A DNA stretch of 64,000 nt from Podarcis cretensis (Eukaryota): positions 43,400,001-43,464,000 of the forward strand of contig OX638150.1 in NCBI GenBank assembly GCA_951804945.1, written 5' to 3'. How positions within the stretch are numbered: the stretch's first letter is position 1; each line of letters begins with the position of its first letter. Shown piece by piece: positions 1 through 64,000 of this stretch. The notes below the pieces were generated by a model that was given only the letters and a program-made list of their open reading frames with translations, had not been told where the DNA came from and searched no databases. The translations under genes were made by a program, and so were the position numbers.

Positions 1-268
1 TTATGGAGTGTTCCCAGGAAACTGAAATGCTCTCTGCTGATTTTCCCAAGATTGCCAGTTCTGATGCCAGGATTTCTGTTCATTCATTCTGCTTAGTTTC
101 CAGTGATGTTTTTAATAGTAGTCTTTTTTGTGGTTCAGTAATGATCTTTTCTCTCCCGCCTACCCTTCCTTTTCTCCTGTGGGGCCAGCCAAAGGTTTGC
201 TGACATTATGTTATCATCTTGTGGTTTGATAACTGATTCCTTCTGCTTACTCTCTGCCATATGCCCAG

Positions 269-451
269 GATGCCTGCATTGGGGAGGAGGCAGGGGAATG
301 CATCTGGGCACTTGGCACTGAGCACAGCCAGATGGAATCCCACAAAAGAAGCTGTGCTGAGGAGGCAGCCAAGCCAGCAAGGGCTGCTGAAGATCCTTGT
401 AGCTCGCAGAAGCAAACTGCAGAAGCCCAGGATGAAAATCGACACAGGTGA
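269..451 (+). other. exon-like open stretch, possibly from an upstream neighbouring gene
   Basis: Pyrimidine tract + CAG acceptor at 268, 60 purine-rich open codons (DACIGEEAGE...AQDENRHR*); possible donor AG|GTGAAC at 448. Not recognised. Confidence 0.25.
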
Positions 452-1957
452 ACTGGGAACTCGCTGCCTTGGAACGGTGTGACTTCAGGAAGTAATATGC
501 CATCTGAAATGTTTCTAAAATGTGCCAATTTGGGGGAAATGACTATGCTTCCTCTTATGGTCTATTGCAGTACTATTCGCTGGCAAACTGGGGATAATAC
601 CATCTATCTTGCCAGCATCAGCACAGATTTCAGGATTGCAAGTGCTCATACAAAGTGACACTTGCTATTGAAATCTTCTGTGAGTACTGTTCTAACACGG
701 GGCTGCTGCTTGTACTAAGTGTTTTGTCTGTGCACATTACAAACATGAGTTGTAATGTGTTGTAAAATACAGTGTTGTAAAATACATGTACCATGGCTGC
801 AAGAGAGCCATGATTGGCCAGGACATTGGTCTCTTACAATGTGTGAAGCAGAGCACATGGTAGCTGCTGAAACTAGGAAGTGCTGTGGTACCAGGCAGTG
901 TTGCAGAAAGCACAGTATATAGCATGCCCTTTTTGACAGTGCAGCTACATAAGATGCTATATACTTGTTTGTCAGCTGACATCAACAGCCTAGATTGGTT
1001 TTCTTTCCACCCAGTACTCAAGGCCAGATTAAGGTGGTTGAGGACCCCTGGTGTAGTTCCCAAAATTGGAACCACCTTCCCCTCAAAAGGATCAAATAAG
1101 ATACCACTAAATAAAGCAATCTGTTATGGCATGAGAAAGGTTTTGAGCATGTGTAGTTTTATAACTCTTGTTTGCAAAATAAAAAATTGCCAGCTTTGAT
1201 AAATAATAAAATAATAAATAAATACGCTCTGAGCATGTGCAGTTTCACATTATAAACCTGCTTAATTGATCCTTGCTTTTGCTCAGTTTCTACCATGTGC
1301 CAGTCACCAACTCTCAGCCTAAACTAGCTCACATAGCTGTTCAGAGGCTATAGGAGGCAGTATACAATAGCTGCCAAAGGGGATTAAGTGCTTGAATCAT
1401 AGGCATAAAAGCATGGTTCCTTTAACCAGAATAAAGCATCTTTGTACTATAAAGGACCATGTTTTTCTGCATTTCCCCAGCAAATTAGCACAGCTCCAAG
1501 GCTTCCACCAATCTCTATTTGACCTGATTATTGTGTGTTTTAGATGCATAAATTCCACTTAAGTTCCGTTGAGTCTACTCCCAGGTTAGTGTGCATAAGT
1601 GATTGATTCCTAAGAGGAGTTATCTTAGGCCTGTAGCCTAAGTAAGTATTTCATTTTACAAGTGACTTTAAAAAAAACCTATTTAACAGGTAAAATAGTA
1701 AGGAAAAGCATACCATCATTATTTTTCCTGAGCAGTGAAAAACATAAAAACTGCTCTCCCTTTCCAATATTCTGCCCCAATGACAAAATTACTAAGATAA
1801 CCAACAGCCTTTTAAAGTGTTATAGAATAAACCTATATCCACTTAGCTGGAAGTAAGCCACATTTATTGTGTAGTAGTATTTGCAGAAATTAACTTCTAG
1901 GAAGAACTTGATAGCGGATCAACTCATCTTAGGAAAGATGCATCCTAGTTGCTAGGA

Positions 1958-1994
<37 letters not shown>

Positions 1995-2360
1995 TGTGCT
2001 GCCCTTCTGAGGATCACAGGGCATTTTACAAAAATATACCACAGAAACAAACAATACCCCTCCCCAATTTAAAAGGCCATCGTTTTGTTTAATAAGCCAT
2101 CAGCTTGAGAGCAGAGGAATGTTTTTGACTGGTACCTAAAGATATGTAATGAAGGTGCCAGGCGAGAACATGGAGAGAACATTCCTTGGAGAGAACATTC
2201 CACAAACAGCAAGCCACCACAGAAAAGGCCTCTTCTCTTGCTGCCACCCTCTGGACTTCTTGCAGAAGAGGCACACAGAGAAGAGCCTCTGTTGATGATT
2301 GCGGGATTCAAGTCAGTTCATATGGGGAGAAACAGTTCTTGAGGTTTAGCAGTCCTGAGC
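1958..2360 (-). mobile_element. L2-like LINE 3' fragment with (TTA)n tail
   Basis: (TTA)n 1958-1992 followed by sequence resembling the reverse of a reptile L2 3' end (ATTCCACAAAC...CCACCACAGAAAAGGCC). Confidence 0.55.
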
Positions 2361-3169
2361 CTATAACCTTGGGCTATAGTTACTTTGGGGCTAGAACTGG
2401 CGAGCTGTAGTTTGAGCTTAGCCCCCGTGATAGGATTTCAGCACCAAACCAGGGTGGTTTGCAGTAGTAGCTTAGAAGGCAAGTGCAAGCCAGTTTTCTG
2501 CTTCAGGTGTAATGACAAACTGAGGTTTGAACTGAAAAAGTAGTAACTAATTGAAATGGAGCAGTCAAAGGGAGGAGACAGTACATGAGCACAATACTTT
2601 CTCACAATCTGAACGCAGTGTTTCTGAGGGATAAATTCCAATTTCTGGTAACTGAAGTTGTGAAGAAGTTGAGGACTACTTGAATCTAATCCATCCCAAC
2701 TATTATTATTTTAAAAAATTTCATATTGTAACAGAAGAAATTGACTTGGGAAATGCTCACACCACTTTTCAAGACCATAGCAGTAGGATGTGGCCATTAG
2801 GGGGCGCTACCACACAAAGAGAAGCTGGAACAATCTCCTTGGCTGTTTTCCAAGGGTTATTAGCCTCTGCCCCAATGAGCCTCATTAAGGACTCCTTCCC
2901 ATATTGGTACATTTGGATCTCAATATAAGCCATTGTTACTAACCTACTATGAATGTGTTGATGGCACCTACTTTGCTGCTCTCTGCTGGCTTAATATTAG
3001 CATTCAAACTGGGAACCATGGTTTGTTTGAACGATAATCAGTAAGCCAAGAAGCCTTTGCTACAGATTATTTGGACCAGGGTTTGTAATCCCTGTGTCTC
3101 TTGCTAGTATGAAAGGAGATCCTGATGAGTACGATATATTAACATTTCCATGTTTTCAAAAGGACCCAA

Positions 3170-3580
3170 ATTGGCTAAAAGGAATCATAAGGGATCCTCC
3201 TGTGGATCAGAAATTGCTTAAGTACAGTGGTACCTCGGGTTAAGAACGTAACTTGTTCCAGAGGTCCGTTCTTAACCTGAAACTGTTCTTAACCTGAGGT
3301 ACCACTTTAGCTAATGGGGCCTCCCGCCTGTCGCTGCCGCACAATTTCTGTTCTCATCCTGAAGCAAAGTTCTTAGCCTGAGGTACTATTTTTGGGTTAG
3401 TGGAGTCTGTAACCTGAAGCATCTGTAACCCGAGGTACCACTGTAGCAGCAAGCAGAGAGCAGGAATAAATGGATGGTTCTCCGAAGGGAGAGATGTCAA
3501 TAGTGAAGTCCCCCAAGGATTGGTTTGAGACCTGTGCTTTTTAACTTGTTCCTAAAAGATCTAGAGCTAGAGGTGAGCAT
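3170..3580 (+). mobile_element. CR1 LINE RT fragment, interrupted by MITE
   Basis: Decayed RT motif region (KQRAGING..., VPQG..., LFNLF..DL) on both sides of the 3225-3443 MITE. Confidence 0.65.
3225..3443 (+). mobile_element. Tc1/mariner-type MITE, copy 1
   Basis: Perfect 18-bp TIR CAGTGGTACCTCGGGTTA/TAACCCGAGGTACCACTG, TA on both flanks; three more copies in the window. Confidence 0.85.
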
Positions 3581-5379
3581 TGCAGTGAAGGGATACAGAC
3601 TTATGACTGAACCTACCAGAAGGGAAGGTGCTGTGATTCTTCCCTGTACCGTCAAGAGGTCTGAATAGATGGGGTGAGTCTATTATATAGAATGGAAAAG
3701 ATAGTTGGCATGCTCAGAAACCGAAACGAAGAGCTTTCTTCTACCAATCCCTATTTGTTATTTTTAAGTCAACCATCATCTTTGTGCTCCCCACGCCATG
3801 CTACCTCACAAAATTAATGTCCTCTTTAACGCTTAGCATAAGTAGGCAACGATGGAAATGAGCCTGAGGGAAATGTATCTCTTTGTTAACCATAGATATG
3901 GAAAGAAGGAAAACGTCTTGCATACCTTCAACAAAAACAGAGAAGCTTGCGCAGTGAAAACTTTTTTGGCAGCTCAGGAGTGCAGGTGAAGGAAGGTGAT
4001 GCTAACCCTTGACTTCCTAACCAACAATACTTCAGCCACCTCTGCGCTCCTGAAGTTCTAAATTTACTATTACACCAGCAGCTTGTTTTCACTGGAATAG
4101 TAACTATGACTATTGGGAGGAATGTAATGTAGTGCTTAGGAGATTTCTGTTTGCTTGATGGAACAATCTCCCCTCTCCACATGCTGTTATGGGGGTCCCC
4201 TGAACTACACCAGCCAATTTGGGAGGGGCGGGGTGGGGAAGCCCCATTGTGCTGGCTGAAGTCCTTGGATAGGTTTCTGCTAGGGAGACCGCTTAGTTGA
4301 ATCTGGCCTACTGTCTTTATGTGATCAAATAATATCAGTGGTGTCCTTTTATTGTTTCATGTGATGGTTACAGTATATGCAGCTTCAGGGGTAATTGCAG
4401 AAGTGGCTTTGGAATAGAATGTTATGATGTTGGCTGGGTGGGTATCCTGCAATTCTCCCTGTGCCTGATTTTATTTGGTTGGAAGAGGGCTTGATTATGA
4501 CCACTTCTGGTGTTTATCATGTTTTAAGTAACTTATAAGGCATTGTGTGAAGGCATAGATTTGTATGTCTCTCGTACACTGATGAAATCCAGAGCTAAGC
4601 ATTTGGGCTGGGGCTTATTGGGTTGACTTACAAAGATGCCAGCCTGCATGACATTAGCTTCTGCCCAGATGATTCCTGATTAGAACAAGCAATGGGCCAC
4701 TGATTGCTGCACACAGATATCTTGTACATATATGAGTATGCAGAAGCTTTTAAAGTGCATTTAAAAAAGGAAGACTACTCAAACATCTGCAGTAGTAGTT
4801 CCAAATAAGAAACTGTCCTTGGCAGACTGTTGCCTTTTATCAGGGCTGCTCTTCAAGGGTAAAATGAGACAAATTGCTTTCAAAAATGGATATTTGCCTA
4901 GGGACACTTTGAACAAAGCTATTTTTATTCTGAAGGTAGGCTAATATTCTAGTTGTTCTTTGCTCCCCTGTGTGGGGCTTTTAACCTCAATAGTTTTGAA
5001 ATGGTAGCAGTAGCCATATCATGAATAAATAAATAAATAAATAAAATAAAATCAGATCTGCAGTCTCTGATAAACTAGATATTTTCAGAAGCTGGATATA
5101 TGGTATCCCCTTTAATCTTTCCGTACCTCTGACTAGGAAAGATGGATAGCAACCCCTCTGCTTTTCTTTCTTTACAGATAGAAAGGTGGGGAATCTTTCC
5201 TTTCAGAAATATGTGAAGTACTGTCCTCCATCTCAAGGGGCTGCAGATCTTTAACCTTGCAGTTGTTTTGTACCACAAGCCCCTTCTTACCTCTTTTATG
5301 CACCCTAAATACTGAACATGTGGTGAAACATGGAGCAAGGCATTGTATGTTGAATGCAATGTCTGAACAGTTTCACATG

Positions 5380-5900
5380 GGAGGAGGTGGTCATTCAGAT
5401 GACAAGGTTATAAGCTATTAAGGATTTTATAGAAAATAACCCGCACTATTGAATTGTACTAGGAAATTAAATGGGAGCCAGCACAGATGAAAAAGAACTG
5501 GTGCAATGTGTTCTGAAAAGCAAGGACTGTCAGAAACCACTCTGTCAGCTGCATTTTACACCTGGTACGAGTTTCTGAACACTTTTCAAGGGTGACATAG
5601 AACATGTTCCAGGAATGAAATCTGGATGTAGGGCAAGACTGGATCTACATGGTGTAGGAAAGGGCATAACTGGTCCACAAGCCAAGACTGCGCAAAGACA
5701 TTCCTGGCCACAGCTGCCATCTGGAATTCTAGGAACAAGGCTGGGTCCAGGAACACTCTCAAACAACCCACCTGATCCTAAGGGGAGTATAGCCCCAGCT
5801 GATACAGGTCAAATTTCCAAGCCAGGACCAACTCTTCTGTTGACCATTGTCTGAATTAAGCCTCTGCTTGTTAGTCCACAATCAAACCATCACTTTAATT
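5380..5900 (-). mobile_element. L2-like LINE fragment
   Basis: Reverse complement resembles the L2 ORF2 C-terminal region (LVQN, SxLDxC-type motifs); decayed. Confidence 0.45.
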
Positions 5901-6811
5901 AGAACTGTGGAGGTGAAAGAGACCTTGAGGGCCATCCATTCTAACCCCTGGCATACTGTTTTATGCTGTATTACTCTTTGTTGCTTGGTTGTGAGCAGCT
6001 TAAAGCACCTCCAGCCCATGGGCCTAATTGGACCTGCCAAGCCACACCCACCTTCCCCGCACCTGATGTCATTGATGGCATGAGTCCCAGGAAGGTTCAA
6101 GCTGCAGCAAAGGAAGAACAGGAGTCTTCCTTTGCTGCCATGGACTGAAGTTAAAATCACTTGACACACCAGGTTCCTGACAAATGGATAGCCTTGTCCG
6201 CCCATCAAAATTGCCCACAGAGGGCTGGGTGCTTCTGGGTCTGTTCCTCTAGCTGGATCCAATTCCCTACCCCTGGAATGGAGCATATGGAAATGCGGTA
6301 AGGTGGGATATAAGTTATTGTAATAAATCAAATCAAATCTGAGATTAAGTTGTGTTTGAAGGCCAGTCCAGTATTGAGGAGTGCACATGTCTGGATCCTG
6401 TTTCTCCTGACTGCATAGTTCATTCTGTGTTGTGTTTTTGTTTTTAAATTACCGTAGTTTGGGGAAATCATACTATGTGTTTCAAACCATTTACTGTAGA
6501 ATAGCTGTACTGAAGGATACTGCTCTGAAGCAAAATGGAATGAGGCCAGTGTGACTCATCCAAAGACTGAAGTCGCATGACTATTGTGTGCAGCAAAGGA
6601 TCACATTTCTGGTGAACCAGTTGCCAGATTGGACTGTTGGTGGCAAATAGTGCAGGTCAGCAGAGTTAAGTTCACTGCCTGACACTTCGTGTTTTGTGCT
6701 TGAGACAAAAAGGTTTCAGTTCTACACTGTTCCGTCTTCCTCATAAGTGCCCACCCATTCCCAGACCGAGCCTTATATGTGTATTGTATCAACAGGTGTA
6801 TTGTAACAACA

Positions 6812-7559
6812 GGGACATGGGTGGTGCTGCGTGTTAGGATATTCCCGTTCCACCTTAAAAGGGAGCAGGCTTTGTGAGTCACAGAGTCTGCGTATTTCCT
6901 GTTCACAGGATGTTTCTGTTGTGTCTATGCTTTTGTTTTCTGTGTGTGCCTGAGACATCAACGCAGGCAGTCATGTTTTCTTTGTTCTGACCAACGCTGA
7001 ATAAAGTTGTAAATAATGCTCTCCTGCGTGCATCTTTCGCTGTGTGAATTCTGCTGATAGAGCGTGCATCAGCTCTGGAATGTGGGAAGCTATTTCTGGA
7101 GCTCGTGCCGCTAATTGAATGATACTGCGTGTCTACGGGAGATCGATGGATCGTCCGGAATCGACGTGGGGTCATGATGGCCTTTGTCTCCCTGGCAGTA
7201 TCCCAACACTGTGGTCTAAACCACTGAGCCTGTTGGGCTTGCCAATCAGAAGGTTGGCGGTTCAAATCCCTGCAACAGGGTGAGCTCCCATTGCTTGGTC
7301 CCAGCTCCTGCCAACCTAGCAGTTCGAAAGCAGGCCAAAAAGTGCAAGTAGATTAATAGGTACTGCTCCGGCGGAAAGGTAAACGGCGTTTCCGTGTGCT
7401 GCTCTGGTTTCAGAAGCGGCTTAGTCATGCTGGCCCCATGACCCGGAAAAACTGTCTGCAGACAAATGCCGGCTCCCTCAGCCTGTAAAGCGAGATGAGC
7501 GCCGCAACCCCAGAGTCAACTGTGACTGGACTTAACTGTTGGGGGGGGTCCTTTACCTT
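6812..7559 (+). mobile_element. Sauria SINE interrupted by a solo LTR
   Basis: GGGACATGGGTGGTGCTG...AGAAGGTTGGCGGTTCAAATCCC...GAGCGCCGCAACCCCAGAGTC...CCTTTACCTTT; flanking repeat TAACAACAGG at 6804-6813 and 7560-7569. Confidence 0.85.
6832..7208 (+). mobile_element. solo LTR (377 bp)
   Basis: TG...CA ends with inverted termini TGTTAGGATA/TATCCCAACA, 5-bp TSD CTGCG/CTGTG, internal AATAAA 7000-7005; splits the SINE head. Confidence 0.8.
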
Positions 7560-7671
7560 TAACAACAGGCTGGTCCTGTGCAGGGTTAGGTATGCCCAAA
7601 CACATCACATTGTTTTGCAATCTAACTCAGTCTTGTCTTGGAACAGTATGCAGGAATCAAACAGCCAAGGT

Positions 7672-7811
7672 ACATAGGAAACTGCCTTACACTGAATCAA
7701 GCCATTGGCCCATCTAACTTAGGGGACGTTCCCAATCCTACCTGGAGATGCCAGGGAATGAACCTAGGACCTTCTGCTTGCAGAGCAAAGGCTCTACCAC
7801 TGAGCAGATGG
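7672..7811 (-). mobile_element. tRNA-derived SINE remnant with CR1-like tail
   Basis: Reverse strand reads GCTCAGTGGTAGAGC...GGTTCATTCCC (A/B-box-like) with a CR1-type 3' end. Confidence 0.55.
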
Positions 7812-10170
7812 ATTTCCCTCAGTACTTAGCAGATCAGTGCTGTACTCTGATGTTGAATTAATAACACACACACACTCCCCCTTGGTAATAAAGACTGTTT
7901 GGAATCTCAGTCTGTTTCACTGATAGCTCCCTGAAGAGAAATGACCCTGTGTGAAGGATGTACATTTTGTAGTTTTCCCCATTGGGCTTGTGCAGAAAGT
8001 AAGAATCATCACTGGGGAAGAAAATGTGTGCTTTGTACAAGACACTGGGTTTAGGGCTCAAAACCAACCTGCTGTAGCAGGTTGTGTGAGGGAGGAGCAG
8101 AATTCTAAACTTGAGTCTTGCGCAATTTGTAAGGTGTTAAATGTTACATTTCTTACTAGCAATCTTACCAATAAAACGTTAACTGTAGACTAAGCTTGCA
8201 TTTGAGATTGAAATTACATGTTACCTTTTAAAATAGCAATTCTGGTCTTATTTTTCCTTGCAGATCGTCCCTCTCTAAATGAATGTTTATTTCTGTAATA
8301 GGGATGTTGTTGCACTGAGTTTAATTACCTCCACCTTTGTTGTCTTCCAAGAGGGAACTTGTAGTTCCATGTGTATGATCACTGCTGCAGGAGAAACTTG
8401 TGCCGGGTCCTGTGACGGCTAACAGCTGCATTGCAACTCTGCGAGTGCTTACATGGGAGTAAAAAATAGACAAAACAAACTTCCCCATTAACGTAGCTTC
8501 TCTTTCCTTCACTATACCGGTAATTTCCCTTGTTTTGGAGTGCAGAGAGACTGCTTGAGGGGACAGTGGGATCTTGCCACATAGGGCTGGAACTAAGCCA
8601 CAGAATGATGGTCAAGCAGGTGTGATTAGTCATAAGACTGTTCTTGTTATCACAGGCCAATGCTGAAAACAAGATGTATTAACCATATTGAATTACAGGA
8701 AGGGCAGAGAGGTGTGCCCCTTAACCTCTTCTGATGGACTCAAAACAGCTACCCCTGTTTTTTGTTTTTACTGTGTTTTTTTTTTCACTGTTCTGTTTTT
8801 GTTTTTAGAAATCTTCTCCCAGCATGACTCAGCTAAAACTGGGAGGAGTCAGGTGGCTGTAGGGCTTATACATTTCAGGAAGTCTGCCCCTTCTCCGTTA
8901 TTCAAGCCCTGCCTGAACTGCCTTCAGACTCATTTTCCAGTAACTTCAAATGTACATTTGGATTGTTCAGGTATGCATTGCCAAAAGAGGAAATGTACTA
9001 CTGGAAACAGATGACACAGAACTGCATAAAATTTGCATACCGTATTTTATATGCATAGATGCAAACTTAGAAAATTGCTATAACCGAAACAGAAATGCAC
9101 GCACGGTAGTGGGGAGCTTGTGTTACCAAATGTGCCTGCGAGTCTTAGATCATGTCATATTTGAATGGGACAGCCCTCTAAGTAGACTCTGGACTTCTAT
9201 TGCCACCCCCAATAAAGTAGGACACATAGTCACCTCTCGTCCACTCCAGACGACATTTCTCTCCCCACCCCCTTTTAAGCCCACGAGTAGACACGATAAC
9301 CAGAACATCAGGATCTGCACCAAGACCCGGGCGACCCTCTCGTGGCCCGTGTATGGCAACAATACGAATTCTACAAGCACACCGCAGAAGTTGTGAAGTG
9401 TAATGGAGGTGGGAGTGGGGAGAAAGCGACGAGGCGAGAACAGGCAGCGCTTGCTGGGCAAGAAGAGCAGCCGCTTGAACGAGGGGACGGGCGGAGGGAG
9501 GGGCTTCTGAATGAAAGCCAGAGCGGCCTCTCTAATAATGGCAGCGTCCAAACGAGCCTTCTCCATGTCCTTCCTCCCGGCTGCAACAAACCCGGCGCTG
9601 TTCTGGCTTCTGGAAGCCAGGCGGGGCGGCGGAGGGGAGCTGGCCCTCCCACCCCCCCCGATCCCCCAACCCGGCCTTTGTTGCTAATCTTTTAATCTGC
9701 TCCGGAAAGGGGGAAACCTAGGGAGGGTTGGAAGCAGCAGCTGCCTCCTCCCCCCCCTCCCCTGGAGCTTGCGGCGGCGGCGGCTGCAGCGATGTCTCCG
9801 TCTCCTCCTCTCTCTCTCTCTCACACACACCCCAACTCAACCCCCCCAGCTCACGTGACCAGCAACCCGGCCAGTTGAGCACCGGGAGGGAGAGAGCCAG
9901 CGAGCCAGCGGAGCCGACGCTGCAACAACAATAAAGAGCGGCAAAAAAATAAAACAAAAAGGAGGCCGGCGCGCGGACAGAACGTTCGGCGGGCAAAAAA
10001 GTGGCGCGCGCGGCAGTATCGGCCGCTGCAAGGCTAGCTGCCTGCAGGAGAGAGGGGGAAAAGCCCTCAACTCCTCCTTCCTTTTCGTCCGCTCGTCTGT
10101 TCCTGGGCGGTTGGGCCGCCCCCTTTCGGGGCTCGACGGCTCCCTCCACTCACGCCCCACCAACCAGAGG

Positions 10171-10221
10171 ATGGCGGATCGACGACGGCTCTTGCTGCTT
10201 CTTCTGCTGCTGCTGTTGTAA
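10171..10221 (+). CDS. upstream ORF, 16 aa MADRRRLLLLLLLLLL*
   Basis: AGGATGG (A at -3, G at +4), TAA at 10219-10221, same frame as PKN1 ATG 10321. Translation unproven; requires a TSS upstream of 10171. Confidence 0.5.
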   Translation: MADRRRLLLLLLLLLL

Positions 10222-10320
10222 GGGCAGCCCTGGGGAGCAGCAGAGGCTGCCCCAGGAGCAGCAGCAGCAGCAGCAGCAGCGAGAAGGCGGGGAGGAAGCC
10301 AGCCGGGGCTTGGCGGGAAG

Positions 10321-10341
10321 ATGGCCAACGAGTCGCTTCAG
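10321..10341 (+). CDS. PKN1: PKN1 exon 1a coding part (MANESLQ)
   Basis: AAGATGG Kozak, 7 codons resembling mammalian PKN1 MASDAVQ, donor CAG|GTAAAA, phase 0 matching exon 2. Confidence 0.9.
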
Positions 10342-11329
10342 GTAAAAAGGGAAACAAACCCCCACCCGAGTCCTCGCTTTTCCTGCGCGGGGTGGCGCGC
10401 AGCCTGAGGAGGATTCGGTGGTTGGGATGCTGGGGGGAAAGAGAGAGAGAGAGAGAGCCGCCGGTCTCTGCGCGCCTCGGGAGTGCAGCTGAGGAGGGGC
10501 TGCGCGAGCTCCCCCCCCTCCTGCTCGCTTCTCTCTCCCCCCCCCCCGCGGTCCAGATGGTGGCGAGAGTCGCAGCTGCAGCCTTTGCTCCCGAGGCCGG
10601 ATCCCGGCGCTGGTTTGGCTAACCAAAGCGGGGCGGCGGAGTGGGGACAGATGAGCCATGCTTCCTAGATATGGGTCGGATGGGTTTGAACCTCGACAGA
10701 GCCGGTTTCTGATTCCTGGTTAGCCACCAGCTTGTAGGGTGGACTTGGGCAAGTCGCCGTATCTCTCTCATCTGTTTTTTTAAAAAAGAAAGTAATAACT
10801 TGGGATACTTCATGATCACGTGGTGTTGGCCACCGACAGCGAAGCTCTTGCGCATGAAGTACTACTAAACATTTAAATAATAATTCATCTTTTCATCTTT
10901 TCGGTGTGGGTGAGGAAACCAATCCAGGACTTTAATGTGCTCTTCTTCTGCATCCTGTCACTCATCAATTTAAGTCTCTCAAATGCCCGATGTGTAAACC
11001 ACTGGGTTAGATAGGCTTTATTTCTTGGGTGCAGTGGGTGTGTTTGTCTCTTTCCATTTATTTAACCTAGTCCCTCTTATGAGCCTGCCTTCAAAATTGG
11101 GAGCCATGGCCCCTTCTTGCTGGTGATCCCAATGTGGTGAAAGGGATTGCCTCCTAGTTGTGAACCTTCAAAAAGACCTTTCTTCCAGGTCATTCTAGAA
11201 ATCTTGGACCCTTCCAGGTCTTTCAGAAGTTGTTTAAACTTGGCAGTGAGGTGGCCAAGTTTGCTGGTGGTAGTAAATCATTCAGCGTTGTCATAACAAA
11301 AAGAGATTATGAAGAGCTCCAAAATGACC

Positions 11330-12410
11330 TTTCCAAAACAAAAAGAATAGGCAGTAATATGGCAAATGCAGTTCAGTGTAAGTAAGTGTAAAGCAATACA
11401 TGTCAGAGCAAAACAAACAAACAAATCCTTAATTTCACAAATATGCTCATGTGGTATGTATTGATGGTGACTAACCAGGAACAAGATGTTGGGGTTGTAT
11501 TGTAGTTCATTGTACATGTGCACCCGACGTGCGGCAGCTATGAAAAAGGCAAATTTCATGTTAGGGATCATTAGGGAAAGGAATGGAAAATAAACCTGCA
11601 GGTGTCCCAATGTCATTATAGAAATCTGTGCTTTGGCCACATTTGGAATGCTGTGTACAATTCTGGTTGCCTCAAAAAAGATATTTTAGAGTTGGGAAAA
11701 TGGTTCAAAAAAGGGGAACCAAAATGATAAAGGGGATGGAATGCCTGTCCTATTAGGAAAGGTTGTAATGTTTGGGACTTATTAGTTTGGAGAAAAGGTC
11801 ACATGATAGAAGTTTATGCAATTATGCCTATTGTGCAGAAAGTGGTTAGGGAAAAGTTTTTCTCCCTCTGTCCTAACACTAGAACTTATGGCCATCCAGT
11901 GGAGCTGAATGTTGGAAGATTCAGAACAGATAACAGAAAATACTTTTTCGTGCAGCACATTATTAAACTATGGAATTCTCTCCCATAAGATTTAGTGAAG
12001 GCCACCAACTTGGATGGCTTTTAAAAAGGATTGAACACGTGCGTTGAAGAGAAAACTATCAGTGGCTGTTACCTATCATGGTTTGGTTCTGCCTTCATGG
12101 TCGGACGCAATACTGCAGCCTTTCTCAACCTGTGGGTCCCCAGATGTTGTTGAACTACAACTCCCTTCACCCCTAGCTAGCAAGGCCAGAGCTCAGGGAT
12201 GATGGGAGTTGTCGTCCAACAACATCTGGGGACCCGCAGGTTGAGAACTGCTGCAATAATGCTTCTGAATACCAGGTGCTGGAAACTCCCATGGAGGGGG
12301 GGGGGCACAGTCTCAGGGCTCTTATGCTCAGGTCTTGCTTGCGGGTTTCTGACAGGCATATTGTTGGCCACTGTGAGAACAGGATTCTAGACTAGATGGG
12401 CCATTGATTC
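11330..12410 (+). mobile_element. CR1 LINE 3' portion (ORF2 end + 3' UTR)
   Basis: Decayed ORF2 end (KFFSL..NTRT.GHP...RFRTD.RKYFF..IIKLWNSLP) followed by a CR1 3' UTR. Confidence 0.8.
12116..12253. mobile_element. palindromic hAT-type MITE inserted in CR1
   Basis: Near-complete fold-back (TTCTCAACCTGTGGGTCCCCAGATGTTGTTG / CAACAACATCTGGGGACCCGCAGGTTGAGAA); 8-bp TSD CAATACTG/CAATAATG. Confidence 0.8.
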
Positions 12411-15400
12411 TTAGCCTGTGCTAACTAGGTTGTGTCCAAGAACCTTTACATGTATCACACTCTCACATTTTGTGGTTGTTGGCCTTCTTTCCCTGTTACC
12501 TCACTTGTCTGTTTGGATTTATTGTTTCTGTCTGTGTGCCCATGGGAGCCCTCTTCAGATGAGAGTTTTACAATCATAAAGAAATGCCAAAGTGAGACTT
12601 TTAATCAGGGAGGCATGCAGCAGAGCTCTGTGGGAGGAAGCACTTTGCTTAAAGGGAATTCTGCTTGCCAGGCAAGCGTCCTTCGGGCCTTTGTGATCCT
12701 GTGTTGAATCCATGGAATTGAGCCTGCCAAGGAGTTCCAGGGGACTCTGCCTGTTAGGCTACCTGTTGACTGGTATGTTGAAGGGCTTTCTGGAACTGCA
12801 GGCTGGAGACCCTGTTCCCTGGCAGAGATTGTCTGGCAATAAGTTGTTTTGGAAATAAAGGCATTTGCAACCTTTCTCTTTAAAGTAAATTGCAAGATAA
12901 GGAGGACTCCGGCCAATATATGATTTTGCTGCTTGTTTGTTTAAATGATCATTGCCAGCTTAAAAGATCAATGCACTAAAACCATTCCTCCTTGACTGTA
13001 CAGCTAACAACTTTTCAATTATTAAAGATACAGTGCTGATAATAAAATCCATTACTGTCAGCCCCCTTACCTTGCACTGTCAACAAAGTCCATTGAGCTA
13101 AAAGGGATAAAAAGATCAGATTAAGCTTTTGCCCTGACATTGCATTTTGTATTTTGTTCAGCTTGGACGCTTGAAATGAAGAACAAACAATTATTATTTC
13201 TTTCTCTCAGGTAGCACATTTCAATAGGTCACAGGGCAGAGTGAGTTCTTGCAGGTGACAAACGGTAGGGAAACAGCAATAAAAGTGTTGTTATAAGATG
13301 ATTTTCAGTACCTTAAAATGTTGCACCCGTGCAAAAGGACATGTGAGAATATACTCAGTTGATGGCAAAACTGGATGCATGTAACAGTTGCTGCTTCTTA
13401 AAATGAAAAGCAGCTTCAAAGTGCTGTAACTGGGGGTTGGGGAATGGGAGGAGACTAGAAAGGGGAAGGGGCTGCTTAAACATTTTAGTCTGTGGGTAAA
13501 AGAGTCAGCTGTGAAAGTTAAATACCCTCTCTCCCTTTCTGCCCCTCTCCCATCCACTCCCAGTTGTGGTACCCTTGGATTGCTTTTCACTATACCATGT
13601 CAGGAAAATTGTTCATATGTACATCTAGTTTTGCCTGCGGCCTTTAAATGAGTTAAGGTAGAAGGCATCCCAGATTTCCACTTTACAACATGATGGAAGT
13701 CTCTTCCATATTTGTGATTTTTCAAAAAGTTTTAACTCATGCTACAGTTTGGATGTACAGATTTGGATGTAATACATTTTCACTTATGAATCTTAACTTT
13801 CGCAACTAAAAATAATGTATAACATCTTTCAGCTAGAAAACCTGACTTCTATATCGTCTGTGAGCATATTTATGCACACTGTGAAGCATTGTGGATAAGA
13901 CGTTGCTTAAATTCCGGGTCAAATGTCAGCTCTTCTGCAGATTCAAATCTTAGCTCTTTGGTCTTCCATAATGTACTGTTCAGTAACAAATCCCAGGCTT
14001 AGAGTGAAACATGAAAGTTTAGGGGATTTAAAGGGTTTTTTTGTGTTTTTTGGCAACAGTTTGAAATTGTTTAATTTTATTTATAGAATTCAGTGTTTCA
14101 GATGCTTGAAGGCTGGTTGGTGAGATGGCAGGCTATAGTTTAATAACCAGATCACATTGCTATGCATACATGGGATTAAGGCTGCAGTGCATGTGTACTT
14201 TACCTACCTACCTACCTACATAATTTAATTTGTATAACACCTTTCCACAGTTCAATCCATGATCAAGGTGACTTACAACATGAAAAAATACATAACTCCG
14301 ACATAACAATAATAATAATAAACAACAAATAAAACATTAAAAAACAACAACACACCCCACAACTGAACTGAACAATTGCCACATAAATCACGAGAGGATC
14401 TATAATAAAGATACAAAGAACCAGTCACAACAACCCCCAAACAACATCCCAGCCCAACAGTCTGTTCAGCAGCCTCAGCTTTTGTACCTAGGAGTATGGC
14501 CCCACTGAACACAGACGGCCTTGTTTCTAAGAAACATGGATAGGATATCACAAACTGGGAAGCAAAACTGAGAAACAGAATGATAACTGATCTTACTGAA
14601 ACTGACTGATTTTTCAAGAAGAGAGGTAAAAATCAAAAACCAGAAAGTAGCTGGGAGCCTTCAAAAGCTATTTCAGGATTTTGAGCCTGAAAGTGCTTAT
14701 GCACTCTCTTATTTTGCCCATTTGAGGAAGTTCTGCTGACTGAGGCCATCATGTGAGTTGAAGTGAGGGACATGGCTAAATACACATGGGACTTCTAAGA
14801 TATCGGGCTTGAACTAGTGCTATATATGTTAGAGGCAGGGTCAGGGTGGAGGAGGAGATAAAAAGTACGAGTTGATTTAATAAGACAGGAATCTGTGCTG
14901 TGCTGACTATCCTTGAAACTCCCCCAAATCCTATCAGAACAGGTTGAGGAGATTAGTTACAGAAACAAACTGGGAATCTTTGATGCAAGCTTGTTTCCAT
15001 GTTGCCTTTTTTAAAAGTTAGTGTGACACTAATTGTTTGGATTGCAATGTAAATTTTAAGCTTGATGTAGAGTCCTTGGGAGCCTGGGAAAGGGTGAATT
15101 AACTGTTCATTTTTCACTCTCTTGTGAGAGCAGGGGGTGGGGAGGGACTGCATTCCTAATCTAATAGGGTCTGGGGAGTGTCATAATGCTTAGCATTTAT
15201 ACAGTACTTTAAAAGTGTTCAAAGTTCTTCACATGCTTTGTCAATAATCCTTAGCTTGCAGCAGCGGATGGGAGAACTTATGACTCAGTGCAGAACAGCC
15301 TATCTGCTGAATTCATGGCTAAGGAAAGGTTGGAACAGGAGCAGTTTGCACTGCTGGCCGCTATGCTATGCCAGCTGTCAGATATAATGAAACACTGCAT

Positions 15401-15879
15401 GGATTTGTATGTCCTTCTTCTGCACGGGTATGCCAATCTTCTCTGCGGTGTTCTAGCTTCAGCATATGTGCTAAAACAGGAAAGCATGCGTCAGTGGGCA
15501 GCATTGTGTGTGGAGGCCTTATGTACCAGTGTGCCTCCATTAGGAAGTCCCCAGTTTATTTCAGAGACAAACCTGACTCAAAGTACACGGACACCTGTGC
15601 AGGCACACATTCTTCATCCCTAAAACTGCAGTCTGAATAGATATGTATTTACATCATTTGACAAATGAGCTACCAGAATGAGCGGGGAATGGAAGGAGGA
15701 TAATTTCCCTCAGATGTACCTTCTGCTGGTGTCTTTAGGCCAATTTACAATAGCTAAGCCAACTACGATTTTGTTTCTTTGGGTGTAGGTATATCAGTGT
15801 TCTCTTTGTCATATACATGTGCAGACATACGGTAAATTATCTCTCCTTTAAAACTGACATAAATCAGAGTAACTTAGCT

Positions 15880-16650
15880 AGAGATTACACCCTAAATTGG
15901 AGTACCTTCTGTATGAATCTTAGACTTCTCATTCTTGTTTGAGGAGGATACTTGGGACTCTTGATTATAAAAGGCACTGTCGATACCCACAATTTCTTGG
16001 AAAACATACCTTTACCTTCACCAACTCATGATGAGAAAACCTTCTTAGATAGCCCCATCTCCCTAGAAGAAATTGACAATGTTCTTTAAAAATTGAAACC
16101 GCATAAAGCCCCTGGACCTGATGCCTTTGCTGTCTGAGTTTTATAAACATTTCAAAGAAACATTATTATCATTCGGTATATGGTCCGCCTATTTAATGAC
16201 CTAATGAGAGTAGCATCCCTCCCCAAGTTACAATCTTGGTACCATTATCCCAAAACTATTTAAAGACCACCAATCTCTCTTATTAATCAGTGTTATATGT
16301 CAGTGCTAGTCAACAGGATTCAGATATTTTTACACAAACTAATAGCCCCAGTCCAAGCTGGTTTTGTCCTCCATCGAAACACCACTGAACCTATCAGAAA
16401 ACTTTAAAACATAATCATACATAGTAAATAGACAACCTTCTCAACCTCCCAGTAGTCATGGCCTTTGGCATTCTGAAGGCCTTGGACTGCCTAGCGTGGG
16501 ACTACTTGCTGGCAGTCCTATCTTATCTGGATGATCTAAATTTAAATTTAAACATAAATTATTATCTTCACTTTGAACTCCACTCCCAAATTCCACTCCA
16601 AATTATTCAGTATACCAACACTTTTTATTATTTCATTGGTAACATAAAAT
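15880..16650 (+). mobile_element. L1-like LINE RT fragment
   Basis: Decayed PISLEEI...LKPHKAPGPD...EFYK...PISLIN...QAGFV motifs with frameshifts. Confidence 0.7.
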
Positions 16651-18850
16651 AGGAAAAGGACTATTACTTATACTAAATCTAAGTGCAACCACAGGGGCTC
16701 CTGTCTAGCTAGCTATGTGATGTTGAATGTTATCTGTTAACTCTTTTCTATCCTGTTTCACAATTGTTTTCATGTGAACCAATTCACAAACCAAGAACTT
16801 CTACGCTGATATCTAATAATGCACCACATGTTGTAAACGCTACTGCAAATTTATCTTGCTGTTTTTGTCATATACAAGTGACATGAGAAGACTTGGTCTA
16901 TTTATTTGTATCTATTATCATTCTAGTTTATTATCCTTGTTTATAAAACCCAGTCAAAAGTTCTTCTAAAAACAAAAGGCACTGTTTGATGGTTGATATT
17001 GGAGCGTTGTTTGTGATGTCGGAGAGAGGAAAGTACTGCGAGTGACCACAGAAGCATTGCTTTAGAAAAACCATACAGTGTTGCAGAATGCAATGCTGTA
17101 CAGAATGTTCCTAGAGGTAGAGCTACTAAGCTTGAGTGCATTTGCTTAATGGAAGTGCAGTCAGGTGCATACGTATGGCCTTTCTTTGGTGTACTCCGTG
17201 TTTGGTTTGTTGTATCAATAAACTTACACAAAGCTGTGCGTATGTATTTTTCTTCCACCCTCAGCCAAATTGCATTAATGGCACTGCTCTTCTTTTGAGT
17301 CCCTCCTGGTGTGGATGGAAACGGAAAAGCTACTCTGTCCAGCAGGTACATGTTGCTACATAATGTTCAAGCATGTCCCTAAGCTTCATGTTGCAACAGA
17401 AGTAGGAAATGTGACCTCTAAGCTGCTGTACCTTATCCAGTGCAGCTGCTGGGCAGCCAGGTGGATTTACAGTATGCTTCAGAGGAGTAGTTTTGTGTTC
17501 TTCCCAAGCTTATGCTTTTGCCAGTGTTGTTGCTAATTAATTCACTAATACAGCCAGAACGCAGTGTCTTTATGAGAGCCACGTGGGTCTCACCTATTGC
17601 ATCCTTTGAAGCCTTCTCTTCTGTGGGGACTGACATGTGAACTAAACCTAAGAATGTGTTTGGTCTGGTTTATTGGAGCCAAACCTCCTCTTGATTTGGA
17701 GGGAAAGTTAAATTACTGCTTTCCTTCCATGGCTGGTTGTGCATTCGGAAGTGGTGGCTGCTAGGTGCTTATTAGTGTCACAGTTGCGTGGTGACTGCTG
17801 CCATGGATAGAGGCTGAACTCTGTCTGGAGCTCTCACTGGGGAGGCTGAGCAGAACCAGTGTGTGTAATTGCTGGGAATGGCACTGAATCTATCTTATTA
17901 ATTCAGCAAGGGGAGAAAAATCTGTGAATAATTCAGATTGAAATAATGGAGAGAATCGAAACGTTCTTCTGTGGGGCTACATAATCCTTTGTTTTCCCAG
18001 ATTTCTTCTTCAAAATATGCAGTGTTGTGGCTTAGGAGGAAAGAGGTGTGTGAAAACACTTGGGACAATGGTTCTCAGGGTGTGTGTCTGTGTGTGTGAG
18101 AGAGAAACTGAAAAGCAGGTCCAAATGGGGCTGCCCTAGTGGTGCAAACATTGGCAGAAGTCCAGCAAATGGTGTTCAATCTGCTCCTGTTCTGATGAAA
18201 GCTCCTGGATAAGCCTTGCACAAATCAGTTCACATATTTCTATACTATACATTTAAACCAGTTTGAAAATGCTTTCATTGTTGTCTCCCATGGAACCCTG
18301 GAAATTGTAATTTTGTGGAAGTACTAGGATTTATTTGTTACAGCACAGAATAGCCTGTACATTTTCAGGGTCCTTTGGGTGGAAGCCATTATGATTAAAT
18401 TTCGCTTGAAATTGGCTTACATGTAACCCTTGCAATGCAATTCTTCACATATCTACTTGGAAGTAATTCCCAGGGAGATAATTGGGACTTACTGTCAGGT
18501 AAGTGGGAACGGGATTGCATCCTTTATCTTTTTAGGCCACAGGGAACATGATAGACGTGCTCCTTTTTTTCTAAGACCATGCAATAAGGAGATACCTACC
18601 TCAGCAGTTGCCCACATTTAACTGAATTTCTTTGCAATTTTTTAAATTGAAAAAACACATTCAGCTTTCTTAGTGTTGGTGCTGTTTTTCTCCCTTTGTT
18701 TTCTAGGGTTACTACTTAGAAGCCTGGGACTTGAAAGGCCTCTGGATATTTCCCTAACTAGTGCCTCCCATTGGGGTTAAGCATGTACTTTTCTCAAATT
18801 TGCTACTCTTTAAGTAGTTTTAAAAGGTGGCTGAATGAAAAGCATGCATG

Positions 18851-19024
18851 TAGTGATGTTAAATTCTTGAGAATAATCTTTTGGAGAATATTCTCAAGAA
18901 TATTCTTGATTAATGAGGTGTTGTACATTTAAAGCAGCTGTGTAGACGACACAGAATTTGCGGTTTGTGGAGAATATTCTCTGGAGAATTTTCTAGCAGA
19001 GAATATTCTCGCCTCACATCAGTA
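18851..19024. mobile_element. hAT-type MITE with repeated GAATATTC palindromes
   Basis: TIR TAGTGATGT/ACATCAGTA, 8-bp TSD CATGCATG/CATGTATG, four GAATATTC plus variants. Confidence 0.65.
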
Positions 19025-19182
19025 CATGTATGTACTGTTGAGGCTGACCAGTGAAAAACTGAATTGTCAGCAGCAATAGATCATCTACTACCTGCCTGAA
19101 GAGGAAAAACAAAATATTCAGGTCCCTTCTGAGTCTGTTAAAATACTGCATGGCTGTGCAGTATACAATGTCCCTTTTATCT

Positions 19183-19236
19183 CAGGCCCAAACTTTATTT
19201 GGCAGTGACCAGGCCCAAACTTTATTTGGCAGTGAC
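19183..19236. repeat. perfect 27-bp tandem duplication
   Basis: CAGGCCCAAACTTTATTTGGCAGTGAC x2. Confidence 0.95.
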
Positions 19237-21553
19237 ATGCATCTGCCTCCTCCCAACATTTGTTTGTCTTTCACGAAGAGTGCCCCCCTCCCTGCATAGA
19301 TGTGAAAGCAGCTGGGAAGGGGATATTAAAAAGAAACTCAGATGCACCATTCCTGAGATTTAAAACAAATAAGAAATGGTGGAGTGAAGTGGGGGGAAAG
19401 AGGCATGTAATTCCACCTGTCCTTCATTTACTTGGTCAGAGGCATAACTTAACTCCTGGATCTTTAAAACTAACCTGGATTATTTTCTTTTTCAAAGCAA
19501 GGGCAGAAGAGTCTGAACGTAATGTATGCAAATAACGAATGCTTGGAAGTGCTCCTCTAAAGTGTACAGCGTAAAGGAAACCATGCATTTAAGGGACTCA
19601 TTGAAGGTTATACATCTCTATGGCAGCATCCACAGGGTGTGGGTAGAGTTCCTGGTAAGGACCAACTGAGTTGCACTTATGCTAAGAAGCTGTGAGTCCC
19701 GACAGTTCCTACTGTGTACTTGCATGAAACTTTTCGCAAGTCCCACATGAGAATATTTTCAGTCTTTTTGTTCAGGCGGTTCATGATCTGAAGCAGGCTG
19801 TTCAGGATAAACTTGGCTTTGCTATTCCTTTACCAGATCCCTTCAGGAATTTTTTCCCCTGGAATGTGGGACTAAAGAGTATGTCCCTGTATTGTAGTTT
19901 CATTCCATATAATGCAAATTGTAAAATATAGCACCTAGCGCAGCACATTACAGTTTCTACAATGGGCAGAAAAATAATTAATTAGCTTTCAAAACCACCA
20001 GCACTTTTTAGGCAGGCCATGGGGAAAAGGTTGGGGATCTAGTGTTCTGGGGAGTGAGCACCATTGAAGACAATGTCGTTGAAGATGATAGGATTTGTTT
20101 CCAAGTAAATATGCATAGGATAGTGCTGCACAACATCTGAAAGCTGCCCAGGACAGAGAAGAATGTGGTTGTTTTTAACCAGTAAGCAGGCCAGGTGACA
20201 TGTCTCAAGACAATTTTAATCAGTCAGGAAGTGACCTTATTAGTCACCTTCCTTGTTAAGCAGTGGGCTCTGATTTCCATCAAGAAATTTCACTTCTTAA
20301 GGAAGCAGCTTTTGGTTCTTGTTTAGCTGCGTTTAGACCTTTTATCTTGTGGAAGTATTTCTTAGTTTCTTTTCATCTTTATAGAGAAATTGATTGGACC
20401 TGAATTTCAGGTCCTCTGCACATTGTCAGGCTTAGCATTGCTTATATACAGAGGGATCTTGGAATCTGCATGAGATAATGGCCTATAATGCAGAAGGCCA
20501 ATGTTCATGGAAACAAAATAGTTATTTGCCATTCTACTTCTGAAGAAATGTCAAGTGATAGTCTGTCTTCACTTAAAAGCTTTGAGGACTAGACTTTGGT
20601 TAGGAGTCTAGTGGCTTGAATTTTTGGGGGGGAGTGGGATTTCAGCACCGCTACTGATACATCTGTGTAGCACCCTGGTTATCTTTCCTTTTGTTTATCT
20701 GTTGCTCCTCCTCAGGTCCTCCTCAGGTCCAAGGATTCCTCAGTGTCTAACAAAGGAGAAAATAGAACAAGTATAAAATTTATGTTGGTGTGGGCAAATC
20801 TGCATAGTGTTAATAACTTTTTTCAGTCACCAGTAATAAATTCCCATGTCACATATTTTGCATACTCCCACCTGTGTCAGAGTATGAGGTTGTCAGTATT
20901 TTTCCTAAAATGGAAAAACAGATCACTTAAGTGTGACCGTGTCATGTCTCCATGTGCATGCCACATTCCCAGAACCTTGTTAACAAAGGTTCACCCACGT
21001 ATTTGTTTTCACATTAGAAAACATACCAAATCCTTGTACACAAAAAGAGAAGGAAGATAATGTGAACTAGCAGAACCTTTCCTGTAAGTTTGAGGGAGTC
21101 TGAAGAGCTGTTTGGGGGAGCAATTGTTAAAAGGAAGGTTTAGGTGGGGTGGGGGAGGACAGGCAGTGAATGAATGCAGGATTGAGCCTGCTATGTTGGC
21201 TTGAAATTCAAGGGTCTGGGGCAGTTTAAAAACTGCCAGCAGGGTAACTAAGCCCTTTGCATCTGATTCAGTCTCTTCCATTAATTGGAACTGAAACCAG
21301 AAACCTGGTATCTTGTAATGCTACACCAGGGCTGTGAAAAAACTGATGCTGGGAGCTTAAGCAATTCAGAGAGAGGGAGAATAGGGAGCATATGTGCCCA
21401 CAAAGGGCCTTGCCTGTATGCATGTTTTGAATATGCATGCTTAGTGCAGAACCTTGCCTGCGTATGCAGAGAGCTGTGTACATGGTGTACAGTATGCTCA
21501 AAGCTTTGTAATGCTTCCCGCAATAAGGCGGAGAGAGAAGTAGCTGGGGTCTT

Positions 21554-21554
<1 letters not shown>

Positions 21555-21584
<30 letters not shown>
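21555..21584. repeat. (GT)n microsatellite
   Basis: Direct reading. Confidence 0.95.
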
Positions 21585-21586
<2 letters not shown>

Positions 21587-21949
21587 GAAGGGATGAGACT
21601 CTTCCTTGAATACAAAGTACTTCTTGTTGCTAGGGTTGCCTCTATTCTTAGGGAACCATTTTGGTGGCCCAGTAGCAAAACCAGGCTAAAACTTTCGAAG
21701 GCGATTGCTGTTTTGTGGACAGGTGGTTCTCTCTTGAGTGTCTAGCCCTTCCAATAACCCTGGTCTCATACTGGCTGACAATTCCTTGTTGTTCTGAATA
21801 TCTTCTACCTGAGGATCTCTGTGGTCAGGCTGAGTGTTGTCTTTATGCCTGTGCACTTTTGAAGTGCTTTGCACTTTGAGAACCCAGTGAGCATGACCAG
21901 TTTTTCCTGCCCAACATTTCATGGATGAGGTTCTGATCAAAGTACTGTA

Positions 21950-22120
21950 CAGTACTTTTCCATGTATAAGACTAGGGTTTTTTTTTTACTTTAAAATAAG
22001 GTTTTAAATCTGGGGGTGCCTTATACACGGCTGGCGCATATGCCCATTTTCTAAATTTGGGGTCCCCAAAAGTAGGGGGCATCTTATACATGGGGGCATC
22101 TTATACATGGAAAAATAAGG
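21950..22120. mobile_element. Tc1/mariner-type MITE (second family)
   Basis: Inverted ends TTTTCCATGTATAAGA / TCTTATACATGGAAAA, TA flanks. Confidence 0.65.
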
Positions 22121-25100
22121 TAATTACATTCTTCAATCCCTGGATTTGGATTTATTCAGTTGTGTGCTGGATAAGAGGAATAGGAGGCAGTTTTGGGCTC
22201 CCCACCTGAAGAGATTCAATATCGCCAGCCCGTCTATAATGTTGAAGAAATGCAGGCCAGTGGAGAAACTTGTGTGAGGCACACCTTTGATATACTCTGT
22301 GTTTCTATGATGTGGTATGACCTGTAGTTAAGCAAGAGCCCTAAATTGTGCCAGAACACATGAGTTTCCAACTCTGGGTATCAGGATTATTAGGAATTAT
22401 TTCGAAAGATGATCCATGCATGCTACATTTCACCATCTAATTTAGGAGATCATTATATTCTATACTTGGAAGAAGGGCTCACAAATTCATTCACTTTCCC
22501 CCAAGCAGTAATTCCTTCCCTAATCTCTGACTTCCATATTGTCCTTCAGGAGTTCTCAGAATACCTCGGAAGCACAGCATAAAGTTGGACTTTATGACCT
22601 TCTGTGATACCAAGGAACTCAGGGAAGGGGCAATGAAAAAAGGGCAGCTTGTGTGATGACCATTAATGGTGGCTTGCTTGCAAGACCTGCTAACATTTGT
22701 AGACCCTGTTGAAGACTTATTTTGAGAGGTATACATTGAAAGGCATTCCTTATGTCAGTATAGGAAATGCATAAACCTCCCAGTTTGAGAAGGGGGACTG
22801 TCCTATTGAACCAAATACAACAATTTGCATGAGGCAGCTGAGGAAATAATAAATACTAAGCTTGATTTTGCTAATAACCCCCTGGCTGATGTTGGATGAT
22901 CTGAATACAAGCATATGTAAAGTGACTGTGAATTTAACCAGGGTTAGCGTTGAGGTTAGTTCTCTCATCTTTTAACCTGTCCCCAGAGGCATGATTCCTT
23001 TATGTCTGCTTTAATTTGTTCTTCATCAAGAACAGGGTACTGCTAGGGTACTGTGATTTTACTGAGACCCGAGCTTTGGTTAGGGAGTAACTCCACTTTG
23101 GCTGACTCCAGAGTAGAGGAGAGAGTTCTTTTCCATTGGCTGGTAGTCACAGTTTCTTTTGGTCAGAGGGGAATTCACTTTGCTGCTGTGACATGCTGGA
23201 TTCCAAACTGCTTTCCCTCCACATGTAAGGAAGAACCATATCCTTAACAAGTAAAAAGCTAAAAGCTTTCAGCTTTCCAGGGCTAGCACTACTCCAATAG
23301 CAATTCTTCCTGTTAATTTCTGAAACTTTCCACAAACATATGGCCCCGGTGACTTGCAGGCTATAATTTAAAATCATTAAATACCCGATTTTTGTTTATG
23401 AACAGGACCTATCCTAATTGCCACAGCTTTCTAGTGTAACATGGATAGTAAAATTGGCTCCTGTAGCACCAGGCAGATGCTCCTTACTGCTTCTGATGTT
23501 GCCCATCATGGTCCAGACTGATGGCTGCTTCATTTTCTGTTGCTTCGGTGGCTGGAATTTTTCGTTCTGTTGCTAATGCATTCCTTTTCTTCTGCAGTGT
23601 CTCTGTATTAGCGCATGCATGAAAATGTTAATCTTTCACCACATTGTGGAATACGGGTCAGCCGTAGGAGACAGTGACTGTTTTTCTGTTGGAAGGAGAT
23701 TAACACACTGCCTTTGTTTAGGGCTTTTGCCACTTCCTGCCCTTTGAGCTCCAGAAAGGATTCCCTGTTGTCAGTTGTCCCTACACAGGGTTCAGAAGAG
23801 TATAATCTTGTTTGAAGAAGGTGAGCTTTGCCTTTACAGTGGTCAGGAGGTGCTTTCTAATTCTCTCCCTCCTTGCTGTCCGTAATTAGGGCCCAGTGAG
23901 GGCTGCCTCACCTGGATACAGAAAACTCAAATCCTTTTCTTCCCAATAGCAGCAGCATCTTTTTGAGTTTAAGCCCCATCACTGATTTTCCTTTGCCAAG
24001 ATGTTGCTGATTACAGAGTTCTTTGGTGGAAATGTCTGGGGTGCTGTGCATTTCATTGTGGGATCCTTTGCAGGCCTGTATGAGCTCCCTTGCAGAGATA
24101 GCCAAGAGCCTTGAATTCCATAACCTTGTTTGCCCATTCTTTTGAGTCATGTGGTTAGCAAACAGACAAATGCTCATGTCTCTGGGTGGTGAGAGCACTT
24201 GTCCCACAAGCAACTGGAACCACTCAGCATGTTTCACAGGGAGGGGAAATCAGGTGCAGGAGAAGGGGAAGGAAGTGTTGCTGTCTTTGATCATGACCAC
24301 TTGCAGGGGGGGGGGGGGGAACCTAGAGGAGATAAGGACTTTGGCTCTTATCAGAATGGCTGCTGGAGGCAACCAAAAAGCCTGCATTTCAGAGCTTAAG
24401 CTTTACCTTTACCAGGAGGCAAGTTCTGTCTTTATGGCATCAGGTGATCATTTCAAAGGGGCGCATCTCTGATCAGAGCTGAGAGTAAGCCCTGTTGGCT
24501 GCAGTAGTGACACCTGATTGCCAAGGTACAACTAGGAGCACATTTTGAGTTCTTGATTGCAGCCACGTCTTTGCCTACCTCACATCACATATGTAGGGCA
24601 GGTGGGTGTGATCTGAAGAAAGCAGCCTCACAGGCATAGTTGGATCTGTAGACTGGAGTTCCCCCCATTGCTGGCCTAAAGTCTAGGCTGTGAGCTGACA
24701 AGGTACACTGCCACTTTCTTCCCAGCCAGTGTGTTTTTGCCCTAGGACCTAGATGAACTTTCTCTTATTCTAAATGCACTGGTGCCCATGGCCGACAAGG
24801 GCAGATGCAATTCTAACTCCACTAAATGCATCCCGGTGCTACCAGGAAGGGTGGGTTCGAGTGGCTCCCATAAAATGACGTGGACATAGTCCTTAACAAG
24901 CAAGTTTAGTGACTGGTTCCTTACCCCGGATTCCTGTTGAGAGATGAATCAGCTGCGCAGCTAACTCTCCTCCAATTTGCAGTGCAAATCTTCCTGAAGG
25001 CTGTGCTGGACAAAAGGCAACAATTTCCCTTGGTTCCCAGCATCTGAGTCACTTTCTCCGATTTGGCCCACGTCCAGGACAGAGTTGGGGAGAGGGGTGG

Positions 25101-28100
25101 GAGAAAGTACAGCCTGCTTCATTAATCTGTGGCTTTTAGAGATGGAGCTGCTCAGCAAATAATGCTCCTTACATTTCCTCTCCACAACTGCTGCAGGTTG
25201 TAGCCGAATTCCATTTGGCAATGCTTAGAGCCTCCTCCACCCCTTTGGAAAGTGAAGAAGCGCTTTCTCCTGTACTTTCAGCTTATGGGTACTAATAGCA
25301 AGAATGACTCCCTCCCCCCTCCACCCCCCCCCCGGGAACATTTATTATAATCTCTTCTGAACTGTAGTGACCCTTGTATGGAGAGCTTGCTGGCAGGATC
25401 TTAGGTCGCTTGGCTGCCATCAACTTTTCTCCAAGTCCCCACTATGTTTGTAGTGCAGGATTCGCTCTTAGCTGCTTGTCCTCTGTTCAGGGTGGTTTGG
25501 GCCTTCATCTGCAGTTCTGTATCTCTTCAACGCAACCTAGTTTGGCCTCCTTGTGACCTCTGTGTGCAGTAGTTGGATGTCCTGGATAGCACACAGAGGG
25601 TAAGCGGACAGGAAGCTTCTATGGGAAGGACAAAGCCAGCTGGGTCAGACAGAGAGATCTCTTGTGCTTCTTTGGCCCTGAGAATGGCCAACATGGGAAT
25701 TGGCCTAGATTTGCAGAGGCTGACACCAGCAGTCAGCCACACATAGCAAATGTGCCAAGCTGACGCGGATCCCTGAAATCTGGCTCCTCCTCATAGCAGC
25801 TTCGAAGTGCTCAAGTACCTGTTCTCTGCACGATTGCAACCCTTTGCTGGGGAAAAGAGGGGCCAAATATGGATGCAAAAGCAGCCTACCCTGCAGTAGC
25901 CAATGGAATAAAGGCTGCAAAGGCTGCCTTTATTGTACTGCCTTGCGGCACATCTTCCAGGGTCTCATAAACAGATTTTATAATGCTCTGACAGTATCTG
26001 CAAAGGTAGGCTAGGTACAAAGATGGCTGAAACAGCAATCTCTGCTAGAGAGGGAAAAGAGCGCTAATGTCTTATTCGGTCATAATATGTCAAGCAGTTG
26101 CTAGACCAGATCCCGTGTAAGCACAGATAAGCAGTGAAGCCCTCCTTGCTGGATTGCTGCATTCTTTAAAAAGAACGCAAACAAGCCCTGCCAAATACCA
26201 CGGTGGCAAGGAACTGGACTGCAGGAATAATATTCCCCTGGCAGCTCCTCCTTGACCCCAAAGTGCATGAGAGCACCTTGGACTTTCCAGGCAAGAAAAA
26301 AACAATATTTATCAGGAGTATCTCTAGAAATAGAAGGATCCTTTCTGCCTCTGAATAGTGCCTGTTGATGTGCTGCTCTCTTCGGCAGCCTATATACTAA
26401 CAGGGACTGTTGATGTTGGATGATGCACTGGGGGGGGGGGGCGGATCTAGGGAAATGGGTACTCCTTAGTTTCACTTGAATCTTTTCTGATGGAAAATCT
26501 GGTTCAACTGAAAGTGTAACTTTCCATAAGCAAGCCAGAATTCTCCTGGGGAAAGTCAGAGCAAGATGAAGAAGGTGGGGGAGCTCCTGTCCTGCCTGTT
26601 TTCCAACATTTGGGAGGAAGGAAGGGCAGTTTTTTCCATTCTTTGTTGCAATAAAAGTACTTGTGTAGAATGCATTTGCATTCTCTTAATAAGCATGGAA
26701 TTCTGGAAACCAAGGTGGTGACTTGAGACTTGTTTGCTGTCATCCCATCCCTCCCTCAGACACACACTAGATACACAATTCCTGGCAAGTCTGAGAGATT
26801 GGATATATGTGTGTGTGTGCGCGCGCGCTTGACCATATTATCAAGGGGAATCATGTGAGAAGTATGAATTATAAAATTCAAGATCAATGGCTATACAGTA
26901 TTTACACAGAATTCCTAAAAGCATAATTAATTTTAATATACAGGATTATCTTAGGTGTTCAAGTCTTGTAAGAAAAGGAGCACAGTATCAGTGGAACAAC
27001 AACGAAAAATTAAATATCAAGAACAAAGTCCCAAAGAATAATTTTTATTAAAACAGAACAAGCAGTGTACAAATTCATCATCCAAGCAGAAGGAGGGAAG
27101 GGATTTTGTCTTTGCTTCTAATCCGTTTAGCAGTTGGGGATGAATTGAGCAAGGGTTCTCCTAGGATGCTTTTCAGATTGTACAAAAGCTAGAATGAAAG
27201 GAAGATCTGTCAGAATGACTAGTAGAAGCCTCCTTGCCAGAGAGCAAACAACTTACAAATGCCTAAATAAATGATTGGTGTAGAGGGGAAAACAGGGTCT
27301 GGAAATCTGCCTTGTTCCTTGTTTTTTTGTTTTAGTTCTTCCAGGAAAGTGGGGGTCAGCTATTAAAATAAAAATTATTGGGGGTTGGGGCTCCACGGTC
27401 CCATTTTCTCCCTGCACACCCTTTCCTGCTAATGGTCTCTAACAGAGGTGAGGGATTCCAGCCCATGGAAATTATTAGACCACCCCTCCCAGATCTTGGA
27501 GGTTGGCCCATCAAGCCATTTCTGACCAGCTACACCCACCTTTCTCGTACCTAACTTCATATGTGACAGCAGCCACAGGAAAGTTCACACTGTAGCTGCT
27601 GCGCAGGAAGATTCAAGGAGGGCGCTCTCAGGCGAGGCCAGCACTGCAAGTCAGCAGGGCCAACACAAACTATTCATTTCCCCTTTCTCACACACATGTG
27701 TGTGTATCTCCCACTTATATTCTCCCCCCCCCACCTCATTCACTCAGTTGAATCAGTGTGTGTGTGTTCCCCAATCCTATCCCACTCTCCACAGTTGCAG
27801 CATGCTAGATATATCACAATATCTGCTATATCACGCTGATGAAACAGGGTGTTTCTGTCATTGCTTCCTTAGCCCAGTCAGCTTCCATACTTGATGTCAG
27901 TCCAATATAGCTGGCCGTGGGTAAAGAAATCACTTTCTACCCTGCAGTAACAAGCACACTATAATTGTGGAGGAAGTGGAATGGGACTGGTTGGGGGTGG
28001 GGCATGTATTCTTGGGAATGCTGGGAGGGGGTGGATTCAGAGGCCTGCCAGACTGGATTTGGCCCCCGGGCAGGTGGTTTGCTCATGCCTGGTGTGTATG

Positions 28101-30439
28101 TCTAGCATGTAGATTGTGGCTCATGGAGAGTTTGTCTGCAGCTTGCTTACTGCATTGAAATTTGCATCCCACCTTTTCTGCCTGGCGACAGGCCTCTAAA
28201 GTGGCTGTCAGTGTGATAATCAATACATGAGAAACTTAAAAGCGTATTCTTTAAGGCAGTGGTGAATTGTGAAGGCTGGGGGGTGGGGGTGGCAGATAAC
28301 AGAAAATGCCCACTCCAAGGCTTTAGGCGCTGCTGCCGAGCCTCTTTCAAGGGATGCTTTTCAAAGGTTCCATGGTGACCATGACAATGAGAGTTGGGGG
28401 AGATGAGGTCATACGACAGCTAGAATTATGGACAAGATGGATGATAGGGGGGAAAGTGAGGCTGCTGCCCAAAATGGCAGCCGGGCACAATGAATCTCTT
28501 CCCTTCCGTAATATGTGGAAATGTAACTTTGTTCCACCTCATAACATTATAGATTCACCTAATCAGCTACTGCTTGGCGTGGGGGCGGGGGACGGACACT
28601 GGAGAGAAATCCAGGACATTGTGGCACCATGGCACAAGTTAAGATGTATTCGATGTGCAGTTGCTGTTTCGTTGGCAACAGCCACAAACTTACCCTCACA
28701 TCTTGTTTGGCCCTCTGTGCCTGTTTCATTGCTGCTGTTGATTTTTTAAAAAATAAATAAATTCCAGCAATCAGTACAAATAACCCCAGCGTTTGTCTTG
28801 CATTGGGGTTTGGCGTGTTGAGAGAATTGAGGATTATTTGTGTAGGAGCAGGGAGCTTGCAGCATTTAGAATTGCTGCTTGATAGCCTTGGAAATCTAAG
28901 GCTTTCCTAACTGCAGCAAGAGCATTGCCTCGTCCTGCTGCTGCTTCTCCACCACCCCCTCCCTGCTTCCAAATGCTGAGTGCAGAAATCCTGGCAGTAA
29001 AGTTAACATCTTTGTGCCCGTTGCTCGTGGCTTTGTGTGGGCTCTTTGCCAAGCTGCATGAATTATTTATTGCACTGCTGCATCGGCAATTGGTTAATGC
29101 CCAGTGGGTATATTATAAAACTGCCAGTGCCTTAGTGCCTGGGGATCTCAGATATGCATAGTGGGTAGTGCAGGATAGAATCTGCACCCCTCATTTCAAA
29201 CTCTGCTCCACTCCATGAAACAACGAAGAACAAAATCCTCTGGTTTCCGTGACCTCGAATTGAAGCACTGTTGTTGTGACAAGTGATGCTTGTGATTAGA
29301 TTTTAAATGTCCACAAAGGTCGAAGTTCTGAAGGCCCAATCTTTTCCCCCTAGGGAAACAAAATAAATATTTATTTTTTTAAGAAAAGCAAAAGAAATAC
29401 AGTTCTTCCTTTTCAAACTTAAATTCATTTTACTGCTTTAAGAACGTAAAGTGTATCATTTATGACCTAAGCCAGGAAGAGTTAGAGTGTATTTTTTTGG
29501 CATATTTATAAAATTTAAAAGTGAATGTATTGATTTTGTATGTGCAAAAATTGCAAATATGCCCAATTGTAGCTCATTTCCTTCTTTGGATCTTGGGTAA
29601 GTTGTCACCCAAAATTTCAGTTTTCCCATCTGATGCTTTGGCACTCATGCCAGACATGCTGCTCCTTTCACAGTCTTGCATCAGGATGTCTTTTCACAGA
29701 TATTTGAGGGGAGACATGGAAAGTCTGGCCACAAGGGTAGAGCCAGGTCAAAAGGACAGCAGAAACAGGATATTGTTTCTCGTATCACCAAATTAGACTA
29801 AAGGTCACCAAAAGAAGGCAAGCAGCAATTCCCAAGTACTGTAATGAAGATCCTGTGTGTTCCTCTCCTGAAGATGGCAGCACTCGCCAGGTGAAAAATG
29901 CATCTTGGGTTTGAGTGTTCTATATGTCATAATTATCATTCTCTAGTGCTGTAGGTTATCTTACAAAAAAATAAAATAAAAATATTAACAGCATTTCATT
30001 CATTCTAAAAAAAGGAATGTTTTTCAGTGTCTCCCAAAATTTCATTTTTTTTCCCTGTTGGACAATTAAAAAATAACAATCAAGGGGGAAAGTGTACTTT
30101 CCTTCCCTTTCCACCCCCCCCCCCAACTCTACTTGTGATGTTAGATAATATCAGTTCTGGGAAGAAAATTGTTGAGCACCAGAAATGGAATTGCTCCTAG
30201 ATAATTATCTGGGTGTCTGGCAAGATAAGGCCTTGCCTTCAATCAGGACAAGTTTGAGATGGTGTAGTAGCCAACTATTGTGGTCACTGAGGTTTTGCCT
30301 CAGAAGCAAAGTATAAATATGCATCGCTTTCGTACTCATTGTCTGTCATTGAGCTTTTACCCCGGGGGTGCAGCAGGCTGTGTTGGTGTGTGTTTGAACC
30401 ACCCCTTCCTCTCCCCCCCCCTTTTGTACAGATCTCTTG

Positions 30440-30860
30440 GCCTCTTGCTCTGGTAATTTCCAGATTGGATTGCTGTAATATGCTTTATGTGGGCTGCCCT
30501 TGAAGACAACTCAGAAACTTCAACTGGTCCACAATGTAGTGGTCAGATTGCTGGCTGGGTTTGCCTTTAGAATAAATATAACCCTGTTCTAAAACAGTTG
30601 CGTTGGCTTCCCGTTCATTTCCAGGCCCAACGTGCTCAGGATAGTAGTTTTTCAAACCTTAAATAACTTGGGTCCCAAATACCTGCAAGACTGGGTTCTT
30701 CCCTACAGACCCTCCCAGGTGACCTTCATAGTTCCACCTCCCTTAGAGGCTTGTGGGGGCAGGAAAGGGCATTCACTGTGGCAGCCCCTAAGTTGTGGGG
30801 TTCCTTCACTACAGATGTGTGTCTGGCTTCTTCACTATATGGTTTTCAGCAAATAGGTAG
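30440..30860 (+). mobile_element. L2-like LINE ORF2 3' fragment
   Basis: LVISRLDCCNMLYV / GLPLKTTQKLQLVHN..RL / PVLKQLRWLPV motifs. Confidence 0.7.
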
Positions 30861-33398
30861 AAGAGAATGTGATGTGTTTGTGCTCAGATTAAGCTTCACT
30901 TAAGTGCCCTTCTTGCATGTTAGGATCTCGATTTCTTTGTAGTCTTAGCAGCAGTTGTGGCCATTCCCATTTATGTTACTGAAACGGTTGGTGGCGGGTA
31001 TTTTGAGCTGGCATGACATAAGTTAGCACATTGACCTTTGCACGGGTGCAGATGCAAATCATTGCAGTCACATTGCCTATGGTGCTGGTGCAGTTTTAAA
31101 TCTATAAATCTAGATCAAAGGCAACTCCCCTGCCTGCCCCCACCGTACAGATATTCTCTTGCAAATTTAAAACTGATTCTGATCTTCGATGACCTGCAAA
31201 GAGAGGAGGCGAGAAATTGAGAAAACCAAGAAGGCTTGGAGGAGGCATCTGGGCATGCATTCAAGAGATTTAGAGAGGGGCCTAGCTGAGCTTACTCCTT
31301 TACAGAGAACTCTTGCATTGTGTTTGTTGTGAGGCGTTTATGTAACAGAATACATGAGCTTAGGTCATGCTTGAGTTTCTGTAGTCCCTGCTTTCAGGAA
31401 ACTGACTACAATTGTGAGCGGGGTGGAGAAAAGGAGTCAGAGCCAGTGTTTGTAGGAAGACTTCTTGTTGACACTTTATTCTGGTGGTGAGGATGTTGCT
31501 GTCTCCGTGTGGTGCAGGCCTGCCTTCGTCTTGGAGTTCACAACACAAGGTTGGTAGAGACTGGCTGTTTGCGTTCTGAAATCTCAACCCTCATTGTGTT
31601 TAAAAATTAAAAGCCCAGTATATCCTGTCATTGCCTTTCCGGATCAATAGCAGCAGCAAAGGTGTCTGAATTGTATCTGCTAAAGTCGTGCTAGTTCCAA
31701 CCGGTGCTAGTGGTAGTCTATTTCTGACCCCACAGTATGGAGGACAGAGCTGGGGGAGGCTAGCCTAGTGGCTGGAGAATAATCAGCAAAAATGTAACTT
31801 ACTAGGAACAGATGCTTTTGCCTGAGGGAACTTTGGTTGCATCCTGGTTAAGAAGTGGCCAGTTTCCAGAGGGAAACTGCTGACACACACCATTTTTTCT
31901 TCTTGTCCCTGCTCCAATTAAGGAATAACTTCTGTAATCCTTTGGAATGCCTCTTCTCTCTGTATACTGCATGAGACCTGAGCAGGTTCCCAGTGACTGC
32001 TTGGTTACAGGCTCCTTACGCATTCAGTTGCTGAGATTTGTCTAGGAGGGTGCTGTATGTCGCTGAAAGTGTGTGCACTTCAGGCAGCTGGATACTTTTG
32101 CTGTGTCAAGGTCACATGGTCAATTCCTATGGGGCCTTTAGATTGTCCAGCAGTTCTTGGCTCCCTAAAGACCTGGTGACACATGTAGAGCCTGAACTTT
32201 GAATTACTTTGCAGAAGAGAGAGAGAGAGAGTCTGCATGTGCACACACAGACACACACACACACAGTTTTACTTAGGTCCTAGCAAATTTATGTGCAGAG
32301 AATTGTAAGACTCCTTAGTCCTGAGAAAGTAGGGCACTGGATTAGAACTCAGGAGGCCTTCTTTCCTTTCCAGCTGCTACTCTTTTGCTGTGCTGGGTAA
32401 TGAAAAACCAAGTTTCTGCCTAGTTCTAAGCCATCAGACAGACACTATGGAATATCACTCCTTTTTCATGGGGAGGGACACGGTTTCAATAATGAATTAG
32501 ACTCTGGAGTGCAGCATAGCTTAAGGGGGTGATTAATTGATGTAAACTAGCACATTCTGGTTGCTATGACTCGTCAAAGAACCCTAAATAATTATGGCTT
32601 AAATTGAAGGTTCCAGTTATGTCATCAGTTGATCAACTCCAGAGAGCAGGAGTTTAAATGGACTTGGATTAAATTCCAGACATGGATTTTTGGCTTGCTC
32701 ACACTCGGACCAGAGAACAGAAGGTCTGCTTTCAGGAGACCAAAAATAACACACGAGTTTTGCTTAGATTGTACTGCGGTTAAGAACACCCTCTAATCCT
32801 CTGTCAGGTTACTTTTGAGCACTACCATAAAACACCCAGCAATAACTGTGTTGAGTCCAAGTTGCATGTTACATTTTAAAGCTATGAGGTCATTCTTGCA
32901 AGTGGTCCCATGCCTCGATGATAACAATGGGGAAGATGCAATCCACGTGCATGGGGATCCAGACAGCGGCCCAATTCATGAGCATGATCCTCTTGACCGG
33001 AAAGCATCATAACAGGGCAGGGCTGACACCTGTGCTGCCTCCATGTTCTCGGAGCAGCTTGGTGCACACATTTCGGCCTGAAGCCATCTGGGATATGTTA
33101 CTGAGCTCCCATTGTGTTTCTTGACTTGGGAAGAAGTGAATGGCTTCATTGTGATGTCCAGGTTCTCAGCTGTTGTGTTGCTCAGGCCAAGGGGGATCAG
33201 TGTCTGCCAGATGGAAGGGTGGGTGGGTGGGTGGGGACAGTGCTCTTGGAGGAGTCGGGAAGTCCAGCAAAACCCTGCTGTGCTACATTAAGGAGTGCTC
33301 CACTGAGTGTTCAGCATGGACTTTGAACTTGGCACCATGGATTTAAATCCGGGCTGTTCCTCAAGCAACAACATAGAAGCCTGTCTCTAATAATATGG

Positions 33399-33433
<35 letters not shown>

Positions 33434-35349
33434 TGTGTGGTGTGCCTGCATTTCCTGTGGTATTATGGGAAGCCTGGCATGAGGGCCCATGAGAACATAA
33501 GCATAGTGGTCCTAGCATAGGGGCTAGTGATATTCTGAGGGTACTCCATCATGTGAAGCTTAAGGAGGAATGGGCTCAGAATCTGTGGGTCACATGAGGC
33601 TTCTTCTCACTCTAGCCATGCTCAGAATCACTGGAGCAGGCAGGCAGGGTCACTCAGGTTCTGTTTTGATTTCTGGCCCTGGCAGCACTCAGTGTTTACA
33701 AAGAGCCAGATGCGAGATGGAACAACTGGGGGGTGGTCTGGCCTTAGGAAAGACATGCAGAAGGAATCCCATCTTCTGCCTGGCTTGCAGAGGAAAAAAA
33801 CAAGTTACATTGGGGAGAAAAGACTTGTTCTAAAACTCCAAGGTTTGCCTACCAAGGGTGCAGAATTAACCTTGGAGCGCAAGGGCTTGCTGCCCTCCCT
33901 TCGTATCAGCAGCACACGCCATTCTACATTCCTGTGCCCTGTAGCAATGTCTGCTTGGGTTCCTGGCCCTGTTCCCATTGTGCAGTGGTGAGTCTGTTGC
34001 TTGGAAAGAGCCGGGGCTTGCAAGCCAGGATATCTTGGTTTTGTTTTTAGAAAAGGAATACATAGGGGAGGCAGCGCTGCCCAAGCTTTAGAGCAAGGAA
34101 GCAGGGAAAGATTAGAAATTGCTATCTGAACATTTGCCCCTCACCCTCCAGTTCTGGTACAGTATATGAAAGCTATAGGCAGCCTCTTTGATCTAGTGTC
34201 CTCAAAAAGGAAGGCTAGAGAAGGATTCTTTTGTGTGCCAGCTGACTGGCTTGCCTCCGGCCTTTGGGCATTCTTAGAGGTATTGTGTGGAAGATAGTTG
34301 CTTTCCTTTTATAGCTGTTTGCTGGTCCCAGAGGGGAAAGTCCTAGCGTAGAGCAAATCTGGGAGCAATTGTGATTTCATAGAATTGTAGAGTTGGAAGG
34401 GAATTGTAGAGTTGGAGGGTCATCTATTCTTAAGGCTGTTTTTATATAGAGATTGTGGGTCCTGTTATTGACTCGAGAGTTGATACATGAAATATTTCCC
34501 CCCCACAAATCTATGCCAAAGATTATTCCCCCCCCTAGCTTTCCTGTAATACATTAATTTGGTTGAGAGGACTACAGTCCATACACGTTTATACCAAGCC
34601 TCTGCAGAATTCAGTGCAAAATCCATAAAGCAGTCTTTTGGGAAATGGGTGCAAGATGTTGGGGAGATGGTTCGTTTGATTTCATGGGCACTCCTGTATT
34701 CCAGGCATGTGGTACAGAGCTGCTTGCTCTCAATCCAAGGCATATGAAAGAGCACGTAGGATAGGGATGAGTGTTGTGCCCTCTGTCCTTACAGTATAAT
34801 ACTTGCCCCAGTCATGCTACTACTCCAGTGCTGGTTAGAGAAGTCTCCTCTCCCTGGTGTTGACCTTTGCATCGCTGGGGCTGCTGCACTGTGTTAGGGT
34901 CAGCCCTGACTTCTGTGAAGGAAGCGGGTGAGTCAGCAGCTCCATTTCCTGCATTGCGTCAGGAGGTGTCCAGAACAAGTACTGAGGCTCTCTGGGCTGT
35001 GACCTGGCCTGATTCCAACTCACAGCTGAGTGAACTGGCTCTGCACACGTGCTCCAGGCTGCAAGAAGGCAGAGCTGCAAGTGTAGGCTCACTGAGGCCC
35101 GTTGGTCAAGCCAGACTGCTGGGTTCATTCCCACATCTCCACAAGACAGTTGATTCTGTAGGAACTTTGTTATACACCTGCCTCTCAGAGAAAGAACTCT
35201 CGGCTGGTCTTTGACTCTCAAAGCGACTTTTTCTTAGAGCTCCTTGCTTGCTTCACTTATAGTCCACAATGCAGATTTTCTGGGCAAATTATTGCAGCGA
35301 CTTCTCTGGCTGCTACGGCCAAGACTGCTGTAAACTCACAACCAGACTA

Positions 35350-35586
35350 CATTTACCTCAGGTTAAGAACTTAATTCGTTTTGGAGGTCCGTTCTTAACC
35401 TGAAACTGTTCTTAACTTGAGGTACCACTTTAGCTAATGGGGCCTCCCACTGCTGCGCCACTGCCGCACAATTTCTGTTCTCATCCTGAAGCAAAGTTCT
35501 TAACCTGAAGCACTATTTCTGGGTTAGCAGAGTCTGTAACCTGAAGCGTCTGTAACCTGAAGCATCTGTAACCCGAGGTAACACTG
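35350..35586 (+). mobile_element. Tc1/mariner-type MITE, copy 2
   Basis: Near-identical to 3225-3443, same orientation, TA flanks. Confidence 0.85.
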
Positions 35587-36227
35587 TAATGTTCAATTAA
35601 AATGTGTGTTTTAATTATGCTACTGTTACTTAAAGCAGCCATGTGGGTCCCTGATCCTGAATGTCCTTCTGGTCTAGATCAGGACCCTGCACCAATTTCT
35701 TGCTGCATCTGCTCCCACCGTTCCAACTGCTATTTGCCTGCACACTGTACAAATAATAGCTGGAAGGGGGGAAGACTTTTAGCAGGCACCTGGTGCAGCA
35801 GCCCCAGTCTGGATTGGGAACACCTTATGCATCAGGCTATCACACAGCTCCTTTTCCTTTGAAGATACAGTGCTCAGTGTGAGTAATGTAAATTTGCATT
35901 ATAGCTGCTCTGATGCAAAAATAACTACTACTTCTTTTTTGGCATGTATGAGTTTACAGCAGATCTGGTCAGCTTTGTGCAGAAGGCATTAGTCTTTGCT
36001 ACTGAGTGTCTTCTGTTATCAAAAATGCCAATTTCTTTCTCTGTCTTCAATCCATAACTTTAGTAGTAGTTTTCAATGCATTAAAACATCAAATAAAACA
36101 GTCCAGAATAAAACAAATTCAAGCTTTAAGGAAAATATTTCAGATCCTTCTCTAAGTGACATTTTGCTTTCTCCATATTTATTTACCTTTTTAATTTATA
36201 TAGCTGCCCCATAGCAGAAGTACTCTA

Positions 36228-36570
36228 GGAAGCCAATGTAGTGTAGTGGTTTGAGTGTTAGACGAGAACCTGGGAGATCAGGGTTCAAATCCCCATTCAT
36301 TCATTCATCATCATCATCATAATTTATTACAGTCAAAGACCAGCTCGAAAAGCACAACTGGGACAGCTTTCACAAGAATAGAATATGCATGTAAAGCAGT
36401 GTATAACAACAGTTTACAGATTAAATTCATTCATGAAACTCACTGGGTGACCTTGGGCCAGTCACAACCTCCTAGCCAACCTCACAGGGTCATTACAGGG
36501 ATTAATTGAGATGGGGAGTGAAGCATGTACTCCTTGGGGGGAAAGGTGGGATTTAAGTGCAATAAATAAG
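36228..36570 (+). mobile_element. tRNA-derived SINE carrying a 120-bp antisense retroposed insert (36305-36424)
   Basis: GTGTAGTGGTTTGAG...GGTTCAAATCCCC head, TGGGTGACCTTGGGCCAGTCAC core; insert flanked by ATTCATTCAT (36295-36304, 36425-36434). Confidence 0.7.
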
Positions 36571-37361
36571 CAAAACATGCCTGGCGCCTGGGTAATTTTA
36601 AACACTGCTTTTTACTTTACCCTGTTTTTTCTGTTTGAAAATTATTTTAACCAATTTTTATATTGTTGGCAGTATGCAACAAAGTTCAAAGCAGAGTAGA
36701 CCCATTGAAATTAAGGAACCTAAGTTAGGACATTTTTATTTATTTAGATTAGTATCTTGTTTTTCCACTAGATGGTATTTGAAGCGCCTTACAGTAACCG
36801 TGCAATTTTGAAAAGGGATTCACCACTGATAGAAAAACTCTGGTTTTTCCTATTCCTTCATTCTGACAGTTTTTTAAAAAAATCAGTGGGGGGGGGATGG
36901 GACTAAAATGTGCTCTTGCAAATTCTGAGCTAGATACCATCGTGTTGAAGGTTGAAATTGGGAAGCTGAAAGCTTCAAATGACAAAAAGGCACATGTGCA
37001 GTTAATGTAACTTGAGAAAGAGAGTGAAAAATGGGAATATGCTTTCTAGTCCATTGTTGCTAAAATGAGGCAGCATGAAAAGGCTACAAATAATCAGGGC
37101 ACAAAATGCCCCATTTTTAAAAAATAAAAAATGACAAAGGGAGGATTGTGCTGGATCCTGGGAGAGAAGGAATACTTCAGAGAAAGTCTTCCTTTTTCTT
37201 TCATTTTTTGTAATGTCAAGGGCAAAAGCCTCTGTAGTGCATAGCTCTGACAACGGGATCTGTGCTGCTCTTGCAAAACTGTTCCGCAATTTGCCTGCTC
37301 AGTGTAAGGATCCAACTGCTGTAGATCCTGTAGCAGTGTATTTGTCTTGTGCTAATTAAGA

Positions 37362-37366
<5 letters not shown>

Positions 37367-37405
<39 letters not shown>
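37367..37405. repeat. (GA)n microsatellite
   Basis: Direct reading. Confidence 0.95.
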
Positions 37406-37409
<4 letters not shown>

Positions 37410-38158
37410 TTTTCTGCCATTGGTTACCGTTGTGTGGATGGTTGCATGGTGTTTACTAGCTTACAGTAGCATTCCTGATAGAAAGACTACCGCATTTCTT
37501 ATCACTTCTGCTTTCTGCCACACAGGGGACCTGTGTTTTCAAGTCTGTGTTGGACACAGATCCAAATTACTACTAAATTGCCAAAATAAGGAGAAATTGC
37601 CAGTTGTTGGTCAGTTGGCTGGTTGTCCTAATAAGCCTGTGGTGCATCCTTAAATTCTTTTGCACCCAGATGAGTCTAATAAAGTCTGCCCACCCCATTC
37701 TGCATTAAGGCTTACAAACTGTGAACTTTTGGGCTCCAAAACCATGCCTAGCTTTCTCTCCCTCCCTCCATCCCTCCTCTGCTCTGCATTTTGCTAGAAC
37801 ATCCAGCCAGAAGCAGAGTTCTGGACGACTTGAAAGCTTGCTTGCTGTTTCTTGGTATTTTACCTCATAAAAGTATCGCCCTACTGCAGTTCTGGGGATT
37901 TCCTGGCCCTCTAGAAAGTTCACTCAGAAGGGAAGGCAAGTGGCAAAGCAGCAGGGGAAGATGTAGGCCCCACCGTTGCTCCCTTCAGCCGTGGCCTGTG
38001 TTTCGGTATTGCCAGCGAATACAGGAACTCTGTTAGGAAGTGGTTTGTTTGCTCACAGGCTGGAAGAGCCGTTTGAATCAACAGGCAGGAAATGAGGGTG
38101 TAGCCAGCACACAGTTCGAAGCAGACGGGTGGCCTGGTGTGCCTCTCCTGGGGCCGGG

Positions 38159-38203
38159 ATGTCTCTTTCGGAGCCGGACACAAACTCTGAGCATGACCAA
38201 GAG
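38159..38203 (+). CDS. PKN1: probable alternative first coding exon 1b (MSLSEPDTNSEHDQE)
   Basis: GGGATG, 15 codons, donor GAG|GTACAG in phase 0, in-frame stop upstream at 38093, local CpG enrichment. Resembles the alternative human N-terminus MAEANNPSEQELE as I recall it. Confidence 0.65.
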
Positions 38204-38666
38204 GTACAGTCGTTTGAAGGGGGGTGATATCAGGATACTCGCCCCCCCCTTTTTTAATGATAACCAAACAACTGGGGAGGAAGGGCATTGCATGTGTAGA
38301 AATCAGTAGGCCAGTATCAGTACGAGGGAGCAGGAATCCTAGTCTTAAGATGCGGGAATACTGCGTGTGTTTTGAAAGTGGCTTGGGAACTGCACTGCCT
38401 TATCTACAGGTGGCTATGCATGTTACAATATACCCTGATGTTCATCTGTGTGTGCATTTGCTGCTCTGCACATCAGAGAAACGGACATGAAAGGCAAAAA
38501 AGCACAATGGGGTACAAGTAGCAGGAAGTGTTAACATTTGTGGGGCATCTGTGGGCAATGTGCCTCAGTCTGGAACACATAGACACATGCGAGAGCAGCA
38601 GTATATGTGTTTGAGGAATAAATGTTATCTTTTACTCATTGGAGAAAGGAGGGACTGTAGTACTTA

Positions 38667-38897
38667 CAGTGGTACCTCGTATTACAGATGCTTCAGGTTA
38701 CGGACGCTTCAGGTTACAGGCTCCTCTTACCCAGAAATACTACCTCAGGTTAAGAACTTTGCTTCAGGATGAGAACAGAAATTGTGCGGCGGCAGCAGGA
38801 GGCCCCATTAGCTAAAGTGGTGCTTCAGGTTAAGAACAGTTTCAGGTTAAAAACGGACCTCCAGAATGAATTAAGTTCTTAACCTGAGGTACCACTG
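38667..38897 (-). mobile_element. Tc1/mariner-type MITE, copy 3 (inverted relative to copies 1/2)
   Basis: CAGTGGTACCTC...GAGGTACCACTG, TA flanks; interior is the reverse complement of copy 2. Confidence 0.85.
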
Positions 38898-41479
38898 TAC
38901 TCTACTGAGCAAGGTGTCTGAGACGAAGATCAACAGAGATATAATATTTTGTGTGTAAAAGGGGGGGGGGCAGGGGACATGTAAATGTTAGGGGAGGCCA
39001 TAACATACCTATAGGTTTGGCCGATGAGTTATCACTGCATATACTGGCTATCATGTGCCTAACACATTTAATGCCAGGCTTCATTGAGTAGATACATGCA
39101 GCTCCTTGCAGTGCTTTGAAATGAGATTACCTACTTTGTGTCCTGCTCAGAATTCCTTATTCTCCACCTTCCCTACCCCAATATATCCATTTCAGTCCAA
39201 TATTCTTGCCACATCCTTGTGCTGGATAGGACGGATAGCATACTGGAGGCATATTGCCCCCACCCACCCCCAGCAGTTCTTCTGCCTATGTGCAGACTCC
39301 ACAGGCTCTGTGCATTGTTCATAGGGTAGCAAGGGAAGCTGTTAAATGAGTGTCGTACTGTGTTGTACTCCCCCAGGCCAACTTGTTTAATTCCTTCCAG
39401 TAAGCCTGTGAGGTCTCTTTCCTTACTAGAAGACTTATGTGGATAATATTTAACTACAATGTGCCAAGTTCCCACCTGGGCATGTATCCTGTAGCTGGGG
39501 CACCACAGCAGGGTCAGCCTCTGACTCAGACAGCCTAGATTGAAGGTAGTGCCAGAAAGAATTTGCCAGCGCATTCCAAGTTGGCACCACTCAAACTGTT
39601 GTTACTGAGAAAGTGCTTCTAATTTGGCTCAACCTCTTAGTCTCCATCCCCCACCTACAGAAGCCAAGCTTTAAATGCACACAGCTTCATTTTTGTGCAT
39701 ATCCTTCACCTGTTGACTGTGTATCTATCCTTTCCCCTTCTATAATTATGCTCCCAATCTGTCATAGCTAAGATTGCAGTGTTCTTGGGGCATGGACCTG
39801 CCTTCTTATGCTTATGTTACTTATTCCTGCAGAGCACCATGTATGTTGATGGCACAATAGAATAATCATAATTTGCAAAAGGCTTCACAATCCTTATCTC
39901 ATTTTATTTTTTTACCCTTACGACTAATCACAGATTTATACACATTTTACAGAAACACTTGCACATGGACATGACTGAGGGTTTTCAGCTCAGGACAAAA
40001 GCCCTCACTAGGACTTGACACATTTAGACTTCAACTCTAAGCACACATACCGTACGTCAAAGTGATGCCGTTAGGATTGGACTGGAGCTGCCTAAGGAGC
40101 TTAATGGTGCTACACAGCAAAGAAATGGATGCTCTCTTTCTTCCGATGGACAGATGGTGGAAGCATGGAGATCCTTTTGCAGTTCCAACCAAGAAGAGGC
40201 ACCATTCTGGACAGCTAAGTTTTCATTACTGTCCTACTTATTGGTGTAGTCCATTAATGGCAAGCACAGTTCTGGGCATAATTTTAAGAGCCGAAGGTTT
40301 GAGAACTATATCTATTGTTCTTATTAGTAAAAGGAACCTACCGTCGTAAGAGAATTCAGCCTTCATAGTGCCAAAAGCAAAGGAACAGGGCAGTAATGGT
40401 CTGCTTAAACTTCCTAAAGAGCTCCGCATAATCCAGGCTGGCGTTGGATATGCAGTGGTTTGAGCAAGGGGTGTGTGAGAGGAGTCAGAGGGGGTTTTGT
40501 TTTGCTTTTTTCTAGCTGGGGAAGGGGGAGAAGCTGTTTGCCTGAATCTGAAATTATGGACTCTTATGTAGTTCTAAGGAGAGAGTCCAGTCGAGAATGG
40601 GAGAGGTTGCACCCAGGACTGCTGGGTTCTTGGACCATTTATCATTCCTATTTCGGTGGCAGACTGTCTATTGCTGTAATGCTTCCCTCCTTCTCTTTCG
40701 CCTGTTTCCTCACTGCAGTTATGCATGGTTTCTTTGCTCTCTTTATAGTAGCATTTCCATGAAATGTCTAGCAACATGAGAACATTTTTAGTACTAGCTG
40801 GATGCTGCTTTAGCTAACGTTCTGGGCTCAGTTGAGCGGAAGGGCAGTATATAAATAAAACTTTTATTAATAATATAATTATAATAAAAATAACACTTAC
40901 CTAGTGCTCACAAACATTAGCAATAATTCCTTGAGCAACCTTGCAAAGTAGGTTGATATCTATATTTGCAGTTTGGTGACTAAGAGAGAGAAGGGTGACT
41001 TGCCCAAGGCTACGAAGGGGGCAGCAGGGTGGATTGACTTTAAATCGTGCCAACTTAAATAATGGATTTTAAACCACCTAGAAAGACCATTTTTAAAATA
41101 TTGATTTTTTTACATCGCAAGAAGGTGAACCATTCACATGTCACTTACATACTAGTAAGTTTCTACAACAATGAAACATATTGGTTTGCTTCTAATTAGA
41201 ACCTTTATACAGCCTAGTAGCATAATCTGCATTTTGTTGTCATTGATCGTGTGTCCTACCTGCACAGCAAAATCATATCTGCTTAGAACCAGACCTTCGG
41301 CTTAGCTCTGTGGATGTATGCAAGGATAGTAGGCAACAGGCATGGGATTGGGCTATAAGTGTACTTCCAATTGCATAAAATTATGTTTCCCTATTAAAGG
41401 GAAAGTCACTGTGCATATTGCTTCATTTATATGAACATCTGTGACTAAGTTGAGTTCTGAACAGATTGCAGAATCTAGG

Positions 41480-42263
41480 TAGTTGGGAGGCATAAAGTAG
41501 GGGTATAATATTCCCCATATGGAAAATCGATAACAGATAGGCTACTTACAAGGATTTTCTGAAGTTTAAAGAGAGTTTAAAGTTTAGAGTTTAAAGTTTG
41601 AAAAGAGAAGAGGTATCAGATTATACTATAGTTTGGTTTCAGTACTTCGAGGTGAACGGGTTATTTAAAAAATGTTTTAAAAAGAATTTGGGGAAACTAA
41701 TTCAGAATTTGAAAAAATTGTAATAGGAAAGGATGCGAAACTGATTTCTAAGATTTATAAACTGTTATTGGAGTGGGAAGCTAAAGGCAAAATGGTAAAG
41801 GCGACAATGATTAAATGTGCTATAGATATTGGTTATAATACAGAAATGTCAGTGTGGGAAAAACTATGGGGGAGGACTATGAACTTCTCTGCCTGCTACC
41901 TTATTAAGGAACATTTACAAAAGATGATTTAATGGTGGTAACTTGAAACCCAGCAAAGTGGTGAAAATGTACAAAAAAAGGTCAAATCTATGCTGGAAGT
42001 GCCACAAGGTACAGGGAACCCTGATCTATATGTGGTGGTTGTGTAAATATGATAGAGAATACTGGGAGATTCTATTAAATAAAGGAAGATTTGAGATGAA
42101 AATTGGTGGAATTGCAGATTATGCAGCCAACAAATGACTACCTAGAATGCCATGGAGAGAGGGACTAGGAAGTCTGAGGATAAGAGATAATGATGAGTAT
42201 TGTATGGTGTATATATAAGTTGTATAAATGCATAAACAAAATAATAATATAAATAAATAAATA
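41480..42263 (+). mobile_element. L1-like LINE 3' fragment with A-rich tail
   Basis: ISKIYKLL and C-terminal CWKC...GTLIYMWWLC motif; (AAAT)n tail. Confidence 0.7.
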
Positions 42264-42387
42264 GACAGATCACACATATAGGCTCTGTGGATGATTCTAG
42301 TGATATTCGGAATAGCACCCATTGAATCATAGTGCTAACCTGATTCCAGTGCCTGTAAACAACTCATTGTTATGTTTTCCCTTGCAG

Positions 42388-42688
42388 AGTGATCCAGGCA
42401 ACTGGTCAGTGCTGGAGCAGCTGGGCCTGGACCAGAGCTCAGATTTCTCAGACACCAGTGTACAGCAGAAGTTGGATGAAGAAAAGGAGAAGATTAAGCG
42501 TGAGATTCGAAAAGAGCTGAAGATAAAGGAGGGAGCAGAAAACTTGCGCAAGGCAACCACAGACCGTAAGAACCTCTCCAATGTGGACAACTTGCTCAAG
42601 AGTTCCAACCGCAAGCTGGAGGCCCTGCACCACCAACTGCAGGATCTCAATGCACATATTGTCGTCAAAGACCCTGAAGAGCTGGGGG
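42388..42688 (+). CDS. PKN1: PKN1 exon 2 (HR1a)
   Basis: ttgcag|AGT...G|gtaagt; [14 protein letters not shown]...[16 protein letters not shown]...KDPEELG; 301 nt, phase 0/1. Confidence 0.95.
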
Positions 42689-43813
42689 GTAAGTGTGTGC
42701 AATGGATGGGTGGGAAGTCAAGGGTCAGGTGCTATGGGGGAGCCAAAAAGCAAGCAGAGATTTAGGGCAAGAATGGGTAGAAACTGATGACAAGGTGCTC
42801 AAGCTTTTCTTAGGTATTTGTGGATTTAAGTCTCTCTCTGGCTTCCTGACGATTTCAGCTGGCAAGAGTTTAAAGAACTACAGAGAGGGTTGTTAAATTG
42901 TGTTGGTGAGCTTCCCTTGATCAAGACATATCAAATCTTTTAAACACCTCTCACGGTGAGCAAATCCGCGACTTTACTGGGTGGTGTGTGCTCTTTCCCC
43001 TAGTTTGGTGAGAGGCATTTAAAAGGAAATGGCTGGTTTAGCGAAAGCTGTCCATAGCTAAGTTAAAGAAGTCACTCATATAAAACAGGACTGGCGGCAT
43101 CTGCCTGCACTTAAGAATAATTTTGTGGCATATAGAATAGGATAACCCATCCTGAATGCAAATTAAGAACAGATCTTCCAGTAGGCTTCTGTACTGGGAA
43201 TAAGGGCATTTATTCTTAGAATTATTTCAGTATCAATACATGGGAAAGCAATTTTTAAAAAGCTTTTATAAAAATGTGGGAACTGCTTTAAAGTGTGAAA
43301 AGTGTCTCTCTTATCCCAGGGTACATTCTTCCAGAGTGTGCAGCATCTTATTTTGACTATTCTTCAAATGTTTTAAGACACTATCAAATTCTGCAAAAAT
43401 GGGCTGTCCCTTCAAACAGTATAGATTGAGGCATGTATTGCTGAGTCAGGAGCTGTATCCCTCTCCTTTTATTATGCAAGAATCATTATAATATGACAAT
43501 TTTAATTTGTTTTGATGAAGATGACTGTTAGCCTCTTTGAGTATGTTATAGAATAGCAAGCTATAACCTGCCATTTATTATTATGTAATAATTACCTTTC
43601 AGATTAGGCTTACTTCAGCTACTATTTTTGAAAACTTGCACATTTCACCTGCATTTTGTTTTGGGGGAAAGTTCAGAATATAGAAGTGAGTATTAATAAT
43701 TCAGTTAGCTTCGTATTTGTCATTGGAGAAACACAGCTTTCCATAGGTTGCTACCTACAGTTCTTGAATGTTCATAAAACCATCAACAAAGCTGTGAAAC
43801 TGTGTATTTGTGG

Positions 43814-43855
43814 TGTGTGTGTGTGTGTGTGTGAGTGAGAGATAAACAGAAAGAA

Positions 43856-43895
<40 letters not shown>

Positions 43896-43896
43896 A
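43814..43896. repeat. compound (GT)n-(AAAG)n microsatellite
   Basis: Direct reading. Confidence 0.95.
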
Positions 43897-45522
43897 CTCA
43901 TTTGAACTGCCAGGCATTGTTTGTTTAAAAACTGTTCCGTATAGATCCACACCCTAGCCTGTTGGCACCTTTGTATGGTAGAGGAAACTTTACACTTTGC
44001 CAATCCTGTTTGTATGCTCCTCCCTACCTGGCTGTTCCCAGCCCCTTTTTCCTAATAAGCAGTGGCTATGCCAGTCTCCAGAGCAGAAACTTGGCAGCTG
44101 GCCTGTGCGTGTGCAAGGAGGCATTGGGGAATAAGCAGCAGCAGGGAGAGAAACATCCCCAAACCCCTCTGTATGAAGCAATCGAAAAAAGGCACAATGG
44201 AGCCCATGGAGCACACAGGCAGAACCTTAAAATGTCAAGGCGCCACTTCCATTCCAAGATAGCTTGTTACAACGATGGGGCTGCACCTTATGGAGAGGCA
44301 GCGGCCTGTGACTTTGCAAAAGAGGAAGTGGTTGCTGTTGTACCCGACTCCACTGTCAAGCACAGGCCACAAAAATAGGGGGAGGGGGGAGAGCCTGCGT
44401 ATATATATATAACTGGGCTAGAAAGACTGCAGGGCTTGGGCGTGGCTGTTTCCTTTTTGCTTGGAGACCGTAGGCTCGGAGCCCCCTGCAAACCAGAGGT
44501 CAGAAAGGATAAGAGTTCTGGATGGGCCACTGTCTAAGCCTGTCCTCATTCAGCCTGTGGGCTGTAATGTGGTGTTGCTGACAACACTGCAAGTGTTCTT
44601 TCTCACCAAGTGCTTTGTAAATCTAGGATTTACTCAGTGGTGTACTGGCTTAGAAGATCTGAGCTGCTCTCTTTTTCTCTTTTTTTTCTGAAAAGGATTC
44701 ATTCCAGTTGGCTTGCTTTACACTACATTGCACAGCAGTGAATACCAAGCAGTTCTGGCAGCCTTTCTCAAGAACCGGCCCCCAATCTTATAGTCCATTC
44801 TTTGTCTCTGGGAGAGAGAGAAAAGCGCTAAACTGGGAGTGTTGGGACCGCACCATTGCCTAATGCTAGTTCCACATGATGTCAGCTAGGGTCCAGAATT
44901 TAAAGTGCCAAAGTCTGAATACGACCTCTCTTAAAAGCCTTTGACCTATGTATTCAGTGAAGAGTTGTCTGCCCTGACATGGATGTTGCACAAAATACAT
45001 ATATTATTGTTTATGCATCTAATTGTATGCAACTCTTTCATAGATTAAATCACACTCAAATGCACTAGACCAGACCTGTAGAAGTTTCTCTGGATCCAGG
45101 AACATACTAGATACTGGTTAACTGAATTCAGCTTTTTTTCTCCTGTCTGTCTCATTGGCAATCTGCTCTTGGATGGAAAACATAATGAGGGAATCCTCTT
45201 ACTAGGCTTGACAAAGCATCCTTTGTATAACTCTTTATATTTAGTATTTAAATGACAACTTCTTTGTAACAAATGGCCCTTTGGTTGAAACAAGTGAATT
45301 TGTGTTTTTATATAATTTGAATAGAATTCAGAAAGATTTCAACGTGCTCATACTGATCAAAGTAACAATAAGCAATGACACAATTTAAAGCAATATCTTT
45401 TTTTTTTTTTTAATGGATCCATAAAACAGTACTGAAGTAGCAAAAAAAGGGATATCATCTGCTGCTGCTTTAGGTTTTCATAGACACTAAAATCCTGAGT
45501 ACACTCACATTTTAGCCTGGTA

Positions 45523-46018
45523 CAGTGGTACCTCGGGTTACGTATACTTCAGGTAACATACGCTTCAAATTACAGACTCCGCTAACCCAGAAATAGTACC
45601 TCGGGTTAAGAACTTTGCTTCAGGATGAGAACAGAAATCGTGCGGCGGCAGCAGCAGGAGGCCCCATTAGCTAAAGTGTGGTGTAGAGTGTGGAGCCAGT
45701 GTGGTGCAGTGGTTAAGAGCGGTAGATTCATAATCTGGGGAACCAGGTTCGCGTCCCCGCTCCTCCACATGCAGCTGCTGGGTGACCTTGGGCTAGTCGC
45801 ACTTCTCTGAAGTCTCTCAGCCTCACTCACCTCACAGAGTGTTTGTTGTGGGGGAGGAAGGGAAAGGAGAATGTTAGCTGCTTTGAGACTCCGTAGGGTA
45901 GTGATAAAGCGGGATATCAAATCCAAATTCTTCTTCTTCTAAAGTGGTCTTCAGGCTAAGAACAGCTTCAGGTTAAGAATGGACCTCCGGAACGAATTAA
46001 GTACGTAACCAGAGGTAC
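45523..46018 (-). mobile_element. Tc1/mariner-type MITE, copy 4, interrupted by SINE
   Basis: TA+CAGTGGTACCTCGGGTTA start; interior colinear with copy 3 on both sides of the SINE; right TIR eroded. Confidence 0.8.
45679..45938 (+). mobile_element. young tRNA-derived SINE (Squam3-like)
   Basis: GGAGCCAGTGTGGTGCAGTGGTTAAGAGC...GGTTCGCGTCCCC head, (TTC)n tail, 8-bp TSD CTAAAGTG. Confidence 0.8.
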
Positions 46019-46543
46019 TTAAAAACTCACCAAACTGAGCACAAAGCAAGTAGCTCTGGGGGTGGGGAGTATTCCAGAGTTGAGAGACCACCTCTGAGAA
46101 GACCTTTCCCTCCTTGAGGTAACCTGGACCTCATGGTTTTAATGGTTAAGAAGCAGTGCTTTAAATTCTGCCCAGAAAGGGGCAGCAAGTAGGTACAGCA
46201 GCCTGAAAACTGGTGAGATACCTTCTCCAAACTAGTAGACTGGCTGATACATCTTATTCTGTGCTGAGGTCCAGCAACCTCTAAACCAGAACACAATCTA
46301 AATGTGCTCATTGGCTTGATTCAATCTTGTCCCCAGTGCCTCCTGGGGGGTTACGGATTCCAAGATGCCAATGAGCCGGGATGGGCTTAAAGATGTGTAT
46401 GCATCCCTTTGCATGCTCTTGATGGTCCCTGCTACGTGATGCCAGTTCCCTACCTGCTAGCTCATGCATTCGGATGGTTCCCCTGATAGTGGTGGTCTGG
46501 GATTTGTGCCCTCTTGGCATTAACCACTTTACTGTCTTCCCAG

Positions 46544-46689
46544 ATGCCCCACAATCGCCAGGCAGCCTGAGCCGATCAACAGCTACCAAGAACCGCATTG
46601 CTGGCCTGGAGAAGCAGCTCAATATTGAGCTGAAGGTGAAGCAGGGAGCAGAGAACATGATACAGATGTATGCCAACGGTGCTGCCAAG
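46544..46689 (+). CDS. PKN1: PKN1 exon 3 (HR1b N-part)
   Basis: cccag|AT...AAG|gtttgt; DAPQSP...[28 protein letters not shown]; 146 nt. Confidence 0.95.
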
Positions 46690-47968
46690 GTTTGTGGATG
46701 TTGCTGGCTGGCTGCCTCCTCTCCTGCCCTGAACTTAGCTAGTCCCTGCGTGCTCATCCACTAAAATGCAAATATACCAGCAAAGCTGCCAGATGCAGAA
46801 CTAGACCATTGGTCAACCTAGCTCAATGTTGTCCTCTCTGACAGGCAGCAGGTTCTCTCCCAAGTTCTTTGGCAGAAAGCCTTTCCAAACCTGAAACGCA
46901 AGGTGCTTTGAACTATGCAAGTATGCTAGCCTTCTCACCTCTGGCTGCCACTTGCTTCCAGCAAAGCCGGAATGGCAGGCTGGTTGCATGTATAGTTGCA
47001 AAAGAGGGAAAGTTCCTAGATTATGATATCAGCAGATAATTCCTGCTGGTCCGTGTAATTATTTCCTATTAGACCAGTAAACATTTCTGAGTACACTCTT
47101 ATGCTATGGCTGTATGTCTTAACCGTTAGCTGCAAAAAACATCTAAATACAGTTGCTCTATTAAGCAGTGCCACATACGGTTGCACCAGGAAAATTTTGG
47201 TCCAGATATCACATGCAGTTACACATTTTCATATGATCTCGTCCTTGGGACCAAGATGGCAGCAGTTGACTGAACTGATAGGAAAATAACATTTTTGTGC
47301 ACCTGAACTTTTGGGGGAGGCAGGCGCTTCTGTGGATGATTTTGCCGTCTTTGTTATCAGGTTCTCAGGACTGAAAAGAAAAAGAAATAGTTGGGTGGGA
47401 TTCAATGTAGTAAAAGGCAAACATTCTGTCAGCACAAGAGTTTCTTCTTGCTGAACAGAATGTCCCCATCCCCCCATGCAATTCAAAACTGTTCTAAGGA
47501 TTCCCCCAACCCTCTGGAGCAGATCTGGGGACAGGGTGAGGCACACTTGGAGGAAGGAAATGAGGGACAATCCAGTTGCTCAGGTGAACATTCCACTCGC
47601 GCAGTTATTTATTAAAATACCACTTTCAAATTTGCTGCGATTGGGTTTTCTGGTTTTAAATATTCACATTGGAAACCACTTTTGTTGAGGAAGCAGACTG
47701 GTTACTTAAAGGGATTCTGTAGCTGCTTCTGTTTTGAGGCTTACCCCATAGACTGGATGCCTAGGATGTGGTTCAGTATGCAGAAGAATAGGACATGATA
47801 CCTCCAGGTTTGGGAAGCATGGGGGCGTGTTTTCTTCTGTTATGGCTAGGGACTGATTTCACTGAGAGCCAGATGGGCAGGTTTTGCCCTTGGATTGGGA
47901 TGCATTCTAATGACTAATTCTCTCCTGCCGTCCCTGCTAATCCCACCCCCACCTGGCCTGCCCTCTAG

Positions 47969-48098
47969 GATCGGAAGCTGCTGCAGACAGCCCAGCAGAT
48001 GCTACAGGACAGCAAGACCAAGATCAATATAATCCGCATGCAGATCCGCAAGGCTATGCAGGCTGACGAGGTGCAGCTGAATATGGAAGATGGGCAAG
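47969..48098 (+). CDS. PKN1: PKN1 exon 4 (HR1b C-part)
   Basis: ctctag|GAT...CAAG|gtgaag; [29 protein letters not shown]; 130 nt. Confidence 0.93.
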
Positions 48099-48211
48099 GT
48101 GAAGGGGAGGATAAAGAAGGCGGTCCCTGTGGCCGGCAGGCTGCTCTGCAAAAACCAACGTCCCTTACTCCCACTTTTTAACCTTTAAAGAGCCCTTCGA
48201 GAGCTGGAGAA

Positions 48212-48658
48212 TGTCAGGAGCTCATCCTACACTCGAGTAGGACCCTGGCAGAGACACATGCCCGACTGGCATGTTCCCTCCCTCCTGGTTGATCGTTCGG
48301 GAGCTTCAAAGCTTTCTTCAGCCCAAACATCACAGCGACCGATGCCAACAGATACCGGCACACTTAGGGATCCACAGAGTCTTTGCAGCTTGCATAACAG
48401 ACCACAGCAACTCAGCATTTTGGCTAATCTACTTTATTTACATATAAACACACACGGAGCACTGCAACATGGCTCCCCCCCCTCTCTAGCATCAGACAGC
48501 AAAGAGAAAATGAACAAAAGACAATAGTCCCACTTCACGGAACACAGTAACACAAACATCCTGTCTCCATCACTTCCCACTCTGTGGAGTCAAAACATAC
48601 ACCGTCATGTGATAGACAAGAATCCTATGACTGCAGTCATGGAGCAGGAATTCTAACA
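48212..48658 (-). mobile_element. solo LTR (447 bp) in PKN1 intron 4
   Basis: TGTCAGGA...TTCTAACA ends, perfect 5-bp TSD GAGAA (48207-48211, 48659-48663), TTTATT at 48433-48438. Confidence 0.8.
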
Positions 48659-48824
48659 GAGAATGCTCCCTGGAGCAGTTTGAATAACCTCCACCTGGTG
48701 CTGGGGAAACTGCCCCCCCCCATTTCCTTGTGCCTGGGATGCATGTGTTCTGGGTTCCCTCCACAACTATTCCTGCCATCTGATGCAGATAGCAGATGCC
48801 TGACGCCCATCCTGTTACTTGCAG

Positions 48825-48970
48825 GTAACACTGACCTGAGCACCATCGAGTTGAGGATTGAAGAGCTGCGGCACCACTTCCGGGTGGAGCACGCTGTTTC
48901 CGAGGGGGCCAAGAATGTGCTGCGCCTTCTGGGCTCCACCAAAGTTCAGGACCGCCATGCCATCTCCGAG
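48825..48970 (+). CDS. PKN1: PKN1 exon 5 (HR1c)
   Basis: ttgcag|GT...GAG|gtaatg; [35 protein letters not shown]; 146 nt. Confidence 0.95.
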
Positions 48971-49621
48971 GTAATGGGCGCTTCGCTCAGCTGGGGGGGG
49001 GGAGGCAGGTCTCATACGGTCCGATTATATACACTCACACTTACGTGCACATAATTATAAATGGTTTGGGAATTGTTAACGGGTCCTTTCCCTAGGACTA
49101 CTATAAGCAGCTAATAGGGTTGAAATCAGCCAAACTCCTCTCCCCATTCCCCCCACCCTGGCTTAGGTTTCCTCTTGCAGCATTCACTATGAATGAAGCC
49201 GTCTAGGGGAAACAAGCAGACCATCTGTTTGTCACAGAGGTTGTGGCAGGTATCATAATTTGCAGAGTCTCCATAAGCAGAGTCTGGCAGGAATCTGAGA
49301 TAAGTTAAAAGGTCTAGGACATCTATTTGTCCTTCTTGACTGTTCTACAGTTCCCTCGCCTGTGACCTGTCGCATCCAGTTCTACTTGCTGCTGAAATTA
49401 GGAATGGGTGGGTTATTGTATTTGAGTCGCCCAGCTGCAAGCTCTGCTACTGAGATGTGACTTCGGATGTTTGTGAATTAATGAGTACTGTGCCTCCGTG
49501 TCATCGTTCATATGCCAAGAAGACTGTGGTATTAGTACAAGGTTGGGAAATGGGGTGGCGGATGGAACACCCATCAGTGCCATGTGTAGGATGTAGCCAT
49601 ATTTGTGCCTGGCCGTTTTAG

Positions 49622-49835
49622 GCACAGACCAAGCTGAACGAGTCGAGCCAGAAGCTGGACCTTTTGCGGCACTCCCTGGAGCAGCGTCTATCTGAGCTGC
49701 CTCAAGATCACCCAAAGGGCTGCCTCATCAAGGAAGAGCTCATCCTGGCATCCTCCCCGGCCTTCAGTGCCCGTAATACCACTTCCTACCAGCACAACCA
49801 ATACAACACCCTCTCAAAGCCATCTCCACTCACAG
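49622..49835 (+). CDS. PKN1: PKN1 exon 6
   Basis: ttttag|GCA...ACAG|gtaact; [32 protein letters not shown]...LSKPSPLT; 214 nt. Confidence 0.95.
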
Positions 49836-50150
49836 GTAACTGGACTTAGCTTTGCTTGGGGTGCCTCCAAAGCCCCTGCAGCTCACCATTGCTATTTTTG
49901 GCGGGGTTTTCTGAAGTATTAAGCACTGTCCACTCCCTAAATGCCCCAGGGCTGTCCATAGTTAGCACCTCTCTAATTTGCTCAAGACTCCTTCCACGCC
50001 TCACTCTCTCCTTTCCCATACCTTAGTAGTGGGAGAACTCTTGCTCTCTCAAACCCTTAAGAAGACTCCAGGGAGTTGCTCTGCTTCGAATGCTCCTGAG
50101 CAGGGCCTGCTGGACCTTCCCCTTTGAGCTGTTGTCTCTCTTGTTGATAG

Positions 50151-50351
50151 GGATGCTGGAAGTGCAGCTGTTGGGCTGCAGCGAGCTGTTAGAATATGTC
50201 CCAGGACGCACCCGTGGCTCCACCGTCTCCCTGCCGTGCAACAGCCCTGGTGAAGCGCGGCCATCTTTCATGAGCCGCAGCGGGCGAGGCCTGTACAGCC
50301 GAAGCGGCAGCGTAAGCGGCAGGACCACCATCAAATCAGAAGATAATAGCA
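50151..50351 (+). CDS. PKN1: PKN1 exon 7 (C2-like domain start)
   Basis: gatag|GG...AGCA|gtgagt; MLEVQLLGC...[12 protein letters not shown]; 201 nt. Confidence 0.93.
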
Positions 50352-50561
50352 GTGAGTAATGTGGGGGCGGGGCGAGTTGGCAGGCTCTAAACTGGGCAAA
50401 GGGTCAACTGGAAGAAGGGAGACCTTCTAGCACAACTAGTTCTACATGGGGGGTCTGTGGTTCCTGTCTTTCTCTCAGCGGTTCAGTCAACATCAGGTGG
50501 AATCCTTCTATTCTGTTTTTTCTCATTCATCTCTAATTTAAGAGATTTTATTTTTATTTTT

Positions 50562-50647
50562 TAAATTGTCCAGTAGCACCTTAGAGACCAACTAAGTTTG
50601 TTCTTCATACAAGCTTTCGTGTGCATGCACACTTCTTCAGATACACT
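50562..50647 (-). mobile_element. Penelope-like element terminal remnant
   Basis: GCACCTTAGAGACCAAC...GCTTTCGTG...CTTCTTCAGATAC signature as recalled for reptile Penelope-like ends. Confidence 0.7.
50607..50644 (-). ncRNA. minimal hammerhead ribozyme motif
   Basis: Minus strand GUAU-CUGAAGA-A-GUGUGCAUGCACAC-GAAA-GC-UU-GUAU. Confidence 0.6.
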
Positions 50648-50885
50648 CATAAGAGATTTTGTTCGCTCTGCCATCATCTGCTGAAGAATGTCAACAGTAA
50701 GTTGGGTATCTGAAGACGCATTTCTTTTCTCTGCTGTCCTTTTCCTGGTACATGACATGCTGAGTGTTGGGACACACACCCTGTTTCCTGCTTCACTTTT
50801 TAAGAGTTAACACTTCTGAACTTGTTCCCCTTTCTTACTTGCTGTCTGTCGCTTTTCCAGCTTATTGGTACTCTTCCTCTTGCAG

Positions 50886-50995
50886 ATGAGGTGAGTGCTG
50901 TGCTGAAGCTGGATAATGTAGTTGTTGGCCAGACGGCCTGGAAACCCAGCGGCCTGCAAGCCTGGAATCAGACTTTCGCAGTGGAGCTGGAGAGG
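50886..50995 (+). CDS. PKN1: PKN1 exon 8 (C2-like)
   Basis: ttgcag|AT...AGG|gtatgt; [20 protein letters not shown]...FAVELER; 110 nt. Confidence 0.95.
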
Positions 50996-51513
50996 GTATG
51001 TGGAAAGATGCATCCTTCCATGATGTTCCTGGTTGGGTCACAGGGGGTCACCAGTTTTATAATGGAAAGAAGACCCCTGTGTTTGCTATCCTTTTGGGAA
51101 AGGAATGGAGGGTGGCAATCATATTCATACCCACTTAATTTGCTGTTGGCCCCCTCTTCTCAAATGTCAAATTATAACTTTGTGGAGGAATGAGAGAGTT
51201 TATCAGGACTCATACACTGATATAAAAGAGGAATTTTGTTCATTTGTGCATCTCAAGGACATAGCAAGGGTCAGTAAGATTCTTTGCTCTTTGTACTCAT
51301 CAGGCAGTAGACTGGTCAGCTATAGCTCTGGCACCTTTTGTGTCATATTGCTAAACTGTGCTTCATACAGAGAAAGGTGGTGAAGCTGTGTTGTCCCCCA
51401 GTGTCAGTTTTTATTGAGCCTTGGTATGGCAGTTGTGGGTACAATGTAGAGTCAAAGCCAATAAGCTGCTGCCTTTTAAAAATAAATAAATGGATTATTT
51501 CCCTTCCTCTCAG

Positions 51514-51657
51514 GCACGAGAGCTTGAGATTGGTGTGTACTGGCGTGACTACCGCAGTCTCTGTGCCCTGAAATACCTGAAGCTGGAGGATTTCCTTGAC
51601 AACCAGCGCCATGAAATCCACCTGGAGTTGGAGCCACAGGGCATTCTCTTGGCAGAG
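51514..51657 (+). CDS. PKN1: PKN1 exon 9 (C2-like)
   Basis: tctcag|GCA...GAG|gtaata; [34 protein letters not shown]...LLAE; 144 nt. Confidence 0.95.
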
Positions 51658-53077
51658 GTAATAAAAAAGAGCCAAACTGGGCAGAACTGGGATATGAACA
51701 TCTAGAGATCCAGCTAGTCAGATTTCTTAGCAGAATACTCTTAGATAAGATGGGAAATGCCAAAATACAAGAGTTATCTGATAATAGCAGAAGAAGTACA
51801 ACCCCATTTTTGCTACCATTTTTGTGAATTTTAAGAAAGTCCTCAAAACAATTCCTATTATTATTATTCCTTCTACAGAGGCTAAGCACTTGCCCAGTGT
51901 ACTGTTAACATGCAGCCCTTTGTAAAAGTGGAAGTTTCCTATAAGCAGCAATACATTCTCCCTGTATTGGCAGAAATAACCCATGCTTTGTTAATTTCTG
52001 TTTTTTATTTATTTAGGGTTGAAATATATTCTGGGAATTTTCCCCCAGAATATTCTTCCAGAATATTATTCTCAAGTGAACATGGGTGTCACTGTTTCAC
52101 TTTGCTGGATTGCAACCAGCACAGGTGTTGCACTGAATTTTTAAAATTGTCTACAAAATTCCAAAGCAGACTCTTTAAGTTGCCTGTGGGTTTTAATGTT
52201 GTGTCCCCCCCCCATCTAAAAAGTGCTTTGATATTAGGAAAATGCAGTTTACCTACAACAAAAGCACCACTTTGAGAAAATACATTTAGCATGTGTACGG
52301 TTACTGTGAACATGCACAAAGAAATCCACCTGGAAAGGCTTTGTTCTTTTTCTGAAGCATTGCATCTCATTTGGATGCTAAAATATGGAATATTCGTTAC
52401 AGGGACAATCAACAGACTGCTATCTCTTTCAGTGCCAGTTCAATTCCTGTGGGATCGTTTCCTCCCACAAAGATTTCATGTTGAGAAAAAGAATTCAAAA
52501 CACCCCCAGCTTCTGCTTTGTCTCATTTTGACAGGATGAAAGAATGATCTCCAAACCATTTATTCCAGCCTGGAAACAGTGTTGGTGAACCCTGAATTAG
52601 CATGGAGTTAGCGAGGAAATAGATGTTGCCTCTCTATAGGTTTTCGGTTCACTGCCAAAACGCTTTTTATTTCAGCGAGCTGTCAGTGTGGTTTAATGCT
52701 TTTAGCTCTTTGCTTTTAAACTTGTTTTGACCTGCTCTTAATTATATGGTGCTGTTCTTCATAATCATCAGATTGTCTCCATTGTATTTGTTTTGATACG
52801 TTATTAGTAACTTTGCGAGCCACTTTGAATTTATTTGTAAAGAAAATCAGGGTAGAAATTTCCAAATAAAATGAATGTTGTAGGGATCTAAGACCTTACA
52901 CTCTTACACTGGTGCTTATGGAGCTCTGATTTTCTGACAGTGCTTGGCTGTCCCTGTTTTCATCCTCATGACAGGGCTGGGCAGTGGGGAAAGATTTAAG
53001 TTTCTCTATCCAGCACTGTGATGGGAAAGAAGCTGAGGCTGGTGACAAGACTCTTGGGCTGGGGTATTGTTTAGGAT

Positions 53078-53266
53078 CAGAGCTTTCCAAACTGTGTATC
53101 GCAACATGTTAATATTTCGGCTGCAGTCAGTGTGCCACATGAATGCTCCCCACGCCCCTCCTGGGGCTGGAAATGGGTTTGTTTAACCTTTGGCTTGCTA
53201 GTAAAACCGAATTACTGTGTCACGAAATGATGCATATCACTGATATGGAAAGTTTGGAAAGCTCTG
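53078..53266. mobile_element. hAT-type MITE
   Basis: Perfect 16-bp TIR CAGAGCTTTCCAAACT/AGTTTGGAAAGCTCTG; flanks GTTTAGGAT/GTTTAGAT. Confidence 0.8.
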
Positions 53267-53839
53267 GTTTAGATGGTTTTGTGTTATTGATAATAATTTT
53301 TCATATATTTTTAGATCTTACTATGATATATGTGGAAATGGTTCAGTTTGGTTGTGTACTTCCTGATGAGTTTTATATATTGCTTAGGACTACTTTTGTT
53401 ATGTTTGTAATTCTGCAAATGTTTTCATGTTGTAAGCCACTTTGAGCATGGTTTTTACTATGTAAAGGTGGCATACAAATAAAATGGTGATGGTGATGAT
53501 GATGATGATTTGCACGGATCACCTGATGGGAGTGTGCATGCCTCTATCCGCCTGCATGTATGTGGTGTACATGTGTGTGTTCAGGAGTGTGGGAAGGCCA
53601 CACCCAGCACTGGCCTAGCAGCCCCTGGAGTGGTTGCCCTGGGGCTGAGAAAGACTAAGTCCCTCCCTCCTGCTCCAAGGTGGAGACGTCTTCTATCCCA
53701 TTCTATGTGGGTGTGCTTTATAACCTACCCTAACAGCCTCAGCCTTGAGGCTCTTTTTGCAGTAGTGTTCATAGCAGAAATTATCGCCTAGTGTGCAAGC
53801 TCACCCTTGACTAGCTTATGTCATTTTCCCCTGCTGCAG

Positions 53840-53915
53840 GTTACCTTTTTCAACCCTGTCATTGAGCGCATACCCAAGCTCCAGCGGCAAAAGAAGATCT
53901 TCTCCAAGCAGCAAG
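53840..53915 (+). CDS. PKN1: PKN1 exon 10
   Basis: ctgcag|GTT...CAAG|gtaagg; [25 protein letters not shown]; 76 nt. Confidence 0.95.
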
Positions 53916-54710
53916 GTAAGGGCTGGGTGAAAACGCCTAAAGGGCAGGCAGCATCTTCGCCACCCTAGCCTTGCCTGGTTTTCTCAGGTGCTTTCTTAAC
54001 ACACATTGTAGAAGGATTGATTGAATCACGCATCCTTCTGCCAACAGCTCAGCTCACAGGTAGCCACCGTTGTGCCCTCCAGGTGAATGATGGGAGTTGT
54101 AGTCCAGCAGCAGCACATTGGGTAACCCTGGGTTAGTTGGGAGAAGAAAACAAGCTGTGTTGCTGACTATGTACAATGGTATCCCCCTAAGGAGTCCTAT
54201 CAGCATAAGCCTTGTGTGAGGGCATCCACAACGTGGTCTTCCCCTCCTATCCTCCCCTGGCACCCCCTGAAATTGACTTGTGGGGTTTCTCGGTGCATGG
54301 GGGAAGGAGGAGAGGGAGATCATTCTGACTGGCAAGCTGCAGTGTTTGCACTGGCAGGATGTGCACCATGGTGCAACATTGAACTCCACCCACAGTGTCA
54401 TAATTTAGTGACAGGTAGGTGCAATCAGAGTTCCTTGTGGGGTATTGTCAGGGGTGGAAGTTCGATATGACATTTAAGAAGGAATGTGCACGTTGCTCTT
54501 ACTGGCACTTGGAAATGGGGATGAGTCTAGTCAAAAATCCTTCAACACTTCAGGAAAAAACTCCCTTGCACAACTAGGTCAGGAAAGGGTTGGAACCCCC
54601 ATCCTGGTAGCATTATGTCCACTTACATGTATGTGGTCTCAATGAGGGGTGGTCTTCCTTCTTCATGGGTACAGGCACTACAGGGAAAGAGAATGATACT
54701 GGTAACACTT

Positions 54711-54713
<3 letters not shown>

Positions 54714-54752
<39 letters not shown>
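54714..54752. repeat. (GT)n microsatellite
   Basis: Direct reading. Confidence 0.95.
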
Positions 54753-54756
<4 letters not shown>

Positions 54757-55454
54757 GTATAGTTCAAGGGTTAAAAGCACTTCACTGCAATATCTTAGTA
54801 ATACTTACAACAGACGCGTAAGAGAGGACAGTGGCACTCTTGTATGGCATAGGGCTGGAGATGAGAGGATAGTGGCTTTCTTAAGGCCGTATAATAAGCT
54901 TGCAGCTAACGTGAGATTTGAACCAGATATGTCGCTGCTCACTTTCAGGCTGTAGGCTACACCAGCTCTCAAAACAGCTGTGTTATCACATGGAGGGTTT
55001 GGTCCTTGCATGAATACCTGTCTTTATGTACATATAAAATATGCTTAGATTTGGAAGGTATTAACCACAGGTCTTTCGGGAGAGAGAAGCGTTTCATGAC
55101 TACATTGTTAGAATCATAGAGTTGGAAGAGACCACAAGGGCCATGGAGTCCAATTGTTAAAGTACTTGCATTAATGAAGACAGGTCTGAGGACCCACCTT
55201 CACTATAAAATGAAGTATTTTGTACATTTCAGTCGTCGTCACTAATTGCTTGTGACTAATGATTCTTGACTTAATGCTATTTATTTATAAAAAATTCTTT
55301 TCCCACCTTTCACCATGTGATTCCAGAGCTGGTTACAACAAGATGATACACAATTATAAAGACAAATAAAACTGTTGAGGGTCATATAAAACAAGTAAAG
55401 TCATTCCAAATGGCTAGAACCTGGGGCCACCCAGAGAATCTGATTGATTCAGAA

Positions 55455-56110
55455 GAGAACAGATTTCTTCATTATACATTGTTAACCTGTGGAATGCACT
55501 TCCTTAGGATATGGTGGTTGCTTTGAAAGGGAATTAGCCTTGTCCTCAGTTTGTTTGGCAGTCAGCTGCTACTAGGTAAGGGACCCCTGACCATTAGGTC
55601 CAGTTGTGGCCAACTCTGGGGTTGCGGCGCTCATCTCGCTTTATTGGCCAAGGGAGCCGGCGTACGGCTTCCAGGTCATGTGGCCTGCATGACTGAACCG
55701 CTTCTGGCGAACCAGAGCAGCGCACGGAAACGCTGTTTACCTTCCTGCCAAAGCGGTAACTATTTATCTACTTGCACTTTGATGTGCTTTTGAACTGCTA
55801 GGTTGGCAGGAGGAGGGACCGAGCAATGGGAGCTCACCCCGTTGCAGAGATTCGAACCGCCAACCTTCTGATCGGCAAGTCCTAGGCTCTGTGGTTTAAC
55901 CCACAGCGCCACCCACATCCCCAGCCGCTACTAGATGATGCCTTATATGCTGCCCCCAGGTTCAGAGCCAGAGCCAGAGCCAGAATGTCAGTTGTGAAAA
56001 CAGCAGTGGAAGAAGGCGATTGTCCTCATGCGCTGCATATGGGCTTCCCTGGGGTTGTCTGGTTGGGCCGTGTTGGAAACAGAATGCTTGCTTTGATCCA
56101 GCAGCACTCT
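55455..56110 (+). mobile_element. old CR1 3' remnant split by a Sauria SINE
   Basis: IVNLWNALP-type ORF2 end, then CR1 3'-UTR-like sequence continuing after the SINE. Confidence 0.5.
55576..55921 (-). mobile_element. Sauria SINE, full length
   Basis: Reverse complement of the 6812-7559 family; 13-bp TSD CAGCTGCTACTAG/CAGCCGCTACTAG. Confidence 0.88.
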
Positions 56111-56141
56111 CAGGGTTTATGGTCTGACATTTCTCCCCAAG

Positions 56142-56304
56142 GGAAAGCTTTCCTGCGTGCCCGCCAGATGAACATTGACATTGCCACTTGGGTGCGACTC
56201 CTGCGGCGCATCATCCCCACGGCCAACACCACAGGCACTTATAGCCCTTCGACGCAGATGACTCCAACATCTGGCTCCGAAAGCAGGCATAGCCTCAACT
56301 CTGG
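56142..56304 (+). CDS. PKN1: PKN1 exon 11
   Basis: ccccaag|GG...TGG|gtaggt; [25 protein letters not shown]; 163 nt; AAG acceptor. Confidence 0.92.
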
Positions 56305-56409
56305 GTAGGTGCCCACTAGACTGGGTGGGTAAGCAGCCTGTGCAACAGGGAAACACAAGTTCTTTTATATTGTGGCTCCCTTTTTTTTCTTTTGTTGCTA
56401 GGGTCAAGG

Positions 56410-56547
56410 CAGGCATAGGTAAACTCCGGCCCTCTAGATGTTTTGGAACTACAATTCCCATCATCCCTAGCTAACAGGACCAGCGGCCAGGGATGATGGG
56501 AATTGTAGTCACAAAACATCTGGAGGGCCGGAGTTTGCCTATTCCTG
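56410..56547. mobile_element. palindromic hAT-type MITE
   Basis: Fold-back AAACTCCGGCCCTC...GAGGGCCGGAGTTT; 8-bp TSD GGTCAAGG/GGTTAAGG. Confidence 0.82.
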
Positions 56548-56988
56548 GGTTAAGGAAAGAAGGGCATTTGAGGGGAACGATACATTTGAAGGGGCAATGT
56601 TGAGGTACCCTATTCTTGGTTGGGCACTAGGGTACCACCAGGTGGGTGTTGTCTAGCATTATAAGAATATCACGATTGCACTTGCTATCATTTGTGGCTG
56701 TGCCATAGCCATGCAGGTTTCTAGACCCATTGACAACTTCCTTCCAGGGCCCAGTTCACAAAGCAATCAGAGCTCCCCCCCCCTATAAGCACTTGCCTTT
56801 CTCCAAGAGTCAGAGATGTTCTCCTGCAGGTCTAGCTCTTGCCTAGGTTACCTAGAGTGCTGTCAGTGTGATGCTGAGGCCTGGAGGCAGTGATCTGGGT
56901 GCTGCTTGCCTCCATTTCTTACTCAACTGCAACCCCATGATATTATTGCCTGGGATTCTCCAGAATGGCATTTTCTCCTTTTCTCCAG

Positions 56989-57085
56989 GGACATTGCCAT
57001 TGAGAAGCTGAGCTTGGATGGGGACAGAATTCAAATCGAGCAGGTGGGCCAGGATGACAGTGAGCTTCCTGGGAAGGTCTTGTTG
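56989..57085 (+). CDS. PKN1: PKN1 exon 12 (linker)
   Basis: ctccag|G...TTG|gtaagt; DIAIEKLSLD (cf. human DISVEKLNL); 97 nt, phase 2/0. Confidence 0.88.
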
Positions 57086-57229
57086 GTAAGTGGTTGTGTT
57101 CATCCCCTTCTTTCATCTGTCTGCCCAGAAGTTGCTCCCTTGTCTGCTCCTCTGTCATGAACAGCAGTGAGTTGCCTTAATCTGCCATTTGCAGATGCCT
57201 CTAATTTGTTTGTGTACTTGTCTCTTCAG

Positions 57230-57315
57230 ACCTCACAAGTTGGGGAGGAGATTCCATTCCAGGTGGAGCTGGGCCCAGGAGGGGAGGCAAGAGGATCTGA
57301 TGGTACTTTTCACAG
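57230..57315 (+). CDS. PKN1: PKN1 exon 13 (divergent linker)
   Basis: cttcag|ACC...CAG|gtaggg; TSQVGEEIPFQVELGPGGEARGSDGTFH; 86 nt, supplies the phase 0-to-2 change needed between exons 12 and 14. Confidence 0.8.
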
Positions 57316-57740
57316 GTAGGGGACAATCATTATTCCCCCTCCCACTCCACATGCACCCCCTATATGCAGATCCTTGCTCACCTTCTATGTCATATACACA
57401 CTACAATTGCACCCCACCTCCTTACCGTGTTCTAACCCTGCCTCCTAAAGTGGCTAACCTCAGTCTATACTGCAATGAAAGCTTAGTTGTGGCTCGTCCC
57501 TTGCACAGGTTCCAACATTTCTTGACCTCTTATTTCCAGCAGTTACTTCGGTTTGGGAGATAGCAAACATAATATATTGTTTTCTGGGGTGCTTGCCTGG
57601 AATGTGCACATGCAGATTTCACAAACCACTGAAGTTTTAAGTGTAACACCATTGATAACGCATGTCTTGCTTCCCTACCACCTTTCACAGTGCCCAAACT
57701 GTGGTGTTCCCTGTTGCAGAAACAGGGGGTTCTCACATGA

Positions 57741-57980
<240 letters not shown>

Positions 57981-58213
57981 TAGCTATCTTATATTCCTCC
58001 AAGAGGTGCATCTGCTCTCCCCCCCCCCCCCCAATCCTGACAGGCATAAGGCCATCTGCTAGCGGGTGACTAGGGTCTGGAACCCTGGCTCCTCACTTCT
58101 TCTGCTTGAACCTCTCCTGATGTCCTAGTTTGCCTCTTCAGTGTCAGAGAAATGTTAGGTGCTGGTTTAGTCACTGATCTGTGCTGCCTTTCTTGTGTTC
58201 GCCTTGGGCATAG

Positions 58214-58306
<93 letters not shown>

Positions 58307-58928
58307 TGAGTCTGTTCCAGCAGCCAAGGAAAGGCATGGTGCCAGGAGGACTGGAGGGCATCTCTGGGGCATTTTTAATATGATTTTGGCGTCATAATAG
58401 TGCTAGTTTGGGATAAGACCTGAGTCTCCATCCCCATACTAGGCTCTGTTGCCTTGGCAGAAAGATTATGTGTGTATGCAAGAGAAATGGTATTTGTATG
58501 CAGGAGCTGAAAAAGCATGTTACATCTCATGAGGAGCCATGGGCTCATGCAACTCCAGAGGTCCCCCAAAGGGGAGGAGGGAGCAGTTCTAGCCAGTTAA
58601 ATGCCATTACTCCAAAGTTGCTGTAACCTCCCGTGCTGTGTCTGTCTCTTTGATCACTCCCATGGGAATACTTTATCCCACATGTGCCTGCCTCAAGTAG
58701 CATCAAGGCTCCCCACACCCCACTATACATAAGGGTAAAATGCATGTATTCATTGAATTGTGTGGGAGTGGGAGCTGGGAGGGAGGCAGTTCCGATGTGG
58801 TAGATCTCTGCCTTCACAGCTCTGTGTCTTCTCAGTGAGACATCCATGCATGCATGTGGATGCACACACACACACAAGCAGTGACAAATGCACAAATTGC
58901 AGCTGTGAAGGCAACAGCCTGTTTTTAG

Positions 58929-59174
<246 letters not shown>

Positions 59175-59412
59175 TGAGTTATGGGTCAGGGAGAGGGAGC
59201 CACAGGGCAGACAGTGGAAAGGGGCTAGAGGCGCCTGAAAGCATCTTGCCCATTGCTGTTTTGGGGTCACTTGCTCTCTTGCCAACACACTGAGAGCCGA
59301 TTAGGCAGGGATGCAGTGGGTGGCGAGTCTGGCTTTCCAGCCCTATTTACTTTGCCTGTTACTGCACACTTCTCTTCTTGAAGCCTTCATGCAGTTAGTT
59401 AGTCATTGCTGA

Positions 59413-59526
<114 letters not shown>

Positions 59527-59762
59527 TAGGTAACGCCATGAGGGCCACCATCCTGGTAAATTCCTCCCCTCCCAGAGTCTCTTCTACACTCTTCCGTGTT
59601 GTCTTTTTGCTCTGTGCTGCTTGATATGTGTTATAGCGTAGCAGGGTGTTGTTCATCTGCCTATGCACAGTGGGATAATCGTGGTGTCTCCTGCCAAACA
59701 AAGAGCTGTGGAATACGATACAGGATTCCTGTGTTACAGTGTAACTTCAGTTAACCCTGTAG

Positions 59763-59930
<168 letters not shown>

Positions 59931-60509
59931 TGAGATGGATACCTCCACGGTAGGCATAGGATCCTCTAAACTGGGGGTAGTGAACCCACAGCCTGCAGGC
60001 TGTAAGATATTTTAATGGCCACAGAGACCTTTTTCCACCCCCACCCCCCTGCCCGACATTTGACATATTCAGGATTTTCCAGAATTTGTTAAAGCACTTT
60101 TTTCCAGAATTTTGCAGATTTACCTTGTGGCCTTGCTTGGATGCATAGTTATTGCACTTAATTATTTTTTAAGCCTTTGCAGTCCTTAAACATCACTAAA
60201 ACTCCTTAGACAGAGTGATTCTGCAGCTCTCAGTAACTTTTGTCCCAGGCACTTCCTGTAGCTTCACGCTGACACCTAATGAAGAGATATAATCTCTGCT
60301 ATCGATCTTGAGAGCAGCCAAAGCTTGAAGCTGCAGAATGCATATCTTTTCATTGGTGCCAAGCTGCAGGAAGTGCAGTAGCACTTCTTCCCTCGCCCCT
60401 GCATTTATTCCTCTTTTATAGTATACTGGGGGGGGGGGGAGAGGAGAGATACATTTGTATCTGCCAGCCTGTCCCCCCTTCAACTGAGTGTGTGCGTGCC
60501 TGCTTTGTT

Positions 60510-60541
<32 letters not shown>

Positions 60542-61036
60542 ATGCGTGCGGGCCCCCCCAACTCTGTGTGTGTGCAGGCTGCTTTTCATCTTCTCTCCAC
60601 ACCCCCGGGACTGTATGCACTATGTGCTCCATGGGTGTGCACATGCATCCAAATGTGTGTTCATGCTGGCTTGCAGCCCTTGGCCCTCAACCTGAAAAAC
60701 GTTGACCGCTCCTGCTCTAAATCAAAATGCAAACGAAGTACAGCCTTGTAGAAATGATGCCAGACTAAAACAACTGCCCTGGTAGGCACTAAACTAATCT
60801 ACAATGATCCCCAAAAGACCTGGTTGGTGGGGAGCCTGCAGAGGGGAGGAATGGTCTGTTTTGCTTAAGCTTTCTTAGCCCAGTTCTCCACTGTAATGTG
60901 AAATCCTCCAAATCCTGAAGGAGAATGTGCTTCATCTATCCCTTATTTCGAAAGTCCCCCTCAGATGTTTCCAGATGTTTGTCCCTCCCTGGCAGGCACT
61001 TTGCAGAGGGCTGTCGGTGAGGGAACGTGTTAATAA

Positions 61037-61279
<243 letters not shown>

Positions 61280-61773
61280 TAGGAGTGTGTGTGTGTAGGT
61301 TTGGAGGCAGAGGGGTTGCGCACACACACACAGAGTGAGAGAGAGAGAGAGTGCAGAAGAACTTGGATGTTTTGGGTGACATATGATCATTGGCTCATCT
61401 TGCTCAGTAATTGCTATGGCTGCCCAGGAGTCTCTCCAAGTCCCACCTGACTAGGTCAGGCATTTAAACCATTGCAAAGCAAGATATTCTCCTACTGAAC
61501 TGCAGTCATTCCCAAGGAGGGAAATTAAAGAGGCCTCGTTCTCCACAAGAGCCTAAGAAGAGCAAGGTTGGAAGTTCTGTGGGCTAGAACTGACTTGAGA
61601 AGAGTTGCCTATACAAGGCCATGTGAGCCACCTAGGTGTTTTAGGGGGCATGGGTGGTGGTCCAGCACAGATGAAAGCAAGGATGTCCTGGAGTTCATCC
61701 TAAGGGATGCCCAGAGGAACAGATCATCAATGACGCCCTTCATCTACTGATCCTGCCTCGATTGACTTTGTAG

Positions 61774-61941
<168 letters not shown>

Positions 61942-62155
61942 TAGGGTTGGGGGTGGAGGTGGTTCCTACTTAAGGGAGCATAGGCTGTAGAGAACAAGGG
62001 GAGGGTTTGGGGGCCTTGAGCACAGTGGAGCACCATTCTTTTGCAAATTCCTTCAACCCACCCCAGGCCTGAGTATGGGCCGAGCATGAGTCCAATGGAG
62101 CACACTCTTCTCCGTCACCCCAGGCTTTGGGAGAGACTGTGGAGGGTAGGAATAG

Positions 62156-62365
<210 letters not shown>

Positions 62366-62539
62366 TAATGCTGAGAGAGCCTCTGCCCCAGCTTCTTGGC
62401 ATCTAAAATGCACCCACTGTGGGACTATGCGGCAGCCTAATATTACAGCTGGGATGGTGCTTTTGTGATTACCCCACTTCTTCCAGAGGAGCAACCATGT
62501 TAATCTGTCACAGAAAAAAAAAACAGAAAAAGAGCAAGA

Positions 62540-62695
62540 CTTGTGGGTCCTTTTCTGAAAGGCTCGAGCAAATTTATTGTGGAGTTTTCATGGACCCAGA
62601 GTCTTGTCTCCATGCATCTGATGAAGATCACTCGGGTCCTCAAAAGCTGTGATAAACGTGTTCGTCTGCAAAAGGTGCTGCAGAGCCATCTCTCT
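62540..62695. mobile_element. degenerate Penelope-like remnant
   Basis: CATCTGATGAAG...AAAAGCT...TCGTCTGCAAAAGGTGCTGCA, same architecture as 50562-50647 but eroded. Confidence 0.45.
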
Positions 62696-62984
62696 TTCTC
62701 ATGCGTTTGTGGTGACCTTGTCTTTGTCCCCAAGACTCAAGTCTGGCTCTTGTCATGTTGGAGCTGTAAAGGATTACGGATACATTATCCCATTATGTGA
62801 AACAGTCAAAACACATGCTGTGTAAAAGTAAAACCCTAGCATTGTTAGCTAGCGGTTTTCCTGTATCAAACCTGTACCAGGGAAGAAGCTGCTCTTTTCT
62901 CTGCATGCACAACAGCATTCCCTAGTGGTGTGCAATGGAGCAGCATGGAGCATGCACCATTTGGAAAGAGTGCCCCAGGCCTCA

Positions 62985-63855
62985 TCCACACTGTACATTT
63001 AAAGCAGTATCATACCACTTTTTTTTCTTTACAAGGTTGTTATTGTACTTCACCAGATCTTAACCTATTACAGTATAAGTCTTCAATCCAATCGTAGAAG
63101 GGAGCCGCATTTTTATTTTTCCAGTTCATTAGTATCAGTCTTTTTGCCATGGTAAGGGCACACGGAGTCCATTCATATTGTCCTTTTTTAAGGTTCCATG
63201 TGCTGATCATATAATTCAAAATAATATTTTGTTCTGTAAACGTAAGGCTGTTCTGTACAGTTCTGTTGATGGTTTCAGTTACCTTCTGCCAAAAATATTT
63301 CGATATAGGACACTTGAAAACAATATGTTTTAGAGAAGCATTATCCCTATTACAACTCCAACAGTTAGATACCTTAGATAGCCCTTTTTTAACAAACATA
63401 ATGGGGTCCAGTATATTCTAAATAATATTTTTTGTTGTGTGAGCCTCAATTTAAGGTCCAGAGACACCCTTGTTATAGCACTTAAAACAGTTTTTCACTG
63501 TGTGGTTGAAACTGAGATCTCTCGTTCTATATTCATTCCTCCCTCAATCCCTGTATATCAAATTGGTTTGCTAGTAACAAAGATTTATATATGTTGATGA
63601 CTGGGTTTTGTACCTCTTTAAACAGTCATGGCTCCTCAGGGGAGTCTCTTAAGGGTCCTTAGAGTTGCTAGGAGACCCCTCAAAAGATCCACAGTTTCCA
63701 GAATAGTCCAACAATCAGTCTTTCTTCCCAGTGAACTCTGATAGCTCTGTGAGGGGAACAGGGGTCACCTAACAGCTCTCAGAACCTTTAACAAACTATA
63801 GCTCCCACGATTATTTGGGAATAACCAAAGCAGTATGGTACTGCTTTAAATGTGT
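62985..63855. mobile_element. MITE (TTTAAAGCAGTA termini) split by an L1
   Basis: ACATTTAAAGCAGTATCATAC (left) is the inverse of GTATGGTACTGCTTTAAATGT (right). Confidence 0.6.
63022..63610 (-). mobile_element. 5'-truncated L1-like LINE
   Basis: ORF 63040-63399 with CWSC...HIVFKCP zinc knuckle and AKRLILMNWK; T-rich tail; flanking TACC(A/T)CTTT duplication. Confidence 0.8.
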
Positions 63856-63991
63856 GCTGGTCTATATTGCTGCTCCTATTGCATTGTCCGCTGTATCATT
63901 CCAGTACCATACAGCTTCTCTCACAGCCCTCCATGGGATATTTATCAAAAGTCCCTGATGGTTTTCTCTCTCTCCTCTCTTATCTCCACAG

Positions 63992-64000
63992 AGCATCGAC
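63992..64000 (+). CDS. PKN1: PKN1 exon 22 start (partial, truncated by window)
   Basis: Long polypyrimidine tract then ccacag|AGC ATC GAC (SID), as expected for the AGC tail FFRxIDW. Confidence 0.85.

Follow-up and report, generated by a model that had tools for sequence, protein, structure and literature searches.

An upstream open reading frame and a predicted repeat-built hairpin in the PKN1 exon-1a leader of Podarcis cretensis, a likely throttle on kinase amount

Upstream of PKN1 in Podarcis cretensis, a short frame begins at a strong-context ATG, runs through a stretch of leucines, and is kept from continuity with the kinase by a single stop codon. A sequence-only reading of the 64,000-nucleotide stretch analysed here (contig OX638150.1, positions 43,400,001 to 43,464,000; hereafter the window, whose own coordinates are used below, plus strand throughout) raised the question of whether this frame represses PKN1 or can lend it a signal peptide. 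The description of the frame holds in every particular. The upstream ATG (uATG) at 10171 is flanked by A (-3) and G (+4), which gives this upstream open reading frame (uORF, 10171–10221) an optimal start context, and its 16 codons read M-A-D-R-R-R and then ten leucines before a TAA at 10219–10221, with G as the next base. The leucines had been attributed to a CTG repeat, and most of them are indeed coded by a CTG/CTT tract at 10193–10215. From the uATG to the exon-1a ATG at 10321 the distance is 150 nt, in frame, and the 33 codons after the TAA are open, again as proposed. The uATG is the sole ATG of the 480-nt exon-1a leader (9841–10320), the extent of which comes from contigs of related species and not from a mapped transcription start site (TSS), and the TAA is the sole stop in all frames across 10038–10341. 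The leader is a CpG island (GC 0.59–0.68, CpG observed/expected 0.5–1.2). Of seven near-cognate codons sought in frame 3' of the TAA, none is present. As a canonical non-overlapping uORF does, the frame has its AUG and its in-frame stop 5' of the main start, and it leaves a 99-nt spacer (10222–10320) as a putative reinitiation path. The frame at 10171 is thus a genuine uORF, followed by a predicted, unusually strong hairpin built from repeats.

That the ATG at 10321 is the start of PKN1, as had been suggested, is borne out by exon 2 and by its junction. Exon 2 (42388–42688), which encodes the HR1a domain and was placed by protein matches and contig junctions, is 91–99% identical to the tetrapod PKN1 matches P0014–P0036, the fish match P0033 excepted, and 93–99% identical to squamate PKN1; transcript contigs join 10341 to it. 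Exon 1a contributes seven codons (10321–10341), with a donor GT at 10342. An alternative first coding exon, 1b (38159–38203), is likewise followed by a GT donor, bypasses the exon-1a leader, and has a translation identical to the N-terminus of the lacertid PKN1 isoforms P0134, P0135, and P0138. More HR1 and kinase exons lie 3' of exon 2 within the window. A check for paralogs gave a single match, exon-2-like, on C6. The gibbon and siamang “PKN2-like” proteins (P0001–P0013) exceed squamate PKN1 in total bits at ~70% identity, and their scores suggest repeated HR1-like segments in amplified copies. Ten in-frame codons precede the exon-1b ATG (38129–38158), the first of them GTG; they resemble an ATG-started extension annotated in four gecko species (P0169, P0032, P0034/P0166, and P0178), share 8 of 10 residues with P0169, and are possibly a GUG-initiated or decayed N-terminal extension of PKN1b, with C at -3 making for a weak context. 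Farther downstream, near a PKN1 exon, a palindromic element (56426–56532) has the most stable fold of the window at -65.8 kcal/mol and is presumably a MITE-type squamate repeat.

Whether the uORF is part of the messenger was addressed with transcript data from 4 of 22 runs, one for each of four related species and none from P. cretensis itself; that these runs are RNA was judged by the exon 1–2 junction rather than by the record label. In all four relatives, the match of the contigs to the reference breaks off at 10341, and the opening 29–30 letters of exon 2 come next. Each relative provided one long contig; the 5' ends fall at 9841, 9879, 9904, and 10112, that is, 59–330 nt 5' of the uATG, and all four reach the donor at 10341. 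Because these contigs span 10171 to exon 2, spliced transcripts of the relatives contain the uATG, and in all four the uORF is within the mature mRNA. The contigs reveal neither the TSS nor the proportion of transcripts that start below 10171, and missing cover at 9700–9840 was not counted as evidence. Close to the 5' ends of the longest contigs is an E-box, CACGTG, at 9852 (9850–9858) in TCACGTGAC context, which we take to be a USF/TFE-type site.

Conservation in related lizards had been named as a way to judge the frame, and here the outcome is divided. The ATG and TAA show no listed change in any of the four relatives, and the spacing from uATG to main ATG (141, 144, 138, and 144 nt) stays in frame in each, with uORFs of 16, 16, 15, and 17 codons in the same order. 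However, retention of uATG and TAA in all four has a chance probability of 0.51 (six given sites, with 28 of 267 upstream leader sites varying), and the kept codons are weak evidence since divergence is so low. The kept frame is weak evidence as well, since triplet repeats slip in threes. Repeat length differs from that of this genome in every relative, the CAG tract being 6–9 nt shorter, where indels were located via depth bins, gap totals, and end distances and the losses of 6–9 nt were assumed to lie within that tract. The non-repeat 3' part of the leader varies at 1 of 66 sites against 28 of 267 upstream (Fisher p 0.015), a post hoc comparison in which the upstream region is uncovered in one relative. 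A 120-codon ATG-less open reading frame in the frame of the uORF (9859–10221) was considered and rejected, as a 1-nt deletion at 9995 shifts it in all three relatives that cover the site. Leaders of distant orthologues were sought with another leader frame as an indirect probe, and none of 82 candidates was one.

The folding model brings out a feature that the sequence-only reading had not reported: the leucine run (CTG) and an alanine run (CAG) in the PKN1 frame are the two arms of one predicted stem. The predicted RNA hairpin (10190–10284) has 38 bp and -71 kcal/mol, with a 5' arm at 10190–10232, an 8-nt loop at 10233–10240, and a 3' arm at 10241–10284. The CTG/CTT tract makes up the outer 5' arm and the CAG tract (10253–10280) the outer 3' arm, and between them lies a non-repeat inner stem (10222–10250) in which 10222–10232 pairs with 10241–10252. 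The UAA sits in a predicted internal loop (10218–10221), with A10221 opposite C10253 and A10220 opposite A10254. The hairpin has a z of -4.62, and none of 200 shuffles was equally stable. When the whole leader is folded as an ensemble, 36 of the 38 pairs reach a probability of 0.94 or more, and of 2556 windows in the 64 kb the two that hold the hairpin rank second and third. The base of the stem follows the A of the uAUG by 19 nt, and the 5' arm ends 11 nt beyond the stop.

Modelled hairpins of the four relatives retain 31–36 pairs and -55 to -63 kcal/mol, with the base 15–19 nt after the A. In the inner stem there is one listed variant among the relatives, at the bulged base 10244, and none is listed at a paired position; in the outer stem, 10196 T>A disrupts a pair in two of the four. 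No stem pair is changed on both sides in the four relatives. The layout (CTG)4-N30-55-(CAG)4 occurs at 12 loci in the 1.5-Gb genome, overlapping matches counted once; a control pattern gave 0 hits, a figure set aside because the control was unfair in composition. An origin from a dispersed repeat was rejected, as a genome search that skipped simple repeats recovered nothing but the locus itself, in direct and in inverted orientation. A GT at 10218 (10215–10223) overlaps the uORF stop; as a cryptic donor it was rejected, being in phase 2 and off-frame with the normal exon-2 acceptor, and the four contig sets contain no loose end at 10217. Joined to an AG two bases inside exon 2, the same GT would place the leucine run in frame with PKN1, a junction unused in the four contig sets.

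Taken together, we consider it somewhat likely (a probability of about 0.55) that the uORF and its predicted hairpin act as a throttle on the amount of kinase, with PKN1a produced mainly via reinitiation. Elongating ribosomes melt stems that block scanning, and the proposal builds on this difference. A scanning 43S complex would be unable to melt ~-71 kcal/mol and would stall with the uAUG in the P site, and leaky scanning would be low because the predicted stem holds the 43S there. The mammalian ribosome is described as covering 15–17 nt 3' of the P site (PMC13517186), and the predicted stem base, at 19 nt, is slightly past that cover. In plants and in human cells, use of a uAUG is promoted when a hairpin follows it (PMC10499604), and a cap-distal stem of -61 kcal/mol stalls the scanning complex (PMC5766168; 10.1101/2021.12.29.474417). 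An 80S ribosome translating the uORF would then strip the 5' arm in its entirety, as far as its end 11 nt beyond the UAA, approximately at the entry-channel edge of the terminating ribosome; the entry channel is described as holding the 11–12 nt 3' of the A site (PMC13517186). When ribosome-covered bases were removed stepwise, the remaining leader fold went from -82 to between -28 and -31 kcal/mol at the stop, and in this unwinding model the local hairpin remaining at termination has -11 to -14 kcal/mol. Some 40S subunits would rescan the 99 nt and start PKN1, and the remainder would recycle. The CUG arm would yield the leucine peptide as a by-product, and transcripts from exon 1b would escape control by the leader. 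Under the 50–55 nt rule, nonsense-mediated decay is an added possibility, since the uORF stop is 120 nt above the first junction and could expose the mRNA to it.

The repressive uORF of the earlier proposal, acting via leaky scanning or reinitiation, is therefore retained in part: the uORF is plausible given the spliced contigs in four of four relatives and the optimal context, and leaky scanning would be unlikely given the predicted hairpin. Mammalian uORFs that permit reinitiation usually have fewer than 30 codons, and structure inside a uORF slows elongation and reduces reinitiation (both PMC5972666); the latter counts against the reinitiation step, and on balance the uORF may act in either direction. 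Further points count against the throttle. Retention of ATG and TAA is near chance, no pair of the stem is changed on both sides in the relatives, and 10196 T>A disrupts one. Coding regions of uORFs are described as mostly neutral genome-wide, across eukaryotes (PMC7889888), and the geometry of uAUG and stem was spotted post hoc and is partly shared by control loci.

The best-surviving alternative, which we hold to be possible and clearly less probable than the throttle, is neutral: two microsatellites came to face each other by chance in a GC-rich leader that also holds a chance ATG, and PKN1 either tolerates whatever effect they have or escapes it through downstream starts and exon 1b. Much of the pattern first noted fits chance well. 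Of 5000 dinucleotide shuffles, 89% put at least one ATG in the leader and 83% leave the 33 codons open (p 0.83), and placement of the uATG in frame is a 1-in-3 event; the chance retention of ATG and TAA given above and the repeat length, unequal to the reference in all four relatives, fit equally. The 11 further loci with CTG/CAG hairpins, several of them rich in GC and CpG, carry chance ATGs and poly-Leu open reading frames, ATG-started at 4 of the 11 and in one case with a basic n-region. An ATG lies 12–26 nt before the stem in 8 of 22 strand views (6 of the 11 control loci), with G at +4 in none of the eight; this comparison is rough, the stem-base call having failed in two views and over-extended at the PKN1 locus, and the control loci are not known as leaders. 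Five other loci with facing CTG/CAG hairpins, L003, L015, L016, L018, and L019 (on C1, C9, C12, C13, and C14), have GC of 0.65–0.76 and CpG observed/expected of 0.67–0.95, and are perhaps leaders or first exons of further genes. The pattern of the sequence-only reading is thus mostly near chance, and the non-chance feature is the predicted hairpin. What weighs against neutrality is that the inner stem, which is not repeat, shows a listed change at none of its paired positions in the four relatives, and that a modelled stem of -55 to -71 kcal/mol behind an optimal uAUG could hardly go without effect in a leader that is expressed.

The uORF may be a way through the hairpin barrier rather than a plain repressor, if the folding model holds. 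In its fullest form, which we rate a little below neutrality and so as rather unlikely, the uORF is net permissive, a ramp translated in order to melt the stem, such that loss of the uATG would lower PKN1 and repeat length would tune the dose.

Improbable, and well behind either of these, is the reading in which the uATG persists because it belongs to a YY1/TISU-like promoter element and the uORF is incidental. The resemblance to a YY1 site that had been entered as a caveat is real, as the uATG context resembles the TISU/YY1 core and lies within a CpG island, and TISU is described as binding YY1, with an AUG that in some genes precedes a stop (PMC2518114). The same source describes TISU near the TSS, but the contigs reach 59–330 nt above the uATG. 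The AAGAUGG flank is matched better at the main ATG than at the uATG, and the hairpin would be left unexplained.

Marginally less probable still is that the hairpin serves mainly as a substrate for enzymes acting on double-stranded RNA (Microprocessor/Dicer, ADAR, or PKR) that set the level or fate of the mRNA, for which hairpins in the DGCR8 mRNA are a precedent. At 95 nt, with its 38-bp stem, it is similar in size to a pre-miRNA, and several miRNA models match weakly. However, all 15 Rfam matches fall far under the gathering score (best 34.7 against 110 bits), and none of the 15 reaches threshold. With a loop of 8 nt, the hairpin has arms of 43 nt, which exceed the optimum of roughly 35 bp, and contigs cross the hairpin unbroken in all four relatives.

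We regard as very unlikely that the UAA is bypassed, by readthrough, by an allele lacking the stop, or by double A-to-I editing to Trp, to give a signal-peptide extension of 50 residues by which PKN1 would reach the ER. The layout first noticed is present, RRR followed by ten leucines giving a basic n-region and a hydrophobic run (Kyte-Doolittle 3.8) like those of Sec signal peptides, and the frame between uORF and PKN1 is kept in all four relatives. However, continuity with PKN1 is broken by the TAA here and in all four relatives, and the h-region is not preserved: Leu9 is replaced by Gln in two of the four, where the longest leucine runs are 6 and 8. None of 32 squamate PKN1 proteins of the exon-1a type is extended. 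These 32, from 24 named species plus further assemblies, were recognised by pattern (27) or by eye (5) among 89 squamate PKN1 proteins, in which two clusters were represented by 15 of 29 and 15 of 43 members. An open exon-1a extension would tend to show in such a set, because these annotations do lengthen exon 1b in geckos and snakes at an open upstream ATG. The extended peptide had no match at E<=10 among 514 candidates from proteins of 101–2000 aa, a weak test with a low-complexity query, and none at E<=0.001 among 1.84 billion representatives, also a weak test as clustering hides extended forms. A cleaved N-terminal signal takes a kinase into the ER lumen rather than anchoring it on the cytosolic face. 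Most likely, the frame resembles a signal peptide as a side effect of its repeat.

Each way past the stop meets its own obstacle. That UAA is among the least leaky of stops had been conceded at the outset and is upheld, as programmed readthrough uses a leaky UGA or UAG, and UAA followed by G is a weak readthrough signal (PMC13517186); together with the 32 unextended proteins, this speaks against readthrough to an extended PKN1. Structures that stimulate readthrough lie 8 or more nt past a stop. Folds 3' of the stop here amount to -19 kcal/mol from 7 nt, -14 from 9–10 nt, and -11.5 from 12 nt, so that an alternative hairpin of -19 kcal/mol could form 7 nt past the stop and favour readthrough, but it would sit largely within the entry channel. 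The allele lacking TAA was not seen in the contigs of any of the four relatives. As to editing, ADAR prefers A-C mismatches, and the stop is within duplex RNA as recoding sites are, in a predicted internal loop with A10221 opposite C. Both adenosines must be edited to yield Trp, a single edit giving another stop, and conversion of UAA to sense by editing is described as poor (PMC13027266). No A>G at 10220 or 10221 appears in the contig sets of the four relatives, which drop rare variants. An ADAR-gated switch that would fuse the repeat-built signal peptide to PKN1, and so divert a Rho-effector kinase into the ER, is as improbable as bypass in general. The least credible proposal is that the 16-residue peptide acts in trans as the PKC-eta uORF peptide uPEP2 does, a precedent in a kinase family to which PKN1 is related (PMC11900008), since no pseudosubstrate-like motif is seen by eye and the peptide varies among close relatives (Leu9 to Gln, 15–17 codons).

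If the throttle is real, the PKN1 leader would be a natural case of two facing microsatellites that form a scanning-proof stem and are opened by a uORF of matching length. Close relatives differ in repeat length, which would then tune how much of a Rho-effector kinase is made, and from one first exon only. The leader also lends itself to testing cleanly whether a uORF can aid rather than hinder downstream translation. Listings of openly accessible papers gave none on a PKN1 uORF; PMC1431701 mentions both terms once. Judged by its sequence, the uORF belongs to an ordinary class of element.

Among known systems, the amber/W site of hepatitis delta virus is a stop recoded by editing at an A-C mismatch of a long, imperfect duplex. 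The PKN1 stop likewise lies in an imperfect predicted duplex with an A-C mismatch; in contrast, it is a UAA, for which two edits are needed, it precedes the main open reading frame, and no edit appears in four contig sets. At the level of the gene, mouse PKN1a and PKN1b also arise from first exons 1a and 1b that splice to exon 2, as in the lizard, and the relevant passages of that description mention neither a uORF nor a leader hairpin (PMC7691520). Like uORF1 of ATF4 and of GCN4 as described in PMC5972666, the PKN1 uORF is short (16 codons) and non-overlapping, with a spacer of 99 nt. It differs from these in being a single uORF translated through a strong predicted stem, which according to the same source should lower reinitiation. 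In the cat-1 leader, translation of a uORF is proposed to refold the leader and allow the downstream start, as we propose for PKN1, although cat-1 forms an IRES and the PKN1 proposal is one of simple reinitiation (PMC11900008). Closest are the uAUG-ds elements described by Xiang et al. 2023 (PMC10499604) in BRCA1 and in an engineered ATF4, where, as predicted for the PKN1 leader, a uAUG lies closely 5' of a stable stem expected to help select it. Typical elements have 12–20 bp and -19.9 to -34.1 kcal/mol (PMC10499604), and the predicted PKN1 stem of 38 bp and -71 kcal/mol is beyond that range; facing CUG and CAG repeats build it, and the uORF stop falls inside it. By this analogy, and on the folding model, the PKN1 uORF and its predicted hairpin would work like a uAUG-ds element above the typical size.
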